From the sequence record NC_052656.1: DNA of 64,000 nt; one strand, given 5' to 3'. Both the position numbers and the translations under genes were made by a program. This document shows, piece by piece, positions 1 to 64,000 of this stretch (positions within the stretch are counted from its first letter, which is position 1; each line of letters starts with the position of its first letter). This stretch comes from Escherichia phage anhysbys. The notes under the pieces are model-generated. The model worked only from the letters and a program-made list of their open reading frames with translations. It made no database searches and was not told the DNA's origin.

Positions 1-194
1 AGTATGATGGCAAGTTTCCGTGGGAGAAAGATGTTTGTGCCTGTGATTCAGCAGCACATGCCAAAGCAGCGGGTCAGGCAGTAGTTGACATGTATAACAA
101 CACCCCCTTTGATCCAGAAATGGCAGGTGTTACAATGAGCATGTTCACTTACTATTCTTTTGAGGTTTACTATCACGAAGGAGAGTGGAAATGA
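1..194 (+). CDS. hypothetical protein (5'-truncated at window edge)
   Basis: Frame open from position 3 to TGA at 192-194; stop overlaps next start (ATGA). Confidence 0.4.
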   Translation, partial: YDGKFPWEKDVCACDSAAHAKAAGQAVVDMYNNTPFDPEMAGVTMSMFTYYSFEVYYHEGEWK

Positions 195-511
195 GCGAAG
201 AGCTATTAACATTTTACCGCACGTATTTGGCATGGTTGGAAGCTGGTGCTCCTGAAGGTGAACCGTTCACCCGTTGCACAGGTTTGTGCACGAACCTCTA
301 TGATTTTTACGACATAGGAGAAAGCGAACGATACGAACCTGTACTGGATGAAATGCATGAGCAGTTCTACCTCAAAGGTTTGGTTATGGTGTTGCCTTTC
401 AACAGTAATTTTGGAAAGTACACCTTAGAAGCGGAAAAAGGCCGTTGTCATTTGAATGTGGATCGTGTGAACTGGGTAAAAGAACGTGTAGCAGAAGAAA
501 TAATTGGTTGA
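191..511 (+). CDS. hypothetical protein, paralog family 1 (C-terminal D-R-V-x-W-V-K-E-R-V motif)
   Basis: ORF track 185..511; ATG at 191 follows AGGAG; C-terminus aligns with ORFs at 3029 and 4334. Confidence 0.55.
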   Translation: MSEELLTFYRTYLAWLEAGAPEGEPFTRCTGLCTNLYDFYDIGESERYEPVLDEMHEQFYLKGLVMVLPFNSNFGKYTLEAEKGRCHLNVDRVNWVKERVAEEIIG

Positions 512-565
512 CAGAAGGATCTGTCTTTGTCATAATCGTCTCATCGAAACAGAGAGGAGAAAATC

Positions 566-979
566 ATGAAAAAGTTTATTTGCACCCGTTCCACTAACAG
601 TGATATCCTTGTAGGTAAAGTTATCAAAGGAGAACTCTTCCATGCAAACGGTAAGAAATATATTCTGCTGAAAGATTCTTTCAACGGGGAATATCCGCGC
701 TGCACTTTCTTCAATTACAATACTCCATTTGCTTTAGAAGGAGATGCTTGGGACTGGGCTGAACTTCATCCTTGTTGTGAGGAAGAAGAATCTATGTTCT
801 TAGGTTTAAACGTTTACCGTGTAGATTACACCATGTGCGGAGCGGAATATTCTGTTCGCGTAGAAGCCGAATCCAAACTACAAGCACCTTTCAAGGCGGG
901 ATTGACTTTGGGTCATTGTTTGGCAAACATTGAAGATGTTGTGATCCAAAGAGTTGTTTTAGAGAAAGAGGCTATTTGA
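566..979 (+). CDS. hypothetical protein
   Basis: 137-aa ORF, RBS gagaggagaaaatc upstream of ATG. Confidence 0.5.
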   Translation: MKKFICTRSTNSDILVGKVIKGELFHANGKKYILLKDSFNGEYPRCTFFNYNTPFALEGDAWDWAELHPCCEEEESMFLGLNVYRVDYTMCGAEYSVRVEAESKLQAPFKAGLTLGHCLANIEDVVIQRVVLEKEAI

Positions 980-1031
980 CAGAAGACGGTACAATATTTA
1001 AAATATAAAGATTAACCACAAAGGAGAGAAT

Positions 1032-1331
1032 ATGCAAGTTGAAGACCTGATCCACATTCTGAATAAAGCTAAAGAGAAGGGTGCTATCAAAGACTGGAAA
1101 CGTGAAACAAGTGAAGATTTATCTCATTGTTGCCGAGAATTTTACATCGAAGGTATTGCTGACGATCATTATACTATTGAATGGTATATCAACTTAATGA
1201 CTCTTAAGCACGGTTCATTTGAGGTTTGGTTTGATGATATTGATGTAAATGGTTTCCATCCTGGCTATAAAATCGCTATGCAGTTATCTTATCGTAGAGA
1301 AGTTGTAGCACATTTGGGTTTACATAACTAA
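1032..1331 (+). CDS. hypothetical protein
   Basis: 99-aa ORF preceded by aaaggagag RBS. Confidence 0.5.
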   Translation: MQVEDLIHILNKAKEKGAIKDWKRETSEDLSHCCREFYIEGIADDHYTIEWYINLMTLKHGSFEVWFDDIDVNGFHPGYKIAMQLSYRREVVAHLGLHN

Positions 1332-1341
1332 GGAGAAAAGA

Positions 1342-1665
1342 ATGCAAGCAGTTGTTAACGAAGCTATTATGAACTTATCCTTCTTGTTAGCTGGTTTAGG
1401 AGGTGTTCTCATAGGTTTGGCTCTTATCTGGTGTATTCGTCGATTAATCGGGTACCGACAAAAAGGTGTTTCATGTTTTGTATCTTACAATTTTACAACT
1501 GCTTACAGCAATGAGGTTGGATCTGGCAATGCTCAAGCATTTTTACCAACATATCCTCCTACGGTGGAAGATATTCGAAACTTGGAAGTAGAACTTATGG
1601 GACTAGGTGATAACTATACATCTCTAGTTATTCAAAATATTTTTCGACTAAAACAGGGGGCGTGA
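1342..1665 (+). CDS. hypothetical membrane protein
   Basis: 107-aa ORF; hydrophobic N-terminal segment LSFLLAGLGGVLIGLALIWCI. Confidence 0.45.
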   Translation: MQAVVNEAIMNLSFLLAGLGGVLIGLALIWCIRRLIGYRQKGVSCFVSYNFTTAYSNEVGSGNAQAFLPTYPPTVEDIRNLEVELMGLGDNYTSLVIQNIFRLKQGA

Positions 1666-1878
1666 ATGAAGGTATATTACCCTCATCCGTTTGATCCTAA
1701 AAACAAAGCCGTAATTCTTCGTCAGTGGCAACGGGTTTGTCGTACTAAATGTCCAATCAATAGCCCACACAATGTAGACAAGGACTATCTTGGGACATTT
1801 GTTGAATACACTTACATAGACAAAAACAAGCGTAAACAACATGTCGAGGAATACTGCTTAAGAGTAGAATGGCTGTAA
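1666..1878 (+). CDS. hypothetical protein
   Basis: 70-aa ORF, start overlaps previous stop. Confidence 0.4.
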   Translation: MKVYYPHPFDPKNKAVILRQWQRVCRTKCPINSPHNVDKDYLGTFVEYTYIDKNKRKQHVEEYCLRVEWL

Positions 1879-1890
1879 ATAATAAATACC

Positions 1891-1919
1891 TTGACAAGTG
1901 TTTATTCATTTTGTAAAGT
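1891..1919 (+). promoter_or_regulatory. sigma70-like promoter (TTGACA-17-TGnTAAAGT)
   Basis: TTGACA at 1891-1896, 17-nt spacer, TG-extended -10 TAAAGT at 1914-1919, upstream of recombinase gene. Confidence 0.4.
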
Positions 1920-1948
1920 GAGAATACAGCAATGGTTTAGGAGTGGTT

Positions 1949-2620
1949 ATGAAAAAGTTTGTTGTTTACAGTCGTCTTTCTAAACAGAAAAAAGGCGAGG
2001 CACAATATGGTATGGAGAGCCAAGAGAACGATATCCGTTACTTCTTAGACTCTGTGCCTGATGCGGAAGTTATTGGTCAATTTTCTGAATACTATTCGGG
2101 TAAGGGCGATTGGAAGCAACGTAAGGAACTGGTTAAAGCGGTTGAAATGTGTAAAGCTACCGGAGCAACTTTATTGGTAGCTAAAGTTGACCGCTTGGGT
2201 CGTAACAACGCCTCCGTAGCAACTCTTCTAGAAATGATTGATGTTAAGATAGCCATTATGCCAGATGCAGATAAAATGGTTATACAGCTTCTGTCTGTTC
2301 TGGCTGAACAAGAGGTTAGAGGTATTGCTGATCGTATTAAAAAGGGTCTTGCTGTAGCAAAAAGCAAAGGTGTTTTATTAGGCAGTGCTAATCCTAAAAC
2401 TGCCGCTGCACGTAGAAAAGGAAAAATGGAATACAACTCTGTTAAAGCAGACGCTTTTGCAGAGACATTTCGTGAACGTTTGGAGATCCTGAGAGATTTA
2501 AATACACCTTACAAAACTATTGCTGAAAAATTCAATAGTAAGAAAATAGCAACAGCACGTGGTGGTAAATGGGATGCTAAGACTGTTTCTCGTTTGTGTG
2601 CCAGACTGAACATTAAATAG
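1949..2620 (+). CDS. serine recombinase (resolvase/invertase family)
   Basis: N-terminal VVYSRLSKQ (catalytic Ser region), LLVAKVDRLGRN resolvase core motif, C-terminal HTH-like segment; RBS aggag before ATG 1949. Confidence 0.7.
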   Translation: MKKFVVYSRLSKQKKGEAQYGMESQENDIRYFLDSVPDAEVIGQFSEYYSGKGDWKQRKELVKAVEMCKATGATLLVAKVDRLGRNNASVATLLEMIDVKIAIMPDADKMVIQLLSVLAEQEVRGIADRIKKGLAVAKSKGVLLGSANPKTAAARRKGKMEYNSVKADAFAETFRERLEILRDLNTPYKTIAEKFNSKKIATARGGKWDAKTVSRLCARLNIK

Positions 2621-2628
2621 GAGAGGAT

Positions 2629-3051
2629 ATGAAACAAGAAAATGAATCTGTAGATCACTTAATCATGCTGTCAGCCCTTTTTGCAGGATGGGACGTATTT
2701 TTTGAAAATTTGTTCAATTCTGCTACAGATGGTTCCGATTTTATGCGCCAATTTAAACGACGAACTGTTGAGGACTATACCTTCTATTCAGGTCTGATTG
2801 AAAAAGGTTACGAAGATACAAATACAACACTCACCATTAAAGTTTTAGATGTGATGTTTAGTGTTATAGATGCTATCGACGAAAGTCTTCCGATCCTAGA
2901 CAATTGTAATACGAAAGCCTATGTTTACAAAATAGCTCGTGCTTATGTGTCTGCAAACAGTTGTCTTCTTTCCACCCAGATTGCCGTGAACAATCTTGCC
3001 AACTTGTTTGATGAAGGAGAAACTTTTTATGACAATCGATTTGAAGTGTAA
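2629..3051 (+). CDS. hypothetical protein
   Basis: 140-aa ORF with aggagaggat RBS. Confidence 0.45.
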   Translation: MKQENESVDHLIMLSALFAGWDVFFENLFNSATDGSDFMRQFKRRTVEDYTFYSGLIEKGYEDTNTTLTIKVLDVMFSVIDAIDESLPILDNCNTKAYVYKIARAYVSANSCLLSTQIAVNNLANLFDEGETFYDNRFEV

Positions 3052-3394
3052 GAGGATTCTTTTAGATTTCTATAATAATTGGTTAGAACACCTCCGTCTC
3101 TTTCCAAGAGAAAGTGGTTACGCTGATGTTGGCTTATGCCGAGGTCTGCGTATGTATATAAGCGATGAATTTCGGGCAGAGCATTCTTTAGCATATTCTG
3201 TTTATGGTATGCAATTAGCCAGTTTTGAAAACGCTGGCTTAGATACAACTTTCCCATTTAACACAGCAAAATCTTTTGAGCAAGAGTGTAAGGAAAAACG
3301 TTGTATGTTTAATGAAAAACGTGTACAGTGGGTTAAGGATCGAGTTAAACAACTGGAACAAGAGTTGGATTTCTTTTATGACGAGGCAGAATAA
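3029..3394 (+). CDS. hypothetical protein, paralog family 1
   Basis: ATG 3029 after gaaggag; shares FY..WLE / GLC / KRVQWVKDRV motifs with ORFs at 191 and 4334. Confidence 0.5.
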   Translation: MTIDLKCKRILLDFYNNWLEHLRLFPRESGYADVGLCRGLRMYISDEFRAEHSLAYSVYGMQLASFENAGLDTTFPFNTAKSFEQECKEKRCMFNEKRVQWVKDRVKQLEQELDFFYDEAE

Positions 3395-3666
3395 TGGATA
3401 GACAAACCTTAAAAACAATGGCAGATGCTACTAATTCTCCGTACTTTGAAAAAGTAAGTAAATTGGTAGCTCAAGCCGCAGAGGAAGGATATTATAACAT
3501 AAACATCCACAACCCAAGTCTTATACTAGAAATGCCAAGTGATAAAAAGATACAAGAGAGTATCTGTGAAGGTATTGTTAGTTACTGGCGCGAGCGTGGG
3601 TGTGGTGCAAACATGGCTTTAGACAGTGCAAACATTGTAAGATATATAAATATTTCTTGGGGGTGA
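3394..3666 (+). CDS. hypothetical protein
   Basis: 90-aa ORF. Confidence 0.45.
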   Translation: MDRQTLKTMADATNSPYFEKVSKLVAQAAEEGYYNINIHNPSLILEMPSDKKIQESICEGIVSYWRERGCGANMALDSANIVRYINISWG

Positions 3667-3670
3667 TTTT

Positions 3671-4282
3671 ATGATTCAATGCACTCATATCCAAATTACT
3701 TGGAGAGATGAACTTTACCATTTGGGACAATTTACTGTAGGGGAAACATACCCTATCATTAAACATAATCCTAACATCGCAAACTTTGACAGGATGGTTC
3801 TTGTTGAGGACGATCTAGGTCAAACTTATTCTTTAGATCTAAAATATCCGTTTTCTTACGGCTACGATTGGATCGTTACTTTTGAAGACGCGGAGGAAAA
3901 TAAAACAATGAACGAAAAAAATTCTTGGTATTATCGTTGCGAACTGCCGCCAGTAGGTGAAAAGGTTATCTTTGTTCCCGATTTGGAAAGATATTCTTGG
4001 GATAGTTCTTATTCTGTTCCTAAAGAAGGCACCGAAGTTGAAGTTATTGCACATCGCACAACTTCGCATGGTAACGACGTAGCAGTTGTTTTCTGGGATG
4101 ATGAAGGTGCTGCTTGTGCAGGTGGCTTTGTTGCAGGTAATTTTGAACCCCTGCCAGATCCTCTGAAGGAGGCAATTTTAGGCGTAGCTTCTTTTGGACT
4201 CTCTTACACGTCTGCACAAGAGATTGTAGAAGGTATTTTAAACGGTACCGTTCCAAACGAAATTTTCAAACAGATTAAATAA
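3671..4282 (+). CDS. hypothetical protein
   Basis: 203-aa ORF. Confidence 0.5.
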   Translation: MIQCTHIQITWRDELYHLGQFTVGETYPIIKHNPNIANFDRMVLVEDDLGQTYSLDLKYPFSYGYDWIVTFEDAEENKTMNEKNSWYYRCELPPVGEKVIFVPDLERYSWDSSYSVPKEGTEVEVIAHRTTSHGNDVAVVFWDDEGAACAGGFVAGNFEPLPDPLKEAILGVASFGLSYTSAQEIVEGILNGTVPNEIFKQIK

Positions 4283-4287
4283 CAGTT

Positions 4288-4313
4288 GCACCCCGTTCTT
4301 CGGGGTGTTATTG
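4288..4313 (+). terminator. intrinsic terminator-like hairpin
   Basis: GCACCCCG-ttctt-CGGGGTG stem-loop followed by T-rich tract. Confidence 0.45.
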
Positions 4314-4333
4314 TATACGTAAAGGAGGAGATA

Positions 4334-4672
4334 ATGTATTACACTGAAGACTACATACTGTATAACTTTTTTAAAGGCTGGTTGGAATGGGCGGAAAAAG
4401 CTCCTGTTGGAGATTGTGTTTTTCCTTGGGACTCTCGTCAAGGTTTGTGTCGTTGTTTGGAAGACTGGCTTATAACCACAAGCTACAACTCAGAAACTAA
4501 GAAATCTACATCACAAAGGTTAAAAATTTTATTTGAAGAAGATGGTTTAGATCCAATTTATCCTTTCGGTGAGGAAAGTTTCCACAATGGTCTTTTCCTT
4601 GGCACTCAACATTATGATAAAGATCGTGTAGATTGGGTAAAAGAAAAGGTAGCACAGTATGAATGGGGTTAA
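4334..4672 (+). CDS. hypothetical protein, paralog family 1
   Basis: ATG 4334 after aaggagg; C-terminal DKDRVDWVKEKV motif shared with ORFs at 191 and 3029. Confidence 0.5.
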   Translation: MYYTEDYILYNFFKGWLEWAEKAPVGDCVFPWDSRQGLCRCLEDWLITTSYNSETKKSTSQRLKILFEEDGLDPIYPFGEESFHNGLFLGTQHYDKDRVDWVKEKVAQYEWG

Positions 4673-4862
4673 GAATTATCACCGCTGGTTACAAAGCTAT
4701 CTTAAGAAATGTGAACTTGGTGTTCCAGGTTATACTTACGACACAGACGAGATCCTTGATGAAATGGAAGTTTGGTTTAAAGAACCTCGTGAGCTATTGG
4801 CAAATATTCTAATGGCTTGGGATGGTACGGCACAAAGCATCGAAGGGGGTAGAAATGAGTAA
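4659..4862 (+). CDS. hypothetical protein
   Basis: 67-aa ORF. Confidence 0.4.
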   Translation: MNGVKNYHRWLQSYLKKCELGVPGYTYDTDEILDEMEVWFKEPRELLANILMAWDGTAQSIEGGRNE

Positions 4863-5006
4863 GAAATTGTTTAATATTCGTGAGAATCGTGATGGATCGT
4901 TCTCTGTAGTCAATGAATTTAACGTTTCGGTTGGGACTTTTATTACTAAACGTCAAGCAGAACAAGTAAGAGATACTTTAAACAAGTAAATTTTTAAGGG
5001 GGACTT

Positions 5007-5426
5007 ATGTTAGGTAAGATCAAAGCTTTTTTCAAACGTATTGTTGAAGGAAGTCCAACAGAAGGTGCATTAGGAAGATCTCTAACAGGAGAACCACTTG
5101 CCATAATTTCTATCAGTCGGCATGGCGGATATTCCATTCGACAAACACCTTTAGGTATAAAAGGTAGTATGCTTTCTTGGACAATATCTCAAGTTGGTGA
5201 TAACAGACTTGCAGCTATAGCATTGCTTCGTGGGGAGTATGACTATTGTTTATCAGCATCTTGTAAAAAGCACCTCATAGAGCACATTAGAGACAGAGTA
5301 GAAAGAGAAGGCGGATACTTCTTCGAAACTAAGAGAAACGAACAAGGAACTCTTGACTTCACTAAGGTTTACTGGGACAATCATACTCGTCAAACTGTTG
5401 AACAACTTCTGGAGGAAAGATGTTAA
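5007..5426 (+). CDS. hypothetical protein
   Basis: 139-aa ORF with aagggggac RBS. Confidence 0.45.
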   Translation: MLGKIKAFFKRIVEGSPTEGALGRSLTGEPLAIISISRHGGYSIRQTPLGIKGSMLSWTISQVGDNRLAAIALLRGEYDYCLSASCKKHLIEHIRDRVEREGGYFFETKRNEQGTLDFTKVYWDNHTRQTVEQLLEERC

Positions 5427-5629
5427 AAGCTTTTGCTGTATACTCTACTGTAGGATTCTTTTATTGGATTATAGTTATTGTCGGATGTTGGTTAGGTTCT
5501 TGTGTTGTGATGGGAGAATGGTTAACATACAACGTATTTGAATGGGATGTAGTTTGTAGATCATTACTTGTTATATGGACTGCTATTGTTTGTTGGACAA
5601 CTGTTAGTCTAACATTGGATCTATACTGA
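5420..5629 (+). CDS. hypothetical membrane protein
   Basis: 69-aa ORF, two hydrophobic segments. Confidence 0.4.
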   Translation: MLKAFAVYSTVGFFYWIIVIVGCWLGSCVVMGEWLTYNVFEWDVVCRSLLVIWTAIVCWTTVSLTLDLY

Positions 5630-5638
5630 TTAATAGAT

Positions 5639-5667
5639 GGTAGATAGATGATCATAGTTTATCTACC
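5639..5667. repeat. inverted repeat GGTAGATA / TATCTACC (8-bp arms, 13-nt spacer)
   Basis: Perfect 8-bp inverted repeat directly after the stop of the 5420..5629 ORF. Confidence 0.6.
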
Positions 5668-5797
5668 TTCACTTACGTTTCATACCTCACTATCGTGAGT
5701 AACATGAAACATTATTATATAGAAATCTACTACTCGCTATCGCTCGTAAACATATGTTTAGGGTACCATATTTTTTTGAAAAAGTCAATGCTGATTC

Positions 5798-5867
5798 ACC
5801 TATCAATTATCTGTTTAAGATAAGTCTTACCTATCAATCTAACTCTTAACTAGTATTGCACCTATAG
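5798..5867. repeat. three phased direct repeats ACCTAT(C/A) at about 31-bp spacing
   Basis: ACCTATCA at 5798 and 5829, ACCTATAG at 5860, inside a 360-bp non-coding AT-rich region. Confidence 0.5.
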
Positions 5868-5922
5868 TAAGATTATTCCTATGGTTATTAACCCTCTTCT
5901 TCTATAGAATGTAATTAGATCC

Positions 5923-5952
5923 TTGACAAACTCACAAAACTTGTGTTACATT
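5923..5952 (+). promoter_or_regulatory. sigma70-like promoter
   Basis: TTGACA at 5923-5928, 17/18-nt spacer, TTACAT/TACATT -10, about 40 nt before the ORF at 5990. Confidence 0.45.
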
Positions 5953-5989
5953 GTGTCTCACAGGTGAATAATACCGAACAGGAGGAAGA

Positions 5990-6205
5990 ATGAGTTCCAA
6001 TTTTCTATACAAAGCAAAAGATTCACGAGATGGAGAGAAACATTGGTGGTTGATCACAGGAGATGGTGTTATCATCCTACCGTGGGACGGAGAGACAAAA
6101 GTTCAAATACTGGAGAAAGTAAAAGGTGTTAGTTTTAATGTTAGTCATGACATAACAACTTTCAAAGCTTTTGCAATGAATCCCAGTCTTGTTGCTGAAT
6201 GGTAA
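5990..6205 (+). CDS. hypothetical protein
   Basis: 71-aa ORF with aggagg RBS. Confidence 0.5.
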   Translation: MSSNFLYKAKDSRDGEKHWWLITGDGVIILPWDGETKVQILEKVKGVSFNVSHDITTFKAFAMNPSLVAEW

Positions 6206-6437
6206 TCCAGGAGAAAATATGACTAAAATGTATGCAGCCGTTGATAAGCTGGATGGGTCTGATTCTGTTTTTATTTTGAATAAAATGGGTGTCTTAGTTT
6301 ATGCCCGAACTTCTCAAAACATAGAGCACCAAGTGGAAGCAGCACAAATTTTAGAGCAAATAACCCCTCCATACCTATACTCAAATGTTGAGCGTTTTAA
6401 CGATGCACTTGGTTTGACGTTAATAGCGGAATGGTAA
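6189..6437 (+). CDS. hypothetical protein
   Basis: 82-aa ORF. Confidence 0.45.
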   Translation: MLLNGNPGENMTKMYAAVDKLDGSDSVFILNKMGVLVYARTSQNIEHQVEAAQILEQITPPYLYSNVERFNDALGLTLIAEW

Positions 6438-6637
6438 TAATGGCGAAAATGTTGAAAATTGATAATGTCGTAACAATCACTACGTCTATACCTTGTCCTC
6501 CTATGCCTTGCCCCTATTGTGGTGGTGCAGGATATGTTATGGCGGATGTAGGTCAAATTTACGAGTGTAACCCGTGCAAAACCACAGGTTATATCCAAAT
6601 AGAATCAGAGGAGAAACACTATGAGCCAAAACGCTAA
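6431..6637 (+). CDS. hypothetical zinc-ribbon protein
   Basis: CPYCGG ... CNPCKTTG cysteine pairs. Confidence 0.4.
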   Translation: MVIMAKMLKIDNVVTITTSIPCPPMPCPYCGGAGYVMADVGQIYECNPCKTTGYIQIESEEKHYEPKR

Positions 6638-7070
6638 AGAAAAAGAAGTAATCACGGTAATCCGTCAGATGGAAGGTGCCGAAAACAATGCTTTTGTTAC
6701 TAAGATTCTTCTTAATATCTTTGAAGATGTTATTTTAAACAACCCTGGTCATAAAGATTATCAGTATGATGTTATGATGGGTGCTTTACTTGAGATTAAC
6801 AAAAACACTTTTGCTGAATATGAGCAACACATGCTTTTACCAGAGGAAGATCAGGATTATTTGTTATCTGGTGCTTTAAGTGCACAAGAAAATTTCTACC
6901 ACGTTCTTAATATGGCTTATGCAGATGAACTTGCTGTTTCCCTTGAAGAGCGGATTCAAATGGTTCGTGACGTAATGAATGAACAAATCCAAGAAGTTGA
7001 AGACTTGGTAGCAGAACCTTTAGCAGAAATTCGTGCAGCTATTGAAAAACAAAAAGGAACTCAATCATGA
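6621..7070 (+). CDS. hypothetical protein
   Basis: 149-aa ORF. Confidence 0.5.
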   Translation: MSQNAKEKEVITVIRQMEGAENNAFVTKILLNIFEDVILNNPGHKDYQYDVMMGALLEINKNTFAEYEQHMLLPEEDQDYLLSGALSAQENFYHVLNMAYADELAVSLEERIQMVRDVMNEQIQEVEDLVAEPLAEIRAAIEKQKGTQS

Positions 7071-7234
7071 TGCAAGTAGGTGATGTGGTTTGTCTTAAAG
7101 GTGCAAACAAACAAATGACAGTAATAGAAAGTTATGGTGAATCTTGTAAAGTAACTTGGTTCGATGAAAACGGGGAATTGCAACACGCCATATTCGATCA
7201 AAAAGCTTTGAGGAAGGTTGAAGAAAAAGAATGA
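7067..7234 (+). CDS. hypothetical small protein (55 aa)
   Basis: ATG 7067 to TGA 7232-7234, below the ORF-track size cutoff; fills the gap between flanking genes. Confidence 0.35.
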   Translation: MMQVGDVVCLKGANKQMTVIESYGESCKVTWFDENGELQHAIFDQKALRKVEEKE

Positions 7235-7494
7235 GCCATCCGTCAATATTTTTCTGTTTTGTAGATCTTGAAAACGAGTCTTTAATCGTTGATAGTGAGG
7301 GTTACTTCACTTATTGGGAATCCGAGCACGAAACTATAAGTGTAGTGAAAGAAATTATGCAAACCAATCCAAGCCTACCAGCGCATAAGTACGGTATTGC
7401 AAAAGTGTTTGTTACTAAAACAGAGTACACAAAAGAGCGAAGCACTTTGTACCATAATATTGAAGTGATTCACTATTTCAAAGATGTTATTTAG
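7231..7494 (+). CDS. hypothetical protein
   Basis: 87-aa ORF. Confidence 0.45.
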   Translation: MSHPSIFFCFVDLENESLIVDSEGYFTYWESEHETISVVKEIMQTNPSLPAHKYGIAKVFVTKTEYTKERSTLYHNIEVIHYFKDVI

Positions 7495-7502
7495 GAGGTT
7501 AT

Positions 7503-8111
7503 ATGGAAGAGAAGATTTGGGATGGTAAAGATCCTTTAGAAGTTGGACACGTAGCGCGTGTCAAAAAATCTACTACAGGTCCTGGTTTTTCTGGTTTGTA
7601 TCATATACCAGAAGAAGGTCAGCACGTTACAATTTTGGCTCGTGACAAACAAAACGGAGCAACGCCTGTGTGGATTGTTCGTTGGTATGACAAAGATCTT
7701 AACATTTGCTTGTCACCTATTATGGCTCATTTGCTGGAAGCCCCTTGCTCTGAAGAAGCTCTAATTTTTGTTTCGGCTTTTCAGAAAGCCACAGGTTTAA
7801 CATTAGATGCAAAAGATGTGCAAAAAGCATTTGACATTATTCAGGAAGACAACGATACTACATCTAACGACGAACTGGTTGAAGTTACAATCTTATCTTC
7901 AGCAGATATCCGAGAGATTGATAATTGTGATTTTCCAATCACATTTAAAATGTCGCAGAAAGACATGCAGTCATCTGGAAGTTGTTTTGGTATACCTCGT
8001 TGGTTTTTTGATTCTATCAAAAATTCTACTACAGAGGGATCAGACTATGATCAAGATGACGTGCTTTGGTTCTTAAAAAACCGAGAGATTGTTCTCTCAC
8101 CACTTAAATAA
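7503..8111 (+). CDS. hypothetical protein
   Basis: 202-aa ORF with aggagg RBS. Confidence 0.5.
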   Translation: MEEKIWDGKDPLEVGHVARVKKSTTGPGFSGLYHIPEEGQHVTILARDKQNGATPVWIVRWYDKDLNICLSPIMAHLLEAPCSEEALIFVSAFQKATGLTLDAKDVQKAFDIIQEDNDTTSNDELVEVTILSSADIREIDNCDFPITFKMSQKDMQSSGSCFGIPRWFFDSIKNSTTEGSDYDQDDVLWFLKNREIVLSPLK

Positions 8112-8231
8112 GGAGAAATAATGGTTTCATTTATCGTAGGTGTAGTTGTAGGCTATCTTATTAACAAATATCAAGACGTTATCACGGCAAAAGTAAAAGA
8201 CATTTTAGACTCATCTAAATAATCTATCAAA

Positions 8232-8259
8232 GCTGCATCTTCAATAGGTGCAGCCTTTT
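8232..8259 (+). terminator. intrinsic terminator
   Basis: GCTGCA ... TGCAGC stem-loop followed by CTTTT. Confidence 0.45.
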
Positions 8260-8274
8260 AAAAGGAGATATGGC

Positions 8275-8448
8275 ATGACTAAACGCACTGATTTTAAATG
8301 TATGCATTGTGGGAAATCTTTTGGGGATCATCAAGCTCGCACATTCAACTGTCCACGTAAAGGTCGCGGAAATTTTAAAGGTTTTAATCCCGCACATGTT
8401 TATTCTCCAGATTACGATAAGCCAGAAGAAGAAAAATTTGTTATTTAA
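8275..8448 (+). CDS. hypothetical Cys-rich small protein
   Basis: ATG 8275 after aaaggag; CMHCG ... FNCPRKG. Confidence 0.45.
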   Translation: MTKRTDFKCMHCGKSFGDHQARTFNCPRKGRGNFKGFNPAHVYSPDYDKPEEEKFVI

Positions 8449-8460
8449 TAAGGAGGTCAT

Positions 8461-8742
8461 ATGGAACTCGTTCAAGAATTGTATAATGCTTTAGGAGCAA
8501 AAGGAAAAGATTGGCCCGAACATGCGCTTATTGCTATAAGAGACTCCGATGGTGAGATTAAGTTTTCAAGCGTAAGTAAAGAGCACATCGTAGAAACAAA
8601 ACTGGGTATTTACATGCGTGGAACTTATTGCTTATTCAACACCAGAATGGTAGAAGCCCCTGTTATCGAGGATGGAACAAAAGATTGCCCCACAATCGTA
8701 ACAAAATCTGAATATGAGAAGTTTTTCTACGCTAAGGCTTGA
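8461..8742 (+). CDS. hypothetical protein
   Basis: 93-aa ORF with aaggagg RBS. Confidence 0.5.
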   Translation: MELVQELYNALGAKGKDWPEHALIAIRDSDGEIKFSSVSKEHIVETKLGIYMRGTYCLFNTRMVEAPVIEDGTKDCPTIVTKSEYEKFFYAKA

Positions 8743-8787
8743 CACAGAAACAATACTATAGGATAGTGATCCTATCGTAGCAATAGA

Positions 8788-8808
8788 ACCCGCTTCGGCG
8801 GGTTTTTT
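8788..8808 (+). terminator. intrinsic terminator (UUCG tetraloop)
   Basis: ACCCGC-TTCG-GCGGGT followed by TTTTTT. Confidence 0.7.
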
Positions 8809-8833
8809 CATATCTGTAGCAATAGGAGGTCGT

Positions 8834-9064
8834 GTGTTAAATAAAATCGAAGAAGGTTGTATGGCATTTTTGGTAGATAACCCGTTTCCCTTTATGGTTA
8901 AGGTCCATGTAGGAGAGTATTTAGGTTATGACGAATGGGATTGTAGTATCAATAGTGAAATGCACCACTACCAACCAACAATACTTAAGACGGATCAAAT
9001 GGCGCGTATTACAGTAGAGGATGAATTGATCATTGAGTTATACGAGAGAGCACTACACAAGTAA
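8834..9064 (+). CDS. hypothetical protein
   Basis: 76-aa ORF, GTG start after aggagg. Confidence 0.45.
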   Translation: MLNKIEEGCMAFLVDNPFPFMVKVHVGEYLGYDEWDCSINSEMHHYQPTILKTDQMARITVEDELIIELYERALHK

Positions 9065-9105
9065 GCTAGAACCCACCTAAATCGAACAGAGACGCTCTAA
9101 AATAG

Positions 9106-9135
9106 AAAAGGCACCCACTTGGGTGCCTTTGTTTT
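9106..9135. terminator. bidirectional intrinsic terminator at the convergence of plus and minus blocks
   Basis: AGGCACCC-ACTT-GGGTGCCT hairpin flanked by A-run upstream and T-run downstream. Confidence 0.65.
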
Positions 9136-9406
9136 ATTCTTCGTTAGATTGCGTCTCAGACGCGTTAAATTCGGTTTCAGTACAACTTGCTAAGTAACTT
9201 ATATTTTGCATCACTACAACTACAGGTGTTTGAAGTTTATCTTCTAGCCCCGCAGCCACTTGAGCCAAGGCATTATCAATATTTGATTTCCTAACGCCTG
9301 TTCCATGTCCTGTTGCCAAGTAAAGATTACCTTCCCCTTTTTGTGTAGCATTGGCAAAGTAGTAAACGTAATGTGCAAGGTAGTAATCACGGATTTCTTC
9401 AGTCAT
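9134..9406 (-). CDS. hypothetical protein
   Basis: 90-aa ORF. Confidence 0.45.
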   Translation of the reverse strand: MTEEIRDYYLAHYVYYFANATQKGEGNLYLATGHGTGVRKSNIDNALAQVAAGLEDKLQTPVVVVMQNISYLASCTETEFNASETQSNEE

Positions 9407-9449
9407 TTTATTCTCCTAATAAGAAAGGGGCCGAAGCCCCTTGAGTGGT

Positions 9450-10265
9450 TTATTTGTTTAAGTGGTCTTCGACCATTTTAATGAAACCTTCATTGCTGAA
9501 GGCTGTTGCAGCTTTTTCTCGGTAAACAAAAACTCCACGATCTTCATAGAGAAGTGTTTCTTCGTAATTAACTCCAGGGTTAACTACAACCATTTTTGTA
9601 CCCATACTAAGTGCAGGAAATAATTCCCAATTAAAATTGATAATTTGGTTTGAACATCCTACTACTACAACCAAATCTTGCATGGTCAAAGTATCGAACA
9701 AGTGAGCCATATCTGCATACAAAGGTGCAGCCTCACCAAAAAATACAACATTAGGCTTCACCCAGTTATAATCATCTATGTTTATACTATTGTAACCAAT
9801 ATCTACCAGTGTTTTGTAATCTCCAGGATGCATACGGTAAACTACTTCAGGAAGATAGCCGTGTACGTGAATAACAGAATCTCTGTCTACACCTGCTCGC
9901 TCTAGTAGATCATCAACGTTTGTTGTCAAGTTTACTATTTGGTTAGGATATTCCTTAAACCACTTTGCTATTTGAATATGTGCAGCATTAGGTTGTACAT
10001 CTTTAAGCTCAACACGTCTTTTGTTATAAAATTCGTGTGTTTTGGCATACAAATCCATACCGTTCTCGTCTACACCACCGACCACTGGAAGATCTGGAGA
10101 TGTTCTAACACGATAACCTGCTTGGAAAGCTCCAATATCGCAGACCTCTTCTAAATCATATTCTTCCCATAAAGCACGACCACTATCTGTGTCTGTTCTA
10201 AATGTTCGAATCCCACTGTCTGCACTTAAACCTGCACCGCTTACAAAAATCACTCGTCTTGGCAT
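9450..10265 (-). CDS. SIR2-family (sirtuin-like) NAD-binding protein
   Basis: GAGLSADSGIRTFR, TTNVDDLLERAG, VIHVHG, NVVFFGE and VVVVGCS match sirtuin core motifs; no Zn-ribbon cysteines. Confidence 0.7.
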   Translation of the reverse strand: MPRRVIFVSGAGLSADSGIRTFRTDTDSGRALWEEYDLEEVCDIGAFQAGYRVRTSPDLPVVGGVDENGMDLYAKTHEFYNKRRVELKDVQPNAAHIQIAKWFKEYPNQIVNLTTNVDDLLERAGVDRDSVIHVHGYLPEVVYRMHPGDYKTLVDIGYNSINIDDYNWVKPNVVFFGEAAPLYADMAHLFDTLTMQDLVVVVGCSNQIINFNWELFPALSMGTKMVVVNPGVNYEETLLYEDRGVFVYREKAATAFSNEGFIKMVEDHLNK

Positions 10266-10735
10266 TCTTCCTCCTCAAATGGATCATAAGAATTGTACTC
10301 GTAAGTATCATCTTCTGAAAATTCTACTTCGAAATAAATATCAAACTCTGCAAACAGACGTAGGATGTTAGACATGCTGTAATAATTATCGTAGGCAGAT
10401 TCAGCTTCATAGTAAACATAAAGCAAATGGTTAGCCTTATCATCTTCCAAATATTTCCCGTCTGCATACGCATAGTCTGCATATGCTTTACCTGCATCTT
10501 CCACAAGAGAACGATCAAGCAGAGTAGGAAATGGTTTCTCTTTTTCTTTTAGTTTGCTCACTAACCAATGTGCAATATCATTCCATTCTGCATCCATACC
10601 ACTAAAGCAACTTGCTTCTTCTCCAAAAGAAGCTTCTCCTAAATCGCCACTAATACGAATAACATTAGATGAATTATAGCCACACGTTTCACAATCAGAG
10701 TAACTATTATGCACATTGACATTTACTTGAAACAT
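10250..10735 (-). CDS. hypothetical acidic protein
   Basis: 161-aa ORF rich in D/E/Y. Confidence 0.45.
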   Translation of the reverse strand: MFQVNVNVHNSYSDCETCGYNSSNVIRISGDLGEASFGEEASCFSGMDAEWNDIAHWLVSKLKEKEKPFPTLLDRSLVEDAGKAYADYAYADGKYLEDDKANHLLYVYYEAESAYDNYYSMSNILRLFAEFDIYFEVEFSEDDTYEYNSYDPFEEEECQDE

Positions 10736-10793
10736 ATTCCCTCCTATAAAAGAAAAGCCCCCTGAAACAGGAGGCTTTGTTCAGATGCTGGCA

Positions 10794-11447
10794 CTATACC
10801 AGACTTTGTAGGTATTTGTCAAGGGCTTCTTGATCGCCTTGACAAACATAGCAACGGAAGTCTTGAGCCGAAGGTTGTTTATTTTCATCCCAGTCCCAAT
10901 AAACATTACCCTTATAACGTGAACCAGGAAACTCAAAAGAGGCTGTATGTGTAATGTATCCTGGGCCACCAGTGAAATCACAGAATGAGAATTGGGGGTA
11001 TGCCGCCTTTACTGCCTCAATAAACCAAGCTTTACGATCTAAAGCTTCATTGATGCTATACGCATGTCTCTCCATTTCTTCCCACGTTTTCCAGACACTT
11101 CTCTCATCAGGAGAAAAGACAAGCCATTCTGGAAGGTATAGAGTGTCATAGTAATCATCATATTCGATCTCGGAGGCGCACGAAGCTGACTCCTCCAGTT
11201 TTGAGTAATCAAAAGCAGAATATACCCACCAACCATCTTCCAGTAACGCTTTGATAGGGACGAAGCCTTTATCAGCATATTGATCGAATTGTTTGACACG
11301 GTGGCTTGTGCAGTCTTCAAACTCACATTCTAAACGATATGCACCTTTTCGACGAGCCTCAAGACCGTGTGTACTGAAAATAACAACACTTCCTTCACCA
11401 TCATTACGATCTACTTGATAAGCAACCACTGGTTTTGAATTTGACAT
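10794..11447 (-). CDS. hypothetical protein
   Basis: 217-aa ORF. Confidence 0.5.
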   Translation of the reverse strand: MSNSKPVVAYQVDRNDGEGSVVIFSTHGLEARRKGAYRLECEFEDCTSHRVKQFDQYADKGFVPIKALLEDGWWVYSAFDYSKLEESASCASEIEYDDYYDTLYLPEWLVFSPDERSVWKTWEEMERHAYSINEALDRKAWFIEAVKAAYPQFSFCDFTGGPGYITHTASFEFPGSRYKGNVYWDWDENKQPSAQDFRCYVCQGDQEALDKYLQSLV

Positions 11448-12130
11448 TATTTCTCCTTATCTAGAAGATTGTTAGACAAAAACACTGCACGAGCAAAACC
11501 ACGTGCGGTTAGTGATCTAAGTTGTTTTGTTTTTGCACTAGCTCCACCTAAGCTTTTCCAACCCCAGAAGCAGCCTATATGATCTACTGGTTTCTTAACT
11601 GGTTGAACAAAACCATTGCCGTGCCAAATACAAGTTTTCTTTGTATACCCATCACGGGTAGGCATTTTAGGATGAAAGCTTCCTTCCTCTTCAAACAAAT
11701 ACCCACCATACTCATAAGGATCAAAGTAAAAATCGGGTTTACGCCATAAGGTTGAAAGTTTACCTACTGGGTTCTCAATCATCCAAGGAACATTATATTT
11801 GTTACCCAAAGCTTCCACTACACGAATATTAGCTAAAGCTTCATCCAATTCCTCTGTGCTGCGTTCGTGTTTGCTACCACTACCTGCTAACATAGTGCAA
11901 GGTGGAAATCCAAAAATAATATCGGGTTTAGGTATCCCATGATCTTCAGGGTTGAATGTAGAATCTATCCAGGCATTCACATAGGTTATGTTTGGGTGCT
12001 CCATCCTAACCTCGTATTTACCGTGATCCCCTTCATCAGCGTTTACACAAAAACACTTGTGACCTGCTTCGGCATAACGTAACACCATGATCCCAGATCC
12101 GTCAAACATAGACAAAACTGTTTTACTCAT
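11447..12130 (-). CDS. putative methyltransferase-like protein (C5-MTase-like FDGSG and GFPPC motifs)
   Basis: Start moved to ATG 12130 after GGAGGGG; SMFDGSG and FGFPPC resemble motifs I and IV of cytosine-C5 MTases; protein is short for a full MTase. Confidence 0.35.
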   Translation of the reverse strand: MSKTVLSMFDGSGIMVLRYAEAGHKCFCVNADEGDHGKYEVRMEHPNITYVNAWIDSTFNPEDHGIPKPDIIFGFPPCTMLAGSGSKHERSTEELDEALANIRVVEALGNKYNVPWMIENPVGKLSTLWRKPDFYFDPYEYGGYLFEEEGSFHPKMPTRDGYTKKTCIWHGNGFVQPVKKPVDHIGCFWGWKSLGGASAKTKQLRSLTARGFARAVFLSNNLLDKEK

Positions 12131-12536
12131 TACCCCTCCATTCAAGACAAGCCATAACTTTACGCCAATCACTTTCTGTAAGAAAAATCTCGTTTGCTTT
12201 CTTCCACAAATCTAAATCGTGAAGGGTTGGAATACGATATGTTAGTTCACAGAATCTATGCTCTTCTTCTGTAATATAACCAAAATGCAGAGCCACATCG
12301 TGAAACCAACACCAACCATGCATCTCTCGAACAACATGGTCATGTTGAGACATTATTTTATGCCGTAAACCTAACCAACAAGGAACAGATACTTTAGTAG
12401 TCTTTAATCTGTGATCAACAGTATTAGAGTATTCAATAATAGCTGTCAGTTTCAATCGTGCTTTTTCTAAATCCTCATGCGTCACTTTGAAATAACTTTC
12501 TGAAAGATATCCACACATATTAATAACCTCCTTCAA
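12123..12536 (-). CDS. hypothetical protein
   Basis: 137-aa ORF. Confidence 0.45.
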   Translation of the reverse strand: MKEVINMCGYLSESYFKVTHEDLEKARLKLTAIIEYSNTVDHRLKTTKVSVPCWLGLRHKIMSQHDHVVREMHGWCWFHDVALHFGYITEEEHRFCELTYRIPTLHDLDLWKKANEIFLTESDWRKVMACLEWRGNE

Positions 12537-13461
12537 AAGGCTTTACTACATGTTGATTAGCTTTAAAACGTTCAACATAGTCGTTTTCGCCCATGTTTTC
12601 ATATAGCTTAATAACAACATAAAAGTTTTCCCAAGCATATTCCCTAAACCAACCACTAGTGATGGATGTGCAGACTTTAGATAAAGCCATTATAAAACTT
12701 TGCTTAGGGGTTGGACCTCCGATCTCTCCACCGAAAGGAATTTGTGAACGTTCCAAAGCCAAAACACACGCTTCTTCATAAACACCTAACAGGCGCACAT
12801 GTTTTGGTTGAGCAAAAAACTTTTCTTTGCTGGTCATAACTTCACTTCCATCTTTCATATAAGATTTATATGCTGGGGCATCCATTACCGCGATTGCTTC
12901 ATGGATAGAATCATGATCATAAACATACGGAACCTCATCACCTTTAAAAAAGTCTTTACTTTTTACGTTTAAGTTCGGATGAGAGTAAGTGTATGTTTCT
13001 TTCTCACGCAACTCATAAATACTCTTAAGATTTTCTGGGATCTTTGCGCCAAGTGACCGCATGAAATGAATATCTTTCATAGTTTTAAAGAAGTGAGGAC
13101 TATCCTTTTTAAAACGATGACTCATTTTAAGAAGGTAGAGCACATCTAAAGGAGCAACAACATGTCCAGCATAAGTTCGACGAACATCATCAGAATCTTC
13201 ACAATAACTAATCAAAGCTTCTGTGCTATCTCCTTGAGAAGCAATATCGTATTCCAAATGTGCACCAGCTATCATTTTGACATGGCCTTTGTTCCCTTTA
13301 CGTTCTACAAGTTCAACAAACTCATCTTGAGAGAACATTTTTGATAATTCTTCCCACTCTTGTTCTGTACACAGGTAATCTAAATCTACACAAGGGCGAT
13401 ACAAGTCTTTTCCCATGTCCATAGCATGAATTTGTAATGCACGGCTACCAATTAACACCAT
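12520..13461 (-). CDS. hypothetical protein (313 aa)
   Basis: Long ORF; N-terminal GS...DLD pattern is only weakly nucleotidyltransferase-like. Confidence 0.5.
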   Translation of the reverse strand: MVLIGSRALQIHAMDMGKDLYRPCVDLDYLCTEQEWEELSKMFSQDEFVELVERKGNKGHVKMIAGAHLEYDIASQGDSTEALISYCEDSDDVRRTYAGHVVAPLDVLYLLKMSHRFKKDSPHFFKTMKDIHFMRSLGAKIPENLKSIYELREKETYTYSHPNLNVKSKDFFKGDEVPYVYDHDSIHEAIAVMDAPAYKSYMKDGSEVMTSKEKFFAQPKHVRLLGVYEEACVLALERSQIPFGGEIGGPTPKQSFIMALSKVCTSITSGWFREYAWENFYVVIKLYENMGENDYVERFKANQHVVKPFEGGY

Positions 13462-13519
13462 AATATTTCTCCTCTATTGGTTGATAGGTTAAGTTTATCA
13501 AGCTTCCAGATTCCTGTCA

Positions 13520-13545
13520 ATAAAAAACCCGCCGAAGCGGGTTAT
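13520..13545 (-). terminator. intrinsic terminator (UUCG tetraloop) on minus strand
   Basis: Minus-strand CCCGC-UUCG-GCGGG followed by UUUUUU. Confidence 0.7.
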
Positions 13546-13551
13546 TATTTA

Positions 13552-13824
13552 CTAACACATTGAGGAAGAAGAGATCCAAACACCTCTTGTGGTTAAACCA
13601 TTTTCATCCAACTCTACACCATAATCTTCACAAATGAAATCAATATAGTGATCTGCGGCTGGCGTTCCTGTAGGGTAATAAGTTTCTCCGTTACCGTAGT
13701 CACCTATCCAAGCTTGTTCCTGAAACTGTTCACAAAGTTCTTCAATTTCCTTACGAAACTTTCTTTGTGCTTGTTCCATCTCTTTAACTTTCTTTTTTAT
13801 CAGCAGTTCGCCTTCAGACTCCAC
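13552..13824 (-). CDS. hypothetical acidic protein, paralog family 2 (C-terminal GVWISSSSMC)
   Basis: 90-aa ORF; GTG start after AAGGAGAG overlapping upstream stop. Confidence 0.5.
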   Translation of the reverse strand: MESEGELLIKKKVKEMEQAQRKFRKEIEELCEQFQEQAWIGDYGNGETYYPTGTPAADHYIDFICEDYGVELDENGLTTRGVWISSSSMC

Positions 13825-13833
13825 AATCTCTCC

Positions 13834-14052
13834 TTAACAGCTACTACTGTGCCAAACGCCTTGAGAATTAACGACGAAACCATCATCACCTTCACCATAA
13901 CAAGAAGAGGATTGCCAATCTTCAAAACAGATTGCGTCATTTTCTAAACTAAGACCAAAACCAGCATCTTCAGCTTCTTTTGTAAGTTCGTCCACTAAAG
14001 CCATAATAGCTTGGGCTTTTTCAGTTAATTCTTCAACATTACGATCACTCAT
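13834..14052 (-). CDS. hypothetical acidic protein, paralog family 2 (EDWQSSSC and C-terminal GVWHSSSC)
   Basis: Start moved to ATG 14052 (aggaga RBS, ATGA overlap with upstream stop). Confidence 0.5.
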   Translation of the reverse strand: MSDRNVEELTEKAQAIMALVDELTKEAEDAGFGLSLENDAICFEDWQSSSCYGEGDDGFVVNSQGVWHSSSC

Positions 14053-14321
14053 TAGTATTTCTCCTCTGGTTGGAAAACTGAACGACAGGCCCACATAGAA
14101 GCTTCTTTCAACTTAGTCTTTGCTATTGAAATTTGGTCAAGGCGGGTGGATATATTGGTAGACTCTTCCAAATCTTCACAATCATCCAGTTCAGCCCACA
14201 ATTCAGACATTAGAGCATCAAAGATTAATCCTAATCGAACTTCAGCATCTTTAATAGCATTCACTTTACCAATTTTGTCATCGGTATGCGGTTTATAACC
14301 TTTGATATCTTCGATTCCCAC
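14052..14321 (-). CDS. hypothetical protein
   Basis: Start moved to GTG 14321 preceded by AGGAGG. Confidence 0.4.
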   Translation of the reverse strand: MGIEDIKGYKPHTDDKIGKVNAIKDAEVRLGLIFDALMSELWAELDDCEDLEESTNISTRLDQISIAKTKLKEASMWACRSVFQPEEKY

Positions 14322-14332
14322 TTTACCTCCTA

Positions 14333-14530
14333 TTAACAACTTAAAGAAGATGGATGCCAATTTGTTCCAGTATTCTCATTTTCATCTTCTGGATCATAAT
14401 AACCTCCCATCCCATATTCAGGGGAGAAACTGAAACCTTCACCAGTCTCGTCTGCTAACTGTTCTGCTTCCGCTAAAGCCTCATAAGCTGCTTTTACGGC
14501 TTCTTCTACTGTTTTAAACTTGGTCGTCAT
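14333..14530 (-). CDS. hypothetical acidic protein, paralog family 2 (C-terminal NWHPSSLSC)
   Basis: 65-aa ORF. Confidence 0.5.
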   Translation of the reverse strand: MTTKFKTVEEAVKAAYEALAEAEQLADETGEGFSFSPEYGMGGYYDPEDENENTGTNWHPSSLSC

Positions 14531-14804
14531 AAAATTTCTCCTCTCCTAAAGACATGTTGACATGAAATGCACGATATGTAAATTCGTTGTCCGTTGTGTT
14601 TGAATAAAACTCAAATTGAACAACACCGTCTTGAGAAGACAGATACATGCCAATTTGAACTGTTCCTTCTGGTACCAGGTAAGCATACTCTGGACGTAGT
14701 GTTACATTGTAAAAATAAAGTTCCCCAACACCCATTTCATCCCAAGCTTCCCAAGCGGTAACGAAGTTACTTTCAAAACTTGTTACTGATCCGAACTCTG
14801 CCAT
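14514..14804 (-). CDS. hypothetical protein
   Basis: 96-aa ORF. Confidence 0.45.
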   Translation of the reverse strand: MAEFGSVTSFESNFVTAWEAWDEMGVGELYFYNVTLRPEYAYLVPEGTVQIGMYLSSQDGVVQFEFYSNTTDNEFTYRAFHVNMSLGEEKFYDDQV

Positions 14805-15295
14805 AAAACCTCCTCAATCTTGTAGTTTGACTCCATCTCCAACACATTTCCACGAACGTCTCTCCGAAGAAAGGCATAAGCTTTATTAGGTATTGTAGAC
14901 TCATATTTAACCATATCTGGCACAGCAAAAGATACTACTACTCCTGCTGGGCTTCTGTCAAGAGCCTTATTAATATTTCTAAGGATATCGTTAGCCAAAA
15001 TTTCTGCCAATTCTCCAAGAACGGTTTCGGTTATATCTTTATATCCCATTAAGTATTTGTTGATATCTTTCATCTCTGTATTGTTCAGAGTATAATCCAA
15101 AGGATAGAAATTCAAAGCGGAGTCACTTTTATGTGTCCACATGAAATGCACCCGATCCGAGCAGAATCGTAACCCTCTTTGAAGAATATCTTCTACAACA
15201 GGCAGAATTTCTTTTGTCACATCATTAACCATGTTGTAATCTAAGATTTCTGCCAAGTTTGTTCTTTGTTCACCACGTTTACGTTTAGGAATCAC
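14783..15295 (-). CDS. hypothetical protein
   Basis: 170-aa ORF. Confidence 0.5.
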   Translation of the reverse strand: MIPKRKRGEQRTNLAEILDYNMVNDVTKEILPVVEDILQRGLRFCSDRVHFMWTHKSDSALNFYPLDYTLNNTEMKDINKYLMGYKDITETVLGELAEILANDILRNINKALDRSPAGVVVSFAVPDMVKYESTIPNKAYAFLRRDVRGNVLEMESNYKIEEVLWQSSDQ

Positions 15296-15866
15296 TTGTT
15301 ATTGCCCTCATTACCAAAGGTCGTAGAAAATCGTAAATCTCTTGTTTTGTTTTCCCACGAATGTTTAAACAAGGAACATTATTGGCTTTAGCTATCTTCC
15401 AAGCCGTAGCTGTTCCACCTTTTGCATCTCCATGTTTATCAGTATTAGCACAAGCCAACAAGAAACATGATGGAGCAGGATTCTCCAAATCTCTACCTAA
15501 CACTTGATGCACATTACGTTGGTGCAATTTTCTAGCACCCTGCTTAAGCTTTTCATAGGCTGGGTGAACATCTTTGATCCATTGCACAGAGATAGCATAG
15601 TTCATTGTATCTGGTTTTGCAAGAACAATAACATCCCCTGGAATCTGATTACCTTTGAAATTTTCCCAAGGAACATAAATCTCCTTGTTAGTAGGATTTT
15701 CAGACTCTTGGACACCTGTTTCAAAAGCAGAATCACTACCCTCTGCCTTCCCAGACCTTAATTTAAACCCAAGGTTTGAAAGCCATTTCCCTATGCCTAC
15801 CATCAAAGCCCACTCTTCTTCGGATATGTCTCTACTTCCAACTCCCGTATAGAACAGTTCTGCCAT
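15285..15866 (-). CDS. DprA/Smf-like Rossmann-fold protein (SLOG superfamily)
   Basis: GVGSRDIS ... GFKLRSGKAEGSDSAFETG resembles the DprA/SLOG nucleotide-binding motif; start moved to ATG 15866 after GAGGTG. Confidence 0.4.
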   Translation of the reverse strand: MAELFYTGVGSRDISEEEWALMVGIGKWLSNLGFKLRSGKAEGSDSAFETGVQESENPTNKEIYVPWENFKGNQIPGDVIVLAKPDTMNYAISVQWIKDVHPAYEKLKQGARKLHQRNVHQVLGRDLENPAPSCFLLACANTDKHGDAKGGTATAWKIAKANNVPCLNIRGKTKQEIYDFLRPLVMRAITSDS

Positions 15867-15873
15867 AATCACC

Positions 15874-16182
15874 TCAACAAGTAATTTCAAAAGGTGTATA
15901 GGGTTCCGTATTTCTCATGATCCAAGGACTGCTAGGATTGCTCGGATCATAAGGGCCAAAAGGTTTTATGGTAGGTTGTGTTTCTTTCTTCTGAATCTCT
16001 TCAAAAATACGACGAAGTTCAGAATATTCTTGATCCACCATAAGATTCGGTGCATCTGATTCTACAGCTTGCAGGTTATCTTCCTTAAGAACAATCTCAC
16101 GAACAAGATTAACATCTTCTGTTTCTAAGATAACTTCTTTACGGATATTACCTACACTTTGAATAATTGTAATCTTATACAT
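15874..16182 (-). CDS. hypothetical protein
   Basis: 102-aa ORF. Confidence 0.45.
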   Translation of the reverse strand: MYKITIIQSVGNIRKEVILETEDVNLVREIVLKEDNLQAVESDAPNLMVDQEYSELRRIFEEIQKKETQPTIKPFGPYDPSNPSSPWIMRNTEPYTPFEITC

Positions 16183-16925
16183 TAATCCTCCTCAAGAGTT
16201 GAATAAAATTGAAGACCACCGTCCATATCGAAATAAGCAAATGTTAAGTTATTATTGAACACAGATCCAGTATCCATATAAACACGATTCGCATTGATAA
16301 TAGGTGTTTTTACATAAGAGTGTCCATGAAACACATAATCCACACCCATCACAACAGGAAGTTTCATTCCCTCTTTAGCACAATCCACCATATCTCTGTC
16401 CCACATAAGTGCTTCAGCAAAACGGTTTTCCTGTGTTTTTGTCATCTTCGAAGTGTATTCTGGAATATCTGTTACAGGGAGATATTCCAAAGAAGACGGA
16501 TACCCACCATGAATAAACGCAAGTTTCATGCCTCTGTAGTTAACAATGAGAACAACAGGTAAATCTTCTGTCATCATTGCTAAGGCTGTAGCTCCTTCTT
16601 CACCACATTCTTCAAAGACCGTATATCCTCCATTTTGATACCAACACTCGTAGTAGCTACGATCTCCTTCCAGCATACCTTTAATCATCATGTCTTCATG
16701 ATTGCCACGAATAGCGTAGCGATTGTGTTTACGAGTAAATTCTAAAACACAACGAAAATTTTGCTTTCCACGGTCAGTAAGATCTCCTAGAGATACAACC
16801 ACATCTGTATCTCGGATACCTAACTTTGCCTTTCCTTTTTCATACAAATTATAACAACCGTGTAGATCTCCAATTATAAAAAGATCTTGATCGCTTTTAA
16901 CAGTAATTTCTCTGTGTATGATCAC
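16182..16925 (-). CDS. Ser/Thr protein phosphatase (PPP family, lambda-PPase-like)
   Basis: GDLHG, GDLTDRG and GNHE metallophosphatase motifs. Confidence 0.85.
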   Translation of the reverse strand: MIIHREITVKSDQDLFIIGDLHGCYNLYEKGKAKLGIRDTDVVVSLGDLTDRGKQNFRCVLEFTRKHNRYAIRGNHEDMMIKGMLEGDRSYYECWYQNGGYTVFEECGEEGATALAMMTEDLPVVLIVNYRGMKLAFIHGGYPSSLEYLPVTDIPEYTSKMTKTQENRFAEALMWDRDMVDCAKEGMKLPVVMGVDYVFHGHSYVKTPIINANRVYMDTGSVFNNNLTFAYFDMDGGLQFYSTLEED

Positions 16926-17251
16926 TTATCCTCCTCAAAATCTAAGAAAATAAAAATATTCACCTTTCCTTCAATCTCTTGTTCTAAAACAAGATCGGCA
17001 AATTCTGCATAAGCTTTCTCTTCAACTTTTTCAATATGTTCTGCGGCATCTTTAAAAGGCGTATCCCCATCCACCTTTACTAATAAGAAAAGAGATCGCA
17101 TTTCGACGTTTTTACTGTTACGAGGAAGGAAATCTACAGCTTCAACAATTCTCCAACCCAAATAGCCAGGGGTTTTATGAATCTCCCCTAAATACTTTTC
17201 TAAGATTTTACGACCCTCGTCGATAAGGGCTTGTTCTGTAGTAATTTCCAT
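16922..17251 (-). CDS. hypothetical protein
   Basis: 109-aa ORF. Confidence 0.45.
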   Translation of the reverse strand: MEITTEQALIDEGRKILEKYLGEIHKTPGYLGWRIVEAVDFLPRNSKNVEMRSLFLLVKVDGDTPFKDAAEHIEKVEEKAYAEFADLVLEQEIEGKVNIFIFLDFEEDK

Positions 17252-17261
17252 TCCTTCCTCC

Positions 17262-17852
17262 TCAAATTATTAACGAAACCGCATGACTAAATCTTGGTTC
17301 AGATATAACCTCTGCTACAGTCACATATGTATCGTGCAGCCAAAAAGATTCTACTCTACAAACACAAATACCGTTGATAATGAAATCTACACAGGCTTTA
17401 TTATTTTCGCACACTTGTTGACTATAAACAACCCCTAAAGAGTCATAAAGTGATCTCACTGTTGCTACCATTTCATCTGTTTCGTCTTCCTGTGAAACAA
17501 AGAAAACGAATACAGACAAGTTATTAGCGAAAGTATTGCTATTCTCTACTTCAACCGACTTACAAGGTAAAAAGGAGTAATATTTACCGTTAGGTATCAA
17601 TTTCGCCTCAACCTGGTTAAGTATGCTTTGAGATGGTTTTGTTACATAAAAAAGATTTTCTGTTGGGTTTTCAACATTGCTCCTTACTATGCAACGAGTG
17701 GGGTTCGAAGGATCAAAAACATGATCGAAATCGACACACACAGGTAAGTTAACAACTTTAAACTTTTTGCTAAGAATGCTTACTGCTGTAAAAATCAAAC
17801 CAGCATTTATTTTGCCAGTGAAAGTTGAACGCATAACTACTCCTCGGATCAT
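17262..17852 (-). CDS. hypothetical protein
   Basis: 196-aa ORF. Confidence 0.5.
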   Translation of the reverse strand: MIRGVVMRSTFTGKINAGLIFTAVSILSKKFKVVNLPVCVDFDHVFDPSNPTRCIVRSNVENPTENLFYVTKPSQSILNQVEAKLIPNGKYYSFLPCKSVEVENSNTFANNLSVFVFFVSQEDETDEMVATVRSLYDSLGVVYSQQVCENNKACVDFIINGICVCRVESFWLHDTYVTVAEVISEPRFSHAVSLII

Positions 17853-18043
17853 TCTACCAAAGAGAATTCCGCCTCTTCTAGGTAGATTACAGACCTTGTT
17901 GCATGATATTTAACGCTCCAGAAATTACCTTCGCGCCGTAAAAGTATCTCATTCACATCAAGATTGCTTAGAAAAACCATATAACTTAAAGCTTGTTGAC
18001 GCGTTGAGAATTGTTTCTCTAAAAGTTCTTCTCCGCTCTGCAT
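17849..18043 (-). CDS. hypothetical protein
   Basis: 64-aa ORF. Confidence 0.4.
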   Translation of the reverse strand: MQSGEELLEKQFSTRQQALSYMVFLSNLDVNEILLRREGNFWSVKYHATRSVIYLEEAEFSLVE

Positions 18044-18089
18044 AATCCCTCCTTAAAAATACTCCCTCCGAAAAGGGAGTATAAGTATA

Positions 18090-18293
18090 TCACGTAGTTG
18101 TTATGTTGTCTTCTTGGATACTAGAATCCACTTCTGCAAACATATCTTCTGCACTGTAATTATTTCCAGTCCAGCGTGATAAAAGGATAGCACCAATCTC
18201 TTTTGCATGAGATTCGGACTCCGCATAAACGTTAGTCCCAGTGTCACCTTTTTTCTTTTCATGTGCATAAATGCAGTAATAATTGTAAGCCAT
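18090..18293 (-). CDS. hypothetical protein
   Basis: 67-aa ORF. Confidence 0.4.
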   Translation of the reverse strand: MAYNYYCIYAHEKKKGDTGTNVYAESESHAKEIGAILLSRWTGNNYSAEDMFAEVDSSIQEDNITTT

Positions 18294-18529
18294 TAATCTT
18301 CCCAGTCATTGCCCTCGGTAGAGTGAACTAAAGCTCGCACGATACCACCGTAATCTACTGCCTGATTTGCAGCATGTTCGGCATAAACTTCAATGGCTTT
18401 TTTGAAGAAAAGAGCAGTAGCTGCTTCAATATTATCCATTTCGCCATCTACGTCAGTAGAAAGTGAAAGGTTGAGGCTTTCATCTACTTCATCAAAATCA
18501 ATAGCCACTGTCATAATTAGTTTACCCAT
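18293..18529 (-). CDS. hypothetical protein
   Basis: 78-aa ORF. Confidence 0.4.
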   Translation of the reverse strand: MGKLIMTVAIDFDEVDESLNLSLSTDVDGEMDNIEAATALFFKKAIEVYAEHAANQAVDYGGIVRALVHSTEGNDWED

Positions 18530-18541
18530 AGTTCACACTCC

Positions 18542-19051
18542 TTAAACAAAATAAAATGGTTGAGAGAGGCCCAAACGATTCTTTGGGTCGTATACATACC
18601 AAGCGTATGCTGTTTTATCTGTTCCACCTGCAACAAACGAAGGCCGTTCTGAAAGGACTATAAGGTTTGTTGGTGGATTCTTTTGATGGAACTCTCGTCG
18701 TTTCTTTGACTCCAAGAAGCCCAACCGAAGAAGATAAATACAAACATCCGCCTCTTTTAAGCTCTTTTCCAAGAACTCCATTGCTAACTTAAATGGAGGA
18801 TTTGTGATTATAATGTCGGGACGATTTTCCCATTCATGACTAAAATAATCTTTACCTTCTTCAAGTTCGCAATATTCTGAACCTTCAGGAAAATGGCGAT
18901 AAATCGCTTCAGCTTCACCTCTGCAAGGTTCTGCAAAAACCCAACCTTCTTCCTTTAGATTTTTGAAATCTATAACACTAAACAAACTATTGATTGCTTT
19001 TTGCGGTGTCGGATAATAATCGCTCGTTGGGCGATCATAATCTAATGCCAT
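18542..19051 (-). CDS. putative DNA N6-adenine methyltransferase (NPPF motif)
   Basis: DYYPTP and IIITNPPF motifs typical of small amino-methyltransferases. Confidence 0.5.
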   Translation of the reverse strand: MALDYDRPTSDYYPTPQKAINSLFSVIDFKNLKEEGWVFAEPCRGEAEAIYRHFPEGSEYCELEEGKDYFSHEWENRPDIIITNPPFKLAMEFLEKSLKEADVCIYLLRLGFLESKKRREFHQKNPPTNLIVLSERPSFVAGGTDKTAYAWYVYDPKNRLGLSQPFYFV

Positions 19052-19469
19052 CTAAAATCTCCTCTTTTGTAATATTATCCAACTCTTTAAAGGATGAAAT
19101 CTCGTTTAATAATCCTATTTGATCAGCTTCTAGAGGATAAGTGTTTTTATCTGTTTTTCTAGACAGAATATCTTCAACAAACTTATCAATAGCCAAAGAA
19201 GAATCATAAAATTTTAAAAGTTGGTAATCCATAGGAGATATTTTGTCATCTCTTAGAAATATTTCTAACATGTTTTCAGGAGTATCATGGTTTAGTTTAT
19301 GTTCACCAAAAATATTAACTTCGTAAACATCTTTGCCAAACCAACGTTTCTTCTTTTCAACAGTATAGGTTTTTTCCACCAGACCATCTAAACAGTTTCT
19401 TGCCCTCTTACATGTTTGACGGTAAGAGTGGATAGCGCCTTCAACAAACTTAGCAGGAACTTGTAACAT
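19035..19469 (-). CDS. hypothetical protein
   Basis: 144-aa ORF. Confidence 0.45.
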   Translation of the reverse strand: MLQVPAKFVEGAIHSYRQTCKRARNCLDGLVEKTYTVEKKKRWFGKDVYEVNIFGEHKLNHDTPENMLEIFLRDDKISPMDYQLLKFYDSSLAIDKFVEDILSRKTDKNTYPLEADQIGLLNEISSFKELDNITKEEILDGIRL

Positions 19470-19514
19470 TATTAATCTCCTATGTTTAAGAAATGCCCCC
19501 GAAGGGGCAGTTTG

Positions 19515-20207
19515 TTAAATAGCGGTTCCTTCGAAATCCGCCACATTTACGAGATTAATATTTTCAGATTTAGAAGTCAAGTTGTTTTCTGCAACAGATT
19601 TTTCTTCAGTATCCGCCTCGTTACCTGCCACGTTACGAGGTTCTTCTTCACCGTAGGGATTACCGAATTTCAAAAGATTGATCAATTCTTCTTTGGAGAA
19701 GTTTTCTAAATCATCATCTGTTAATTCAATAATCTCGTCTTGTTCTTCAATAAATGTTTCACCACCAGAAAAAGCATCTCGCTTTTTAGCTACTTCCATA
19801 GCCTGTTCTGGTGTTGCTCCTGCATCAAGAGCAGCTAAAGCAAAGTCTGACCCGCTTCCTACCGCATAATATTCTTCATCAATCGGATATGCACGTGTTG
19901 GGTTGTTACCTTCGTGCAGGAAAATACGTCCGTCTGGATGAACAACAAGTGCAATAAACTCTTCATCTTCTTTATCTGGATCAGAGTGAATCATCAAACC
20001 AGGGACAGCATCACGTGCTGCTTCGCACTGTAGATTTTGTTCAAACCATTGAAAGAAAGAAAGCACGGAGGTCAGACGACCAGCACCACCTACAAGGTAA
20101 TCTCCAATTTTTCGGACCTTTTTGAAATTAATAGAATCTACACGTCCACCAAAAGTTACCTTACCGTCACTCAAAATCTTATTTTTGGTCGCAATAATTG
20201 TCGTCAC
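19515..20207 (-). CDS. HslV / proteasome-beta-like Ntn-hydrolase peptidase
   Basis: N-terminal MTTIIATKNK (Thr nucleophile after Met), KVRKIGDYLVGGAG and AVGSGSDFALAAL align with HslV motifs; acidic C-terminal extension. Confidence 0.65.
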   Translation of the reverse strand: MTTIIATKNKILSDGKVTFGGRVDSINFKKVRKIGDYLVGGAGRLTSVLSFFQWFEQNLQCEAARDAVPGLMIHSDPDKEDEEFIALVVHPDGRIFLHEGNNPTRAYPIDEEYYAVGSGSDFALAALDAGATPEQAMEVAKKRDAFSGGETFIEEQDEIIELTDDDLENFSKEELINLLKFGNPYGEEEPRNVAGNEADTEEKSVAENNLTSKSENINLVNVADFEGTAI

Positions 20208-20710
20208 TATTCTTCCTCCTCTGTTAATGTTTTAAGAACCGCTTTCCCGCCATTCACATATTTGCAGATGTATTCTATCGCACGTAGTGTCTCTTTGTCA
20301 ACAAAAATTTGATCAGACGTTGCGAGCGGGTTATTAAGAAGATCACTGCAATCACGAACAAGCAGTGCTTTCTTATTAAACAAATTACTTAAGAACAGTA
20401 ACTTCGCCTCTTCTTCTGTTATGTGCAGAAGGCTAGGATCGGAGCCAGCTATTCCTATTATACAATCAAACAAGCTTTCTTTACTATCAGAAAGTTCTTG
20501 AAAATGGTTTAAAAGCCAATCTTCTCCTAGACACCAACATTTAAACATTTCCAGTTTATCTCGGAGGGTCATATTCTCTAAAGTAAGAGCAATCTCTTTT
20601 TCAATATGGTTTACACAAATTTGACGAAATTCGTTAGGTTTTACGAGTCCCGTTTGATAGCACTCATCTATACCGCTTCTTCCGATAGCTATTGTTGCTA
20701 CACCCATCAA
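20207..20710 (-). CDS. hypothetical protein
   Basis: 167-aa ORF. Confidence 0.45.
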   Translation of the reverse strand: MMGVATIAIGRSGIDECYQTGLVKPNEFRQICVNHIEKEIALTLENMTLRDKLEMFKCWCLGEDWLLNHFQELSDSKESLFDCIIGIAGSDPSLLHITEEEAKLLFLSNLFNKKALLVRDCSDLLNNPLATSDQIFVDKETLRAIEYICKYVNGGKAVLKTLTEEEE

Positions 20711-20742
20711 TCCTCCTTATAAATGGCTTCCCTGCCACATTA

Positions 20743-21501
20743 TTAAATAAACACTTCAGTAATCAGTTTAGACAAACGTCCACGTTTATTATCGTCCGTT
20801 GTCAGTTCAACATATCCAATAAAATCTACAATTGGCTCACGAACACCTTCTTCATTCTCTGGATATAAAAGTTCCAAAATTTGATGCAGACCATTGCTAC
20901 GTTTTTTAATTGCATATGTCTGGCGAACATCGCCTAATACAATAACATGCGTATTAATACCTGCACGTTCAATAAGAAGTTTAAGTGTTTCTGTTGACAT
21001 AAGTTGTGCTTCGTCAATAATGACGATTGTATTATCCAGGGTAGCCCCCAACAAATAGTTAGGAATATTCAATTCGATCTTACCTGATCCAATATCGTTT
21101 TCCAATTTGTTGGCTGTCATGAATTGCTGGAAAATACGTTTTGTAGATTCATAGTGTGCTGCTAGTTTATCTGTTTTATCCCCAGACAAGAAACCAATCT
21201 GGTCATCTCCGACTTCAGTAGGGTTCTTGATAAAAAGTAGTTTACGGAAGTCTCCTGAACGAAGCATCTGCAAAGCTTTCCATAAAGCAACAGAGGTTTT
21301 ACCAGTCCCTGCCGGAGCATTTACAACAGTCAGATCATTCCAAATCATGCTTTGAACAATCTTATTTTGGTCCCCTTCAGGCATAAATTCATCTAAACGG
21401 TAATCGTCATTACCTACCGCTTTTGCTGCATAACGGCTTTCAATCTTTGCTGAATTAGCCAGTTTCTGCCGTTGTGTTTTAGCTGCGGTTTTATTTCCCA
21501 T
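20743..21501 (-). CDS. phoH: PhoH-like ATPase
   Basis: Walker A NAPAGTGKTSVAL and PhoH-like core; start moved to ATG 21501 after AAGGAG. Confidence 0.8.
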   Translation of the reverse strand: MGNKTAAKTQRQKLANSAKIESRYAAKAVGNDDYRLDEFMPEGDQNKIVQSMIWNDLTVVNAPAGTGKTSVALWKALQMLRSGDFRKLLFIKNPTEVGDDQIGFLSGDKTDKLAAHYESTKRIFQQFMTANKLENDIGSGKIELNIPNYLLGATLDNTIVIIDEAQLMSTETLKLLIERAGINTHVIVLGDVRQTYAIKKRSNGLHQILELLYPENEEGVREPIVDFIGYVELTTDDNKRGRLSKLITEVFI

Positions 21502-21520
21502 AGTAGCACTCCTTTTAGAA

Positions 21521-21540
21521 GGGGCCGAAGCCCCTTTATT
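21521..21540 (-). promoter_or_regulatory. intergenic GGGGC-CGAA-GCCCC stem-loop between lysozyme and phoH
   Basis: Same hairpin as at 9427 and 25813; minus-strand U-tract is weak, so it may be a processing/stability element rather than a terminator. Confidence 0.4.
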
Positions 21541-22039
21541 AGTTGTAAGCATCTAAAGTTCCAGAAGTCAGAACTTTAATTACTCGTTCAGCACGGTTTG
21601 GCGTCTGGCTATACCATCGGCTTTTACGCATGTTTTTACCTGCTTGAGTATAATATGCATTGCTGATTAAAGTCAAGCTATTTTGAAACCCTTCAGCACC
21701 TTTTAACCCCAACTGGAAAACCATGTTGATTATTCCCAATTTACGAGTATCACTAACCTTATCATAGATTGGTGATAAGATAGTACTGTTTTTTATGTCT
21801 CTCTTCACTTTTGCAACATCGTCAGCAAAGATTTGACGGGCTTCTTTTTCTGTGATAACTCCATTAGTCTTACGACCAAGAAGATTATCTAAGATTTGAA
21901 TAGCCTTTGCTTTATCTTTTATTTTAGTCAGAAGGTGTCCTATGCCGACTGTCCAATAACCAAGATGGTCTTGATAAACAGTAAGCTTCAGTCCTTCATC
22001 GACTCGTAGCATATCAAACTCATCTACTACTTTAGCCAT
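21539..22039 (-). CDS. T4-type lysozyme (endolysin, GH24)
   Basis: FDMLRVDEGLKLTVYQDHLGYWTVGIGHLL closely matches the T4 lysozyme N-terminus including the catalytic Glu/Asp/Thr positions. Confidence 0.9.
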   Translation of the reverse strand: MAKVVDEFDMLRVDEGLKLTVYQDHLGYWTVGIGHLLTKIKDKAKAIQILDNLLGRKTNGVITEKEARQIFADDVAKVKRDIKNSTILSPIYDKVSDTRKLGIINMVFQLGLKGAEGFQNSLTLISNAYYTQAGKNMRKSRWYSQTPNRAERVIKVLTSGTLDAYN

Positions 22040-22046
22040 TTACTTC

Positions 22047-22196
22047 CTACTCGTCGTCTCCTACTCCGTGATCCAACTCGTTAAACAACAGATGTTCTGG
22101 AGAAGTTTCACGTTTTGGTTTCGTTTTCTTTATGTTGGACTTCAGCTCATTTGCCAAAGCACGAGAAAAGATCTTACGTTTCTGTTTACTTTTCAT
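22047..22196 (-). CDS. hypothetical small basic protein (49 aa)
   Basis: ATG 22196 after GGAG, between glutaredoxin and lysozyme genes; below ORF-track cutoff. Confidence 0.3.
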   Translation of the reverse strand: MKSKQKRKIFSRALANELKSNIKKTKPKRETSPEHLLFNELDHGVGDDE

Positions 22197-22201
22197 AATT
22201 G

Positions 22202-22462
22202 TTACTCCGCAATTTGAGCCATGAGATCACGCAGTTCGGTAAAACCGCCTACGTATGTTACCTCCCCGTTCACTTCAGACAGAATTTGTGGAAATGTGCG
22301 TGGAGGAACTCCGGTAAGATCAACAACTGTTTTAGTCATTGATTCTAAATCATAGTCTTGATCAAGACTTAAATATTCAAACTGTTTATTGCGCATGGTT
22401 AATAGTTGTTTTGACATTTCGCAAAATTGACAGTTAGGTTTACCAAAAATTACAAATTCCAT
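22202..22462 (-). CDS. glutaredoxin/NrdH-like redoxin
   Basis: N-terminal FGKPNCQFCEMSK (CxxC) thioredoxin-fold signature; sits near nrdAB. Confidence 0.6.
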   Translation of the reverse strand: MEFVIFGKPNCQFCEMSKQLLTMRNKQFEYLSLDQDYDLESMTKTVVDLTGVPPRTFPQILSEVNGEVTYVGGFTELRDLMAQIAE

Positions 22463-23304
22463 TACCTCTCCTTATTAAGTAATACTGCTAAAGACTGTTC
22501 AATACCTTTATTTAAATCTGATTTTGTAAGATAGTGACTGGTTACTAATTGTGACTTCACCGGACGTGCTGCTGGAGCATTATAGGTTGAAGCTGATACC
22601 GCCGATATCTTAACAGGTTCTGGCATCTGTGTCAAGATCTTTTCCGCAAACTCCGCCCAAGAAATAAAATGGCTTCCTGCAAAATGGTAAGTCTTAACAG
22701 ACCTTGACCAACCTGTTTTTAATACTTCAAAAATAGCTTCTGCTAAATCTGGAGCATATGTTGGACAAGAGAACTGATCAGCAACAACAATAAAATCACG
22801 TTGTCCATCATTATAGCGAGACAACATGGTTTTTAGAAAGTTATTTCCAAATTCGCTATATACCGAGGCTGTTCGAATAATATATGCATTTGGGTTAACT
22901 CCTCGCACCATTTTTTCACCGAGTTCTTTCGTATACCCATAATTGTTTATTGGGTTAGGTGTAGTATCTTCAAAAATAGGATGAGAATAATTAAAAATAT
23001 AATCTGTAGAAATATGCACAAAATCAATTTTAAGTTTGCTGCACACTGCCGCAATATTTGCAGGTCCATACGCATTAACAGCCAAAGCAGTAGCAAAATC
23101 ATGTTCTGCTTTATCTACAGCCGTATAAGCAGCGCAGTTAATAACACCGTCTACATAATCTTCAACAATAGCGTTTCGCACAGCTTCAAAATTTGTAATA
23201 TCTACACGTTCTTTAGGATAAATTAAAGATACATTCGAAGGAACCACTTTACGTAAAGCTTGTCCCAGTTGTCCATTACCACCTAATACCAGATATGTTA
23301 GCAT
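22462..23304 (-). CDS. rmlD: dTDP-4-dehydrorhamnose reductase
   Basis: LVLGGNGQLG NAD(P)-binding N-terminus, AAYTAVDKAE, STDYIF, YGYTK, FSCPTYAPDLA characteristic of RmlD. Confidence 0.8.
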   Translation of the reverse strand: MLTYLVLGGNGQLGQALRKVVPSNVSLIYPKERVDITNFEAVRNAIVEDYVDGVINCAAYTAVDKAEHDFATALAVNAYGPANIAAVCSKLKIDFVHISTDYIFNYSHPIFEDTTPNPINNYGYTKELGEKMVRGVNPNAYIIRTASVYSEFGNNFLKTMLSRYNDGQRDFIVVADQFSCPTYAPDLAEAIFEVLKTGWSRSVKTYHFAGSHFISWAEFAEKILTQMPEPVKISAVSASTYNAPAARPVKSQLVTSHYLTKSDLNKGIEQSLAVLLNKER

Positions 23305-23864
23305 ACACCCTCACTACGTAGCTGTTGAAAAGATTTAGCCATTGCATCTTTTGTTGATAAAATAGGTTTAAAATCTTCATCAAAAATCATATCAAAGCCC
23401 CAATCGATCCCTATATCAGGATCATCCCAACGTAAACTTTGTTCACTAGAAGGGTCGTATGGAGTTGTGCATTTGTATTCAAAGATAGCATCCATACTCA
23501 AAACTATAAAACCGTGTGCCAAACCAGGTGGAAGCCAAAACTGCGTATGGTGTCGTGCACGAAGAACAACACCGTCCCAAGCACCGTAAGTTGGACTATC
23601 TTTACGTAAATCTACAGCGAAATCCAATACTTCTCCACTTACACAACGAACAAGCTTACCTTGCGGGTTGTTTGTTTGGAAGTGCATTCCTCGCAAAACA
23701 CCGAAGTTTGATTTAGACATGTTATCTTGAACGAAAGTTTGTCTACCAATAATATCTTCGTATTTTTGTTCATTGTATGTTTCTAAAAAGAAACCACGAT
23801 CATCTTTATAAACGTCTGGTTTGATAATTACCGCACCTTCAATTTTTGTTTTTTCTACTTTCAT
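23298..23864 (-). CDS. rmlC: dTDP-4-dehydrorhamnose 3,5-epimerase
   Basis: DDRGFFLETYN, LRGMHFQ, AWDGVVL, PPGLAHGF characteristic of RmlC cupin. Confidence 0.8.
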   Translation of the reverse strand: MKVEKTKIEGAVIIKPDVYKDDRGFFLETYNEQKYEDIIGRQTFVQDNMSKSNFGVLRGMHFQTNNPQGKLVRCVSGEVLDFAVDLRKDSPTYGAWDGVVLRARHHTQFWLPPGLAHGFIVLSMDAIFEYKCTTPYDPSSEQSLRWDDPDIGIDWGFDMIFDEDFKPILSTKDAMAKSFQQLRSEGVC

Positions 23865-23873
23865 TTTCTCTCC

Positions 23874-24200
23874 TTACCAGACATGTTGAGAAATAATAGT
23901 TTCCGTTTTAATGTTATATTTTTCAAGTAGCTCTGCATAGGCTTCTTTTGCATTCTCATTTAATTGCTCAAGATCTACAGCTACGCTTCCTTCTCCGCCT
24001 TCTAAATAAATACCATATATGCAATAAGACTCATCAGCATCGTAGAAAGGAGAGATGCGACTTAAGTCCAGACCTTCTTGTAAGAACCAGTTAAAATCTC
24101 CGTCAAATTCTTCTTCAATTCTAGGATCTTCTCCTACAGCCTCTTCCCACTTATTAAAAGGTGCACCCTGTAACATACGCCATTCGATATCAATACCCAT
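23874..24200 (-). CDS. hypothetical protein
   Basis: 108-aa ORF. Confidence 0.45.
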   Translation of the reverse strand: MGIDIEWRMLQGAPFNKWEEAVGEDPRIEEEFDGDFNWFLQEGLDLSRISPFYDADESYCIYGIYLEGGEGSVAVDLEQLNENAKEAYAELLEKYNIKTETIISQHVW

Positions 24201-24495
24201 TTTTCATCTCCTCCTCTTCTTGAGCAGCTTTAATAATTGCTTCATAAATATCGTAAGCAATGCCTCCACAACATCTAGCTTCGAAAGCTATTGCTTCTGC
24301 AATGTGGTCTGTTAATTCTCGTGGAATTCGGACATACTCTTTTTCACTCTCCATCTTCTACCTCCGACCCTGCTTTTTCAAATACTACTACTCGTCCTTC
24401 ACCATGACAATTCAGGCAAGGAAATGTTACCATAATTTCCACTTCCATCTGTCCAGTCCCACCACACACAGGACAAAAAATAAGTTTTTCAGCCA

Positions 24496-24705
24496 TTATT
24501 CCTCCTTAATTATTTCAAACTTGGCAACACCATTTACAATAATATGACCACAAGACATAACTCCTAGCCAAGGATCGCCGTTTTTCTTCAGGCGTTTACC
24601 GAATACATCACAAAAACCATTCTTCATTTCGGAGGCTTCATAAGAAGCCCCTTTGTCAAAAACGTCTTTGAATGTGTCGATTATACCAACACATCTCAAA
24701 ATCAT
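24496..24705 (-). CDS. hypothetical protein
   Basis: 69-aa ORF. Confidence 0.4.
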   Translation of the reverse strand: MILRCVGIIDTFKDVFDKGASYEASEMKNGFCDVFGKRLKKNGDPWLGVMSCGHIIVNGVAKFEIIKEE

Positions 24706-25790
24706 TAGAAGTCAAGCTCCTCATCATCAGAGAGATCTTTGTTAGCTGAATTCAATTTGTAATTAGTTAACTGAATCTCTTGGGCTGCTGACTGAATCAA
24801 ATCAGGATTCAACCATTTTTCCATCCAAGCTAAAGGACTATGTTTAGGTGCTTTAAACTTGGCTTTCATTTTCAATCGACGATAAATAGGAGCAGCATTG
24901 AAATAAACCCACTGTTTAGACAATTCGGCGTTAAGACCTACAATAAAACGACCTTCACTAAACAGGTAGTCACACCACTGTTCCTCTTGTTCAACAACAG
25001 TGTCGAGGATCAAAGTCAACTCTTCAATATTGTCTTCGTAAATTTTACGCCAAATTGGGTCATGCATCAATGCATCAATTACAGCATAATCCATCTTAAC
25101 ATGCAAGATTTCATCTAGCATAATTTTCTGGATCAGCTTACAAGCCCCAACAAACAATTGTTGTTCTGCCATAGCAAAAGTAGCAGAGAAGGAAGATATA
25201 AACTGAATACCTTCTAATCCAATCAGGGCTACCATCCCTTTAAGAATCAGCAATCGAAGTTCATCGTTAGCTTCAATCAATCCTAGAGCATACTTATGAC
25301 CAGCTTCTTCCAACTGACCCATGATATCAGCAATGATACCCATACGATTGAAAATTTTATCATTAATCATAATCTGATTGATGACTTCAATTGGATCTGG
25401 AGTACATTGACGGATTATTTCAGAATACGTTAACGCATGGAGAACTTCCATTTCACTCTGCTTCATCATCATAGCACAGGCTTCATTGTTACTCAAGAAT
25501 GGAGAGAACAAAGTGATGATTGATTTTGCAAGAGAATCATTTTCCCATTGGAACGATAAGTTTTTAATCATAACATCATAGTTGTTTTTAGAACAAGCTA
25601 CGAAATCTTTACGTGTCTGATCCAAGTTAACTTCGTTTTCATCCCAATCTTGTGCTTTTTGAAGTTTGTAGAGTTTGTGCATTTCTGGATAAGTTACGTT
25701 AACAGAATCAAAGATCCCTAATTGCTCCCCCAAAAATACTGGATATTTTCCTGTTTTGTAAACTTCGTTGTGTAAATTAATTGCTGCCAT
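24705..25790 (-). CDS. nrdB: ribonucleotide reductase class Ia beta subunit
   Basis: 361-aa ORF with ferritin-like R2 features (EVLHALTYSEIIR etc.) directly downstream of nrdA. Confidence 0.85.
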   Translation of the reverse strand: MAAINLHNEVYKTGKYPVFLGEQLGIFDSVNVTYPEMHKLYKLQKAQDWDENEVNLDQTRKDFVACSKNNYDVMIKNLSFQWENDSLAKSIITLFSPFLSNNEACAMMMKQSEMEVLHALTYSEIIRQCTPDPIEVINQIMINDKIFNRMGIIADIMGQLEEAGHKYALGLIEANDELRLLILKGMVALIGLEGIQFISSFSATFAMAEQQLFVGACKLIQKIMLDEILHVKMDYAVIDALMHDPIWRKIYEDNIEELTLILDTVVEQEEQWCDYLFSEGRFIVGLNAELSKQWVYFNAAPIYRRLKMKAKFKAPKHSPLAWMEKWLNPDLIQSAAQEIQLTNYKLNSANKDLSDDEELDF

Positions 25791-25807
25791 TTAAAATTCT
25801 CCTCAAT

Positions 25808-25828
25808 AAAAAGGGGCCGAAGCCCCTA
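25808..25828 (-). terminator. intrinsic terminator/attenuator between nrdA and nrdB
   Basis: Minus-strand GGGGC-UUCG-GCCCC followed by UUUUUUAUU. Confidence 0.55.
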
Positions 25829-25834
25829 GTTTCA

Positions 25835-28075
25835 TCACATCTTGCAAGCTTCACAACCACCATCAGAATCTTCTTGTGCTAAAGAGTCTGCTGATTTTGT
25901 TCTACTATTAAGGTAATACAACGACTTACCACCCAGTCTAGCAAAATTCAGAATAAACTGCATCTCAGCTTTCACTGATAAACGTCCACCTACCAATTTA
26001 GAATAATCTAGCCAAGAATCACAAGAAATTCCTTGGTCCGTAAACTTGGTAAAGATACCATACATTTCTGCAAGGTCTTTAGCAGGAGTGTCCCAGGCGG
26101 ACTGGTAGAACATTTTCAGTTTTTCGTAGTCTGGAACAATAAATAATACACTACCTTTCTGACTTTGTTTATACATAATAGTATCACGAACAGGATACAG
26201 AGAGTTAGTAGTATTGCTTACCAAACTGCTGGACTCATTAGGTGCGATAGCAGCCAAGACACTGTTACGGATACCACCTTGTTCAATGATTTCAGCACGT
26301 AAGCCTTCCCAATCCATTTTAAGATCAAAATTACCGATACTATCTACTGTTTTAGCATAAGTGTCAATTGGTAGCCAACCTTGAGGCCATTTGGTCTTAT
26401 CGATCCATTCCGCATTACCTTTTTCCTTAGCCAGACGCAGAGAGGCTTTTGCCAACCAAAAGTAATGACGTTCTGCAAGTTCATGCATTAATTTTTTAGC
26501 ATAAGCATCTGAATAATTTACAAAATTACTTGCCAAGTAATGTGCTAAGTTTGTAATACCTACACCAATAGATCTACGTGCTTTAGCAGTTATTTCGTTA
26601 TGTTTAAATGGATAATCCATTGTTTCAATAACGTTGTCAATTGTCAATACAGTGTAGTATGCAACATCCTCATATTCTTCAGGTAAGACACGACCAGCAA
26701 CAATAGAAGATAAGAAGCATAAAGCCAATTCTTGATCTTCTGTATTCTCACCAGTAAAGAGATCCGGCATACTGTGGAAAGCTTTAGTTGGTAAGAAGAT
26801 CTCTTGACACAGGTTTGATTGATACACCGTATCCAGGAAAGGTGTATGGTTGTTAACGTTGTCCGCAAAGAACATGTAAATACGTCCTGTTTCTGCACGT
26901 TGAACAATAATCTCTGTCAGAAGATCACGAGCCTTAACAAATTTTTTCTTAATGCGACGACGGCTTACTTTGTCATAAACTGCATCAAACTCTTCTTCAC
27001 TTTTATACAAAGCTTCATAAAGTTCAGGAGCATCATCACAACTAACTAACATCCAATCTTCGTTTTTTGCTGCTCGACGCAAGAACGAACGGTTAACAAC
27101 AATAGAATAATCCAGTTTGTCTACTCGTTTATCTATAGGTGTTGTTGGATTCTTCAGTCGAATCAGATCGTCGAAGTCTGGTTCAAGTATGGTAAAGGTA
27201 ACTGTAGCACTACCTCCACGGCTTGCTTGCTTCGAAGCTCCAACACTATCTTCCATCCATTTCAGATACGGAAGAAGACCACCATGAATAATACGATTAT
27301 TCTTAACACCTTGACCTGTGGCACGAGTTTGAAGATTAACACCAATACCTGCGTTATTCAACGTATACTCATGAGCTAAGTAATTAGCAATGGCTAAAGA
27401 CTCTGCTGTGTCATCTGCACGGAATAAACAACAAGACGCACTTCCTTTGATTGGAGTTCGTAGAGTTGTCAGATATGGTGATGGCAGATTAATCTTAAGA
27501 TCGCTAACATAAGTATACAGTTTTTTAATATCTTCTATACGGCGTTCTTTTGGTTGGATCTCCATAACCTTCATTGCGATACCAATGAAAAGAAACTGTG
27601 GAGACTCATGCACCACATCGTTTACTGCATCTCGGATAAGATATTTATCCACCATCTGACGTAAAACAGAATAGCCATAAGTTAGATTTTTATTATGCTT
27701 TACAATCTTACCAATTTCTTTGATCTCTTCATCAGTATAATCCATTTTAGCCCAATGTCCACGTTCTACCATATCATGATAAAAGGTATTCAGTGAAGGG
27801 ATACTGTGGTATCCCCCATGAGCCTGTTTGTAAATCATACCCAGAAGAAGTCTTCCTGCCATATCACTGTAAGCTTGTGTTTTCTTGTCAATACACGCTG
27901 CAATCATTGCTTTATGCAGATCACGTGTAGACACACCGTCATAACACCGCTTCACAGCTTCTAATTCAATTTCAGACCAGTTTAGTTTACCTGCTGCAAA
28001 TTCAGACCACTTGCGAAGTTTTTCTGGATTAAACTCCTCTATCTTACCGTTAGATTTAGTTACAAAACGAATCAA
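25835..28075 (-). CDS. nrdA: ribonucleotide reductase class Ia alpha subunit
   Basis: 746 aa; N-terminal ATP-cone-like segment, NLCQEIFLPT active-site region, C-terminal Cys pair (CEACKM). Confidence 0.9.
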   Translation of the reverse strand: MIRFVTKSNGKIEEFNPEKLRKWSEFAAGKLNWSEIELEAVKRCYDGVSTRDLHKAMIAACIDKKTQAYSDMAGRLLLGMIYKQAHGGYHSIPSLNTFYHDMVERGHWAKMDYTDEEIKEIGKIVKHNKNLTYGYSVLRQMVDKYLIRDAVNDVVHESPQFLFIGIAMKVMEIQPKERRIEDIKKLYTYVSDLKINLPSPYLTTLRTPIKGSASCCLFRADDTAESLAIANYLAHEYTLNNAGIGVNLQTRATGQGVKNNRIIHGGLLPYLKWMEDSVGASKQASRGGSATVTFTILEPDFDDLIRLKNPTTPIDKRVDKLDYSIVVNRSFLRRAAKNEDWMLVSCDDAPELYEALYKSEEEFDAVYDKVSRRRIKKKFVKARDLLTEIIVQRAETGRIYMFFADNVNNHTPFLDTVYQSNLCQEIFLPTKAFHSMPDLFTGENTEDQELALCFLSSIVAGRVLPEEYEDVAYYTVLTIDNVIETMDYPFKHNEITAKARRSIGVGITNLAHYLASNFVNYSDAYAKKLMHELAERHYFWLAKASLRLAKEKGNAEWIDKTKWPQGWLPIDTYAKTVDSIGNFDLKMDWEGLRAEIIEQGGIRNSVLAAIAPNESSSLVSNTTNSLYPVRDTIMYKQSQKGSVLFIVPDYEKLKMFYQSAWDTPAKDLAEMYGIFTKFTDQGISCDSWLDYSKLVGGRLSVKAEMQFILNFARLGGKSLYYLNSRTKSADSLAQEDSDGGCEACKM

Positions 28076-28091
28076 CTTCTCCTCCCTATTA

Positions 28092-28346
28092 TTAATGCAT
28101 ATTCAAAACATCTACATCATAACCGAACTTCATTTCATTAAAAAGTCCATTAGCATATAGAAAACCTTCAAAATGAGTTATGTCATCAAACCCTTTTGCT
28201 TTTGCTCGACGGTCTGCTTCTTGTCTTTTAGGAGATAAACGTTTTGAAGTGTCTAGAATTACAGTTACATTACAACCAACAGTTTCATCAAAATAGACTT
28301 CGATTTCACAGCCTTCATATTTATTATCAGTCATTGTCCCTCTCAT
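28092..28346 (-). CDS. hypothetical protein
   Basis: 84-aa ORF. Confidence 0.4.
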   Translation of the reverse strand: MRGTMTDNKYEGCEIEVYFDETVGCNVTVILDTSKRLSPKRQEADRRAKAKGFDDITHFEGFLYANGLFNEMKFGYDVDVLNMH

Positions 28347-28786
28347 TGATTAGTATCATCTGCTTTCGCAGGATCATAAGAGTTACCGAAATCATCCATC
28401 TTAATATGTGACGCACCCCAACCTGTAAATTCTTCATCACCAAAATGAAAAATATCGTTTTCTTGATAGATTCGTTTAAAACCACAATTAGGTGAAACAG
28501 GGAAAGTGAAAAGCGTTGTATTTGCAAACACTACTCGCTTATCGTTATTGCTTCGGATATTCACATTACGCTCAACAGAATAGTGTGAATCTTCAGCCAT
28601 ACCCAGCATTACAAGCGACGCTCTAATAACAGCATTTTGTTTCTCGTGTGGGATATTGCCATTGTGTTTATTTGATTCTAGTTTCCAGATAGGGGTAGAC
28701 ATTACAGTAGACATGCTTACGGTAGCCCAAGTTGTAGTATTTACTAATGACATATTTTCTCCTTCATTTTGAATGGGAGGACTCAC
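28343..28786 (-). CDS. hypothetical protein
   Basis: 147-aa ORF. Confidence 0.45.
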   Translation of the reverse strand: MSPPIQNEGENMSLVNTTTWATVSMSTVMSTPIWKLESNKHNGNIPHEKQNAVIRASLVMLGMAEDSHYSVERNVNIRSNNDKRVVFANTTLFTFPVSPNCGFKRIYQENDIFHFGDEEFTGWGASHIKMDDFGNSYDPAKADDTNQ

Positions 28787-28851
28787 CTCCTCCCAGTATT
28801 GTGCTATATTATACTAAAACTAATACTAAAGTCAATAATTATTTAAACAGA

Positions 28852-29850
28852 TCACCATTTAGTATGATTTGTTAAAAGTTGACGATGTTGAATCCAGCCT
28901 TTGAAATTGCCAGACCAAAACTTACCATTACGATCTACATGGGTAATACCTGGTTCCCAAGAGTTAAAATCCCAAGGAGCATTGATAAACAAATCTTCAA
29001 AACAGTTCTCCCCATATTGTTCGCATGTTTCTTGCATTGGGGTGGCTTGATGTTCAAACGGAGAAGCATGAACCTTGCGCCCAGTCAGCAAACGACCATA
29101 GATATCTAAAGCTTTATCTTTAGTTGCATTCAAACGACGATAGCTAACCTGTGCACAACACGAAGCTGAAATAGCTTTGGCTTCTTCCAAAGTAAGCACA
29201 ACAACTTCTCCAGATTCATCTTGAACATAGTATCCACCAAAAACAAAATGATCGTCACCTTCTGTGCCAATATTATCATAGAAATGGTCTACATAAGGTG
29301 TGTGCCATTGCCCTGGTTTCAGCACTTCTGGTGTAGATTCTTCATACTCTTTGTGCATCTCTTTAGCCAAAGCTTCGATAGTAGGATCGGCTTCTTTGTC
29401 ATCACGTAGCCACCAGAAATTTTCATATTCTGTTGCTGTCAGAACTGTTTTAATTCGTTGGAAAGGTTCCAGAAGACGGTTTGCAACTTGTTTGTGGTAC
29501 CCTGCCAAAGAGAATTCTTCTGCAAAACGTGCTGCACTAAGCGCGGCAAGATCCCACCACTCTTGAGCAGTATAACCTGCATCAATAAGAGCATCATGGT
29601 CAACACCTTTGTCCTGCATACCAGGTTGGTTAGCCCCAAAACGATAAGGACGAGCAGGCTGATTTCGAACCATTTCGATCAGTGTTTTAACAGGTATAGC
29701 ACGGCTAGAAGCAGCATTACGACTGAACAGGCGGTGAGTCATCAGTTCTGAATGAATAATACGTGGATATTCAAGTTCGAAAGTTACAATCTCTTTTCCG
29801 TCTTCAGTGATGGAATGCGCAATAATACTAGCCGAAATCTGTTTTGTCAT
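28852..29850 (-). CDS. thyX: ThyX-like flavin-dependent thymidylate synthase
   Basis: LMTHRLFSRNAASSR resembles the ThyX RHR...S...SxR signature; longer than typical ThyX. Confidence 0.6.
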   Translation of the reverse strand: MTKQISASIIAHSITEDGKEIVTFELEYPRIIHSELMTHRLFSRNAASSRAIPVKTLIEMVRNQPARPYRFGANQPGMQDKGVDHDALIDAGYTAQEWWDLAALSAARFAEEFSLAGYHKQVANRLLEPFQRIKTVLTATEYENFWWLRDDKEADPTIEALAKEMHKEYEESTPEVLKPGQWHTPYVDHFYDNIGTEGDDHFVFGGYYVQDESGEVVVLTLEEAKAISASCCAQVSYRRLNATKDKALDIYGRLLTGRKVHASPFEHQATPMQETCEQYGENCFEDLFINAPWDFNSWEPGITHVDRNGKFWSGNFKGWIQHRQLLTNHTKW

Positions 29851-29859
29851 TTTTTCTCC

Positions 29860-30468
29860 TTAGTTTTTAAAATTGTTCAAAGTGTTAAAAACATCCAAAC
29901 ATGTTAGCCACTGATCTTCTAAACCTGTGATCACAACATTTGGTTTTTTCTTTAGTTCTTCTAGATGGTTATCTTTATAAGGCGTATTAAAATATATTTT
30001 AACCACTTCATCTGGAAAATATAGTAGGTTATCAGCCCTGTCATCTATTGCTATATCACAAGGCAATAAGTATTTTTCTTTCGTAGCAAAAAAGCCGTTG
30101 CCAGATCCTTTGCTAAAATCAATCGTATCTAATGTTCTTAAAACATGCTTATGTTTAGAACTTAAGTGACCACCTTTTGTCACACTTGCGATCAAAAGAT
30201 TGCTACCTTTCCTTGAAACATACTTTAAGAAATCTGGCATACCTGGAACAAAACCCATTGTATCATAGAGATGAGGATTATCCAGAAATCCGTAAGGATC
30301 TATATTGAACTCCTCCCTGAAACCAGGAAAGTAGTTGGTAAGATCATAGTCTGCATTTTTTGTGAATGTGTCTATCTTAACACCAAGTCCACTAATCTTA
30401 TTCAACCATTCTAACCAAGCAACATCTAATGGAGCCACAACTAAATCCCAATCACATACTATCTGCAT
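29860..30468 (-). CDS. putative HAD-like 5'(3')-deoxyribonucleotidase
   Basis: N-terminal CDWDLVVAPLD (DxD) and C-terminal CDIAIDDRADN resemble HAD motifs I and IV; weak. Confidence 0.35.
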   Translation of the reverse strand: MQIVCDWDLVVAPLDVAWLEWLNKISGLGVKIDTFTKNADYDLTNYFPGFREEFNIDPYGFLDNPHLYDTMGFVPGMPDFLKYVSRKGSNLLIASVTKGGHLSSKHKHVLRTLDTIDFSKGSGNGFFATKEKYLLPCDIAIDDRADNLLYFPDEVVKIYFNTPYKDNHLEELKKKPNVVITGLEDQWLTCLDVFNTLNNFKN

Positions 30469-30504
30469 AAAACCTCCTCTCTCTTTTAGTATAGTTATCT
30501 TATA

Positions 30505-31080
30505 CTAACTTTCAATTTCCTGCAATAGGATTTTGACTATTTGTTTACGGCGTTTTGCTACTGTGCTTTCAGGTTCTATTTTACGCTTCTTCAGCCATGC
30601 TTTATCTTTCTTAGCTCTGCACAAAGCTATCGCTTCTTTTTCAGCTTTCGCTTCTTCAAAAGATATACCTTGTTTATCTGCATAAGCAAGAATAGAGTTG
30701 CACAATTTACAAACCATTCGCAAATCTTCTTCTTTCACATAGATTAAACGGAAAACAAAAAGAGGAATATCATCAAAACATTGAAGTTGTTTTGCTGCGT
30801 GAATATGATCCACTTGGAAGTCTTTCATTCCTCCTCTATGTCCACATATTTCGCACTCACAATTCCAAACTTGTTTTGGTTTTCCAGTTTTCTTGTCTAT
30901 CATCACATTGCCGTCTTTATCTACTCGATCAACTTTAAAACGCCTTGCATTGATAACCTTAATTTTATTAGGGTGTCTCATCCATGCTTTTCTAAAACAT
31001 CCCCTAAGATAAGTATAAAATTCAGCTTGTGTTTTCCAGGGTGTTCCTTCACCCCACATTATTTTTGGTTCACCTGCCAA
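30505..31080 (-). CDS. HNH endonuclease
   Basis: CECEICG ... VDHIHA ... CKLCN: HNH motif flanked by Cys pairs. Confidence 0.6.
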   Translation of the reverse strand: MAGEPKIMWGEGTPWKTQAEFYTYLRGCFRKAWMRHPNKIKVINARRFKVDRVDKDGNVMIDKKTGKPKQVWNCECEICGHRGGMKDFQVDHIHAAKQLQCFDDIPLFVFRLIYVKEEDLRMVCKLCNSILAYADKQGISFEEAKAEKEAIALCRAKKDKAWLKKRKIEPESTVAKRRKQIVKILLQEIES

Positions 31081-31136
31081 TATTGCTCACCTTTTTAGCT
31101 GTATATTCCCCTGGTGGGATATTGTGTTTAAAAAAC

Positions 31137-31167
31137 AAAAGGCGGTCTAACCCCGCCTTGCACATTG
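31137..31167 (-). terminator. intrinsic terminator on minus strand
   Basis: Minus-strand GC-rich hairpin (AAGGCGG...CCGCCUU) followed by UUUUGUUUUUU. Confidence 0.6.
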
Positions 31168-31247
31168 TTTCTGGAATAGTCAAAGTTAGTAAAAGTTTAT
31201 CACCTTTTCGGTTGAATATTTTATAAACTTCTCCTGCTCCATATTGT

Positions 31248-31649
31248 TTAGTATTGCTCGCCACTAATACGTTCCTTAAGTTGTTTAATAGCTTCGATTG
31301 CATCTACATAAGAAGAGTTATACATGTGTTTCAGTGCTACTCGTACTAAAGGATCTTTTGTGAAGAAATCAATAAGAAGCATAGCTTGATCATGTTTAGC
31401 TGCATTTGTCATAGATGGATAATTTTCACGAACCATATACGTGTTATTTTGCATAAGGGTTCTTTCTAGTTCAATACAATGAATAGCTTTATCTAGGTTA
31501 ATCTGACGTTCACCTTTAATACGTGTTGCGTATTTTGCCAATTTGCAAAAACAAGGTGTGCCACCAACCAAATAAGCTAGTTCAATAGGTTGCATTGCCA
31601 TTTTTGTGTAGTGATCACCGTCAACCTGATTATCAAAAGCATTAGACAT
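31248..31649 (-). CDS. hypothetical protein (possibly DUF3310-like)
   Basis: N-terminal NQVDGDHYT resembles the DUF3310 start often found near phage nrd genes; tentative. Confidence 0.4.
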   Translation of the reverse strand: MSNAFDNQVDGDHYTKMAMQPIELAYLVGGTPCFCKLAKYATRIKGERQINLDKAIHCIELERTLMQNNTYMVRENYPSMTNAAKHDQAMLLIDFFTKDPLVRVALKHMYNSSYVDAIEAIKQLKERISGEQY

Positions 31650-31914
31650 AATTTTCCTCCTGAATTCCTACTGCGCCTTCTTCTGGGTAATCTGTATAAT
31701 AAGCTACCCTACCTTGATAGATAACATCACCATCATCATTGTAGATTGCTGTATCTTCTTGAATTGTTATTTCAACGTCAAGTAAATCTGGGTCTTTCTC
31801 GATGGTATAGTTTAAACCTAACATTTCAAACAGTTCGAAAATTTCGTTACCTGTTAATGTAATGCTCATATTTCCTCCTTTTATTGTGGTTAGCAGAGTA
31901 TACACTAATATCAA
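31642..31914 (-). CDS. hypothetical protein
   Basis: 90-aa ORF. Confidence 0.45.
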   Translation of the reverse strand: MILVYTLLTTIKGGNMSITLTGNEIFELFEMLGLNYTIEKDPDLLDVEITIQEDTAIYNDDGDVIYQGRVAYYTDYPEEGAVGIQEENYV

Positions 31915-31955
31915 ATTTTTGTCAATAAAAAAGGGAGCAATAAGCTCCCTGATTA

Positions 31956-32915
31956 TTAGATTCCAATAATAGTTGCTGCTCGTTTATCTTTGGATCTGGT
32001 GTTTGCTCTACTACGTGACAAACCTCCACAAGATTCACAACGAATGATATCGAAAGAACTTACCGCAGTGTGGTATTGCTTACCAGTAACAACGTGAACA
32101 TGATCACTGCCGCAACGAGAACAACGGACTTTCTCATCTGGGTAATAAGCGGATAAGTTAGGATGCTGTGGAATCCACGGAAGGATTTTCATATACAAAT
32201 CACGAAGTGAAACAACATCACCATCATTGTAAATCTGCATACGTTCAAAAGCATCACGATCACCTTCACAACATGCTTTCCATAAAGGGAACCCCTCGTT
32301 ATCCAGTTTTTCACTTTCTGTTTCAAAATACGCTCCCATCTCTTTAAGAGAATTGGAAGGAAGTGCAAACTGTTTCTTAGCTGCCTTCAAGGTATCAACA
32401 ACTACATAGTTAGAAGGTGGAGCCATATCATGATATGCGAAGCGTTGGTTAATGTATGCACGGTCAAACTTGTACCCATTGTGAGCCACAACAACATCAG
32501 CTTCATTCAGAAGATTCCAAAGATCTTGGCAAAGTTCCCAATCATCTGTATGATCGATATCGAAAAGAGGATAAGAAGATAAATTCTTACCTTCTACTTC
32601 ACCTGTATACAAATCAGCAGAAGAGTAAGATAACAAATAACCCCTACGAATTACCTGGTCTGGAGAAATGAAGGCTTTGAATCGACGGAAAGTATATGCA
32701 ATCTCTGGTGCAGTTTCAACATCAATAATTTTAATAACTGGTTGTTTCTTTTTAACTGGCTCTTGTTTACTTGCACCGAAACGTGCAAGAAAATCATTTA
32801 CTGTGCTTTTTCTTGTTGGACTACCTAAAACAATTGCTGCAATATTGCGAGAAGACATACCCTCTGCACTCATACTAAGGATATCTGCTTTCTGCTCTTC
32901 TGTTAATCTGCTCAC
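31956..32915 (-). CDS. DEDD-family 3'-5' exonuclease with N-terminal HTH and C-terminal zinc ribbon
   Basis: IIDVETA (Exo I), VAHNGYKFD (Exo II), YNDGDVV (Exo III); CSRCG ... CESCG at C-terminus. Confidence 0.6.
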   Translation of the reverse strand: MSRLTEEQKADILSMSAEGMSSRNIAAIVLGSPTRKSTVNDFLARFGASKQEPVKKKQPVIKIIDVETAPEIAYTFRRFKAFISPDQVIRRGYLLSYSSADLYTGEVEGKNLSSYPLFDIDHTDDWELCQDLWNLLNEADVVVAHNGYKFDRAYINQRFAYHDMAPPSNYVVVDTLKAAKKQFALPSNSLKEMGAYFETESEKLDNEGFPLWKACCEGDRDAFERMQIYNDGDVVSLRDLYMKILPWIPQHPNLSAYYPDEKVRCSRCGSDHVHVVTGKQYHTAVSSFDIIRCESCGGLSRSRANTRSKDKRAATIIGI

Positions 32916-33601
32916 TCTGCCTCCTGTTGTGAGATGTATGACTGAAGCATACTCTCAAATGTTGTATCGTCATTATCCCAGCGTTTCATGTATACCAACT
33001 GGAAAATTGTTTCTATCCATTCATCTGTTGTCATATGGACTTCTTCTCCATCCCAAGAAGTAAAATTAACGCCATCTGGGAACCACGAGTAGTAAGTATC
33101 TTTAACTGTTTGGAAAAGTTCTGCTTGAGTTTTACAAGCTGAAAGAAGATTAAAACAAGTAATATCTCCGAACTTAATATCAAAATCTTGATAAGGTCGG
33201 ATACTATCTGTTTTATCTCCCATTAGCATCTGATAGGCTAACCAATAACTTCCCCAACCTTTAACTTCTTTCTTTTTACCTTTATCTACGATCCATATGT
33301 CGCCAATAGACTCGTCAATAAGAATTATATCTGGATTTTTAAATACTCCATCCTCTTTGTAGAAATTAAAAAGGATACTAGGAGTATGTAAACTATCTTT
33401 ATCTATAGACACTACGATATAAGAAAATTTACCCGTCCTTTTATAATCTTTATAACCTTGGAAACCATACTTCTCTAACTCATCGTCAGCCTCTATTACA
33501 GTAACAACATCACCATTGTGGAACTCCACAAGATAATCTTTGGTTTCTGAAAGCTGAAGTGGTTTGATATCTAATCGTTCAGATTTATATTCTACAGGCA
33601 T
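32912..33601 (-). CDS. hypothetical protein (possible PD-(D/E)xK-like nuclease)
   Basis: 229-aa ORF; IILIDESIGDIWIVDKGKK resembles a D...E.K core; ATG 33601 has only a weak RBS. Confidence 0.45.
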   Translation of the reverse strand: MPVEYKSERLDIKPLQLSETKDYLVEFHNGDVVTVIEADDELEKYGFQGYKDYKRTGKFSYIVVSIDKDSLHTPSILFNFYKEDGVFKNPDIILIDESIGDIWIVDKGKKKEVKGWGSYWLAYQMLMGDKTDSIRPYQDFDIKFGDITCFNLLSACKTQAELFQTVKDTYYSWFPDGVNFTSWDGEEVHMTTDEWIETIFQLVYMKRWDNDDTTFESMLQSYISQQEAE

Positions 33602-34038
33602 TTTGAAGGCGTGTCTGAAAGTTTTTCCTACGCCAATAACTCCGCAATATTTTTCTAAACGTAGATGTTTTAGAATACCTAAGACTTTTGTTTTAGCTGC
33701 TTGGAAGGTGTGTCCGATATCTTCTGGCGGGTATTGCTTATCAATAATTTCGAACTCTTCCTTTGTGAAGGGACGTTTGTTTTTGGAGGCTCTTTCTGCA
33801 TTTGTATCTCCTAGCCAACCTCCAATTTTAGTCTTACTTTTACCCCAAAACTCTGTCTTATTTTTAAATTCCTTTTGAGCACCTGAAGGGATGTGCTTCG
33901 CAATGATTGTTCTTTTCTCTAATGCAGACGCTGCTTGGAAAGCGATCTGATCATAATCAATTGCAGCTATTGTTTCTTCGTTGACATATAAATGAAGATC
34001 TTCAGGTTTAATTAAAATATAACCGCTAATATTTCCCC
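33595..34038 (-). other. 148-codon stop-free open frame lacking any ATG/GTG/TTG (possible non-canonical start, recoding, or pseudogene)
   Basis: Minus frame read codon by codon from TAG at 34039-34041 to TAG at 33592-33594 with no stop; K/E-rich protein-like translation; different frame from both neighbours. Confidence 0.35.
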
Positions 34039-34042
34039 CTAA

Positions 34043-34252
34043 TTATTCATCGTCATCCTCTGTTGAGAATGTTTTAGTATACGGACATTGACGACTTTTC
34101 GGGATTGCTATAACTTCATCTTGGTTAGCGTTAGAATAGTAGCAATATTTTGTGTTGCCATTAACTTCAGAATCAGACAAGATTAAAGTAATTTGACCTG
34201 CTGCTACTGTGAAACTAAAAGCTAAAAGAACGACTGTCAGAATCTTTTTCAT
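34043..34252 (-). CDS. small secreted/lipoprotein-like protein
   Basis: N-terminal signal-peptide-like MKKILTVVLLAFSFTVAAG; own promoter and AGGAGG RBS. Confidence 0.55.
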   Translation of the reverse strand: MKKILTVVLLAFSFTVAAGQITLILSDSEVNGNTKYCYYSNANQDEVIAIPKSRQCPYTKTFSTEDDDE

Positions 34253-34260
34253 AACGCCTC

Positions 34261-34291
34261 CTAAAAAGCCTACCTCATTAAGTAGGTAGGC
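34261..34291 (-). terminator. intrinsic terminator overlapping the downstream promoter
   Basis: Minus-strand GCCUACCU-ACUUAAUG-AGGUAGGC followed by UUUUUAG. Confidence 0.55.
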
Positions 34292-34320
34292 ATAATATCA
34301 TAACTAATCCCGCAAGTCAA
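34292..34320 (-). promoter_or_regulatory. sigma70-like promoter (TTGACT-17-TATTAT)
   Basis: Minus-strand TTGACT (34315-34320), 17-nt spacer, TATTAT (34292-34297); predicted start falls inside the terminator 5' arm. Confidence 0.55.
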
Positions 34321-34324
34321 GAAC

Positions 34325-35203
34325 TTATTTAAGGATTGTTGCTTTGGTTAAATCTTCCATCAGACCTCGAATCTCATTGAAGCACAGAAGGACTGAAGCT
34401 TCAATACTACCTTCTTCGTCTGCAAAATATTTCGGAAAACGTAGTTTAGAAAGTTTAAACTCTTTATCCACTACAAAATCTACAACACCATCATATTCAA
34501 GACCGATTGCAACCACATCTTTACCATCTTCTTTTAGTTCGACAGCTTTAGACTCGTATAGGGATTCTTTACTCCAAACAACAACGCCCTCGCTATCCTC
34601 CATTTTGATATAATTTCCGAGAGTAATACGATCTGCTTCGTGATTCTCCAACAATTCGCCAAAACCTTTTACAATAGCTTCTTCGTGCACACTAAAACCT
34701 ACCGAAGGGAAAGTCCCCAGAACGGAACGGAGGAAAGAAGTAATCTCTTCTGCAACCTTTTTACTTCCATTAAGAACATAAAGAAGATTCGTAGTTTTAT
34801 CCAAGACAACATAGTTAAAGAAATCTTCAGGTTCTGTTTCAGGCAATAGTGCAAATTCAATATCTTCCTTCATTGCTTTGACTACTTCTTTATCAACATA
34901 AAACTCTTTACCTTCGCTCCCCATGTCCTGACGCATTTCTTCTAGACGTTCATTCAGAATACGTTTAACTTTCTTTTTATCTACTTTCTTCACAGATTGA
35001 CCTACATTAAGTAGTTCAAGATCTGAAAACTCTTTTACAAATTTAGAGTCATCTTCGAAACGAACAAGACCGATAGTGTGTGACTGGGAGCCTTCTGCCG
35101 TTACAAATTCCAGAGGAATATCTGTAATGCTGTTAAGGGATGCTACAGAAGCATTGTCACCAACAACCATAGGCAGAGCGGATTTAAAAGATTTTACAAA
35201 CAT
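34325..35203 (-). CDS. putative RdgC-like recombination-associated protein
   Basis: 292 aa; overall pattern resembles RdgC from memory only. Confidence 0.35.
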   Translation of the reverse strand: MFVKSFKSALPMVVGDNASVASLNSITDIPLEFVTAEGSQSHTIGLVRFEDDSKFVKEFSDLELLNVGQSVKKVDKKKVKRILNERLEEMRQDMGSEGKEFYVDKEVVKAMKEDIEFALLPETEPEDFFNYVVLDKTTNLLYVLNGSKKVAEEITSFLRSVLGTFPSVGFSVHEEAIVKGFGELLENHEADRITLGNYIKMEDSEGVVVWSKESLYESKAVELKEDGKDVVAIGLEYDGVVDFVVDKEFKLSKLRFPKYFADEEGSIEASVLLCFNEIRGLMEDLTKATILK

Positions 35204-35259
35204 GTTTCCTCCTATTTAATACATCTCACATTACCGCCCATAAAGGGCGGCTTACAACA

Positions 35260-35985
35260 TTACTTGTTAATAATACCTGCAATATTAGGTTTGACAAAGG
35301 TCGATGGTTTCATGATCTTACCTTTATCATCAAAGAATACATACACTTTCTGTTTTTCATTATAAACAGCATGAACACCAGTGTATGCCCCTTCTGGACG
35401 ATTGGCATTTCGTTCTTCAATTGCAGCGCATTCTTGTGCAATTGCTGAATCGATATCTGAAGTTTTCCAGGTTTTCAGCAACTGTTGTTTAGTTGGATAC
35501 TTGGAATCATTACTTTTCAATACCTCTTTAATAACTTTCTTTTCTGGATATTTTGAACGGATTAGAGTGTCACGAGACATACGCATAATACCAGCAGCCA
35601 TTAGTGCCATTTGAACTGGCTCTGTAAATGTTTGTTCCAAAGCATCGAAATCGGTATACACAGTTGGAGTAAAAACATCGCCTACAGCATAGTCCAAGAA
35701 ATTCATCGTATGTTCTTCACCAAAGAACATGTAAGTCAGATAACTGGATACTACAAAAATATCCGCTGCTGCATCCAAGAGTTCTACATGATCGTTTACT
35801 TTCGCGGCTGTTTCATACTCTTTAAGCTCTTCACGAACGAACCCGATTTGGGACATAAATAGCTCTTGAGTGAATTCAGGTTGTTCACCACCTCGTGCTT
35901 TGGCATTCCAATCAATCACGTGCTTTGCTGCATTTTTGAAAAATTCAGTATCGAATTTAATATCTTTAAAAAAATTCTCGATCAT
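35260..35985 (-). CDS. putative MazG-like nucleotide pyrophosphohydrolase
   Basis: REELKEYETAAKVNDHVELLDAAADIFVV resembles the MazG EExxE...D helix motif. Confidence 0.4.
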   Translation of the reverse strand: MIENFFKDIKFDTEFFKNAAKHVIDWNAKARGGEQPEFTQELFMSQIGFVREELKEYETAAKVNDHVELLDAAADIFVVSSYLTYMFFGEEHTMNFLDYAVGDVFTPTVYTDFDALEQTFTEPVQMALMAAGIMRMSRDTLIRSKYPEKKVIKEVLKSNDSKYPTKQQLLKTWKTSDIDSAIAQECAAIEERNANRPEGAYTGVHAVYNEKQKVYVFFDDKGKIMKPSTFVKPNIAGIINK

Positions 35986-35994
35986 TATAACTCC

Positions 35995-36177
35995 TTATTT
36001 AAAATAGCTTTCTAGAAAGTTGCTAATATTTACTACAGTCTCACCCATGTAAATTCCTGCGAAACCGAAAACAAGCATACGTGGAATATTGAAATACCAT
36101 TTATCCGCCGGAAAAGATGCCAGAATTACAATAGCAATTGCTATCAACATCATAAGAATTGTTGCTAAAATTATCAT
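35995..36177 (-). CDS. small membrane protein
   Basis: Start moved to ATG 36177 (ATGA overlap with upstream stop); two hydrophobic helices. Confidence 0.4.
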   Translation of the reverse strand: MIILATILMMLIAIAIVILASFPADKWYFNIPRMLVFGFAGIYMGETVVNISNFLESYFK

Positions 36178-36368
36178 AAAAATGCCTCCAGGTATTTTGC
36201 ACAATGGTAAGCTAAGAAACAAGAAACTACCGCATACCCAACTCCAGACATACATGAATCAATCGCAATACATACGGTTCTTTTCTTTGAATTCTTAGGA
36301 AAGCTTTCCGAAGCATTCATACAATAAAAAGAAAGCACACTGAAAACGATTAAAATGGCTAAGAACAT
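36174..36368 (-). CDS. small membrane protein
   Basis: 64-aa ORF with hydrophobic segments. Confidence 0.4.
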   Translation of the reverse strand: MFLAILIVFSVLSFYCMNASESFPKNSKKRTVCIAIDSCMSGVGYAVVSCFLAYHCAKYLEAFL

Positions 36369-36377
36369 TTTTCCTCC

Positions 36378-37505
36378 TTATTCTGCTGGTTCCCAAGTAC
36401 CTGGGATCATTTCTCGAATACGAACACCAACAGGTTTTGTTGGAATACCTTCATCTGAAAATTCTTCATACTCTATTTCAACGAACTGATTAATCAAGGT
36501 AGAAGCATTCTCTGCTTTACGATAATTGATAGTCTCATGAGCATCTTTACGCATTAAGAATTCGACTACTTTACCATTTTCCATCTCACCTGTCAACACT
36601 CCATCACCATTTTTATCACTTTTTGAATTTGTTACTTTAACTTCAAGGGTGTGGCGAGGCTTACGTTTAATAACGTCATAAGAACGTTTATCAAATTCGT
36701 AAACTCCGTGAGCATTACGATATACTACACCTTCAGCTTTCTCAAGTAAAGCTTTTTCATAGAAAGCATCAAACTGTTCTTGGTTTTCAATATACTCTGT
36801 ATGAACTACGCAAATAAGCTCGTCAAGACCATAATCTTCAACTACTGCCTTAAGAGCAGTAAGAACATCAACACGTTTTTCAAACGGTAGATCTGGAACT
36901 GGAATATCATATACGTAATAATTCAGCAAAGGTGTATTTGCATTATGCTTCTTCCAGGCACTGTTAATTTGTTGCAGACTAAGGACACCTAACCCAGCAA
37001 ACACTTCACCATCAAGAGGATGACCAACAACTTCACTAATAAAGTTTGGAATACCTTTCCAATGAGGTGGCAGGTTATACACTTCCCCAGCTTTTGATAA
37101 ACACTCCCCTTTCATGTTAATCATAGAACGTAACCCGTTCAGTTTGTATTGTGCATAACCAGGGAACACAACCCTTTCAGGATAATCTTTATAATCCTGG
37201 CATTTCATTGGTGTAGAAGGAACATGGTTTTCAGCTTCTTCTTTTGTTTTATAATAGCCATTCTTTAACTGTTTTGTCCATTTGGCAAAAGCTTCAAGTT
37301 CAGCTTGTTCTTCTGGTGTTGTTTCATTGGAACGACCGATGTTTTTTGCTTCTGCTGTATAAGATTTTTCTGTGATTTTTCCACCTACCCTTCCATGAGC
37401 TACAGTAACAACTGCACCATCTGTATACACTGTCCACTGTTTAAGTTTTCCTTTTGAATCTTTACCATACAGCGTTTGATTTGTTTGTTGCATTAGTCCT
37501 CCCAT
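36378..37505 (-). CDS. ATP-dependent DNA ligase
   Basis: YKLNGLR (motif I KxNGxR), DGEVF (III), EGVVYR (IV), DVIKRK (V). Confidence 0.7.
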   Translation of the reverse strand: MGGLMQQTNQTLYGKDSKGKLKQWTVYTDGAVVTVAHGRVGGKITEKSYTAEAKNIGRSNETTPEEQAELEAFAKWTKQLKNGYYKTKEEAENHVPSTPMKCQDYKDYPERVVFPGYAQYKLNGLRSMINMKGECLSKAGEVYNLPPHWKGIPNFISEVVGHPLDGEVFAGLGVLSLQQINSAWKKHNANTPLLNYYVYDIPVPDLPFEKRVDVLTALKAVVEDYGLDELICVVHTEYIENQEQFDAFYEKALLEKAEGVVYRNAHGVYEFDKRSYDVIKRKPRHTLEVKVTNSKSDKNGDGVLTGEMENGKVVEFLMRKDAHETINYRKAENASTLINQFVEIEYEEFSDEGIPTKPVGVRIREMIPGTWEPAE

Positions 37506-37714
37506 TTAAAAACTGAAATTTTCAATCTGTTACACACTTCATCCAAATCTGCGTCGAGTAACGTTGTAGATGTTGCCAACATATAATCAATGCTTGTGAA
37601 ACCTTGCCCTTTGGCATAGTCAAGCATATCTTCATACATATCTTCAAGATCACCGTCATCAAAAGTAGCTAGAAAATCCTCGTCCCCGCTACGAACATAA
37701 AATGCAGTACTCAT
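37493..37714 (-). CDS. hypothetical protein
   Basis: 73-aa ORF. Confidence 0.4.
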   Translation of the reverse strand: MSTAFYVRSGDEDFLATFDDGDLEDMYEDMLDYAKGQGFTSIDYMLATSTTLLDADLDEVCNRLKISVFKWED

Positions 37715-37902
37715 TCATCTTCATCCCAAGATTCAAAAACGCAGCAATCATCGGTTTCTATAATACCAACACGTCCGCAGGTATTGCAAGTGATTTTATC
37801 ACCGTAGAATAAATAATTTTTATCACCCTCTGTGTTTACAGTTATGTCATTACTACCACAAGGGCAAGTCAGCCAACCAACAACAACGATATCTTTTTTC
37901 AT
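37711..37902 (-). CDS. hypothetical zinc-ribbon protein
   Basis: CPCG ... CNTCG cysteine pairs. Confidence 0.4.
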   Translation of the reverse strand: MKKDIVVVGWLTCPCGSNDITVNTEGDKNYLFYGDKITCNTCGRVGIIETDDCCVFESWDEDE

Positions 37903-37911
37903 AATCCCTCC

Positions 37912-38238
37912 TTAAGCGTTCAGTTCGTTGTTGAGTTCGTAAATCTCTTCTTGAAGAGCATCAATCTCTTCCTCCAAACGGGAGATCTCTTCTTTTAGAT
38001 ATACCATTTCTGATTCTTTCTCTTCTAATTCATTTTCAAATTTTACTTTATTCGCCTCATTTTCATAATGCAGTTCAGCGTAATCATCACGCATTTGTTC
38101 AATAAGATGAATCAGAGATAAGATATAGTTATCCCCAGTTTCATCTCGCCACTCTTCCCCGTGGCGCAAGATTGTGATTCGTCCCGTGTTTTCATCTAAA
38201 ATTGTCTCATATTTACGATCATCTGTATAAATCTGCAT
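37912..38238 (-). CDS. hypothetical coiled-coil protein
   Basis: 108 aa with heptad-like E/L-rich C-terminus. Confidence 0.45.
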   Translation of the reverse strand: MQIYTDDRKYETILDENTGRITILRHGEEWRDETGDNYILSLIHLIEQMRDDYAELHYENEANKVKFENELEEKESEMVYLKEEISRLEEEIDALQEEIYELNNELNA

Positions 38239-38247
38239 TATTACTCC

Positions 38248-38652
38248 TTATTGAAGTTTAAGTGAACCACGAAGACGTTTCTCTTGCTGATCACGAATAT
38301 ATTGTGGAACCTCGTGAATTGAATCATTACCGTGCCTATTTTCAACAACTAAAGAGATAACTTGATAACCAAACTCTTCAGCAAGAGTTAGATAAGGTTT
38401 AAGTTCTTTCTCTGTGGTTGAAGTGTTAGAAACAATAATCTTGTTAAGATTAGATGCCATAGCATCACGAACAATACTCTGACACCATGCGTGTGCTTTA
38501 CCTACATTTTCTGGCTTCCAATCGTAAACACCACTTTCTGTATAATGATATTGATCTGCCTCACAGATAGGCCAATAACCTTCAGAAATAATTTCTGCTA
38601 CCGTAGATTTACCAGCACCTGAAACGCCACGTAAAATGATAAGTTGTTTCAT
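38248..38652 (-). CDS. P-loop kinase (polynucleotide-kinase-like)
   Basis: Walker A ILRGVSGAGKST at N-terminus; adjacent to RNA ligase and phosphoesterase genes. Confidence 0.55.
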   Translation of the reverse strand: MKQLIILRGVSGAGKSTVAEIISEGYWPICEADQYHYTESGVYDWKPENVGKAHAWCQSIVRDAMASNLNKIIVSNTSTTEKELKPYLTLAEEFGYQVISLVVENRHGNDSIHEVPQYIRDQQEKRLRGSLKLQ

Positions 38653-39585
38653 TTATCCTCCAAAGAAGTTTTCGATTTTTTCACGTCGCTCTTGCTGATT
38701 TAAAGCAGCCCATTGAGTCTTCGTAAAATTATTTCGAATCCATTCTAACAAAGCGTAATATTCTTCGTCAACAATTTGTTTGGCATTTTTCGGATTATCC
38801 CAAATCAGATCCCACTTTTTATCTCCACCACGCATAAGAAACTTCTTAGTAAGATAGTGTGGTGATTTAATTTTTAAAAGTAAGTTGAACGGATAGTTTG
38901 TTTCACGAACTACAAACCCTTCGTGTTTACAATGTTTAGACATTTCAACAACATCTGAAAACTTAACCATTGGATGAACTTCAGGACGCTTAAATTTGGT
39001 GACAGAAGCAATTCCATCAAGAGCACCTTCAGGTAACATAAAACTTGTCCCATCAGGATTTTGAATTCTGGCACCAATTAAGTATGCACCTGGTTCTTCT
39101 TCGACAATATGTGGATCAGAAGGATCACAGATTTCAAACAGGAAAGTTGCTTTTGCACTCTCTGCCCATTTGATGAAATGTTCTATGTCATCGCACTCTG
39201 AAACAATATGATTCTTTGCAATACTTGCAAAATCTGATTCAAGGCTTCCTGTTGTCGATACAATAAGTTGACCTTTATATACACCTACAGAGGCCATAAA
39301 ACCATTTACTTTACGAACCACATCTACAAGTTCATCCGCTGGTAGATCTGTGCCATTCTCAAAACGATTAAAAATCTTAGTGAAAGGCCAAATAACAACA
39401 TTGTCATCAGCATCAACAACGATTCCGCGACATTCTAGAAGACGAGAATCAATGCTCCATAAATTATCCCAGAAAACTTTGTTCTTATACTTAAGAACAG
39501 ATAGACCAGAATACTCTCCTTCTTTATATGTTTTCTTATGAACTAAACCTTTTTCAACCAAATCGTCGCAATTAAATTTAGCCAC
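38653..39585 (-). CDS. RNA ligase (nucleotidyltransferase superfamily)
   Basis: RKVNGFMA (motif I KxNG), HEGFVVRE (motif IV), LLLKIK (motif V). Confidence 0.6.
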   Translation of the reverse strand: MAKFNCDDLVEKGLVHKKTYKEGEYSGLSVLKYKNKVFWDNLWSIDSRLLECRGIVVDADDNVVIWPFTKIFNRFENGTDLPADELVDVVRKVNGFMASVGVYKGQLIVSTTGSLESDFASIAKNHIVSECDDIEHFIKWAESAKATFLFEICDPSDPHIVEEEPGAYLIGARIQNPDGTSFMLPEGALDGIASVTKFKRPEVHPMVKFSDVVEMSKHCKHEGFVVRETNYPFNLLLKIKSPHYLTKKFLMRGGDKKWDLIWDNPKNAKQIVDEEYYALLEWIRNNFTKTQWAALNQQERREKIENFFGG

Positions 39586-39586
39586 A

Positions 39587-40138
39587 TTATTCTCCTTTGA
39601 TTATTTTGTGATGGTCTACAGTCACGATATCTCGTTTACTCATCATAGAAATTATCTCATCAAAATGCAAGATTTTTCCGTGTGCATCCCAACCCACATC
39701 TAACATTTTACCATAAGCTTCATCAGGGAAAGATCCGTGGGAATGCCCGTGTAGCATGATTGATCCACGACCTTGTTTATTCCAGGAGGCCATAGGGTAA
39801 TGGCTTAAGACGAAGAACAGCTTCTGATATTTCACTTCGTCATAATACACCACTTCTCCATACTCTGCAAGCACTTCTCGGTGTTTGCTGTAGTCATGGT
39901 TCCCAACACAGTAGGTGATATCTCCTTGGAGACGGGAAGCAATTTTACGGGTATCTTCTTCAGTTCCGAAACAGAAGTCGCCCAAATGCCACATCTTAAC
40001 ACCAGGAGTAGTAGCACATTTGTTCCATGCTTCGATCAAGGCTTCTGTCATGTGGTCCATATCTTCCCACGGACGATATTCAGGAGCAAACTCTCGAATG
40101 CGTTTATGCATAAAATGCAAATCGCTTGTAATAAACAT
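39587..40138 (-). CDS. calcineurin-like metallophosphoesterase
   Basis: SDLHF (DxH), HLGDF (GD), VGNHDY (GNHD) motifs. Confidence 0.7.
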   Translation of the reverse strand: MFITSDLHFMHKRIREFAPEYRPWEDMDHMTEALIEAWNKCATTPGVKMWHLGDFCFGTEEDTRKIASRLQGDITYCVGNHDYSKHREVLAEYGEVVYYDEVKYQKLFFVLSHYPMASWNKQGRGSIMLHGHSHGSFPDEAYGKMLDVGWDAHGKILHFDEIISMMSKRDIVTVDHHKIIKGE

Positions 40139-40494
40139 TAGTATAATCCCTCGCTAAATAATTCATGGTCGTGACCATTACGCTCATGGTCGATCTGGTC
40201 AGCATTTTCCGCGATGATGTAAGCATCCGCACGACTCCACCAATTGTAATACTGATCGATAAAGCCTTGATTATCTGGTGTGCACAAAGTTTTGTTGATT
40301 ACACCTGCTTCTTTCAACACGTTTAACTGTGCATATAGTACAGGATTTGCATGTCGAACACAAGGAATAATTAACTCTTCGCCATTATTCAAAATATACT
40401 TATTTGCAGCACAGACAATAACACGTTGCGCATAATGACCCTCACCCATCCAGGTAAGAGGTTGGTAACAAATGTTGTTTTCAATACCACTCAT
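40138..40494 (-). CDS. hypothetical protein
   Basis: 118-aa ORF. Confidence 0.45.
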   Translation of the reverse strand: MSGIENNICYQPLTWMGEGHYAQRVIVCAANKYILNNGEELIIPCVRHANPVLYAQLNVLKEAGVINKTLCTPDNQGFIDQYYNWWSRADAYIIAENADQIDHERNGHDHELFSEGLY

Positions 40495-40653
40495 TGTTTC
40501 CTAATCCTCCTCTCTTAAATTATCCTCGAAAAAACTAGTATCTGGAAGTAAAAGATCATTGCTTGTGTCGGGCCAATCCTCTTCTTCTCTGTAGATAAAG
40601 TAACCTTCGTCCTCTTCTTGTTCCGACCAAACCGAATGATGCATGTTCTCTCC

Positions 40654-41010
40654 TTAGTAGTGCACACGAATCATTTTAATACCATAACGCTGCATGGATT
40701 CTTTTGCAAGCATGAATTTATCCCCAGCGGCGGGATTAGAAGTATGCACGAAAATGGTAGGTGAACCAAAGCAAGGTTTACCAAACACCAGAAGTTCTTC
40801 CAGGTGCAGGAAAACATCATACCCATCTTGGTCTGACTCCATACCTAAATCGTTGTCAAAATGCCACTCGTCTACAAAACGATAACCCTTCTGCACCTCA
40901 TTCATGTAACGAGAGGCAAGAAGTTCCTGTGAGGTTTTAAACCAGATTGCATCTGGACAACCATAATCTTTTGGATCACGTAAATCATCAAGCCAAATAA
41001 TAGTACCCAT
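40654..41010 (-). CDS. hypothetical protein
   Basis: 118-aa ORF. Confidence 0.45.
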   Translation of the reverse strand: MGTIIWLDDLRDPKDYGCPDAIWFKTSQELLASRYMNEVQKGYRFVDEWHFDNDLGMESDQDGYDVFLHLEELLVFGKPCFGSPTIFVHTSNPAAGDKFMLAKESMQRYGIKMIRVHY

Positions 41011-41020
41011 ATAACCTCCT

Positions 41021-41491
41021 CTAAGCTGGCATGATTAAAAAAGAACTCTCCACTTCAAAATGCCAATCATCCACAAGCCCTGATTCCCAATCCTTCTCTT
41101 CATGGAAAGAGCAAATCCAACGGTACATACCTGGCGGTGTATTCTCAACATCTTCTGGCAACCCATAATCCAAAGCTGTCTTACCGTTCTCTGTAAAACC
41201 AGGATGGAGATTAGGAGCTTTCAGTACAGAAACCATACCTCCAACATCCACAGCTACGATCCACTCTGTCATGTATGGGCTGTCATATTGAGGCTCATCA
41301 GAACCTACCTCAACAGCCTCTGTGCGTAAGATGATAATAGCCTGCTCTGTGATTGGGGCTTTGACAATATACCCGTGATCCTCAAAAAGATCGATAACCT
41401 CGAACTCATCACCGTTTTCTACACCATAGCTCTTATTCAAAGAGATAAACTTCGGGTTATCATCGTAAGCTTTAGTTACTTTAATTTTCAT
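41021..41491 (-). CDS. hypothetical protein
   Basis: 156-aa ORF. Confidence 0.5.
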   Translation of the reverse strand: MKIKVTKAYDDNPKFISLNKSYGVENGDEFEVIDLFEDHGYIVKAPITEQAIIILRTEAVEVGSDEPQYDSPYMTEWIVAVDVGGMVSVLKAPNLHPGFTENGKTALDYGLPEDVENTPPGMYRWICSFHEEKDWESGLVDDWHFEVESSFLIMPA

Positions 41492-41712
41492 TTTTCCTCC
41501 TTCACTTTAACCTCAAATTCTACAGGCTTACCCTCAATGTAAAAACATTGATACTCTGCCTTATCATCCTCATCACGAGGCCAAGTTACCAAGGAGTTAT
41601 AGCAATCTTCTGGTGCTTTGAAGATGGTTTTAGTCTCCACAGTAACATTCCCATTAAGTGTTGCCAATACCACCCACCCAGCTATAGGGATCATAGTGCC
41701 TCCACTTTCCAC
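41488..41712 (-). CDS. hypothetical protein
   Basis: 74-aa ORF. Confidence 0.4.
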   Translation of the reverse strand: MESGGTMIPIAGWVVLATLNGNVTVETKTIFKAPEDCYNSLVTWPRDEDDKAEYQCFYIEGKPVEFEVKVKEEK

Positions 41713-41873
41713 GTTTTACCCTTATCAACCAAGGTCTTTGCTACAGCATACTCCTTCCCATTAACAAGGAAATAATAAACGATAAAAGATTTCCCGATTG
41801 TTACTGTCTTAGTAACCTCTACACGTTTAACACCTTGCATGTATTTTGCCTTACCGGAATAGAGTAAAATCAT
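41691..41873 (-). CDS. hypothetical protein
   Basis: 60-aa ORF. Confidence 0.3.
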   Translation of the reverse strand: MILLYSGKAKYMQGVKRVEVTKTVTIGKSFIVYYFLVNGKEYAVAKTLVDKGKTWKVEAL

Positions 41874-42151
41874 TTTGCATTCCTCTTGTTGTTGATAACA
41901 TCCATAGCAGTATATGGTTTATTAGTGCCATGATACTCCAGAATCATTGGAGAGCCTTCTTGCACTACTTCAAAGATACCATAAACAGAACTTTCAGCAA
42001 ATACCATTTGCTTCGTTCCTTCATCATTTACAACAAGAGAAAACTTCTTGCCTGTTCCGTTGAGGATCTCGTATTTCTTGCCAGCAGTGAATAATCCAGA
42101 GTACCACTCATTATCTGTTGCTTTTACACACTTCAGAAAAGTCTTGATCAT
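41870..42151 (-). CDS. hypothetical protein
   Basis: 93-aa ORF. Confidence 0.45.
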   Translation of the reverse strand: MIKTFLKCVKATDNEWYSGLFTAGKKYEILNGTGKKFSLVVNDEGTKQMVFAESSVYGIFEVVQEGSPMILEYHGTNKPYTAMDVINNKRNAK

Positions 42152-42501
42152 TTCTTTTTGCTCCTCTTTTTAGATTTCTCATACAAACCTAACACAGCCG
42201 CTTCTTTTGCACAAGTAGGAACTGAAGTCATTCCTCTTCTTTTTGCTTCTGGCAGTTGCAAAGTCCATATTCCCCACCAATAAATTTGGTCTGCCGTGAG
42301 TGGTTCAGCCATTGGATCTGCCTCCTGCTCCTCAAGACGTTGCAACGCTTCTTCAATCTTCTCGATTGGTGTGTCAAAGACGAATGCCTCCGTATCAAAT
42401 TTATCTTTCTTAGGAACTGATTTGGCTACTTTGAGAACCTCGTTTTTCGGTTTCTTAGTAACGTTCTTTGGCTTTGATAACTTCTTCGGTGTTTTCGCCA
42501 C
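42148..42501 (-). CDS. hypothetical basic protein
   Basis: 117 aa, Lys-rich at both termini. Confidence 0.45.
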   Translation of the reverse strand: MAKTPKKLSKPKNVTKKPKNEVLKVAKSVPKKDKFDTEAFVFDTPIEKIEEALQRLEEQEADPMAEPLTADQIYWWGIWTLQLPEAKRRGMTSVPTCAKEAAVLGLYEKSKKRSKKK

Positions 42502-42694
42502 TTACTACCTCCATACGATCTAAAAAGTCATTCACAAATCTCCAGTAACGTTGACCTGTTCTAAGATCTTCATAGATAACCACAGGATCAAACACTTTAG
42601 ATATTCCAGCAGGTTTTGGAAATTCCACTACCGTATATAAACCACCTTTTGCTACACAAGAATAGGTTACGCCTGTAATTGGATAGTTGCTCAT
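42455..42694 (-). CDS. hypothetical protein
   Basis: 79-aa ORF. Confidence 0.4.
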   Translation of the reverse strand: MSNYPITGVTYSCVAKGGLYTVVEFPKPAGISKVFDPVVIYEDLRTGQRYWRFVNDFLDRMEVVSGENTEEVIKAKERY

Positions 42695-42885
42695 TTCTTT
42701 ACGTACTCCATGATTGGGGTATGGTCGCCAGTAAGCGTAACACGGCTGTAGGACACATCTTGTGTCTTCAGTGTATCAATCCACTCTAAGAAGTGTTCTT
42801 TCGCTTCTGTGTAGTTCTGTGTGCCTTTAACAACGTGTATACCATCTAGAGTTACACGGAATACCATTTGAATAACGTCTTTCAT
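42691..42885 (-). CDS. hypothetical protein
   Basis: 64-aa ORF. Confidence 0.4.
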   Translation of the reverse strand: MKDVIQMVFRVTLDGIHVVKGTQNYTEAKEHFLEWIDTLKTQDVSYSRVTLTGDHTPIMEYVKK

Positions 42886-42981
42886 TTCTTACCTCCTTTG
42901 TTGTCAAAATAACTTACCAGAACATCGTGAACCACACACATGGCAAAAATCAGAACAATTGTTGTCAGGACTGGATTCTCA

Positions 42982-43305
42982 CTAATTAGTGCTATCATCT
43001 TTAACCACCTCCAATTGCCTTTCGAGTTTGACTTTGTTTGAGAACTGATAATGACACAACTTACATTGCATGTCAACAATCTGATCGTGATTTAACCCTA
43101 CAATTTTAACTTCCTTTGCACCATCCCATTCCAAATACTCAAAGCCATCCAAATGATTACTCTTGTCCAACAAGAATGCTATCTGCTGCCATTCAATCTG
43201 AATGTCATTTAAATGATATGCTGCACAGAAGATATCCTCGTAGTAAAAGACGATCATTGTCATTGCTTCGTCCAGCACAACTACCTCTTGTCTTGTAAAT
43301 CTCAT
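42982..43305 (-). CDS. hypothetical protein (first gene of the minus-strand block)
   Basis: 107-aa ORF with taggaggcta RBS. Confidence 0.45.
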   Translation of the reverse strand: MRFTRQEVVVLDEAMTMIVFYYEDIFCAAYHLNDIQIEWQQIAFLLDKSNHLDGFEYLEWDGAKEVKIVGLNHDQIVDMQCKLCHYQFSNKVKLERQLEVVKDDSTN

Positions 43306-43536
43306 TCTAGCCTCCTAAACGCGTCTCTGACGCACTTTTTATATATAAGATGATAAATCACCTTACCTAGTAAGTAAACTTGCTCTACGAGCCTCTTATG
43401 AAGCTTGTGTTATAGGCTATACTATTGCTACCTGTTTAAGCAAGGTTTTTGCGCACAGAAAATAATTTTTAATAAAACTCTTGACTTTTGTGTTCGAAGT
43501 ATGCTACCCTAGAAATCTATTAACGAGCGCAGCGAG

Positions 43537-43562
43537 TTAAGGTTTTAAGGTTTTAAGGTTGT
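43537..43562. repeat. tandem repeat, about 3 copies of AAGGTTTT
   Basis: ttaaggttttaaggttttaaggtt read directly. Confidence 0.8.
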
Positions 43563-43569
43563 TGATGTA

Positions 43570-43601
43570 GTACTCTGTACTCAAGTACTGTACTCCGTAC
43601 T
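43570..43601. repeat. cluster of five GTACT pentamers
   Basis: GTACT at 43570, 43577, 43585, 43590 and 43597. Confidence 0.7.
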
Positions 43602-43604
43602 AGA

Positions 43605-43618
43605 TTAATAATTATTAA
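43605..43618. repeat. perfect 14-bp palindrome TTAATAATTATTAA
   Basis: Read directly; sits in an AT-only tract. Confidence 0.7.
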
Positions 43619-43735
43619 ATATTAATAATAAATAATTATTAGATCTAACAAACAGGTATAGTGTATCAGAACTGGTACGTACAGATCAACTTCTATCAAT
43701 TAAAAATAAAATAATAAATTATTATAAATAATACT

Positions 43736-43749
43736 TGATCTATAGATCA
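43736..43749. repeat. perfect 14-bp palindrome TGATCTATAGATCA
   Basis: Read directly, about 45 bp upstream of the first plus-strand late-block ORF. Confidence 0.7.
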
Positions 43750-43795
43750 GTATGAAGTACAGTACGGAACATCTTAACAAGAATGGAGGTGTGCA

Positions 43796-43981
43796 ATGAT
43801 TAGTGAGAATCCGTGCAAATGGCATCATGTGCCTATTAAAGATTGTATGTCTTGTAATCCACGTTCTATTTATAACATTGCATCTTATGATGACGACAAT
43901 GTGTTAGACGATGATGAAGGCTGGGAGGATTTAGATTGGACTGGTTATGAAACCAAAAAGGATAAAATTATTCCTAGTTGA
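43796..43981 (+). CDS. hypothetical Cys-rich small protein
   Basis: 61-aa ORF with ggagg RBS. Confidence 0.45.
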   Translation: MISENPCKWHHVPIKDCMSCNPRSIYNIASYDDDNVLDDDEGWEDLDWTGYETKKDKIIPS

Positions 43982-44018
43982 CTTAAGATATCCTTCGTGC
44001 TAAACTAGAAGTGAGGAG

Positions 44019-44270
44019 ATGCCGATCACTCCCCATTTGGGGTTCGAAGGATATATGCAAAATAGCTTTTATTTTAGGTGCCGTGCTTGTAATAGGCATT
44101 TGACAAACCACTCCAGACGTGATAAAAATGGAGTCATCAAGGAATCAGACCTCTGTTCTATTTGCACAGGTTTGGCTTTTGATGATAGTCCCGAAAGGGT
44201 TTATCAGCATCAATGTATAACAGACGTTCTCGTGTCAAACTTGGTAGAGGACGAACAACTAACAGATTAG
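44019..44270 (+). CDS. hypothetical Cys-rich protein
   Basis: 83 aa; CRACNRH ... CSICTG. Confidence 0.45.
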   Translation: MPITPHLGFEGYMQNSFYFRCRACNRHLTNHSRRDKNGVIKESDLCSICTGLAFDDSPERVYQHQCITDVLVSNLVEDEQLTD

Positions 44271-44278
44271 GAGGAACA

Positions 44279-44527
44279 ATGTCTCTATTAGAAAAACACG
44301 TGTTTGAAGATGGTAACGGCAACGCAGTTTTTCTTTTCCATCCAGAAAAATACACATCTGAAAACAATGGTACAACTTCTATTGTAATCACTAAAGATGT
44401 TAAAGTTATTGATTTCTTGGCTCTGATGCGAGAGATGGATCTTGAAATTAATACTTTTAACGCAGAAGCTTTGGTTGTTGCTCTTCTGGAAAAGAAAGAT
44501 AGTGAAGAAGTAGCAGAATATGCTTAA
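44279..44527 (+). CDS. hypothetical protein
   Basis: Start moved to ATG 44279 after aggagg. Confidence 0.45.
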   Translation: MSLLEKHVFEDGNGNAVFLFHPEKYTSENNGTTSIVITKDVKVIDFLALMREMDLEINTFNAEALVVALLEKKDSEEVAEYA

Positions 44528-44534
44528 ATAACTA

Positions 44535-44564
44535 TTGACAAACGTATCCTTCATATGTTAGGAT
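44535..44564 (+). promoter_or_regulatory. sigma70-like promoter (CTATTGACAA family)
   Basis: TTGACA at 44535-44540, about 18-nt spacer, TAGGAT. Confidence 0.4.
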
Positions 44565-44773
44565 ACGTTCATCAAGTGTGGTAACAGGGTCGTTGACTTT
44601 TGTTAAGAGGGGCTTGCACTGCGGTAGTGTTAGAGACTACTTCTTCAGAGGTTAGCTACCAAAGAGGAAAAGGAATAGTCTCGGCTCAAGAACTTTTACG
44701 CTGAAAGTTGGGCTTGGTCTTAGAGAATGTAGCGGTTCTCTACAATCGTCAGCGTCTCTGTTACCACATTTAT

Positions 44774-44848
44774 GGCCCTGTAGCTCAATGGGAGAGCTGT
44801 CGGCTCATAACCGATAGGTAGCTGGATCGAAACCAGCCAGGGCCACCA
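44774..44848 (+). tRNA. tRNA-Met (anticodon CAT)
   Basis: Manual cloverleaf: acceptor GGCCCTG/CAGGGCC, loop CTCATAA, T-arm GCTGG-ATCGAAA-CCAGC, encoded CCA. Confidence 0.8.
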
Positions 44849-44850
44849 AC

Positions 44851-44925
44851 GTCTTTATGGTGTAATGGATAGCACAGGAGTCTTCTAAACTCTTAGTCAA
44901 GGTTCGATTCCTTGTAAAGACACCA
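44851..44925 (+). tRNA. tRNA-Arg (anticodon TCT)
   Basis: Acceptor GTCTTTA/TAAAGAC, loop CTTCTAA, T-loop TTCGATT, encoded CCA. Confidence 0.8.
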
Positions 44926-45120
44926 GAACATTTTAACATGAATTAGCTCAAGTGATTTGAACCCACTACTGATCATGGTGGCAGAGAATGAGGCAAGTAT
45001 GTCAGACATTATAAACAAAGGCCACGGTTATATTAGAAGACATAAATGCTCGAAGAGCACCGTTCGTTGAGAACGGGGGTTGGTGGAGTCACCATTCATG
45101 GTAAAATGTTTTAAAAACTA

Positions 45121-45150
45121 TTGACAACTAACATTATTTTATGTTAGATT
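45121..45150 (+). promoter_or_regulatory. sigma70-like promoter (CTATTGACAA family)
   Basis: TTGACA at 45121-45126, 18-nt spacer, TAGATT. Confidence 0.4.
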
Positions 45151-45158
45151 ATAAGTAT

Positions 45159-45249
45159 GGAAGGGCAAATCGACGTGGCGACGAAAACGGTCTTGAAAAC
45201 CGCCGAGCTTGAAAGAGCCTTGGGAGTTCGACTCTCCCTCCTTCCGCCA
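45159..45249 (+). tRNA. tRNA-Ser (anticodon TGA), class II
   Basis: Acceptor GGAAGGG/TCCTTCC, loop CTTGAAA, long variable arm, T-arm GGGAG-TTCGACT-CTCCC, encoded CCA. Confidence 0.75.
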
Positions 45250-45254
45250 GATTA

Positions 45255-45340
45255 GGTAGATTGGTGAAATGGTAGCCACAACAGTTTGCTAAACTGTAGT
45301 CGGAAACGGCGTGTAGGTTCGAGTCCTACATCTACCGCCA
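45255..45340 (+). tRNA. tRNA-Ser (anticodon GCT), class II
   Basis: Acceptor GGTAGAT/ATCTACC, stem ACAGT/ACTGT with loop TTGCTAA, long variable arm, encoded CCA. Confidence 0.8.
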
Positions 45341-45470
45341 AGTTCTTTTTAATATAGCTTACTTTAATAGAGTAAACTTTCGGCAGATGGCCTCCACCAT
45401 CTTACCGATAACTCATAGTTAGTGGTGTGAACACTGGCTATTTTAAAAAGAATTTAAATATTAGTATTTA

Positions 45471-45558
45471 GGTGAGTTAATTCCGTAGGGGTAGCGGGGC
45501 AGACTGTAAATCTGTTATCATTGCGATTCGGGTGGTTCGACTCCATCACTCACCACCA
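45471..45558 (+). tRNA. tRNA-Tyr (anticodon GTA), class II
   Basis: Acceptor GGTGAGT/ACTCACC, loop CTGTAAA, long variable arm, T-arm GGTGG-TTCGACT-CCATC, encoded CCA. Confidence 0.75.
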
Positions 45559-45564
45559 AATTAA

Positions 45565-45650
45565 GATGAGTTGGCTGAATGGTTTAAGCGGCGGACTGTT
45601 AATCCGTGTTCGAAAGAACGATATAGGTTCAAATCCTATACTCATCGCCA
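45565..45650 (+). tRNA. class II tRNA with anticodon GTT (Asn-decoding by anticodon, isotype uncertain)
   Basis: Acceptor GATGAGT/ACTCATC, stem GCGGA/TCCGT with loop CTGTTAA, variable-arm hairpin GTTC-GAAA-GAAC, T-arm ATAGG-TTCAAAT-CCTAT, encoded CCA. Confidence 0.6.
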
Positions 45651-45657
45651 GAATTAT

Positions 45658-45734
45658 GGACTTGTAGAGTTAAGGTAAACCCCCAGTCGCCAAGAGGCTT
45701 CTGGAATTGCAGGTATCGAATCCTGCCGAGTCCC
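45658..45734 (+). tRNA. tRNA-like element with non-canonical anticodon arm (possible pseudo-tRNA)
   Basis: 7-bp acceptor GGACTTG/CGAGTCC and T-stem GCAGG/CCTGC with 8-nt loop TATCGAAT, but no standard 5-bp/7-nt anticodon stem-loop; no CCA. Confidence 0.3.
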
Positions 45735-45740
45735 AGCTTT

Positions 45741-45815
45741 GCTCCTATAGTATAATGGCTATTACAACGGTTTTGTAATCCGTGGATCTCTGTTCGATTC
45801 AGAGTGGGAGCACCA
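45741..45815 (+). tRNA. tRNA-Thr (anticodon TGT)
   Basis: Acceptor GCTCCTA/TGGGAGC, loop TTTGTAA, T-arm CTCTG-TTCGATT-CAGAG, encoded CCA. Confidence 0.75.
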
Positions 45816-46088
45816 ACACAACATTAAGGGCACTGTGATTGATCGTCGTATCCTGTGCACAAGGTCTGTTCGAAAGACAGTGTTCTTAGTATTGTGTTGA
45901 TCACACAAAGAGTCACCTGAAACTTGACCGGAGTAGGGTTGGATGGGGCAAAAGAAGAAGCGGCTCTCCCATCGACAGCAACGAAGAATAATATTTGACT
46001 TTGGTTTTGTATTATTTTAAGTTAGCTTACCGAACGTAGGGCTAGTCACCCAATGGGATACTCGTCACTGTCCCACTCAATAAAACTA

Positions 46089-46118
46089 TTGACAACCAAT
46101 AGTAAAATGTAGTATAGT
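46089..46118 (+). promoter_or_regulatory. sigma70-like promoter (CTATTGACAA family)
   Basis: TTGACA at 46089-46094, 18-nt spacer, TATAGT. Confidence 0.45.
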
Positions 46119-46129
46119 AAAGATGTAGG

Positions 46130-46203
46130 GCGTTCTTGGTGTAGCGGTAGCATTCCGTCCTTCCAAGTCGGCGGCACGAGTTCGATCCTCGTAGAACGCT
46201 CCA
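46130..46203 (+). tRNA. tRNA-Gly (anticodon TCC)
   Basis: Acceptor GCGTTCT/AGAACGC, loop CTTCCAA, T-arm ACGAG-TTCGATC-CTCGT, encoded CCA. Confidence 0.75.
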
Positions 46204-46301
46204 AATTATTTAATAAAGGGTTGCCAGAAAACTTTCTCTTTTACTCATGGTTTTCTCCTTCTCTCACACCTCTTCTGGTTGCCCTTCATTAAATGATTTA
46301 T

Positions 46302-46376
46302 TGGTTTGTAGTGTAGTCCGGTAGCACACGACACTTTGACTGTCGTAGGTTTGGTTCAAATCCAGACAGACCAGCC
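46302..46376 (+). tRNA. tRNA-Gln (anticodon TTG)
   Basis: U1-A72 acceptor TGGTTTG/CAGACCA with discriminator G, stem CGACA/TGTCG with loop CTTTGAC, encoded CCA. Confidence 0.8.
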
Positions 46377-46382
46377 ATATAA

Positions 46383-46459
46383 CGGAATTTAGCTCAGTTT
46401 GGTAGAGCATACGCTTTGGGAGCGTAGGGTCGCAGGTTCGAATCCTGCAATTCCGACCA
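46383..46459 (+). tRNA. tRNA-Pro (anticodon TGG)
   Basis: C1-G72 acceptor CGGAATT/AATTCCG, stem TACGC/GCGTA with loop TTTGGGA, T-loop TTCGAAT, encoded CCA. Confidence 0.8.
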
Positions 46460-46465
46460 ATCAAA

Positions 46466-46539
46466 TGTTTCGTAGTTCAATGGTAGAACCCACGACTGAT
46501 AATCGTGAGACACAAGTTCGATTCTTGTCGAAACAACCA
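46466..46539 (+). tRNA. tRNA-Ile (anticodon GAT)
   Basis: Acceptor TGTTTCG/CGAAACA, stem CACGA/TCGTG with loop CTGATAA, T-arm ACAAG-TTCGATT-CTTGT, encoded CCA. Confidence 0.75.
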
Positions 46540-46541
46540 GT

Positions 46542-46611
46542 TTCCCGTTAGACTTACAGGATAAGAGTTCCACAACTTATTGTGATGCTGGTTCGAATCC
46601 AGCACGGGATA
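46542..46611 (+). tRNA. tRNA-like element with non-canonical anticodon arm (possible pseudo-tRNA)
   Basis: Acceptor TTCCCGT/ACGGGAT (1-72 mismatch) and canonical T-arm GCTGG-TTCGAAT-CCAGC, but middle folds only as CACAA-CTTA-TTGTG; no CCA. Confidence 0.3.
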
Positions 46612-46617
46612 CATAAT

Positions 46618-46696
46618 AGCGGGATAGAGGAGTCTGGTCGTCCTCGCCAGTTTCATATGCTGGAGATCATCGGTTCAAATCCGATTCCCGCCTCCA
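46618..46696 (+). tRNA. tRNA-Met (anticodon CAT), second copy, initiator/Ile2 not excluded
   Basis: Acceptor AGCGGGA/TCCCGCC with A1.C72 mismatch, stem CCAGT/GCTGG with loop TTCATAT, T-arm ATCGG-TTCAAAT-CCGAT, encoded CCA. Confidence 0.65.
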
Positions 46697-46811
46697 AATA
46701 TCGCTTGCCAGCGGTATCTTTGAAGACCTTGCCTGGTTCCTTCTAAGATGGAGGGGTGCGACTCCTTAACGCACAATTATAATAAAGCATTTCAAATTAA
46801 CAGTATTTATT

Positions 46812-46835
46812 AGCCTCCTTATTGGAGGCTTTTTG
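46812..46835 (+). terminator. intrinsic terminator closing the tRNA cluster
   Basis: AGCCTCC-ttatt-GGAGGCT followed by TTTTT. Confidence 0.7.
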
Positions 46836-46853
46836 CTATCTATTGAATAAAAC

Positions 46854-46882
46854 TTGACTTATTATTTTTTATATGTTAAGAT
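46854..46882 (+). promoter_or_regulatory. sigma70-like promoter
   Basis: TTGACT at 46854-46859, 17-nt spacer, TAAGAT. Confidence 0.35.
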
Positions 46883-46903
46883 AAAGTTTAGGAGGATTTT
46901 ATT

Positions 46904-47200
46904 ATGCCTAAACTAAAACGTGGTCGTGGAAGACCAACAGCCGAAATGCAACAGATCTACGCAATGGATGCGGCGCAAGCAAGTGTAAAAGAATTATTTG
47001 CAGAGCATTATTTAGAAGCTATGCGATATATTGTTGAACTTGTTAATGATAAGGATGCAGCAAAACCTCTCCGCTTCCAAGCAGCTAAAGCTATTAAAGA
47101 GCAAGTAGAAGAATGGTTAGAAGAACATTATGAAGCTATGGAAGAAGAAACCCCTGCCGTGCAGAATACAGATGACGTTCCTAAAAAGATCGTAATCTAA
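46904..47200 (+). CDS. hypothetical DNA-binding-like protein (small terminase not excluded)
   Basis: 98 aa; N-terminal KRGRGRP (AT-hook-like); strong taggagg RBS. Confidence 0.45.
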   Translation: MPKLKRGRGRPTAEMQQIYAMDAAQASVKELFAEHYLEAMRYIVELVNDKDAAKPLRFQAAKAIKEQVEEWLEEHYEAMEEETPAVQNTDDVPKKIVI

Positions 47201-47214
47201 TCCCTCTCCTCTCT

Positions 47215-47282
47215 TGGGGCTTTGCCCCTCCTCCTTGTTATTTTTAACACCCCTCTCCGAAAGGTTAGGGGCTTTTTTATTT
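47215..47282 (+). terminator. tandem hairpins ending in a T-run (intrinsic terminator)
   Basis: GGGGC-ttt-GCCCC, then CCCCT...AGGGG followed by CTTTTTTATTTTT. Confidence 0.6.
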
Positions 47283-47340
47283 TTAATGCTTGCAATTGTA
47301 TATCATTTTGTGATAAGATCAGATATGAGGAGGATAAAAT

Positions 47341-47511
47341 ATGCGCAATTTTGTAGTTAAAAATGATTTTAACCGTTCTTCTTATCATAAAGATAAAAAG
47401 AATGATTACACACGGGCTTGGAACTTGGAGGAAGAACTTTATGATGACAGAGAAGACGTGGGAAGAGATCCTAGCGGAGGCTCAACCGATGGAAGTGAAG
47501 AAGATAGTTAA
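47341..47511 (+). CDS. hypothetical small protein (56 aa)
   Basis: ATG 47341 preceded by GAGGAGG at ideal spacing; below ORF-track cutoff. Confidence 0.4.
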   Translation: MRNFVVKNDFNRSSYHKDKKNDYTRAWNLEEELYDDREDVGRDPSGGSTDGSEEDS

Positions 47512-47578
47512 CAACGCCCCTTCTCTTCCTAAAATAAAATTTTATGAGGAAGTAGAAGATAATGAATCTAAAGACTAA
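47441..47578 (+). CDS. hypothetical small protein (45 aa), overlapping in another frame
   Basis: ATG 47441 preceded by GGAGGAAG; lies inside ORF-track entry 47363..47578. Confidence 0.35.
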   Translation: MMTEKTWEEILAEAQPMEVKKIVNNAPSLPKIKFYEEVEDNESKD

Positions 47579-47948
47579 AACTGTATTAAGTTTTGTTTTA
47601 ATTGTTATTCTTGCAGGAATGTTTGCTTATAACAAGATACGTGAGTCTGGCTACAAAGATGGTGTTGCCTATCAAACACAAGTATATCAAGCAGCCCAAG
47701 CAAAAGCAAAACAAGATTTTGATGTTCTTCAAAAAAGAGCAGATGAAGAAAGAGCATTATTAAATACTCAAATAAACAACTTGTCTAAAAACAATGCACA
47801 ATTAAAAGCAGATTTAGAGAAGAAGAAACAAACGATCAATGAGGATACAACGAATTATGCAAAAACTAATTCTGGCAGTATGTCTTGCTTTGCCCCTAAT
47901 GATGACGGGTTGTTCATCATCAACAAAAGTTTCCCCAGTTCTTATTGA
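47562..47948 (+). CDS. i-spanin (Rz-like)
   Basis: N-terminal TM segment TVLSFVLIVILAGMFAY followed by coiled-coil periplasmic domain; o-spanin gene embedded at its 3' end. Confidence 0.6.
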   Translation: MNLKTKTVLSFVLIVILAGMFAYNKIRESGYKDGVAYQTQVYQAAQAKAKQDFDVLQKRADEERALLNTQINNLSKNNAQLKADLEKKKQTINEDTTNYAKTNSGSMSCFAPNDDGLFIINKSFPSSY

Positions 47949-48183
47949 TGAGTGTAAGGCTGTAGCCATAGAAAAGGTTAAAGGTCCAGATTCGGACTTG
48001 ATGGATAAAGTATCGACACCTGTGCCATACACTAAAAATCAAATTGCAAAAGGGGTTAGTAGATCTGAAGTTGTTAACAACCAAACTCAAAACAATGCTC
48101 TTTGGGAGCAAGATAGACGAAAGGTTCTAGGTTTACAAACATATATTAAAACACTGCAAGAAAAAGGTATTATTGCTGAATAA
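47839..48183 (+). CDS. o-spanin (Rz1-like outer-membrane lipoprotein)
   Basis: Lipobox LALPLMMTGC; starts inside the i-spanin gene in a different frame and extends beyond it. Confidence 0.55.
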   Translation: MRIQRIMQKLILAVCLALPLMMTGCSSSTKVSPVLIDECKAVAIEKVKGPDSDLMDKVSTPVPYTKNQIAKGVSRSEVVNNQTQNNALWEQDRRKVLGLQTYIKTLQEKGIIAE

Positions 48184-48192
48184 GGAGGGAAT

Positions 48193-50268
48193 GTGGCAAA
48201 GAAAAAGGCAGCAGGTAGTTTAGCTGGAGTAGATATTGAAGTAAAGGCTCAACCAGGTAAACAGACTCTTGCAATGGATTTAATGCCAGAAGTTATGATT
48301 TATGGTGGTGCCGCTGGATGTGTTTCTGCTGAAACGGAATATCTTACAAAAGATGGTTGGAGGCAGATTAGTGAATATTCGGGAGAGGATATTTACCAAT
48401 ATAATCCTAAGAATAAGCGTTTAGAATTGGTAACACCTTATTTTGTAGAATACGATTTAAATGGAGATAACCTATACAGAATAACAAATGGTGTAGGATT
48501 ATTCCAAGAACTTAGTATGGAACACCGTTTTGTATTCTATAAGAAAAAGAAATCAAAGAAACATTTCGAGATTCTTGTAGGAGATCTTATTGCATTACAG
48601 CAAATAGGAAAACCCCTGCAAGGTTATGTAGAAAATCCATTCGGTAAACGTGTTCCTTTTAACATACCTGGTAAAAAGAGCACTTACTTAAAAATACACG
48701 AGGTTATTTCAACAGATGATAAGAAATATTGTTTTGAGACTCCAAGCAGCTATATTGTCTTTAGACGTGGCGATCACTGCTTCGTTACTGGGAATAGCGG
48801 CAAGTCTCGTCTGCTATTGCTGAAAGCTTTAAAATACGCCTACAAAGACCCTTTGTTTGGTGGAATACTTTTCCGTAAGAACACCACTGCTCACCGTAAA
48901 CCAGGTGGTCTGTTTACAGAAGCAAAACGTTTGTATCTTCCTTTACAACCACACGTAAAAGAAAGTACAATGGATATCATTTTTGAAGCCACTGGTGGTG
49001 GAACCCTCAAATTTGACCATTTGGAAAATGATAACGTAACAGCAGAAACAAACCATCAGGGTACCCAGTATTCAATGGTAGGTTTTGACGAGTTAACCCA
49101 CTTCACACAATATGAAATGCTATATCTTCTGGGACGTATGCGTTCAGAGTCAGAAACAAGTTTCATGTTGTGCACATGTAACCCTGACGCAGATAGTTGG
49201 GTTTTGAATTGGGTGTTACCTTATCTTGATGAGGGTGGTTATCCTAGAGAAGATATGTGTGGTAAACAAAAATATTTCATCATTGTTAACGATGAACCTG
49301 TTTTTGCTGACACACCTGAAGAACTGAAAGAAAAATATCCAGAAAACTGTTTCATGGAAAACCCTAATACAGGGGAGACAGTTGTTATTGAACCACAAAC
49401 TTTCGTATTTATTGGTGGGACAATATTTGATAACCCAGAACTCATTAGGCTTAACCCTAATTACTTAGCACAGCTTAAATCACAAACAGCGATCAAAAGA
49501 GCACAGCTTCTGGACGGTTGTTGGTTTGCACGTATCCAGAAAGAATCTTTCTTTCAACGTGAATGGTTACATAAAATATCTTATAAAGATGTTCCTAACA
49601 ATCTTAAACTAATGCGAGCATGGGATAAAGCTGTTTCAGTTCCTACAGAAACTTACCGTTATCCAGACTATACAACATCTGTCAAAATGGGTAAAGATCA
49701 AGATGGTAATATCTACATCTTTGGCGACTATGATTATGATGCTGTGGATGAGAAAAGTAAAATTTTCGGAAGGTTTCGAAGACTACCTGGGGAAAGGGAT
49801 AACCTGATTCTAAATCAATGTAAGATTGATGGACCAGAAGTTACAGTAGTGCTTCCTAAAGACCCATCTGGTGCTGGGACAATAGAATACACAGAGTCTG
49901 CAAAGAAACTTATTCTAGAAGGTTTTGTTGTTAAACCAGATGCTATGCCAGGTAACAAGAAAAAGCTTCAGCGTTTTATGCCTTTTAGTAGTGCGTGTCA
50001 AAACGGTTTTGTTTATATTGTTGAAGATTCTTTCCCTAATGTGGAAACTTTAACCCACTTTTATAAAGAATTGGAATCTTTCAATGGTGAAAGATCTACA
50101 GCCACTATTAAAGATGACATTCCCGATGCTGCTGCCTCTTGTTTTAATACTCTGTCAAAAGAGAATACTTTCAAAGCAGTAGCTATCCCTACAACAACAA
50201 ATGCTCCTACAGGATACAGTAGAATGAACAGCGGATTTCACCAGCCGTATAGTGTCCGTAAAAGATAA
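48193..50268 (+). CDS. terminase large subunit (intein-containing)
   Basis: Walker A GAAG|SGKS split by the insertion, Walker B MVGFDELTH, C-terminal nuclease-size domain; GTG start after AAGGAGGG. Confidence 0.8.
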   Translation: MAKKKAAGSLAGVDIEVKAQPGKQTLAMDLMPEVMIYGGAAGCVSAETEYLTKDGWRQISEYSGEDIYQYNPKNKRLELVTPYFVEYDLNGDNLYRITNGVGLFQELSMEHRFVFYKKKKSKKHFEILVGDLIALQQIGKPLQGYVENPFGKRVPFNIPGKKSTYLKIHEVISTDDKKYCFETPSSYIVFRRGDHCFVTGNSGKSRLLLLKALKYAYKDPLFGGILFRKNTTAHRKPGGLFTEAKRLYLPLQPHVKESTMDIIFEATGGGTLKFDHLENDNVTAETNHQGTQYSMVGFDELTHFTQYEMLYLLGRMRSESETSFMLCTCNPDADSWVLNWVLPYLDEGGYPREDMCGKQKYFIIVNDEPVFADTPEELKEKYPENCFMENPNTGETVVIEPQTFVFIGGTIFDNPELIRLNPNYLAQLKSQTAIKRAQLLDGCWFARIQKESFFQREWLHKISYKDVPNNLKLMRAWDKAVSVPTETYRYPDYTTSVKMGKDQDGNIYIFGDYDYDAVDEKSKIFGRFRRLPGERDNLILNQCKIDGPEVTVVLPKDPSGAGTIEYTESAKKLILEGFVVKPDAMPGNKKKLQRFMPFSSACQNGFVYIVEDSFPNVETLTHFYKELESFNGERSTATIKDDIPDAAASCFNTLSKENTFKAVAIPTTTNAPTGYSRMNSGFHQPYSVRKR
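48319..48795 (+). mobile_element. putative mini-intein (159 aa) in the terminase P-loop
   Basis: Insertion begins with Cys and ends ...FVTGN immediately before Ser; excising it restores GAAGSGKS; too short to carry a homing endonuclease domain. Confidence 0.6.
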
Positions 50269-50271
50269 TTG

Positions 50272-50300
50272 TTGACAAAAGTCACTTTAAAGTGTATTAT
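50272..50300 (+). promoter_or_regulatory. strong sigma70-like promoter (TTGACA-17-TGnTATTAT)
   Basis: TTGACA 50272-50277, 17-nt spacer, TG-extended TATTAT 50295-50300, upstream of portal gene. Confidence 0.55.
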
Positions 50301-50369
50301 AACTAGATAGGTGAGGTTGTATATAATACAGCCTTGCCTTAACGATTTTATACCTGACTGGAGGAACAA

Positions 50370-51935
50370 GTGTCAACAGGAAAAAGAACGTACACTAAAA
50401 AGTCAGAATACTGGGACAAAGGTGCTGCAAATAAAGCTGCTCTCTCTCCAACAAAAGAGGCAGAGAAAGAGAAAACGTTACTCCTGTCACCTGAAATAGG
50501 AACGATCGGATTAAACTCAATCAAAGCATTTACGAATTTCATGCAACCCTATGAGACTCGTTTCCCAGAATGTATTCGCACTTTTAAAGAGATGGGTGAA
50601 GACCCTGATGTAGCTACTGCTCTTGACGCTACATATATCTTTGTAGATAGAGCATTCTTTGATTTCAAGATAAAATACAATGTAAACTCGGCAAAGTCAA
50701 GAAAAGCTGCTAAGTTTATTGATTACATGTTACGCAATATGCAAGCCCCTCTACGTCAATATGTTAGATCACTTTTGACATATAAGCAATATGGTTTTGC
50801 ATTCGCAGAGAAAGTTTATGAGTTGGATGAAGATCCTAAAAGTCCTTACTTTGGGTATTGGCGATTGACCAAATTGGCTTTTAGACCACAAGACACTCTT
50901 CACATGGCTCAACCTTTTACATATTCGGCAGACGGACGTTCTATTCTATCTGTTAACCAGAATATCACCAATACGATGTTAGCTCCAGGTAATACAACTT
51001 TAGAAACGGGTATTAAAGAAATTCCTTTCAGTAAAGTTTTATTTGTTGGTAGCAACATTACAGAGAATAACCCATTAGGAGTTAGTCCGCTTTTAGCTGT
51101 ATATCGTAGCTGGCGTGAAAAATCTCTTATTCAGGAATTTGAGGTTATTGGGGTATCTAAAGATTTAGGCGGTATGCCAGTTCTTAAGGTTCCAAGTGAC
51201 ATTCTAAACAGGGCATCTTTAGATCCTGCGGGGGATGAAGCACAATCTCTTCGAGTTCTCCAAGCCAACATCGCTAACCTGCACTCTGGTGAGCAAGCCT
51301 ACATGGTGTTGCCTTCAGACGTTTATGAAGGCACAGTGATGCGTCAATACGATCTTGTATTCCAAGGTGTTGATGGCACGGGTAAACAGTTTGACACTCA
51401 AGCACTAATCAAACAACGTAAACTGGATATTTATAACCGCTTTGGTGCGGGTGTGTTGATTATGGGTGATGGTGACGCAGGAAGTTTTGCGCTTTCTGAC
51501 AACAAACAAACACTATTGTCTCATTTTATTGAGCGAGATGTAGATATTGTTGTAGAAGCTATAAACTCTCAACTGATCCCTCAAACACTACGACTAAACA
51601 ATATCTTCCTTTCTGATGAAGATATGCCTAAGTTTGTCAGTGGTGAAATGGGTGATCCTGATATTGAAGTAAATGCTAAAGCTATTCAGCAGTTGGTAGC
51701 CTCTGGTGCAATACCTTTAACCCCAGAAGTTATTAACGAGTTTCTTGAAAAAATTGGTTTTGAATATCGCATCCCTGATGATATTGTTGCCAATAAAGAG
51801 AAATTCTTTGAATTCATGGATAACTATATGCCTGACAAAACTTCACGATCAGGAGATGGTTTAGCTACAGCGGGAACTGGAACGTCTGATACTGTTTCTG
51901 CTCTAGATCCTTCAGCACAAAACCTGTCGAATTAA
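50370..51935 (+). CDS. portal protein (putative)
   Basis: 521-aa ORF immediately downstream of terminase; GTG start after GGAGGAACAA; call is positional. Confidence 0.55.
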   Translation: MSTGKRTYTKKSEYWDKGAANKAALSPTKEAEKEKTLLLSPEIGTIGLNSIKAFTNFMQPYETRFPECIRTFKEMGEDPDVATALDATYIFVDRAFFDFKIKYNVNSAKSRKAAKFIDYMLRNMQAPLRQYVRSLLTYKQYGFAFAEKVYELDEDPKSPYFGYWRLTKLAFRPQDTLHMAQPFTYSADGRSILSVNQNITNTMLAPGNTTLETGIKEIPFSKVLFVGSNITENNPLGVSPLLAVYRSWREKSLIQEFEVIGVSKDLGGMPVLKVPSDILNRASLDPAGDEAQSLRVLQANIANLHSGEQAYMVLPSDVYEGTVMRQYDLVFQGVDGTGKQFDTQALIKQRKLDIYNRFGAGVLIMGDGDAGSFALSDNKQTLLSHFIERDVDIVVEAINSQLIPQTLRLNNIFLSDEDMPKFVSGEMGDPDIEVNAKAIQQLVASGAIPLTPEVINEFLEKIGFEYRIPDDIVANKEKFFEFMDNYMPDKTSRSGDGLATAGTGTSDTVSALDPSAQNLSN

Positions 51936-51963
51936 AAATATTTAATATTTTTTAATTTTTCTA

Positions 51964-51992
51964 TTGACAAAACAACAAATATCCTGTAGACT
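51964..51992 (+). promoter_or_regulatory. sigma70-like promoter (CTATTGACAA family)
   Basis: TTGACA 51964-51969, 17-nt spacer, TAGACT. Confidence 0.4.
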
Positions 51993-52028
51993 AAGATTTA
52001 TGGGATATCTGTTTTTAAGAGGTTTCAA

Positions 52029-52508
52029 ATGGAACTCAATAAAGATACACTGTGGGAACTCTTCAAAACCTTCGCTGGTTTTAAAGAGAATTCTGAATCC
52101 CAACAAGATTCTATACCATCTCAAAAACCTGAAACTCTAGTCAAACAAAATAAATTTGATGAAGAAAAGATGCAGGTTATTGAGGTCTTGTATTGTCCAC
52201 CTGAAGAAGACGATCTCCACGGAGAGCGCATGTCTGATTTGGAAATCAGGAAGATGGTTGACAACTTCAATGAGAATATTACCAATATTAGCGGTAATCT
52301 TGGTCACATGAAGAACACCGATAAGTTTGCTCCAATTAAAGCTTGGGTAAATGAAGTCGATTGTTACATTGGTGACGAACTCGTTGTGGAAGGAACTCCC
52401 CTCGTTAAAATCCAATTCAACGACCCTGAATTATATCAAGCTCGTAAAGACGGCGTTCTTAAAGGTTTGAGTATAGGCGCAATGGGCGTTAAAGTCAAGA
52501 AGGACTAA
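52029..52508 (+). CDS. putative head morphogenesis / prohead protease-like protein
   Basis: 159 aa between portal and scaffold genes; assignment is positional. Confidence 0.35.
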   Translation: MELNKDTLWELFKTFAGFKENSESQQDSIPSQKPETLVKQNKFDEEKMQVIEVLYCPPEEDDLHGERMSDLEIRKMVDNFNENITNISGNLGHMKNTDKFAPIKAWVNEVDCYIGDELVVEGTPLVKIQFNDPELYQARKDGVLKGLSIGAMGVKVKKD

Positions 52509-52510
52509 TC

Positions 52511-53626
52511 GTGGCAAATACATATTTAACTAACGTAGACTTTTCAGGAAAAGCTACGGAAGAGTCACTAGGTGCTCATATTGCTTACACTTTTGATTTT
52601 CAAGGTGGAGCGGCATCTGGTTATAATACCCCCCTTTTATTTAAGTCAGACGGATCTCCAGACATAACTTTTGAAAAGTTAGAAGCTCTCACTAAAATGG
52701 GAGAAGATGTTACAGAGTTACGTAAAAGCTATATTCAACAAGTGATGGATCGCATTTCTGAAAAAGTGCGTGAAAAATTTGAAGCTGGTTGGGATTGGGT
52801 TTACGTTATTGATGCTGACTTCGATGCGAACGTTGCAATTTTCTGTTCAGATAACGGTATGTTCTCTGTTGGCTTTAAAGTTGACGGACTGAATGTTGAA
52901 GTTGAAGAGGTTGCTAAACCTGTTGTTCGTGTTACTGATTATCAAGTTGTTGATGGTGATGTAATGATCTCCATTGATTTCTTTGAGGACGTTTTAGACG
53001 ATGCTTTGAGTAATCTCGTTAAGAGTTCCTTGAAACAAAGTCAAGTTAAAGATTATTTAGTGAAAGCTCACGCTAAAGCTAATACAAACTCTGTGGATGC
53101 AGAGGCTAACCCCGCAGGTGATAAATCTGCAAACACAACTGGAATCAATAAAGGAGAAACCCCTTTGGAAAATATCAACAAAGAAGAATTCCTGAAATCT
53201 GCTGAATTCCAAGAACTGATGAAAGCACAGATCGCTGAAGCTGTAGAAAAAGCAGCAGCAGATGCACGTGCAGCCGCAGAACTTGAAGCACAGGAAAAAA
53301 TCGCTAAGGCAGAACAGGAAGCAGAAGAACTTCGTAAAGCTGAACAAGCTCGTATCGAAGAAGAATATACAACTGTTGTTAAATCCTATTCTTTCGTAGA
53401 AGAAGACAAAGTTGAAGCTCTCGTTAAATATCTGGTAGACAATAAAGATATCGCTGAAACTATCGTCAAAGCATTCGAAAAAGCACGTGCAGAAGTGGAC
53501 GCAGTTAAGAAAGAATTTGGAACAGAACGTGGTGTTGACGTGATCAATACTCAACCTGTAGCTAAATCTTCTTCTGAACTGATTAGTCAGAAAGCTGCTG
53601 AACTTAAAAAAGCCCAGAAACAATAA
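52511..53626 (+). CDS. putative capsid scaffolding protein
   Basis: 371 aa with long A/E/K-rich coiled-coil segment, directly upstream of decoration and capsid genes. Confidence 0.5.
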   Translation: MANTYLTNVDFSGKATEESLGAHIAYTFDFQGGAASGYNTPLLFKSDGSPDITFEKLEALTKMGEDVTELRKSYIQQVMDRISEKVREKFEAGWDWVYVIDADFDANVAIFCSDNGMFSVGFKVDGLNVEVEEVAKPVVRVTDYQVVDGDVMISIDFFEDVLDDALSNLVKSSLKQSQVKDYLVKAHAKANTNSVDAEANPAGDKSANTTGINKGETPLENINKEEFLKSAEFQELMKAQIAEAVEKAAADARAAAELEAQEKIAKAEQEAEELRKAEQARIEEEYTTVVKSYSFVEEDKVEALVKYLVDNKDIAETIVKAFEKARAEVDAVKKEFGTERGVDVINTQPVAKSSSELISQKAAELKKAQKQ

Positions 53627-53645
53627 TCTTAGGAGATTAAATTAA

Positions 53646-54044
53646 ATGGCTAAAGGAATTACTTTATCTAACTCTCGCCAGGAATTCGGACACCTGGTTC
53701 TGGGTGGAGTGTTTAGCTCTGACCTTGGACACTGTGTACGTGAAGTTAACCTGGTTAAAACAGCAACCATGAAAATTGGTTCTATCCTGAAAGCTGACAA
53801 CACTGAAGCTGCTAAAGCTGAAGCTGCCGATGCTGCTAAAGTTCTGATTTGGACTGATGCTCTGTTCGGTATTGACGATGTAGCAGTAGGTGACACTTTC
53901 ACCGCAGTTGTTGGCGTACGTGATCTTACTCTGAACCGCTTTGCAGTATACTACAAAGATGGCTCCCTTGTAGATGAAGCTGGCGTAGCAGCACTGGAAA
54001 CACATGATCTGAAACTGACCGAAAAAGTCGTTTTCACTTCTTAA
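53646..54044 (+). CDS. putative head decoration protein
   Basis: 132 aa, strong taggagatta RBS, immediately upstream of major capsid gene (lambda D/E-like arrangement). Confidence 0.45.
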   Translation: MAKGITLSNSRQEFGHLVLGGVFSSDLGHCVREVNLVKTATMKIGSILKADNTEAAKAEAADAAKVLIWTDALFGIDDVAVGDTFTAVVGVRDLTLNRFAVYYKDGSLVDEAGVAALETHDLKLTEKVVFTS

Positions 54045-54065
54045 TTTTAATAGGAGATTAATATA

Positions 54066-55067
54066 ATGCCAGCAGTAATTTTAGATCAGGTTGTAGATTT
54101 CAGCCCTATGATCGAACTTCAGGATTCCCCTGATACACTGATTGCCAGCCTGAATCTGTTCAGTGTTGACTATCATTCAACTACCGCTATTGAAATCGGT
54201 AAAGAAAAAGCTGAAGATGCTCTGATCTCCGCTCGTGAGCGTGGTGGTGAGCGTAACTTCCTGAGCATGAAAAATCCAGAACTGAAAGCGTTCCGCATTC
54301 CGTTCTTCCCTCTGGATAAAAACATCAAAGCTCAAGATATTCAATCTTTCCGTAGCTTTGCAATGGCAGGAATCAATGACTCTCTGCGCACAGACGCTGA
54401 AGTTGTTAACCGCTATATGTCCCAGATTCTGCGTGACGTAGCAAAAACCAAAGAGAAAATCTTTGCAGAAGCAGTTATGGGTCGTGCCTATAACGGCGTA
54501 GGTGGTGCAGCTAACTCTGCATACAACTGGTATACAGAATGGGGTGCTACCCAGAAATCTGTTGCTGTAGACTTTGCTTCTACCACTGTTTCTCCAGCAG
54601 CCACTATCGAGAAAGAAGCTCGTGCTTACATCATCGATACTAAACAAGATGGCTCTACCGCTACTCGTATCGTAGCTCTGTGTTCTCGTGAATTTTTCGC
54701 ATCTCTGGTTAACTCTCCATTTGTTCGCCAGGCATATCAGTATTTCCAGGGAACTCCTAACCTTCTGCGTGATCGCCTTAGCGGTAACATGGATGTTCAG
54801 GTGTTCGAATGGAACGGTGTAACTTACATTGAAGATATCCACGGTAACATCCCTGCTGGTGAAGCATATGTTCTGCCTATGGGTATCGAAGGTATGTTCC
54901 AGGCGCACTACGCTCCTGCGGATACTCCAGAACTGGCTAACACCCAGGCTCGTGAACTGTATACCTTCATGATCAGCCAGCACCGCACTATTCAGCTTCA
55001 GTCTGAATTCTCGCTGCTCGCAGTTAACACCCGTCCAGAACTGGTAGTTAAACTGACTACGGCTTAA
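54066..55067 (+). CDS. major capsid protein (lambda gpE-like)
   Basis: 333 aa; ELANTQARELYTF resembles the lambda gpE NTQARGL segment; strong RBS and terminator right after the gene. Confidence 0.6.
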   Translation: MPAVILDQVVDFSPMIELQDSPDTLIASLNLFSVDYHSTTAIEIGKEKAEDALISARERGGERNFLSMKNPELKAFRIPFFPLDKNIKAQDIQSFRSFAMAGINDSLRTDAEVVNRYMSQILRDVAKTKEKIFAEAVMGRAYNGVGGAANSAYNWYTEWGATQKSVAVDFASTTVSPAATIEKEARAYIIDTKQDGSTATRIVALCSREFFASLVNSPFVRQAYQYFQGTPNLLRDRLSGNMDVQVFEWNGVTYIEDIHGNIPAGEAYVLPMGIEGMFQAHYAPADTPELANTQARELYTFMISQHRTIQLQSEFSLLAVNTRPELVVKLTTA

Positions 55068-55088
55068 TAGAACTCTGTTAAGATTAGA

Positions 55089-55120
55089 GGCTCGTCCGTG
55101 ATGGGCGAGCCTTTTCTGTT
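55089..55120 (+). terminator. intrinsic terminator after major capsid gene
   Basis: GGCTCGTCC-gtgat-GGGCGAGCC followed by TTTTCTGTTT. Confidence 0.7.
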
Positions 55121-55151
55121 TACAATAAGAGTTTACAACGAGGAGATTGAT

Positions 55152-55496
55152 ATGTCAAACCCAGAATTGAAACGTTACTTTAGTTATCACGAAATGATTC
55201 GTGATTTCGAATCGCTTTCACCACTGATCGATGCTGATAAAACATTAGTATCTGCGCCACCAATGTCTTTCTATCTGAAAGATGGTCGTGTTGCATTAGG
55301 TGGAAACTTCATTCACTTCCTCACGCGTTTGAGAGAAGAAACAGGTATTCTTGTGCATCCTTTTGCAAGTGAAGAACACATGGGTTACTATCTTGTAAGT
55401 TACGAAGATTATGCACCTGTAAAAATCAAAGAAGAAGTTTTAAAAGTAGAAGCGGTAGACACTCCAGCTAAAAAACGTTCCCTTCGTAAAAAATAA
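55152..55496 (+). CDS. hypothetical structural protein
   Basis: Start moved to ATG 55152 after gaggag so it does not overlap the terminator. Confidence 0.45.
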   Translation: MSNPELKRYFSYHEMIRDFESLSPLIDADKTLVSAPPMSFYLKDGRVALGGNFIHFLTRLREETGILVHPFASEEHMGYYLVSYEDYAPVKIKEEVLKVEAVDTPAKKRSLRKK

Positions 55497-55505
55497 GGTG
55501 GGTTT

Positions 55506-56054
55506 ATGCTGAATGCGGTAGAGTTGGCACCACTGATCCGAATTCTTGTTTATAACCCTTCTCAAGAAGTATTGCCAGATGCAATGCTGATTCAGATCAT
55601 CCAAACTTGGATTGATATTATAGGGAATGAAGATAAGGATAAGTGTGCAGTATTGTGGAACAGCTTGATTTCTGTTTTAGAGTATTTATGGAACAACGAT
55701 GTTCTTAACAACAGTACTCAAACAGGAGGAGCTATGTCCCGCAGAGAGAAGATGGGTGAAGTCGAAGTTGAAGTTAAATTTAACAACGGTCAAGTAACTT
55801 ATAAGTCTCCGTGGGAAGATATCTATCATAACTATTTAAATGGTCTTATGGTCATTCCTGGGTGCACGGCAGGACGAGGGGCAACCAGTAAAGTTCTTAT
55901 TGGCGGTGTTGATGCTCGTGAGATTGATCGAGTAAACAGCGATCCTAACTCTGTGAATGGTCTTGGTAATGTTGCAAGTGTTGATCGTAATACCCGCAAC
56001 GTTAATTATTTGCGAAATTACGGACCTGTTTCTTTTTATCGTAGGGACAAATAA
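55506..56054 (+). CDS. putative head-tail joining protein
   Basis: 182-aa ORF in the head-to-tail module. Confidence 0.4.
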   Translation: MLNAVELAPLIRILVYNPSQEVLPDAMLIQIIQTWIDIIGNEDKDKCAVLWNSLISVLEYLWNNDVLNNSTQTGGAMSRREKMGEVEVEVKFNNGQVTYKSPWEDIYHNYLNGLMVIPGCTAGRGATSKVLIGGVDAREIDRVNSDPNSVNGLGNVASVDRNTRNVNYLRNYGPVSFYRRDK

Positions 56055-56542
56055 TGGAAAGTGAGATCTTACCAGGTGACGATACAGATTGGGAAACCAT
56101 TATCAAAAAGATGATGGACCTTGAACAAGTTCAAATCGAAGCTGGTTTTTTAACAAACAAAAGGCATCCTGAATCAGATCTCACTATTCCTGCAATAGCA
56201 GCTATTCAACAATATGGTAATGAAACAAATAACATACCTGCTCGCCCTTTTATAACAGATGGTGCTGTTATCTCACAGAACAATATCGCTAAAAAGATGA
56301 AGCAGGTGTTTGCAAATTACTTACTGAATAATGTCGGGTTAGCTGTTTTTGAGCCTATAGCGAGAGCCTCTAGAGAAGGAATAGCTCAAGCGATTGCAAT
56401 GCAACGTTATCGTCCTTTATCTCCTGTGACAATTAAGATACGACAAGATAAAGGCAACTATTCTAATCATATCTTAATAGATACGGCACACATGATAAAT
56501 GCAATCGAAACAAAAATCACAAAAAGCAAGTCTAAAAAATAA
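56054..56542 (+). CDS. putative head-tail joining protein
   Basis: 162-aa ORF, ATGA overlap with previous gene. Confidence 0.4.
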   Translation: MESEILPGDDTDWETIIKKMMDLEQVQIEAGFLTNKRHPESDLTIPAIAAIQQYGNETNNIPARPFITDGAVISQNNIAKKMKQVFANYLLNNVGLAVFEPIARASREGIAQAIAMQRYRPLSPVTIKIRQDKGNYSNHILIDTAHMINAIETKITKSKSKK

Positions 56543-56587
56543 CTTGCATAAACTTTGTTTTTGATGTATACTAAAAAGGAGATACAA

Positions 56588-57004
56588 GTGTTACTAGATC
56601 AATTTACTCTCCTTGATCTAACTGAATACCAAGGTCGTAGACGAGTCTACAAAGAGGCCGTTGGTTCAGTTATTGCTAACTTAGAAAGTAGTGTAGAATA
56701 TGAACCATTTACTATTGAAGCGGCAAGCTTACAACCGATATCTGGTAAAACACTGAATGCACTACCCGAAGGTTACAGATCTAAGGCTCAATATAGTTTC
56801 TGGACTAAAACAGAAATGAAGGGGTTACAACAAGGAACAGAACAGTTATCAGATCAAATATTGATAGATGGTAAATGGTATTCTGTTTATTCCCTTAAAG
56901 ATTGGACCAGAACATCTTTCTTAGTCCATCATCATTGTGTTGCAATATTAGACGATCAAAACAACTCCTGGTCTTATGGAACAGAAGGAGGAAACTTTGG
57001 CTAA
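56588..57004 (+). CDS. hypothetical structural protein
   Basis: Start moved to GTG 56588 after aaaaaggag. Confidence 0.4.
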   Translation: MLLDQFTLLDLTEYQGRRRVYKEAVGSVIANLESSVEYEPFTIEAASLQPISGKTLNALPEGYRSKAQYSFWTKTEMKGLQQGTEQLSDQILIDGKWYSVYSLKDWTRTSFLVHHHCVAILDDQNNSWSYGTEGGNFG

Positions 57005-57635
57005 TATTTACCAACAAATAGAAGCATACGAAAATGCCATCTACTTAAATATAGGTGGCTTCCTTCAAGAATTAGTGGGGTTGCCAGTCTATGTTATGGA
57101 TAAGCCATTCATTAAACCGGATACTCCTTACCTAGCACTACGTATTATCACTTCCAGCGATTCTGGAGGTTGGTCTTACCGAAGCTCTATTCAAAATGAT
57201 ATGTATTCCTACGAGATGGATAATACCTACGAGATTGAACTTGTAGCCTATCGTGGAAGACCTACCACTTTGATGAGCTATGTTCTGGCTGCTCTCCGTG
57301 GTGCAGAGGAATTAAAATACAAACATCTCTATTCTAAAGGTCTTGGTTTTTTAGGAGCCTCCAATATAGCTCAAGCCAATACAATTGTAGACGGAGATAA
57401 GACTGAATTAAGAGCGCGTATGGTTATGACGTTCAACACTCGTATGAGTATTGAAGATATTGCTACTACACCAATAGAAGCAATCAACATGCACATCCGT
57501 TCATTCAGAGATAGTTACAATGATCCTATCCCTTTAGATTTAATTCTAAACAGGGTTTATGCAATTACTTTGGTTCCAGGCGAATACTCGTCAGTCAATC
57601 AAAATGGATCATTATTTAACAACCCTACCGAATAA
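56997..57635 (+). CDS. hypothetical structural protein
   Basis: Start moved to TTG 56997 after GGAGGAAAC. Confidence 0.4.
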   Translation: MANIYQQIEAYENAIYLNIGGFLQELVGLPVYVMDKPFIKPDTPYLALRIITSSDSGGWSYRSSIQNDMYSYEMDNTYEIELVAYRGRPTTLMSYVLAALRGAEELKYKHLYSKGLGFLGASNIAQANTIVDGDKTELRARMVMTFNTRMSIEDIATTPIEAINMHIRSFRDSYNDPIPLDLILNRVYAITLVPGEYSSVNQNGSLFNNPTE

Positions 57636-57669
57636 ACTCATTGGAATTAAGTTTCTAACAGGAGCATAA

Positions 57670-59043
57670 ATGGCAACTTTTCGTGAAAAGGTAGCAACCG
57701 TAACTTTACTGTATGGTGCTACATCAATTCGTGAAACCCAGTTCGATATTCCCCTGATCCTTACAGGTCAGAACGTAACTGGCGAAGCGATTCAATATTA
57801 CTCTTCTTCCGATGCACTTTTGGAAGCAGGTTATGGATTAAATGATCCAGCGTATATTATGGCAGTCAAACTGTTTAACGGTTTGTTCCCACCAGATCAA
57901 GTCATGGTTGGTAAGCGTGAAGTTACAAACTTTACTCTAACTCCAATCGTAGAAGATAGTGCAACTTACACAATTACCATCAAAAATGGTACCAAGAAAA
58001 AAGAATTTAAATTCATTGCTGATGACACTGCAACTGCACAAGAGATTGTAGTTGGTCTGACTGAAATGATCAATGCAGATCTTGTTTATGGCCCACTGTT
58101 TACAGTAGCTAACAACGGCGCTGCAATGACTTTCACTCCAGTAGAAGGTAAGTTTGGTTCTATTGACAGCACAGGTTTCACTCAAGAAACTGTCTATGCT
58201 AATGCTATTACGGAAGATATTGCTGCTCTGCATGATATTGATAGTAGCTGGTTCTGGACCCTTTCAGATTCCCATGAAACAGAAGATGTTCTAGCTTTGG
58301 CTGCATGGGTAGAAGAGAATGATAAAGTTTACTTCTTCTCTAGCTCTGAACCTGGAATTAAAACGAAAGCAGAAGATAACGTTCTGGAACGACTGAATGA
58401 CCTCGGTTATAATAACACTTGCTTTGCTTTGTGGATGACCGATGCAGATTCTGTATTCCCAGAAGCGGCAGTTGTTGGTGCAATCTGTTCTCGTCAACCT
58501 GGTTTAACTACTCTTCACGGTAAAACACTGGTAGGTGTAGAGATCGAGAAACTGGATCAGACTTCGGAAAACAATATTGTTCAACAGAACGGTAACATCT
58601 ATCGTAAAGAGCATGGAACTCTGTTCTATCGTGATGGATTGATGGTTAGCGGTTTCTTTGTTGACTATGTTGTTCATGCTTTGTGGTTTAAAGCTCGCAC
58701 AGAAGAATCACTGTTTACACTGTTTAAACAACAGTCTATGCTGGGTGGTGGTGTTCGTGCTACTTCAAACGGTCTGGCTTTGATTCGACAAGCTGTTCTG
58801 GCTAACCCGATCCAAGTAGGTATCCTCAACGGTTCCATCGCTAATGAAGTTGTTACTTCTGAAGAGACTGGTTTGCGTGTCGATCTGAAACCTATTGTTT
58901 ATATTCCTTCTCGTGCCGATATGACTGATGCGCAAATCAATGCTCGTCTGGTCGATGGGATGAAGATTGAATATGTTTACGCTGGCTTCTTCCATTACGT
59001 TAAAGTTCAGGTCAACGTCCTGACTAACCGTACTGCAAACTAA
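57670..59043 (+). CDS. putative tail sheath (or major tail) protein
   Basis: 457 aa, followed by a 159-aa protein, chaperone pair and tape measure; assignment is positional. Confidence 0.4.
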   Translation: MATFREKVATVTLLYGATSIRETQFDIPLILTGQNVTGEAIQYYSSSDALLEAGYGLNDPAYIMAVKLFNGLFPPDQVMVGKREVTNFTLTPIVEDSATYTITIKNGTKKKEFKFIADDTATAQEIVVGLTEMINADLVYGPLFTVANNGAAMTFTPVEGKFGSIDSTGFTQETVYANAITEDIAALHDIDSSWFWTLSDSHETEDVLALAAWVEENDKVYFFSSSEPGIKTKAEDNVLERLNDLGYNNTCFALWMTDADSVFPEAAVVGAICSRQPGLTTLHGKTLVGVEIEKLDQTSENNIVQQNGNIYRKEHGTLFYRDGLMVSGFFVDYVVHALWFKARTEESLFTLFKQQSMLGGGVRATSNGLALIRQAVLANPIQVGILNGSIANEVVTSEETGLRVDLKPIVYIPSRADMTDAQINARLVDGMKIEYVYAGFFHYVKVQVNVLTNRTAN

Positions 59044-59089
59044 TACGGCGGGGGTTAAGCCCCCGTTATCAAAATAAAGAGGATCTATA

Positions 59090-59569
59090 ATGGATAAAAT
59101 GCTTACTGGCGTAATGGCCTACGACCCATCTCAAGTTATCCTTTCATTAGGTGGTTGGGAACCGTGGGGTTTTGCGGCTGATACTAAAATCGTTATTGCT
59201 AAATCTAACGATATTATCAACCCTTATTCAGGGACTGATGGTGACGTTTCACTAGCTTTGAGTCGTAACCGTTTGGGAACACTCACAATGTCTTTGCAAC
59301 GCACATCTCCAGCTAACGAAGTACTTGCAACATATGCACAAACAATGTATTCTACTCGTCAAGTAGCATTCAGCGTTTACTTGGAAGACCCACGTGGCTA
59401 TTACATTAGCACGATTGGATGGATTCAAAGTCAGCCTGAAGATACTATTGGCGAAATGATTACAGAGAACCAATGGGTTATTGGTCTTAAAGATGCAAGC
59501 CTTCTGCGTAATGAAGTTGGTGTAGGTTTGAGCACCCTTAACTCAATCTCTGCTCTGACAATTCAATAA
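59090..59569 (+). CDS. putative tail tube protein
   Basis: 159 aa, directly upstream of the frameshifted chaperone pair. Confidence 0.4.
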   Translation: MDKMLTGVMAYDPSQVILSLGGWEPWGFAADTKIVIAKSNDIINPYSGTDGDVSLALSRNRLGTLTMSLQRTSPANEVLATYAQTMYSTRQVAFSVYLEDPRGYYISTIGWIQSQPEDTIGEMITENQWVIGLKDASLLRNEVGVGLSTLNSISALTIQ

Positions 59570-59581
59570 TAAATAAAGGGC

Positions 59582-59602
59582 AGAAATGCCCTTTTTATCA
59601 TT
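59582..59602 (+). terminator. intrinsic terminator
   Basis: AAGGGCA-gaaa-TGCCCTT followed by TTT. Confidence 0.6.
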
Positions 59603-59614
59603 AGAGAGGAAAAT

Positions 59615-60097
59615 ATGTCACAAGAACAAGATAACACAATTCAAAAATATGCTCGACCAGAAGAAGTAGTTGAGATTCCGTTAGATGGAAACAGATCTGT
59701 TACTTTCCGTATTATGAAGTGGAGTCCATCTAAAGTGTTTGACAGGATTCCAGAATTGGGTAGTGTTCTGGTTGTTCCTATGACTATGTACAGCACAGCA
59801 ACAATGTCCGCAGACGAAGACCTTGAGTCACGTATTGCTATGGCACTGATCCAACTTTTTGCAGGTTTGGAAGAAAAGAATTTAACTGTCTTTTTGCGTA
59901 AAATTTTAGATGAGGTTTATACTCAAGACGGTTATAACGTTGCAGAAAATTTTGATGAATTATTTATGGCTCACCCAGAACTAGTGTTAGATCTTACGGC
60001 TAAAGTTCTGGAGGTAAACTACGGCCCTTTTTTCAAACGAGGTTTCGGAAAACTGTTCACACAGCTTCAGGCGATGACGAGTTTAGCAGCAAATTAA
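59615..60097 (+). CDS. tail assembly chaperone (G-like)
   Basis: 160-aa ORF immediately upstream of tape measure; contains a slippery heptamer near its 3' end. Confidence 0.55.
   Translation: MSQEQDNTIQKYARPEEVVEIPLDGNRSVTFRIMKWSPSKVFDRIPELGSVLVVPMTMYSTATMSADEDLESRIAMALIQLFAGLEEKNLTVFLRKILDEVYTQDGYNVAENFDELFMAHPELVLDLTAKVLEVNYGPFFKRGFGKLFTQLQAMTSLAAN
60028..60034 (+). promoter_or_regulatory. -1 programmed frameshift slippery site T_TTT_TTC
   Basis: Zero-frame codons CCT TTT TTC; the -1 frame is open from 60004 through 60363. Confidence 0.5.
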
Positions 60098-60144
60098 CAC
60101 CTGCGATTGAACATGCTATCGACACAGCAACGAAAACCCTTACT

Positions 60145-60363
60145 TTGAAGTGGTATGAGGTTATTCTTTGCAAAGTCGTTAAAGATACCTCGGAAACACT
60201 GAAAACATTGGATAACTACGGTGTAGATTATCTTTTAAAACTATATGAGTATTTAACATACGAAGAGTATGTTGAAGCCATGTATGTTAAAGACACTTCA
60301 ATAAAGAGAAAACATCAAAACCAGACAAATAAAATGTCAGATTTGTTTAAGAAACTTGTTTAA
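60145..60363 (+). CDS. -1 frame extension of the tail chaperone (GT-like product)
   Basis: ORF track shows a TTG-initiated ORF with no RBS; frame is -1 relative to 59615..60097 and open back to the slippery site. Confidence 0.5.
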   Translation: MKWYEVILCKVVKDTSETLKTLDNYGVDYLLKLYEYLTYEEYVEAMYVKDTSIKRKHQNQTNKMSDLFKKLV

Positions 60364-60383
60364 TCCAACACGAGGAACATACT

Positions 60384-62372
60384 TTGTTAGAAATTAACGC
60401 CTCCAAAATTAGTAACGTGGTTACGTTTAAGGTGGACAAGAACAGTCTCAAGGAAGCAAAAGATGCCGTGTTGAGTGTTCAGAAGTTTGCAAATAAAATG
60501 CAACCCACTATGAACATGACCAAGTTTAGACAACAAATGAAAGAGATTGAGCGTGAACTTAAGAAAGCTCAAACTCAAAGTCAAAAACCTATGCGAGCAC
60601 CTACTCCCGCTGGAGCGGGTGCTCCTGTAGGTGGATCTGGCAGACCAAGAACTCCTAAAACCCCGCAAGGAAGAGAAGAAGAAAAAGCTCGTAAAGCGGC
60701 TGAACGCGAAGCTAAAGCAGCAGCACGTAGGGAAGACTTAGGTAATCTTCGTTTGCAAAACTTTAACTACCGAGCAAAAGCGTTTAGTAAAGCCAGCCCT
60801 GGCGCTATGCAAGAAGCTAGAGACGTTATGGGTAAAGCTGTAGAGCAATACAAAAAGGGTGAAATAACTCTTCAACGTATGAACCAAGCTCTTGCTCACC
60901 AGTTAGATGCCTTACGCAGATCTCATCGTGAAAAGAATGCTGAAATAGAAGACGAGGTTCGCGGTCGTCGCCGTATTCGTAGAGAGCTAGAAGCAGAAGC
61001 TAAAATGCGTATACGTATGCGAAATCGTGAACTTAGAGATATAGAACGCAACCGTAAGCGTGAATTAGCTCAACAAAAACGTGATCGTGATCGTCGATAT
61101 GGACAATTAAAAGAAGGTGCAGCAGGTCTTAATCCACGTATGATTGCATCCTCTTTGATAGGTGCTGGGCTGTTTGCAGGTGGTTCTGTAGTTGGTAACA
61201 CTTTGATGAATACTAACGAAAGAATTAAAATGGTTAGTCGCGGTGCTGAAAACGTCCAAACAAATGCTAACTCTATTTTAACAATGACCGCATGGGGTGA
61301 ACAAAACGGTGTAGACTCGGCAAATATTATTAAAGCAATAGATAACATTAAAGACGTTCGTGAACGTCTAGGTAATACCATGATGAACACCAAATGGAAC
61401 GCAAAAGAAGGGAAATGGAAAGGTGGTGATAACGGTATTACTGATATTATGAATGCTTTTGGTTGGAACCCCGATCAAATAAAACATTTGCAAAATGACC
61501 CGTTAGCTTTTATCCAAGCCACTGTTAATGAAGGCGAACGTCGAGGCATGAACTCTGCTCAAATCGGGCGACTTCTTGAAAACCTTGGTGATGACCTTAT
61601 GCACTACCAACGCATGTTTAGTAAAAATGGCGAAGGTTACAATGAAACATTGAAAATGCTTCAAAGAACAGGTGCAACATTAACTCAAGAACAAATAGAT
61701 GCTTCTAAAGAGTTTACTCGTTTTGCTGCAACAGTTCAGCTTGTAGGTCAAGGTATGCAGAACCACTTCTTAGAGGGTTTTGTGAAAGCGTTACCTAAAG
61801 ATGATTCTTGGTTGGATAACGTTAAAGTGCTAGATCAGTTTGCCAAAGATTTAGGTGAAGAACTCGGTAAGACAACAGTTCAATTAGGAGGTTTTGCTAA
61901 AGAATTGGGAGATGGTTTCGGATCTTTTACCAATTGGCTTAAAGAAACATTCCCAGATACATTCGGAGACAACACAGATCCTAATAAATCTATGGCACAA
62001 AAAGCATACGAGGCAACGCAAAGTGGAGACAGCAATCCTGTAGCAGATTGGTTGTATAATTTAACAGGTATTGATACACAAGATATTGGTCGTATGTGGA
62101 GAGGAGAACAAACAAGGACACGTGCTTTTGGATTTGGTAATCCTCTTGAAGATTTACGTGAATCAGCCTATACACCTAACGTAAGTTTGGCTCGTAATCA
62201 ACCTGTTGTTGAGAATACGGTAGCAATACCAAGTGATCTTATCAAAGTTACGATCAGTCCTTCTTCCGAGTTTGGAAATATTCTTGATGCAAGAATTCAA
62301 AATAGCGGAAATAGCATTTTCCAACGTTTATCTCTTTCAACTCTAAGTGGACAATCTAACACTGGTGGTTAA
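60384..62372 (+). CDS. tail tape measure protein
   Basis: 662 aa; N-terminal coiled-coil/charged repeats, Gly-rich hydrophobic segment, located after the chaperone pair; TTG start. Confidence 0.65.
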   Translation: MLEINASKISNVVTFKVDKNSLKEAKDAVLSVQKFANKMQPTMNMTKFRQQMKEIERELKKAQTQSQKPMRAPTPAGAGAPVGGSGRPRTPKTPQGREEEKARKAAEREAKAAARREDLGNLRLQNFNYRAKAFSKASPGAMQEARDVMGKAVEQYKKGEITLQRMNQALAHQLDALRRSHREKNAEIEDEVRGRRRIRRELEAEAKMRIRMRNRELRDIERNRKRELAQQKRDRDRRYGQLKEGAAGLNPRMIASSLIGAGLFAGGSVVGNTLMNTNERIKMVSRGAENVQTNANSILTMTAWGEQNGVDSANIIKAIDNIKDVRERLGNTMMNTKWNAKEGKWKGGDNGITDIMNAFGWNPDQIKHLQNDPLAFIQATVNEGERRGMNSAQIGRLLENLGDDLMHYQRMFSKNGEGYNETLKMLQRTGATLTQEQIDASKEFTRFAATVQLVGQGMQNHFLEGFVKALPKDDSWLDNVKVLDQFAKDLGEELGKTTVQLGGFAKELGDGFGSFTNWLKETFPDTFGDNTDPNKSMAQKAYEATQSGDSNPVADWLYNLTGIDTQDIGRMWRGEQTRTRAFGFGNPLEDLRESAYTPNVSLARNQPVVENTVAIPSDLIKVTISPSSEFGNILDARIQNSGNSIFQRLSLSTLSGQSNTGG

Positions 62373-62379
62373 TAAAATA

Positions 62380-62402
62380 CCTCGCTTCGGCGGGGTTTTT
62401 TC
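62380..62402 (+). terminator. intrinsic terminator (UUCG tetraloop) after tape measure gene
   Basis: CCTCGC-TTCG-GCGGGG followed by TTTTTT. Confidence 0.65.
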
Positions 62403-62498
62403 GTTTCCCTTGACACGAAGTTTCTATATGTGTTACAATAATCAATATGGGAAGATCTTGCGTCTTCCTTTTGGCATTATCATTACCACGAGGTTATC

Positions 62499-63206
62499 AT
62501 GGCAGCAATGACTCCACAACAGTCGGTGAGAGCCGTCTACAAGGCAGAACAGGAAATCAACTCTACCGAGAATAAAAATACCTCGGCATCTACCGTAAAG
62601 GGTGATAATGGTTTCTGTATTTTAGCAAGTGTTTATAATAGTTCAAGCGATCAATACATTCAAAACTTTAAAGCAATTACTTTCGATTCAGTCCCTGAAA
62701 TAGGTGTAACTCGTGAAGCAGATGTTACAAGTTTTCCTGTGGAATCAGGATCGGATGTAAGCGATCACGTTCAGATAAAAAATAACAGATTTAAACTTTC
62801 AGGTATAATTACCGAAACACCAATTCGACTTATGCGAGATCAATTATACAGTGCAGGTGTAAATGGAGCGAGGATTTCTCAAGCAATAGAATATCTGGAC
62901 CAAATATTTGAGTCAAGACAACCAATAGTCCTTTTGACAGAACACAGAACTTTTGAAAATGTTATTCTCAAAGGCTACTCTTATGATTATAAATCTGAAT
63001 TTGCTATGCAATTTGATTTAGAGTTCGAACAAATCCGTCTAGTCTCTAAGGCCACTACTAACGCTATCGCTGTAAAAACAGCACCAAATAAGTCAACTGG
63101 TGGTGATGTGAAAGGACAGGTTCCATCTGGCGGTCCTAAAGTGGATAACCCAATTACAAGAAACACTGCGTCATCTACTGGAACACCAACTAATACGGGG
63201 AATTAA
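62499..63206 (+). CDS. hypothetical tail protein
   Basis: 235-aa ORF downstream of tape measure. Confidence 0.45.
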   Translation: MAAMTPQQSVRAVYKAEQEINSTENKNTSASTVKGDNGFCILASVYNSSSDQYIQNFKAITFDSVPEIGVTREADVTSFPVESGSDVSDHVQIKNNRFKLSGIITETPIRLMRDQLYSAGVNGARISQAIEYLDQIFESRQPIVLLTEHRTFENVILKGYSYDYKSEFAMQFDLEFEQIRLVSKATTNAIAVKTAPNKSTGGDVKGQVPSGGPKVDNPITRNTASSTGTPTNTGN

Positions 63207-63208
63207 TA

Positions 63209-63622
63209 ATGGCAACATATTCTAAGACAACCCGATCTACAAGCAATTCTGGTTATAGTGCAGTATATTTAGAAGATCATTCAACATACTTTGCATGGTA
63301 TTTGAAAACAGAGGAATATCCAGACCAAACCTATACAGTAACTTTAGATGGTGTTGATTACGATATCCGTTTAAGGTGGAATACAAGAGATGAATCTTGG
63401 CAATGCCAAATAGGATTGTCTGGGGGTGATCCAAGTATAAGTTTCAAAGTTACAAATGGTTTAGATCTTCTTAAACCTTATAAATATCTTGAAAGTGTGC
63501 CAGATGGTCAATTGTATATAGTAGATACAGTTAAGATTAATGGTCGTCCTGGGTATACAACTACAGGTCGAGATAAACGTTTTGTATTGGTTTATATTGA
63601 TAATAAACCTAATCAGGCGTAA
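63209..63622 (+). CDS. hypothetical tail protein
   Basis: 137-aa ORF. Confidence 0.45.
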   Translation: MATYSKTTRSTSNSGYSAVYLEDHSTYFAWYLKTEEYPDQTYTVTLDGVDYDIRLRWNTRDESWQCQIGLSGGDPSISFKVTNGLDLLKPYKYLESVPDGQLYIVDTVKINGRPGYTTTGRDKRFVLVYIDNKPNQA

Positions 63623-63631
63623 GGAGATAAT

Positions 63632-64000
63632 ATGGCAGAAAGAGAGTATACAAAAGCTCCTGCCCCTAATTTAAACAGGGCATACAAATTATTAATTGGT
63701 TCTGCCACAAACACAATACAGAAGAGAACTAAGAACTCGGCATTTAAATCTACAGTAGATTTGGATACCAAGTTAGGGACAACAGAAAAATCCTCTTCTA
63801 ATTTGTATTTGTTGCAAGACCATCAAATAACCTTCAGTATTAAGAAAGATAATAACAAAGATCCTAACCAAGCAGAGATTGTAGTTTATAACCTTTCGGA
63901 TGATACTGTTAACTATATAAACCGTGGTATCCGAAATAACTTGGCTGTTGCTTTAGCGGTAGGATACGAAGGTGAAGAGTTGGTTATGATCTTCAAAGGA
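63632..64000 (+). CDS. hypothetical tail/baseplate protein (3'-truncated at window edge)
   Basis: ATG 63632 after aaggagataat; frame open to end of window. Confidence 0.45.
   Translation, partial: MAEREYTKAPAPNLNRAYKLLIGSATNTIQKRTKNSAFKSTVDLDTKLGTTEKSSSNLYLLQDHQITFSIKKDNNKDPNQAEIVVYNLSDDTVNYINRGIRNNLAVALAVGYEGEELVMIFKG

Follow-up and report, generated by a model that had tools for sequence, protein, structure and literature searches.

By the standard account, only tRNA-Ser, -Leu, -Tyr, and -Sec have long variable arms in bacteria, where these serve as identity elements, and a long-armed tRNA with the anticodon of another amino acid raises the question of what it carries and why it has the arm. 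Such a gene lies in the tRNA cluster of an Escherichia phage of the phAPEC8-like group (Phapecoctavirus; phage anhysbys, NC_052656.1), from which a stretch of 64,000 nucleotides was analysed here (the window). A previous, sequence-only reading had described a class II tRNA with a GUU anticodon at this place, had asked which amino acid it carries at AAY codons and had suggested that it may be a duplicate of the adjacent tRNA-Tyr.

A tRNA-Asn with an extra hairpin

The gene at 45565–45650 (+) was called by ARAGORN as a tRNA-Asn (gtt) of 86 nt. It scored 62 bits against the Rfam tRNA model RF00005 (gathering score 29), in an alignment that places 12 inserted nucleotides in the variable region, and its minimum-energy fold in RNAfold (−23.7 kcal/mol) is a cloverleaf plus an extra hairpin. 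The 7-bp acceptor and the D, anticodon, and T arms of a tRNA are all present, together with a canonical 7/5 acceptor/T-stem composition. The variable region is that of class II (at least 10 nt with a helix), while the anticodon GUU falls outside the class II isotypes of bacteria (Ser, Leu, Tyr, or Sec). ASO2A, a related phage with 98.1% identity to the window over a 901-base query around the gene, has a homologous gene labelled 'tRNA-Asn-GTT; detected by tRNAscan-SE', and phages Mt1B1_P17, dw-ec, nieznany, and tuntematon match the same 901-base stretch with 99% identity. ARAGORN, Rfam, and the ASO2A annotation agree on the gene; neither another anticodon nor a pseudogene call appeared in ARAGORN, in Rfam, or in the tRNAscan-SE annotation of ASO2A, and no better fold with a different anticodon emerged. 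This confirms the gene as a genuine asparagine-type tRNA with an extra hairpin arm. Its parts and neighbours are given in Table 1. The anticodon arm reads GCGGA-CTGTTAA-TCCGT, the D-stem pairs are 100% paired in the family alignment (see below), with double changes, and in our reading the unpaired GAT that follows the hairpin would correspond to core positions 46–48. The 11-mer TGTTCGAAAGA of the variable-arm hairpin (45607–45617, +) recurs once, 260 nt downstream at 45867–45877 (0.05 expected by chance), this second copy being located in a long imperfect hairpin (45816–45897) 3' of the tRNA-Thr.

Table 1. Features of the tRNA-Asn gene and of its surroundings, in window positions.
Feature	Position	Strand	Evidence or remark
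Sequence matching a sigma-70-like promoter, upstream of the tRNA run Ser-Ser-Tyr-Asn-Thr	45121–45150	+	10/12 with TG; consensus match only, such matches being no commoner than in shuffles
tRNA-Ser (GCU), 86 nt, arm A + GTCG-GAAA-CGGC + GT	45255–45340	+	ARAGORN, Rfam, RNAfold
tRNA-Tyr (GUA), A73, acceptor strand GGTGAGT, 6-nt spacer to the Asn gene	45471–45558	+	Rfam 39 bits; tRNA-Tyr-GTA in ASO2A
tRNA-Asn, complete gene, anticodon GUU, CCA encoded	45565–45650	+	ARAGORN, Rfam, RNAfold
Acceptor 5' strand GATGAGT, pairing with ACTCATC (45640–45646)	45565–45571	+	7/7 pairs; G1-C72, A2-U71
D arm, 3-bp stem GCT/AGC, G13 and A22 unpaired, GG in the loop	45574–45589	+	Fold, family alignment
G26 and anticodon stem-loop, GGCGGACTGTTAATCCGT, GTT at 45598–45600	45590–45607	+	Sequence compared with E. 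coli tRNA-Asn
Variable region, 15 nt, GTTC-GAAA-GAAC (45608–45619) and unpaired GAT (45620–45622)	45608–45622	+	Fold, covariation
T arm, ATAGG-TTCAAAT-CCTAT	45623–45639	+	Rfam, RNAfold, family alignment
Discriminator G73 (45647) and CCA (45648–45650)	45647–45650	+	Sequence
Terminator-like hairpin and T-run, after the last cluster tRNA	46812–46830	+	Rho-independent terminator annotated at the equivalent ASO2A site

The phage cluster comprises 12 tRNAs, all of them reading A/U-ending codons, and according to ARAGORN this is the only tRNA-Asn among them. The window has 38.5% GC and uses 51.6 Asn codons per 1000, compared with ~39 per 1000 in E. coli. The high demand for Asn codons, the A/U-ending cluster, and the place between consensus-like promoters and a terminator fit a role in tRNA supply. 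The neighbouring tRNA-Tyr was missed by ARAGORN and has an odd D arm, appearing in one related record as 'tRNA-Pseudo-GTA/tRNA-OTHER'; it is clearly homologous to the tRNA-Tyr of T5, variable region TCATTGCGA included. ARAGORN also missed a tRNA at 45159–45248 (+), for which the best Rfam match was the selenocysteine tRNA model (37 bits, threshold 47); its anticodon loop reads CTTGAAA, and in relatives it is listed as tRNA-Ser-TGA. In the spacer between tRNA-Asn and tRNA-Thr, the segment 45658–45733 (+) has a tRNA-like fold (z = −2.0) in which a 7-bp stem resembles an acceptor (GGACUUG/CGAGUCC) and GCAGG-UAUCGAAU-CCUGC resembles a T arm, with a further arm at the centre. ARAGORN made no tRNA call in this spacer and Rfam gave nothing credible; the fold recalls the 'tRNA-like stable RNAs' annotated in phage T5.

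Distribution of the long-armed form

A BLAST search of phage genomes with the 86-nt gene returned 714 records, and some of the matches in unrelated phage groups run ungapped across the variable arm. A tRNA-Asn(gtt) of 85–86 nt was found in an Epseptimavirus (a T5 relative), in Salmonella phage PVP-SE1 (Seunavirus, Vequintavirinae), and in Citrobacter phage Merlin (Moonvirus, a T4 relative), and each of these copies has G73 and a hairpin with a differing stem sequence and a GNRA loop. T5 itself was considered as a classical carrier and discarded, its tRNA-Asn being ordinary (78 nt) and the long form occurring in other genera of the Demerecviridae, which may be why the classical literature has not flagged the feature. 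BLAST gave no host homolog of the 86-nt gene, the 18-nt identity to the host tRNA-Asn (see below) being too short for this program.

The family was gathered from IMG/VR with a pattern restricted to GUU tRNAs with a long arm, and at least 120 viral contigs were obtained; as the pattern fixes the anticodon arm, conservation of its loop and stem within the set is by construction. Among the matches listed, ARAGORN found 121 GUU tRNAs of 82–91 nt, 89 of them distinct, with variable regions of 13–20 nt (most commonly 15). In a sample of GUU anticodon arms from viruses that was essentially free of bias, roughly 10% were long forms, and these are located within multi-tRNA clusters. Cellular genomes are a different matter: across 185,579 bacterial and archaeal species, with one genome each, the pattern matched 37 stretches, of which ~20 are true long tRNA-Asn, mostly located in short MAG contigs or where tRNA genes are densely arrayed, with up to 36 of them in 8 kb. 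It is evident that the long-armed tRNA-Asn is a large and conserved family, almost exclusively viral, and the comparison with homologs that the sequence-only reading had called for shows the same design in other phage groups, with an arm that covaries.

Examples of the dense cellular arrays are found in Micromonospora/Verrucosispora (L238, L239, L243, and L267) and Methyloprofundus (L269), with 23–36 tRNAs in 8 kb, the long-armed tRNA-Asn included; these may be tRNA arrays of mobile elements or prophages. Matches in Saprospiraceae turned out to be false positives, ARAGORN finding only class I genes at those loci, and the one in Azoarcus sp. L1K30 (L270, 114–200) was set apart from the hairpin family as an 11-nt tandem duplication that looks like a recent mutation.

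At 13 viral loci (L010, L039, L041, L043, L053, L066, L071, L110, and others) two tRNA-Asn with identical anticodons occur together, one of normal length and one long-armed. In the 11 pairs compared their core identity was 42–63%, which means that they are not recent duplicates, and the sequences hint that the two forms are non-redundant.

Covariation in the extra helix

Alignment of 29 diverse long Asn homologs with RNAalifold recovered the cloverleaf and the extra helix. The inner three pairs of the variable arm are paired in 97–100% of the homologs and show double substitutions with pairing kept in 18/29 (pair 1), 18/29 (pair 2), and 7/29 (pair 3), while the outer pair is present in 18/29 and doubly substituted in 2/29. 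Overall, 95% of the cells are paired versus 64% in shuffles, and the covariation score observed was reached by none of 500 shuffles, the signal collapsing when the partners are slid. All acceptor pairs and all helices covary across the family. The extra arm is under selection.

Amino acid identity

In bacteria, asparagine identity resides in the anticodon and G73, and can be transplanted with them into tRNA-Lys (Giegé and Eriani, 2023, PMC9976931). The window tRNA has GUU in a CUGUUAA loop and G73, a discriminator found in 88/91 long Asn tRNAs among the matches listed, and its G26 and anticodon arm are identical to those of E. coli tRNA-Asn, a host sequence that is 100% conserved in 5425 genomes. 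It departs from an ordinary tRNA-Asn in its 15-nt variable region with a 4-bp helix, where class I has a loop of 4–5 nt, and in its first pair, G1-C72 instead of U1-A72. The U1-A72 pair is typical of bacterial tRNA-Asn and is an element for GatCAB; to our knowledge, the AsnRS of E. coli does not use it as a determinant. The family at large has U-A as first pair in 56/91 members (among the matches listed), similar to short tRNA-Asn, and its whole 1-72/2-71 spectrum mirrors that of the ordinary short form (UA/CG, UA/GC, GC/GC).

An isotype classifier built from position-specific phage profiles with the anticodon masked (79% leave-one-out accuracy) assigned 64/91 of the long Asn tRNAs, among the matches listed, to Asn. 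The window copy gave low scores throughout (Cys +8, Ser +2, Asn −4, and Tyr −7 bits), without a clear affinity for any isotype. In other long-armed phage tRNAs from the same loci the discriminator is the one proper to the isotype (U73 in Cys and Gly, G73 in Trp, and A73 in Ile), and Ala, His, and Tyr identities are known to work on armed tRNAs in E. coli (PMC7590224). Taken together, the sequences favour the long arm of phage tRNA-Asn being an identity-neutral addition to a tRNA that would be charged with asparagine.

The gene is probably a functional, phage-encoded supplementary tRNA-Asn that is charged by the host AsnRS and whose hairpin does not redefine its identity. It would be transcribed within the phage tRNA operon, the host AsnRS would read GUU and G73 and most likely charge it with asparagine, and the charged tRNA would decode AAC and AAU, in an AT-rich phage that appears to use Asn codons more than its host does. 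The Tyr-like geometry of the arm and the absence of the Ser acceptor signature (see below) should exclude SerRS, and G73, listed as an antideterminant for LeuRS and TyrRS (PMC9976931), would block these two enzymes. The GNRA-capped hairpin would be kept by selection without any redefinition of the amino acid.

AsnRS is a class IIb synthetase and approaches the tRNA from the side of the variable loop, as in AspRS–tRNA complexes, and a protruding arm could hinder it. No armed tRNA is known to us as a natural substrate of class IIb synthetases, and if our reading is true this would be the first such case that we know. It raises the questions of whether a class IIb enzyme accepts an armed tRNA, how SerRS is kept away from an armed tRNA with G73, and why the arm is retained almost exclusively in phages and tRNA arrays.

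Possible reasons for the arm

One tentative explanation for the arm is counter-defence. By making the phage tRNA-Asn structurally unlike that of the host, it might allow escape from host factors that target tRNAs; a Tyr-shaped and GNRA-capped hairpin could have been selected to evade host nucleases or other factors, or to titrate nucleases that grip variable arms, and could have been reused on tRNAs for Ile(UAU), Thr, Cys, and Trp. Of the possible reasons this is the one that we favour, as a plausible guess that is less likely than not to be right. No nuclease known to us attacks tRNA-Asn by way of the variable region. The tRNA-Tyr of T5 provides a precedent, as it resists retron-Eco7 through differences in its variable loop (PMC13096335), and Septu also cleaves tRNA-Tyr in its variable loop (PMC11555353, PMC13096335). 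The T5 case resembles ours in having a variable region unlike that of the host within a phage tRNA cluster, although there a class II tRNA stays class II, and by analogy the function may only be proposed for phage tRNA-Asn. Near the tRNA cluster, the opposite strand has genes for a metallophosphatase and for an RNA ligase of the Rnl1 type (ASO2A, L273 1–1051; ~5–6 kb upstream of the cluster in window terms), and these genes of tRNA-repair type suggest that the lineage faces tRNA-cleaving defences. This pair of genes, the T5 tRNA-Tyr precedent, and the 13 loci with both normal and long tRNA-Asn point towards counter-defence. If true, tRNA-based evasion of immunity would here follow a structural route, different from the one already known through the anticodon loop, and protection by the arm against tRNA-cleaving defences would extend the picture of phage tRNAs as counter-defence. 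Alternatively, the GNRA-capped helix may stabilise AU-rich phage tRNAs.

Relation to tRNA-Tyr and tRNA-Ser

The geometry of the arms was compared among phage tRNAs from the same loci. Ser arms have stems of 4–7 bp with 0–1 unpaired 3' nt, Leu arms 3–5 bp with about 1, Tyr arms 3–4 bp with about 3, and long Asn arms 3–4 bp with 3–4. With 4 bp and 3 unpaired nucleotides, the arm of the window tRNA has the Tyr-type geometry and not the Ser type (longer stem and 0–1, rarely 2, unpaired 3' nt), and the window tRNA-Ser(GCU) itself has 4 bp and 2.

The match to the phage tRNA-Tyr arm is one reason to consider that a copy of a class II tRNA-Tyr became an Asn acceptor by A36U and A73G, with the arm as an inherited relic. 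GUA and GUU differ by one base and asparagine identity needs just the anticodon and G73; moreover, the genes are 6 nt apart in the window and, as the sequence-only reading had pointed out, their acceptor strands nearly match (GATGAGT and GGTGAGT, one difference, 6/7). We nevertheless find a Tyr origin unlikely, and the suggestion of a Tyr-derived duplicate lost ground on several sides. The body of the window tRNA scores −7 bits with the Tyr profile, full-length alignment scores tie between Tyr and Ser(GCU), and the D and T arms differ. The acceptor match could not be upheld as a sign of Tyr origin either, since the acceptor similarity is missing from 65 other phage pairs of long tRNA-Asn and tRNA-Tyr, which share 2.5/7 positions on average versus 2.2 with any other tRNA; none of these pairs reached 6/7, so that the match of the window is peculiar to its lineage. 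The A73 and GUA (U35, A36) of tRNA-Tyr, A73 being present in 68/70 phage Tyr tRNAs, are replaced by G73 and GUU, and both the 1-72/2-71 spectrum and the profile of the family are Asn-like. GNRA loops cap 56/80 long Asn arms versus 4/51 Tyr arms, and the Ser and Leu arms of phages commonly have them as well. Finally, some long copies have short Asn relatives at 82–85% core identity. One such comparison (L031 and L176) shows identical acceptor stems and a near-identical T arm, the essential difference being the hairpin, and the sequences suggest that hairpins may be gained or lost within Asn lineages. A deep Tyr ancestry through A36U and A73G is possible.

The question of which amino acid is carried proved to be a legitimate one, because G73 and the long arm overlap the determinants of SerRS as GUU and G73 constitute those of AsnRS (PMC9976931). 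SerRS ignores the anticodon and relies mainly on the long arm and G73, and it might serylate the tRNA, giving it a serine or a dual identity, so that some reading of AAY codons as Ser would take place in infected cells. An arm of equal length with the same GAAA loop is present on the tRNA-Ser(GCU) of the phage (4 bp + GAAA, one nucleotide apart in register), and geometry alone would leave room for some recognition by SerRS. G73 is common to Asn and Ser identities and does not discriminate between them. Beyond the arm and G73, Ser identity involves features of the acceptor stem, and in E. coli G1-C72 and G2-C71 are absolutely conserved (PMC9976931). This combination occurs in 87% of the phage tRNA-Ser, the window tRNA-Ser(GCU) also having G2-C71, but only in 21% of the long Asn and 14% of the short Asn tRNAs; the window tRNA-Asn has A2-U71, and its G1-C72/A2-U71 combination was found in 1/117 phage tRNA-Ser versus 7/91 long Asn (among the matches listed). 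Although the 21% with both pairs could be taken in favour of serylation, the acceptor signature is Asn-like. SerRS is also very sensitive to geometry, a single bulge in the arm abolishing charging in E. coli (PMC7590224), and the arms of the family are Tyr-type, with short stems and 3–4 unpaired 3' nucleotides. Other armed isotypes retain discriminators different from G, and a proteome-wide Asn-to-Ser error is unlikely to have been kept over 89 divergent sequences and many phage families. We consider serine insertion or a dual identity quite improbable.

Least probable of all is a non-translating element (a decoy, a sponge, a tRNA-like RNA, or a decaying pseudogene), for which one could invoke the predictor-rejected tRNA-like element within the cluster (45658–45733), the stable tRNA-like RNAs of unassigned function encoded by T5, and the 13 phage loci with both forms, but which disagrees with the intact and covarying helices, the canonical T-loop and GG of the D-loop, the encoded CCA, the high Rfam score, the position as sole Asn tRNA of the cluster, and the discriminator and anticodon loop kept family-wide.

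Comparison with known systems

Full-text literature searches, worded in several ways, turned up no account of a tRNA-Asn with a long arm. The PARIS paper has no mention of Asn, the Azam and Sf14 papers mention phage tRNA-Asn but not the long arm, and in databases the long-armed gene is labelled as plain tRNA-Asn. The closest molecule by identity is E. coli tRNA-Asn (asnT/U/V/W), which has the same GUU, CUGUUAA loop, G73, and G26 plus anticodon arm, and an acceptor spectrum equal to that of the family. It differs from the phage tRNA in the variable region (a loop of 5 nt, AUGUC, against 15 nt with a helix in the phage), in the D stem (4 bp against 3 bp), and in the first pair (U1-A72 against G1-C72).

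As concepts, the nematode nev-tRNAs and the allo-tRNAs are the closest. The former, as reported (PMC3333845), are class II tRNAs with a long arm and Gly or Ile anticodons and pose the same question of decoding versus charging; they are eukaryotic and decode an alternative code for leucine, so they appear to be Leu-type bodies with a changed anticodon. Allo-tRNAs (PMC7609411, PMC7590224) are likewise long-armed, bacterial or metagenomic, and have non-Ser anticodons, but they have an 8/4 or 9/3 composition, long D stems, and strong SerRS identity, unlike the phage tRNA, which is neither 8/4 nor 9/3 and has no Ser acceptor signature. Body and anticodon thus disagree in both of these systems, while in phage tRNA-Asn the identity features agree with the anticodon and the arm is the oddity. 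Engineered tRNAs with aptamer tags or variable arms (PMC7590224) show that synthetases other than SerRS can charge armed tRNAs, that the E. coli ribosome can use these, and that SerRS is excluded by small changes of geometry; the engineered tRNAs are synthetic, with an allo-tRNA as chassis, and the synthetases tested there did not include AsnRS. What distinguishes the phage case is an arm conserved on an Asn tRNA, and less commonly on tRNAs for Ile, Thr, Cys, and Trp, across many phage families, well-studied coliphage groups included, and long-armed phage tRNAs could supply natural scaffolds for orthogonal tRNA engineering.

Other unusual phage tRNAs

Long arms were also seen on other phage tRNAs from the same collection of loci (L004–L234): in 17/26 distinct Ile(UAU), 10/65 Thr(UGU), 8/61 Cys, and 6/62 Trp tRNAs, and in a few of those for Gly, Glu, Met, Asp, Pro, and Gln. 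Many of these non-Ser/Leu/Tyr arms are GAAA-capped, and all of the tRNAs keep the discriminator of their isotype. The long-armed Ile(UAU) is as striking as the Asn form. In PVP-SE1, an 86-nt annotated tRNA-Lys (L002, 2854–2939) with a normal CTTTTAA loop has a GAC-GCAA-GTC hairpin inserted in the D-loop region; ARAGORN reports it as tRNA-??? with a 4-nt anticodon, and its GNRA-capped insertion is in a different arm from that of the tRNA-Asn.

Follow-up and report, generated by a model that had tools for sequence, protein, structure and literature searches.

Two tRNA-shaped elements in a phage tRNA operon

The window, by which we mean the whole 64-kb stretch of DNA analyzed here, carries the tRNA operon of a Phapecoctavirus-type Escherichia coli phage. 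ARAGORN called 10 tRNAs in it, and with two more that the program missed the cluster amounts to 12 tRNAs, all of which (12/12) encode their CCA and score 37 to 72 bits on the Rfam tRNA model RF00005. Two additional elements occupy tRNA-sized slots between true tRNAs, at the positions given by the initial annotation: element 1 between tRNA-Asn and tRNA-Thr, and element 2 between tRNA-Ile and tRNA-Met (Table 1).

Table 1. Coordinates of the two elements, their parts and the surrounding operon features in the window
Feature	Position	Strand	Sequence and basis
Promoter-like site, sub-operon with element 1 downstream	45121-45150	+	TTGACA-18-TAGATT with TG extension, 10/12 matches; consensus match only
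tRNA-Asn, upstream of element 1	45565-45650		
Element 1	45658-45734		
Element 1, acceptor 5' strand	45658-45664	+	GGACUUG; forms a 7-bp helix, one G-U among its pairs, with 45727-45733 (fold)
Element 1, junction/D-like motif	45665-45681	+	UAGAGUUAAGGUAAACC, of the form UAGAGUUAA-N2-3-AAACC, directly 3' of the acceptor 5' strand; invariant but for central loop bases
Element 1, hairpin replacing the anticodon arm	45683-45704	+	CCAG-UC-GCC-AAGA-GGC-UU-CUGG, 4-nt loop (fold)
Element 1, linker	45705-45708	+	AAUU; AUU, just 5' of the T-like arm, does not vary in the alignment
Element 1, T-like arm	45709-45726	+	GCAGG-UAUCGAAU-CCUGC, 8-nt loop (fold)
Element 1, acceptor 3' strand and discriminator	45727-45734	+	CGAGUCC and C, then AGC, not CCA (sequence)
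tRNA-Thr, downstream of element 1	45741-45815		
Promoter-like site, sub-operon with element 2 downstream	46089-46118	+	TTGACA-18-TATAGT, 11/12 matches; consensus match only
tRNA-Ile, upstream of element 2	46466-46539		
Element 2	46542-46611		
Element 2, acceptor 5' strand	46542-46548	+	UUCCCGU, U1 unpaired (fold)
Element 2, D-like region	46549-46570	+	UAGA, D-like hairpin CUUA-CAGGA-UAAG, 5-nt linker AGUUC
Element 2, hairpin replacing the anticodon arm	46571-46584	+	CACAA-CUUA-UUGUG, 4-nt loop (fold)
Element 2, T arm	46587-46603	+	GCUGG-UUCGAAU-CCAGC, canonical; aligns to the Rfam tRNA T arm
Element 2, acceptor 3' strand and discriminator	46604-46611	+	ACGGGAU and A, then CAU, not CCA (sequence)
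tRNA-Met, downstream of element 2	46618-46696		
Terminator-like hairpin and U-run, end of the tRNA operon	46812-46830	+	

Neither element behaves as a canonical tRNA. ARAGORN called no tRNA at either locus, and both missed the 29-bit gathering threshold of the Rfam tRNA model: element 2 fell short with 25.2 bits and its anticodon arm skipped, and element 1 gave no match at E ≤ 10, a 95-nt scan included. A search of Rfam 15 at permissive thresholds with the window region, the single elements, T5 RNA3 and a Chaseviridae non-coding region returned only this sub-threshold match of element 2. The predicted folds, at -27.6 kcal/mol for element 1 (z = -3.6) and -20.8 kcal/mol for element 2 (z = -3.05), were equaled by 0 of 200 shuffles each. 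They agree with the initial annotation in that neither RNA forms a 5-bp/7-nt anticodon stem-loop, the loops having 4 nt, and in that the CCA is absent from both 3' tails (C-AGC and A-CAU). Two of its descriptions fit one element each: the 7-bp acceptor helix is found in element 1, while element 2 has 6 bp and a U1-U72 mismatch, and the canonical T-arm type (GGTTCGAAT) is found in element 2, while the T-loop of element 1 has 8 nt. In both elements the acceptor helix still stacks on a T or T-like arm, and a short D-like hairpin and the conserved junction of several helices are likewise kept.

Two phage RNA families under structural selection

Judged from sequence comparison, element 1 is the unannotated Phapecoctavirus counterpart of RNA3 of the T5 group. 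GenBank record AJ604531.1 lists rna3 (record positions 6863-6935) directly 3' of tRNA-Asn as a "tRNA-like RNA with unknown functions", and its sequence is identical to the copy in an IMG/VR contig of 121,750 bp (L028). The two RNAs have in common the slot directly 3' of tRNA-Asn, the UAGAGUUAAG(N)UAAACC junction, a hairpin that is not an anticodon arm, the AUU linker, the 8-nt T-loop YAUCGAAU and an acceptor stem of seven positions. However, overall identity is only 64%: T5 RNA3 ends in A-CCA and has a U1-U72 mismatch, whereas the window copy has G1-C72 and lacks the CCA, and the 6-nt hairpin loop of T5 RNA3 is replaced in element 1 by an internal loop and an AAGA tetraloop. This correspondence had not been recognized in the initial annotation.

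A covariance model of this family (family 1) gave the window copy 75.6 bits (E ~1e-15) and the T5 copy ~90 bits; members score 48 to 91 bits with one copy per phage, and everything else stays at or below 24.5 bits. The records comprise 86 Phapecoctavirus-type and 354 T5-like phages, and the family also occurs in Justusliebigvirus, in Chaseviridae, in a 261-kb jumbo contig and in an 80-kb contig. The slot 3' of tRNA-Asn is shared by the window, the T5 group and Justusliebigvirus, but it is not universal, tRNA-Asn being absent in Chaseviridae, whose copies sit in regions without tRNA genes, and in contig L012, where an ORF takes its place and element 1 is kept. In contigs L053 and L068 the element lies directly 3' of an ORF and ends in a U-run.

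Across the family 1 alignment, 94.8% of cells are paired versus 29 to 41% in slid controls, and 14 of the 16 pairs have changed on both sides, a level reached in 0 of 500 shuffles. Such both-side changes affect six of the seven acceptor pairs and all five pairs of the T-like stem, and the closing pairs of the hairpin also covary, its length and sequence being otherwise variable (T5 has a loop of 6 nt, Erwinia Y2 has UUCG, and GJ1-type phages have ~40 nt). The junction, in contrast to this variable hairpin, holds UAGAGUUAA and AAACC identically in 24/24 distinct sequences; only two or three central loop bases differ, and a 3-bp mini-hairpin GUU-loop-AAC is possible inside the motif. The 8-nt T-loop YAUCRAAU is common to element 1 and the T5-type and Justusliebigvirus copies. 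An (A/G)CCA end is encoded in 14 of the 24 distinct sequences, as in the T5, Erwinia Y2 and GJ1-type homologues.

The family of element 2 (family 2) is the more tRNA-like of the two and is narrower, with 76 records from Phapecoctavirus, some Vequintavirinae and the Drexlerviridae phage phiEB49; a metagenome scan for further diversity yielded Phapecoctavirus copies only. Its model separates the members (79 to 101 bits; 100.4 for the window copy) from the best true tRNA at 42 bits. Pairing reaches 94.6% versus 38 to 44% in controls, and four pairs have changed on both sides; pairs 2:71 and 3:70 did so in the Vequintavirinae and phiEB49 homologues, and the first T-stem pair went from G-C to A-U in Vequintavirinae. 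RNAalifold independently found the same helices in both families, including the D-like hairpin of family 2, which is nearly invariant in 8/8 distinct sequences. In the hairpin at the anticodon position the stem is kept, while substitutions and indels have given rise to different loops (CUA, UUUA, AUAUC, GUCUC, UAACA). The upstream neighbor likewise varies by phage (tRNA-Ile, tRNA-Tyr or tRNA-Arg), and the 3' end is ACCU in most Phapecoctavirus copies and ACCA in W70, LTH01 and phiEB49, that is, in three of the eight distinct sequences.

The Vequintavirinae homologues in W70, A7_1 and LTH01 are unannotated, and the one in phiEB49 is listed as "tRNA-Val" (NC_023743.1, record positions 43830-43906). 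All four share with element 2 the D-like hairpin CUUAYAGGAUAAG, a canonical T arm and a short AU linker. The phiEB49 copy has a full 7-bp acceptor and ACCA, whereas in the window copy the loop is 4 nt long, U1 and U72 are mismatched and the tail reads ACAU. The tRNA-Val call arose because the loop can be drawn with 7 nt (UUAACAA), and it is a misannotation.

On the evidence of genome searches, both families are phage-only. Neither element had a copy among 5,426 E. coli genomes searched with BLAST, and an exact-motif scan for cellular copies of family 1 in 185,579 species genomes gave 31 matches, all at chance level (≤ 24 bits on the family model). The elements are also conserved about as well as the neighboring true tRNAs, or better: between the window and W70, identity is 83.6% for element 2 and 60 to 75% for the true tRNAs common to both, and against Justusliebigvirus it is 66% for element 1 and 72 to 74% for tRNA-Asn and tRNA-Thr. 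Very recent descent is excluded as a source of these alignments, because pairing is kept at 64 to 66% identity. In both families the stem at the anticodon position is retained while its loop or length drifts freely, and therefore the RNA cannot decode. These data demonstrate at least two non-decoding tRNA-shaped phage RNAs under clear structural selection.

Family 1 spans T5-like and phAPEC8-like phages, Justusliebigvirus and the tRNA-less Chaseviridae, in more than 500 genomes, and the orphan T5 RNA3 now belongs to a wide family in which the junction motif is invariant. Nearly all copies are unannotated or misannotated as tRNA-Val or hypothetical protein, and the alignments are ready to be turned into covariance models for the annotation of both families.

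Relation to known tRNA-like RNAs

Comparable non-tRNA small RNAs within a phage tRNA operon are the species 1 and 2 RNAs of T4 (rnaC, rnaD). The T5 operons likewise hold RNA1, RNA2 and RNA I, III and IV (AJ604531), non-tRNA small RNAs that, like the elements here, are closed by acceptor-like stems, some of them with CCA. Models R1 and R2 found no match above tRNA background among these other T5 tRNA-like and stable RNAs.

The tRNA-like domain of tmRNA resembles both elements in its acceptor/T top half, its reduced D region and the long helix at the site of the anticodon arm. It differs in carrying the alanine identity pair G3-U70, where element 1 has A3-U70 and element 2 has C3-G70, only L053 among the homologues having G3-U70. 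Neither element showed an mRNA module, an ARAGORN call or an Rfam match for tmRNA, and a tmRNA-like function was rejected on the missing G3-U70. A looser precedent, by analogy only, is the Bacillus cereus pseudo-tRNA "tRNA-Other", a non-translating tRNA-like RNA with a physiological role; it is chromosomal, has not lost its anticodon arm and shows no sequence relationship to the elements (PMC3399842).

Possible roles of the two RNAs

The likeliest reading, though in our view no better than an even call, is that both elements are functional, selectively kept members of two phage-specific families of anticodon-less, tRNA-derived RNAs. Each would be transcribed within the tRNA operon and excised by host enzymes of tRNA maturation: RNase P would make the 5' end, and the 3' end would be trimmed and might or might not receive a CCA. 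The product would be a stable RNA of ~73 to 80 nt; the architecture and the T5 annotation both point to such excision and stability. This RNA could then act in trans as a tRNA mimic, engaging a tRNA-binding factor through its acceptor/T "top half" and its specialized core. The most plausible setting would be the conflict between phage and host over tRNAs, in which the RNA may act on a tRNA-directed enzyme as decoy or competitor. It is documented that E. coli has defense systems that cut tRNAs and that phage tRNAs serve as replacements or decoys (PMC11464382; PMC13096335). The view of phage tRNA clusters today is that they counter tRNA-cleaving immunity, with the focus so far on decoding tRNAs, and the elements offer a defined, deletable candidate for the study of tRNA mimicry in this conflict.

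A more specific version, which we consider unlikely as it stands, makes both families dedicated anticodon-less tRNA decoys that would titrate out, or misdirect, a host immune effector or toxin that targets tRNA, for example Septu and retron PtuAB, which cut outside the anticodon, or acceptor-end enzymes. If true, such decoys would be a non-coding anti-defense mechanism distinct from cleavage-resistant replacement tRNAs. In a variant, CCA-bearing members would be aminoacylated and feed a non-ribosomal reaction. For the mimic reading in general, the absent CCA in the window copies is a weakness wherever the role would require an end that is charged or carries CCA, and no single aminoacyl-tRNA synthetase identity is apparent, because the acceptor-stem sequence is not conserved. 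Searching for a partner protein gave no consistent neighbor gene, the surroundings differing between phage groups; RecA-like ORFs are found near only two distant members, and in one annotated Phapecoctavirus no tRNA-related gene lies within 45 kb. The open-access literature on T5 tRNA-like and stable RNAs and on anticodon-less phage tRNA mimics yielded no functional study.

Two other candidates were tried and rejected, namely Ser/Leu charging through a long extra arm, which is at odds with the variable acceptor stem and discriminator base, and a target site for a homing endonuclease, for which there is no linked endonuclease gene.

The second reading of the initial annotation, tRNA-shaped processing signals, is in our estimate possible, though doubtful. 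According to it, the elements would be cis-acting punctuation that only recruits RNase P and 3' exonucleases, cutting the polycistronic transcript, releasing neighboring tRNAs or mRNAs or capping an mRNA 3' end, and the excised piece would have no function of its own. The elements always lie within transcription units between other genes. In L012 element 1 follows the stop codon of a small ORF, and the U-run arrangement downstream of the ORF in L053 and L068 resembles an mRNA 3'-end element, which counts against the mimic reading. The window copies lack the CCA, and since other stable RNAs in the T5 region also have acceptor-like stems and a GCCA end, these phages seem to use tRNA-like ends widely for processing. 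Possible analogues are MALAT1 mascRNA, plant mitochondrial t-elements and the C4 RNA of P1/P7, which are tRNA-shaped and direct RNase P cleavage, but they belong to other organisms with other sequences, while the elements here have a conserved junction motif and many homologues with CCA; the Rfam mascRNA and C4 models matched neither element. Against mere punctuation, RNase P needs only the acceptor/T stack, which leaves unexplained why the 17-nt junction motif never changes in Demerecviridae, Stephanstirmvirinae, Chaseviridae and a jumbo phage while every helix covaries. An extra RNase P site would also be redundant in the window, because the neighboring tRNAs, 6 to 7 nt away, are themselves RNase P substrates, and the (A/G)CCA encoded in most lineages suggests that a finished 3' end matters. 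Were the elements only processing sites, the result would still be a useful correction of annotation, but an ordinary one.

It is improbable that the elements are small regulatory RNAs built on a tRNA scaffold, the acceptor/T frame serving only processing and stability. The active part would then be the single-stranded 17-nt stretch of family 1 or the D-like loop of family 2, which would pair with host or phage RNA or bind a regulator. It seems consistent with this idea that most minimum-free-energy folds leave the invariant junction motif unpaired, and the T5 tRNA-like RNA1 and RNA2 hold large inserts in a tRNA frame. However, a search of the 64-kb window allowing ≤ 3 mismatches matched only the motif of element 1 itself, with no complement, and the variable positions lie in the middle of the motif, which fits the loop of the GUU/AAC mini-hairpin and not a seed. 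The family 2 hairpin CUUA-CAGGA-UAAG, as we take it, resembles a CsrA-type GGA hairpin site; CsrA binding by the D-loop of element 2 was rejected as a role, the site being single and absent from family 1.

That the elements are true decoding tRNAs with unusual anticodon loops, as the phiEB49 tRNA-Val(AAC) or a frameshift or suppressor tRNA would be, is highly improbable. ARAGORN agrees with GenBank on the phiEB49 call, and element 2 does reach its 25.2 bits on the Rfam tRNA model; nevertheless, loops of 3, 4 and 5 nt occur among close relatives, the would-be anticodon is UAU versus UCU in W70 and LTH01, neither U33 nor a purine 37 is present, ARAGORN passes over the window copies, and family 1 hairpins carry UUCG, AAGA or AUUU tetraloops or ~40-nt inserts.

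We give almost no credence to the other reading of the initial annotation, decaying pseudo-tRNAs left as neutral remnants of duplicated tRNA genes: it would account for a tRNA-like frame without an anticodon loop, with no CCA in the window and a sub-threshold or absent tRNA-model score, but it is contradicted by compensatory evolution in all helices, by retention in several phage families and hundreds of genomes, by identity to homologues equal to or above that of neighboring true tRNAs, by the persistence of element 1 where tRNA-Asn has given way to an ORF or no tRNA genes are nearby, and by Phapecoctavirus polymorphisms that are nearly confined to loops and linkers.

tRNA-like elements in the tRNA cluster

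The tRNA cluster of the window shows up to 99.7% identity to Phapecoctavirus (Stephanstirmvirinae) E. coli myophages. Both tRNA-like loci reported in the initial annotation were found at the coordinates it gave, with real tRNAs 6 to 7 nt off on both sides: element 1 lies between tRNA-Asn and tRNA-Thr, and element 2 between tRNA-Ile and a second tRNA-Met. Element 1 folds (z = -3.6) into a 7-bp acceptor helix, a 17-nt mostly unpaired stretch, the hairpin CCAG-UC-GCC-AAGA-GGC-UU-CUGG, and a T-like arm with the 8-nt loop UAUCGAAU. The fold of element 2 (z = -3.05) contains a 6-bp acceptor helix plus a U-U mismatch, the D-like hairpin CUUA-CAGGA-UAAG, a second hairpin with a 4-nt loop (CACAA-CUUA-UUGUG), and a canonical T arm. 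Of the features ascribed to both, the 7-bp acceptor helix thus holds for element 1 only and the canonical T arm for element 2 only, while the lack of a normal anticodon arm was borne out in each, as was the lack of an encoded CCA, which every true tRNA of the cluster carries.

The standard predictors, against which that manual fold was to be checked, returned no confident canonical tRNA at either locus. ARAGORN called neither element in the window; the Rfam tRNA model did not match element 1 and gave element 2 25.2 bits against a threshold of 29, skipping the anticodon arm in the alignment. In published annotations of near-identical phages, both loci are blank or are covered by a small "hypothetical protein."

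Features of the tRNA cluster and their positions in the window
Feature	Position	Remark
tRNAs called by ARAGORN	44774-46696	10, all +
Promoter-like site	45121	putative sub-operon with element 1
Ser(UGA)-like tRNA	45159-45245	Rfam match only as tRNA-Sec, 37.4 bits, below model threshold 47; missed by ARAGORN
Structured RNA, ~115 nt	45341-45460	between tRNA-Ser(GCU) and tRNA-Tyr; unannotated
tRNA-Tyr(GUA)	45471-45555	added by Rfam, 39 bits; missed by ARAGORN in the window
Element 1	45658-45734	
Promoter-like site	46089	putative sub-operon with element 2
Element 2	46542-46611	
D-like hairpin of element 2	46553-46565	
Second tRNA-Met(CAU)	46618-46696	mismatch at first pair
Terminator-like hairpin	46812	

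The promoter-like sites and the terminator-like hairpin suggest that the cluster consists of two sub-operons, one per element. The D region of the Ser(UGA)-like tRNA is aberrant and its GCCA end is encoded; at the equivalent place of the cluster in PD06 (L062 3673-3762), a tRNA-Ser(UGA) is called by ARAGORN. The record MT496970 flags both tRNA-Tyr(GUA) and the second tRNA-Met as "tRNA-Pseudo." Since Justusliebigvirus and other genera carry the latter gene at 95 to 100% identity, it seems to be a functional special tRNA, perhaps of Ile2 or initiator type. The structured RNA has no Rfam match and is kept in Phapecoctavirus, PD06, Justusliebigvirus, and Vequintavirinae (W70; LTH01 aligned only over the 3' half), with compensatory changes in an internal hairpin (AGAUGG/CCAUCU to AAGUGG/CCACUU) and in the long closing stem. 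Several records named as Acinetobacter, Campylobacter, Pseudomonas, or Listeria phages (OP562383.1, MG065645.1, OR848495.1, and others) contain segments of tRNA clusters that match those of coliphage or T5-type phages; OP562383.1 and MG065645.1 are 98 to 99% identical to Phapecoctavirus sequence and the Listeria record is about 80% identical, like T5-type phages, and these are probably mislabelled hosts or contaminants.

Element 1 and the T5 RNA3 family

Sensitive BLAST with tRNA-Asn, element 1, and tRNA-Thr as the query gave entry to the family of element 1 (family 1), the alignment to T5-like phages extending beyond tRNA-Asn into the element. In AJ604531, the T5-group tRNA gene region, the 73 nt right after tRNA-Asn are annotated as "rna3: RNA3, tRNA-like RNA with unknown functions." Element 1 and T5 RNA3 have in common UAGAGUUAAG(G)UAAACC, a non-anticodon hairpin, an AUU linker, a 7-position acceptor stem, and the 8-nt loop YAUCGAAU, whereas only T5 RNA3 ends in an encoded A-CCA. 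Judged by these features, element 1 corresponds to T5 RNA3 and is a new, unannotated member of the family that RNA3 defines. Further lineages came from IMG/VR pattern scans with a structural filter, namely, Justusliebigvirus, Chaseviridae (Erwinia Y2, phiEcoM-GJ1, Mangalitsa, and Pantoea SSEM1 types), a 261-kb jumbo contig, and an 80-kb contig; such exact-pattern scans are blind to members diverged in the junction motif, a 17-nt stretch after the acceptor 5' strand.

A covariance model built from 13 sequences scored members at 48 to 91 bits, with a single copy per phage, and all else at 24.5 bits or less; its E-values are approximate, the calibration having been short. Across 24 distinct sequences, 94.8% of cells are paired, against 29 to 41% when the partners are slid, and both sides have changed in 14 of 16 pairs, a covariation reached by 0 of 500 shuffles. 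RNAalifold independently gave the same three helices. The junction is constant in G7-C66, UAGAGUUAA, AAACC, one A-U pair at the hairpin base, and AUU(G). Because variation in the motif is confined to 2 to 3 central bases, it fits a 3-bp GUU/AAC mini-hairpin in the role of the D arm. At the anticodon site, the hairpin measures between 16 nt, then with a tetraloop (AAGA, AUUU, or UUCG), and about 40 nt, and it cannot be an anticodon arm.

In the 153-kb Phapecoctavirus-like contig IMGVR_UViG_3300014004_000001 (L012), a 43-codon ORF with a GGAGG ribosome-binding site (6030-6170, - strand) stands in place of tRNA-Asn, and element 1, differing in a single tetraloop base, starts 7 nt past its stop codon. 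In Mangalitsa (L189 2470-3350) and Erwinia Y2 (L188 2730-3080), the element is embedded in non-coding sequence, up to about 900 nt long and devoid of tRNA genes. The conserved block GCGCGACUUUAAAUAAC, possibly a phage RNA-polymerase promoter, precedes the element in Mangalitsa but follows it in Y2; other segments of the region have ...CCA at their ends and could represent additional processed RNAs. RecA-like ORFs are located upstream of the element in two contigs, immediately next to it in the jumbo contig (L053 1892-3412, -) and at a distance of two genes in the 80-kb one (L068 910-1896, +). In both, a U-run follows the element, as at a transcript end.

Element 2 family and its possible relation to family 1

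Element 2 was found by BLAST in 76 phage records, about 69 of them Phapecoctavirus, and occurs after tRNA-Tyr in a few Vequintavirinae (W70, A7_1, and LTH01) and after tRNA-Arg in the Drexlerviridae phage phiEB49; a metagenome scan for this family (family 2) gave no new lineage. In pairing statistics drawn from eight distinct sequences of three lineages only, 94.6% of cells are paired, versus 38 to 44% for slid controls, and four pairs in the acceptor stem, T stem, and hairpin have changed on both sides. The hairpin preserves its stem, while its loop is altered by substitution and indel (CUUA, CUA, UUUA, AUAUC, GUCUC, UAACA) and lacks U33 and a purine at position 37; hence no anticodon is under selection in family 2. 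Both ARAGORN and GenBank give the phiEB49 homologue as tRNA-Val(AAC); in view of these family loops this call, the sole prior trace of the family, is a mis-annotation.

The family-2 model scored members at 79 to 101 bits and true tRNAs at 42 bits or less, and element 2 is clearly derived from tRNA, which it resembles more closely than family 1 does. Among the 3' tails, ACCA stands in the copies of Vequintavirinae and phiEB49, most Phapecoctavirus have ACCU, and the window has ACAU. Under the family-1 model, element 2 copies reach 21 to 24.5 bits, just over true tRNAs (20.7 bits or less), and in both families the acceptor strand is followed by UAGR and then a mini-hairpin; the two may be distantly related. 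Within its D-like hairpin, element 2 contains UACAGGAU, which we take to match the core of the CsrA binding hairpin (SELEX consensus RUACARGGAUGU); it may merely be G18-G19 of the D-loop. Justusliebigvirus lacks element 2 and has in the corresponding slot, between tRNA-Phe and tRNA-Leu, a different 78-nt segment (Escherichia phage outra, L077 2557-2634) closed by a 7-bp acceptor-like stem (ACACCAU/GUGGUGU).

Maintenance and possible roles

The proposal that the elements are decaying pseudo-tRNAs is contradicted by covariation, conservation, retention without neighbouring tRNAs, and phage-only distribution. Helices covary in both families relative to slid controls, and decay of both elements was rejected. 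Element 2 of the window is 83.6% identical to that of W70, versus 60 to 75% for tRNAs common to those phages; for element 1 and the Justusliebigvirus copy the figure is 66%, against 72 to 74% for tRNA-Asn and tRNA-Thr. Among Phapecoctavirus copies, the polymorphic sites are in loops, in linkers, and at the unpaired 1:72 position. Element 1 persists in L012 despite replacement of tRNA-Asn by the ORF, and its family occurs in Chaseviridae regions without adjoining tRNA genes (ARAGORN). No copy of either element occurs in 5,426 complete E. coli genomes, and the exact family-1 motif gave chance-level matches only in 185,579 species genomes. By these comparisons, the two elements are phage-specific units, maintained independently.

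Both families conserve a tRNA-like frame composed of an acceptor/T stack of 12 to 13 bp, a D-like mini-hairpin, and a conserved junction, with a non-decoding fourth arm that looks dispensable. They sit within tRNA operons or other transcription units, and (A/G)CCA is encoded in most lineages. From sequence alone, we infer that host tRNA-processing enzymes would cut them out as stable RNAs of about 75 nt, with CCA perhaps added where it is not encoded; T4 tRNAs lacking CCA have it added. The simplest reading is a tRNA mimic that would engage a factor reading the shape and acceptor end of a tRNA and not its anticodon, because selection acts on the junction and top half and not on the fourth arm. 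Put broadly, that the elements are excised, trans-acting tRNA mimics has in our judgement an even chance. Several defence systems of E. coli cut tRNAs, and known functions of phage tRNAs include replacing or shielding what these systems target (PMC11464382; PMC13096335). Our preferred specific guess, though on its own an unlikely one, is that the elements serve as decoys or competitors in this phage-host conflict over tRNAs.

The main rival, that the elements are mere RNase P punctuation or 3'-end elements, strikes us as somewhat unlikely: it accords with the position of the family-1 element after an ORF in L012, L053, and L068, with the U-runs in the latter two, with the CCA-less window copies, and with the acceptor-like stems with GCCA ends that frame other T5 stable RNAs too, but it leaves the invariant junction motif unexplained. 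A regulatory RNA on a tRNA scaffold is improbable; no target for it was found in the window.

A tRNA-like RNA in a phage tRNA cluster is a kind of object already annotated in GenBank for the T5 group (AJ604531). Neither family is present in Rfam 15, no functional work on either was found in the open-access literature, and as far as checked the cross-family distribution, the junction motif, and the Chaseviridae copies without adjacent tRNA genes are apparently undescribed. The stable T5-group "RNA I" (AJ604531, 3090-3196) has a GGCUC...GAGCC closing stem followed by G-CCA, and RNA1 and RNA2 are tRNA frames with large inserts; because these RNAs are so framed, acceptor-like framing seems a general way in which these phages make small RNAs.

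What the first reader, a model, noticed from the sequence alone, without database searches (positions are those of the whole stretch)
48319..48795. Apparent mini-intein splitting the terminase large-subunit Walker A motif
The terminase reads ...IYGGAAG, then a 159-residue insertion starting with Cys and ending ...FVTGN, then SGKSRLL. Removing exactly that insertion gives GAAGSGKS, a canonical Walker A box. The terminase P-loop is a known intein site, but the C-terminal junction here is G-N rather than the usual H-N, so it may be an atypical or inactive intein. It is too small to include a homing endonuclease domain.
Basis: partly seen in the sequence, partly recalled or inferred. Interest (0 to 1): 0.6.

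Follow-up and report, generated by a model that had tools for sequence, protein, structure and literature searches.

The report
Unannotated mini-intein in phage terminase
The DNA-packaging enzyme of this phAPEC8-like E. coli phage carries a genuine 159-residue self-splicing protein insert (mini-intein) inside its ATP-binding loop; its odd Gly-Asn ending is a conserved trait of a large, poorly catalogued phage intein family, not a sign of decay.

Summary
The 691-aa terminase large subunit (TerL, 48193..50268 +) reads IYGGAAG | C…FVTGN (159 aa, 48319..48795) | SGKSRLL. Intein-free homologues read IYGGAAGSGKSRL without a break.

The Gly-Asn end is a family trait. All 37 TerL inserts end [T/S]GN|S, as do most of 192 related inteins. 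AceL NrdHF ends TGN|S, splices efficiently, and is inactivated by Gly→His.

The intein occurs in at least 134 cultured Stephanstirmvirinae genomes, including phAPEC8 and phi92. It evolves under purifying selection like its host protein, and no record inspected annotates it.

One unusual point is that it combines the class-1 nucleophile Cys1 with the class-3 signature residues Cys at block F:4 and Thr at G:5. The splicing route therefore cannot be assigned from sequence.

Verdict: a real and probably active intein, a new member of a known kind, of moderate interest.

The parts
48193..50268 (+). TerL precursor ORF: 691 aa, about 78.7 kDa, GTG start, stop at 50266-50268. Spliced product: 532 aa, about 60.1 kDa.
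   Evidence: Pfam Terminase_6N and PHROG phrog_979 'terminase large subunit'. 99.8% nt identity to annotated TerL genes of Phapecoctavirus phages.
48183..48188 (+). Shine-Dalgarno-like AGGAGG, 4 nt upstream of the GTG start.
   Evidence: Read directly from the sequence. The same CDS start is used in RefSeq NC_052661.
48193..48318 (+). N-extein, aa 1-42, ending in the first half of Walker A (G39-A-A-G42, nt 48307-48318).
   Evidence: Aligns with the N-termini of intein-free homologues.
48319..48795 (+). Mini-intein: 159 aa, about 18.6 kDa, HINT fold, no homing endonuclease domain.
48319..48321 (+). Block A Cys1 (TGT), the N-terminal splice-junction nucleophile.
   Evidence: Invariant in all 25 aligned TerL inteins. 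Cys in 201 of 204 family N-termini.
48514..48528 (+). Block B: Ser66(B:7)-Met-Glu-His69(B:10)-Arg70(B:11), followed by Phe71(B:12).
   Evidence: His is invariant. Ser/Thr at B:7 in 180 of 192 and Arg at B:11 in 105 of 192. These correspond to S65, H68 and R69 of AceL NrdHF, where R69 helps compensate for the missing penultimate His (PMC7891396).
48730..48732 (+). Block F:4 Cys138 (TGT) within the KYCF motif, at the position of the class-3 branch-point cysteine.
   Evidence: Invariant in A1. Cys in 192 of 199 family C-terminal segments. Equivalent to C124 of AceL NrdHF, the experimentally shown first nucleophile (PMC7891396).
48787..48795 (+). Block G end: Thr157(G:5)-Gly158(G:6)-Asn159(G:7). 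Asn is the residue that cyclises to cut the C-terminal junction.
   Evidence: All 37 TerL inserts end [T/S]GN. Among 192 family inteins, 147 end TGN and 25 end SGN. AceL NrdHF ends T144-G145-N146 (PMC7891396).
48796..48807 (+). Ser+1 (AGC) and the rest of Walker A (S202-G-K-S205), at the start of the C-extein.
   Evidence: The +1 residue is Ser in 95, Cys in 66 and Thr in 31 of 192 family inteins.
48796..50265 (+). C-extein, aa 202-691: the remainder of the ATPase domain plus the nuclease domain.
   Evidence: Terminase_6N and Terminase_6C matches on the in-silico spliced protein.

Best explanation
The 159-residue insert is an active, cis-splicing mini-intein. It is translated as part of a 78.7-kDa TerL precursor. 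It folds into a HINT domain, cuts itself out, and joins Gly42 to Ser202. This recreates the Walker A loop GAAGSGKS and yields a functional 60-kDa terminase plus a free 18.6-kDa intein.

Proposed chemistry (inferred, not shown):
- Ser66 and His69 (block B) strain the N-terminal scissile bond.
- Cys1 makes the initial N-to-S acyl shift.
- The acyl group ends up on Ser+1 as a branched ester. It gets there either directly or via the invariant block-F Cys138, which lies at the position of the class-3 nucleophile.
- Thr157 positions His69.
- Asn159 cyclises without a penultimate His, probably helped by Arg70 as in AceL NrdHF.
- An O-to-N shift then completes the peptide bond.

The element descends from a LAGLIDADG-endonuclease-bearing intein that targets the G|[S/T/C]GK[S/T] site of P-loop ATPases. 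It has lost the endonuclease and is now fixed and vertically inherited in Stephanstirmvirinae phages.
For: Shown:
- Exact in-frame interruption of Walker A, with intein-free alleles that have the motif intact.
- The in-silico spliced protein restores the full Terminase_6N match.
- A family profile hits the solved intein 6ZGQ at E=8e-12; weaker hits include other inteins and BIL domains among unrelated proteins.
- Cys1, His69, Cys138, Gly158 and Asn159 are invariant across TerL inteins that are only 24-39% identical overall.
- Relatives at the same site have 300-328-aa inserts with weak LAGLIDADG_3 matches. Family members elsewhere have significant matches.
- Intein identity tracks extein identity within the clade. 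dN/dS is 0.05-0.07 for the intein and 0.03-0.07 for the extein.
- The intein is present in at least 134 genomes of cultured, viable phages.

From the literature:
- AceL NrdHF has the same SxxHR, Cys F:4 and TGN|S features and splices with a half-time of about 4 min. G145H kills it and R69A slows it (PMC7891396).
- A penultimate Gly is functional in the Bethlehem gp51 intein (PMC5050341).
Against: - No experiment shows splicing of this protein.
- Single-sequence Pfam and NCBIfam scans see no Hint domain.
- The penultimate His and the block-F His are both absent.
- The order in which Cys1 and Cys138 are used cannot be read from sequence.
- dS is saturated (1.6-3.5), so the omega values are rough.
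Confidence: 0.85

Rival explanations
1. The element is an active intein that splices by the class-3 route. Cys138 (block F:4) attacks the N-terminal junction first and forms a block-F branched thioester, which is then passed to Ser+1. Cys1 is dispensable or only auxiliary.
For: - The closest solved and closest sequence relative is a proven class-3 intein with the same S-x-x-H-R, Cys F:4 and T-G-N|S residues (PMC7891396).
- Cys F:4 is present in 192 of 199 family C-terminal segments, and Thr or Ser at G:5 in most.
- Family members with Lys1, Ala1 or Pro1 all keep Cys F:4, and one of them is a TerL P-loop intein (P0192).
- Three of 37 WCT inteins also have Ser1 or Cys1 (PMC2807308).
- A later summary states that class-3 inteins do not require an N-terminal nucleophile (PMC5222942).
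Against: - Cys1 is conserved in 201 of 204 family N-termini. That is hard to explain if it is dispensable, because typical class-3 inteins have Ala, Pro or similar at position 1.
- Trp at B:12 is absent; this intein has Phe71, and the family has V/I/M/F/L.
- Six family inteins have Cys1 without Cys F:4, so Cys1 alone can apparently suffice.
Confidence: 0.25
2. The insert is a decayed intein or an ordinary inserted domain that no longer splices and stays in the mature terminase.
For: There is no penultimate His, no block-F His, no endonuclease and no Pfam Hint match. The element is fixed rather than sporadic within the clade.
Against: - A 159-residue domain between the fourth and fifth residues of GxxxxGK[ST] should abolish nucleotide binding in an essential enzyme, yet these phages are viable.
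- Every splicing residue (C1, S/T-x-x-H, N, S+1) is conserved across 24-39%-identical relatives.
- dN/dS is about 0.05-0.07.
- The GN ending is the active state in the characterised relative (PMC7891396).
Confidence: 0.04
3. The intein splices only conditionally and acts as a regulator. For example, a Cys1-Cys138 (or Cys154) disulfide or another redox or temperature cue could hold TerL as an inactive precursor until late infection.
For: - Two invariant cysteines sit in or near the active site, and a third (Cys154) is present in this phage.
- Disulfide-bonded precursor conformers and redox-sensitive splicing are reported for other phage and mycobacterial inteins (PMC5050341, PMC6195587).
- Fixation of an endonuclease-less intein invites an adaptive explanation.
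Against: - There is no direct evidence.
- Fixation is equally explained by the difficulty of precisely deleting an intein from an essential motif.
- AceL NrdHF splices fast and constitutively over wide conditions (PMC7891396).
- Cys154 is not conserved within the clade.
Confidence: 0.08

Closest known systems
AceL NrdHF intein (PDB 6ZGQ; Hoffmann et al. 2020, PMC7891396)
   Different: AceL NrdHF starts with Ala1, making it an obligate class-3 intein. It is naturally split with a free-standing GIY-YIG endonuclease gene between the halves, and it sits in the RNR small subunit at RDE|S. The window's intein starts with Cys1, is contiguous, and sits in the TerL P-loop. Sequence similarity is detectable only in the N-terminal half (profile positions 6-85).
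Mycobacteriophage TerL inteins (Kelley et al. 2016, PMC5050341; Gosselin et al. 2025 bioRxiv 10.1101/2025.01.02.630785)
   Same: These are inteins in the ATPase domain of phage terminase large subunits, and the P-loop is the commonest site. Class 1 and class 3 inteins both occur. The penultimate His is often replaced, by Gly among others, without loss of splicing.
   Different: Their P-loop sites (TerL1-a and -b) lie at or next to GK|T in Terminase_1 proteins. The Terminase_6-like TerL inteins described there sit in the C-motif. Here the host is a Terminase_6N protein of an enterobacterial myophage and the site is G|SGKS, three residues upstream of the classic site. Most actinophage inteins keep a LAGLIDADG domain, whereas this one has none.
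Canonical class-3 (WCT) inteins, e.g. MP-Be DnaB, Msm/Mch DnaB-1 (PMC2807308, PMC7664689)
   Same: They share Cys at F:4 and Thr at G:5, insertion in the P-loops of helicase-like ATPases, a proposed phage origin, and Ser/Thr at +1.
   Different: Those inteins lack an N-terminal nucleophile, carry Trp at B:12 and usually keep the penultimate His. This intein has Cys1, Phe at B:12 and Gly at G:6.

Membership tests
Intein (protein-splicing HINT domain) | Hedgehog/INTein fold | tested here: met
Intein (protein-splicing HINT domain) | In-frame insertion in a conserved site of a host protein, with intein-free homologues that are contiguous across the site | tested here: met
   Homologues read IYGGAAG|SGKSRL without a break. 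Terminase_6N coverage is restored after in-silico splicing.
Intein (protein-splicing HINT domain) | Splice-junction residues: Cys/Ser at position 1, block B (T/S)xxH, C-terminal Asn, and Cys/Ser/Thr at +1 | tested here: met
   Cys1, Ser66-x-x-His69, Asn159 and Ser+1 are present. They are invariant or nearly so in the family.
Intein (protein-splicing HINT domain) | Penultimate His (G:6). This is common but not obligatory. | tested here: not met
   Gly158 occupies this position. Gly is the family consensus, with TGN or SGN in 172 of 192. Functional inteins with a penultimate Gly are documented (PMC7891396, PMC5050341), so this does not exclude membership.
Intein (protein-splicing HINT domain) | Demonstrated excision and extein ligation | not testable with these tools
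   This needs expression with SDS-PAGE or LC-MS. Expected masses are 78.7 kDa going to 60.1 plus 18.6 kDa.
Mini-intein (no homing endonuclease) | Splicing domain only, with no LAGLIDADG, HNH or other endonuclease in frame, out of frame or antisense | tested here: met
   The insert is 159 aa with no Pfam endonuclease hit. No ORF of 60 aa or more lies in other frames across 48319-48795. The model is a single compact HINT domain. Relatives with 300-328 aa carry the LAGLIDADG-like insert between blocks B and F.
Class 3 inteins (WCT) | No Cys/Ser/Thr nucleophile at position 1 | tested here: not met
   Cys1 is present here and in 201 of 204 family N-termini.
Class 3 inteins (WCT) | Cys at block F:4 | tested here: met
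   Cys138 is in KYCF, 21 residues before Asn159. This position is Cys in 192 of 199 family segments.
Class 3 inteins (WCT) | Trp at block B:12 | tested here: not met
   Phe71 occupies this position. The family has V/I/M/F/L, with Trp in only 2 of 192. AceL NrdHF, a proven class-3 intein, also lacks it (Met70).
Class 3 inteins (WCT) | Thr at block G:5 | tested here: met
   Thr157 is present. In the family, 147 end TGN and 25 end SGN of 192.
Class 3 inteins (WCT) | Block-F branched thioester intermediate | not testable with these tools
   This requires mutant and trapping biochemistry.
Bacterial intein-like (BIL) domains | HINT domain lacking the +1 nucleophile, located in variable or secreted proteins, giving mainly cleavage | tested here: not met

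The most novel reading that the evidence does not exclude
This intein belongs to a very large, mostly phage-borne family that Pfam does not detect. About 95% of sampled members carry both the class-1 nucleophile (Cys1) and the class-3 nucleophile (Cys F:4), together with Thr G:5 and a Gly-Asn end. Occasional members have lost one cysteine or the other, and none of the 192 examined has lost both. At a single NrdF site (RDE|), homologous inteins are either Ala1 with Cys F:4 or Cys1 with Gly F:4.

The family may therefore be a living intermediate between class 1 and class 3. It could use a thioester relay (Cys1 to Cys F:4 to Ser+1), or it could have two redundant initiating nucleophiles. [quoted passage not shown] The phAPEC8/phi92 TerL intein would be a genetically tractable E. 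coli phage model to test the idea.
Probability: 0.25. Interest if true: 0.65.

Novelty: new member of a known kind. Interest (0 to 1): 0.4.

Why it matters
Three practical points:
- TerL of phAPEC8- and phi92-like phages is widely used as a phylogenetic marker, and these phages are candidates for phage therapy. More than 130 deposited genomes give TerL as a 691-694-aa protein without noting that about 23% of it is removed after translation. PHROG family profiles for TerL and PhoH have absorbed the intein sequence.
- Standard domain libraries miss this intein family, although a profile finds about 2,000 representative clusters at E<=1e-10. Intein censuses that rely on Pfam or TIGRFAM models probably under-count phage inteins.
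- A small, contiguous Cys1/Ser+1 intein related to the fast, robust AceL NrdHF intein could be useful as a protein-ligation tool.

Scientifically, the co-occurrence of both candidate initiating cysteines makes the class-1 to class-3 transition directly testable by a handful of point mutants in an E. coli system.

Tried and rejected
- **Single-sequence scans.** Pfam, NCBIfam and PDB phmmer scans of the insert gave no intein hit. The top PDB hit, a portal protein at E=0.05, was dismissed as noise. Single-sequence scans are simply too insensitive for this family.
- **Pfam on larger relatives.** Only weak LAGLIDADG_3 matches appeared (E about 0.01, below the gathering score). These were accepted as supportive only because other family members give significant LAGLIDADG_3 hits.
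- **Other copies in the window.** A six-frame search of the window with the family profile found none.
- **Out-of-frame or antisense endonuclease ORF inside the intein.** None was found.
- **Group I intron or other RNA-level element.** Rejected, because the insert is in frame, protein-coding under purifying selection, and folds as a HINT domain.
- **Base composition.** Intein GC is 34.2% against 38.4% for the C-extein, with GC3 of 26% against 28%. The difference is too small to indicate recent acquisition.
- **Covariation between loss of Cys1 and loss of Cys F:4.** No double losses were seen in 192 inteins, but only about 0.1 would be expected by chance, so this is not significant.
- **Literature searches.** Searches for an intein in phAPEC8 or Phapecoctavirus phages, or in Escherichia phage terminases, found nothing specific. 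Tori & Perler 2011 (PMC3133030) could not be read.
- **Active-site geometry.** Model coordinates are not exposed, so Cys1-Cys138 and Arg70-Asn159 distances could not be measured.

Full report
**1. The observation**

The window encodes a 691-aa ORF at 48193..50268 on the + strand. It has a GTG start, preceded by AGGAGG at 48183-48188. Pfam, NCBIfam and PHROGs identify it as a terminase large subunit (TerL) of the Terminase_6N type. The protein reads …MIYGGAAG(42) | C(43)VSAETEYL…HCFVTGN(201) | S(202)GKSRLLLLKAL…. Removing it produces G-A-A-G-S-G-K-S, a canonical GxxxxGK[ST] Walker A loop.

**2. It is an insertion, not ordinary terminase sequence**

A search of 5.8 billion proteins returned four length classes of homologues:
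- about 505-520 aa, with IYGGAAGSGKSRL contiguous (for example P0019-P0021, 62-63% identical to the in-silico spliced protein);
- 690-700 aa, with a 158-159-aa insert (the phAPEC8-like clade);
- 656-672 aa, with a 146-149-aa insert (including Vibrio phage PWH3a-P1);
- 746-849 aa, with 246-328-aa inserts.

All inserts sit at the identical position. All begin with Cys, and all end [T/S]-G-N followed by SGKS.

One intein-free allele (P0020) lies in a 130-141-kb phage contig with the same TerL-portal gene order. Its empty site matches the window's joined flanks at 40 of 60 nt.

After in-silico splicing, the Terminase_6N match extends to profile position 1 and gains 7 bits.

**3. The insert is a HINT-fold intein**

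Single-sequence scans against Pfam, NCBIfam and PDB found nothing. A profile of 25 homologous inserts (alignment A1) hit the AceL NrdHF intein (PDB 6ZGQ) at E=8e-12. Weaker hits included other inteins and BIL domains among unrelated proteins.

AlphaFold2 on A1 gave a confident all-beta model with pLDDT 88.2 and pTM 0.81. The only low-confidence stretch is residues 71-80, the loop where relatives carry their endonuclease.

The long inserts of relatives carry weak LAGLIDADG_3 matches and visible LAGLIDADG-like motifs between blocks B and F. Other family members have significant LAGLIDADG_3 hits. The window's element is therefore a mini-intein derived from an endonuclease-bearing mobile intein. 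No alternative-frame or antisense ORF of 60 aa or more lies inside it.

**4. The Gly-Asn junction**

All 37 TerL inserts end [T/S]GN|S.

A profile search of 1.84 billion cluster representatives found 9,727 proteins at E<=1e-3 and 2,058 at E<=1e-10. From the best 148 of these I could pair 192 inteins. Of those, 147 end TGN and 25 end SGN. The +1 residue is Ser in 95, Cys in 66 and Thr in 31.

The characterised relative AceL NrdHF ends T144-G145-N146|S and splices to completion with a half-time of about 4 min. The G145H mutation inactivates it. Arg69 at block B:11 contacts the C-scissile carbonyl and partly replaces the missing His (PMC7891396). The window's intein has the same S66-x-x-H69-R70 and T157-G158-N159|S. 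It also lacks a family-conserved His in block F.

Independently, Kelley et al. showed that a mycobacteriophage class-1 intein with a penultimate Gly splices completely. Its G316H mutant needed more than 5 h to reach about 50% splicing (PMC5050341).

**5. Evidence that it is maintained as a functioning protein**

The window is 99.8% identical in TerL to Phapecoctavirus genomes (phAPEC8-like E. coli myophages of about 150 kb). tblastn finds the intein in at least 134 phage records. These include phAPEC8, ESCO5/13, phi92 and other Justusliebigvirus (86.8% identity), and Klebsiella, Citrobacter and Serratia relatives.

Within the clade, intein identity (53-99%) tracks extein identity (67-100%). 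Against phi92 and Citrobacter phage Tr1, dN/dS is 0.05-0.07 for the intein and 0.03-0.07 for the extein. dS is saturated, so these values are approximate.

Splitting the P-loop of an essential ATPase would be lethal without excision. Together with the invariance of Cys1, His69, Asn159 and Ser+1, this argues strongly that the intein splices. Splicing itself has not been demonstrated.

**6. Which splicing mechanism?**

The intein has the class-1 hallmark, Cys1. It also has two of the three class-3 WCT positions: Cys138 at F:4 and Thr157 at G:5. Position B:12 is Phe rather than Trp.

Counts in the wider family:
- both Cys1 and Cys F:4 are present in 183 of 192 inteins;
- six have Cys1 without Cys F:4;
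- three have Lys1, Ala1 or Pro1 with Cys F:4;
- none lacks both, but only about 0.1 double losses would be expected by chance, so this is not significant.

At the NrdF RDE| site, homologous family inteins are either Ala1 with Cys F:4 (P0165, the AceL NrdHF type) or Cys1 with Gly F:4 (P0150 second intein, P0199).

The literature records some precedent. Cys is the second most common residue at F:4 (PMC4031507). Three of 37 WCT inteins have Ser1 or Cys1 (PMC2807308). A later summary states that class-3 inteins do not require an N-terminal nucleophile (PMC5222942).

My probability estimates for this intein are:
- a Cys1-initiated pathway, with Cys138 as helper or relay: about 0.6;
- a purely class-3 route: about 0.25;
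- inactivity: less than 0.05.

Only mutagenesis can decide.

**7. Comparison with known systems and novelty**

Inteins in phage TerL ATPase domains, and P-loop insertion sites, are well known (PMC5050341; bioRxiv 10.1101/2025.01.02.630785). So are mini-inteins and non-His penultimate residues.

Four things appear to be new here:
- **The host group.** These are enterobacterial Stephanstirmvirinae, in which no deposited record I inspected annotates the intein. I found no paper mentioning it.
- **The exact site.** It is G|SGKS, three residues upstream of the classic GK|T site. This is the commonest site for the family across TerL, PhoH, RecD-like and DnaB-like ATPases.
- **The size of the family.** It is large and invisible to Pfam and NCBIfam.
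- **The residue combination.** Cys1 plus Cys F:4 plus T-G-N.

I rate this a new member of a known kind and of moderate interest.

**8. Caveats**

- No biochemical data exist for this protein.
- Model coordinates could not be inspected.
- The family statistics come from the 148 best representatives only.
- The open-access literature search cannot exclude an earlier mention elsewhere.

Noticed in passing
window 44774-46696 (+): A cluster of 10 tRNA genes (Met, Arg, Ser, Asn, Thr, Gly, Gln, Pro, Ile, Met) lies about 1.5 kb upstream of TerL. The same arrangement is annotated in Escherichia phage ukendt and phi92.
   Followed up: partly
window 47562-47948 and 47839-48183 (+): Two overlapping ORFs lie directly upstream of TerL. 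The first (128 aa) has an N-terminal hydrophobic segment and is annotated as an Rz-like spanin in relatives. The second (114 aa) starts in a different frame inside it and has a lipobox-like LPLMMTGC, which suggests an overlapped Rz/Rz1-type spanin pair. RefSeq labels the second only as hypothetical.
   Followed up: no
L004 (Klebsiella phage FKP3, PP895363.1) 2738-4143: In this relative the intein-containing TerL gene is additionally interrupted further downstream by about 1.4 kb that carries an HNH endonuclease ORF. TerL is annotated there as two CDSs. This may be a group I intron or a free-standing homing-endonuclease insertion, so the same gene would carry two different selfish elements. The truncated 412-aa cluster P0017 may reflect the same structure.
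   Followed up: no
PHROG families phrog_979 and phrog_32482: The intein alone matches the 'terminase large subunit' PHROG at E=1e-27 and a 'PhoH-like' PHROG at E=1e-11. Both family profiles have absorbed intein sequence. Intein-containing proteins of unrelated function could therefore be cross-annotated as TerL or PhoH.
   Followed up: partly
P0122, P0145, P0162 and other representatives: Some metagenomic proteins of 2,200-2,600 aa carry several inteins of this same family in one polypeptide. P0122 has four paired TGN/xGN ends, and there are up to 8 profile stretches per protein. Their extein junctions (for example SGYQCH and SAQVGV) were not identified.
   Followed up: no
L005 1-899 and L006 189-1448: The intein-free relative contigs carry an IS605-family OrfB/TnpB (Cas12f1-like) gene a few kb upstream of TerL.
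   Followed up: no
window 48568-48600 (intein residues about 84-97, VGDLIALQQIGKPL): This stretch, a predicted helix at residues 87-95, aligns with the first LAGLIDADG-like motif (GELRLQVAVMADG) of endonuclease-bearing relatives. It may be a vestige of the lost endonuclease. The alignment is weak and gapped.
   Followed up: partly
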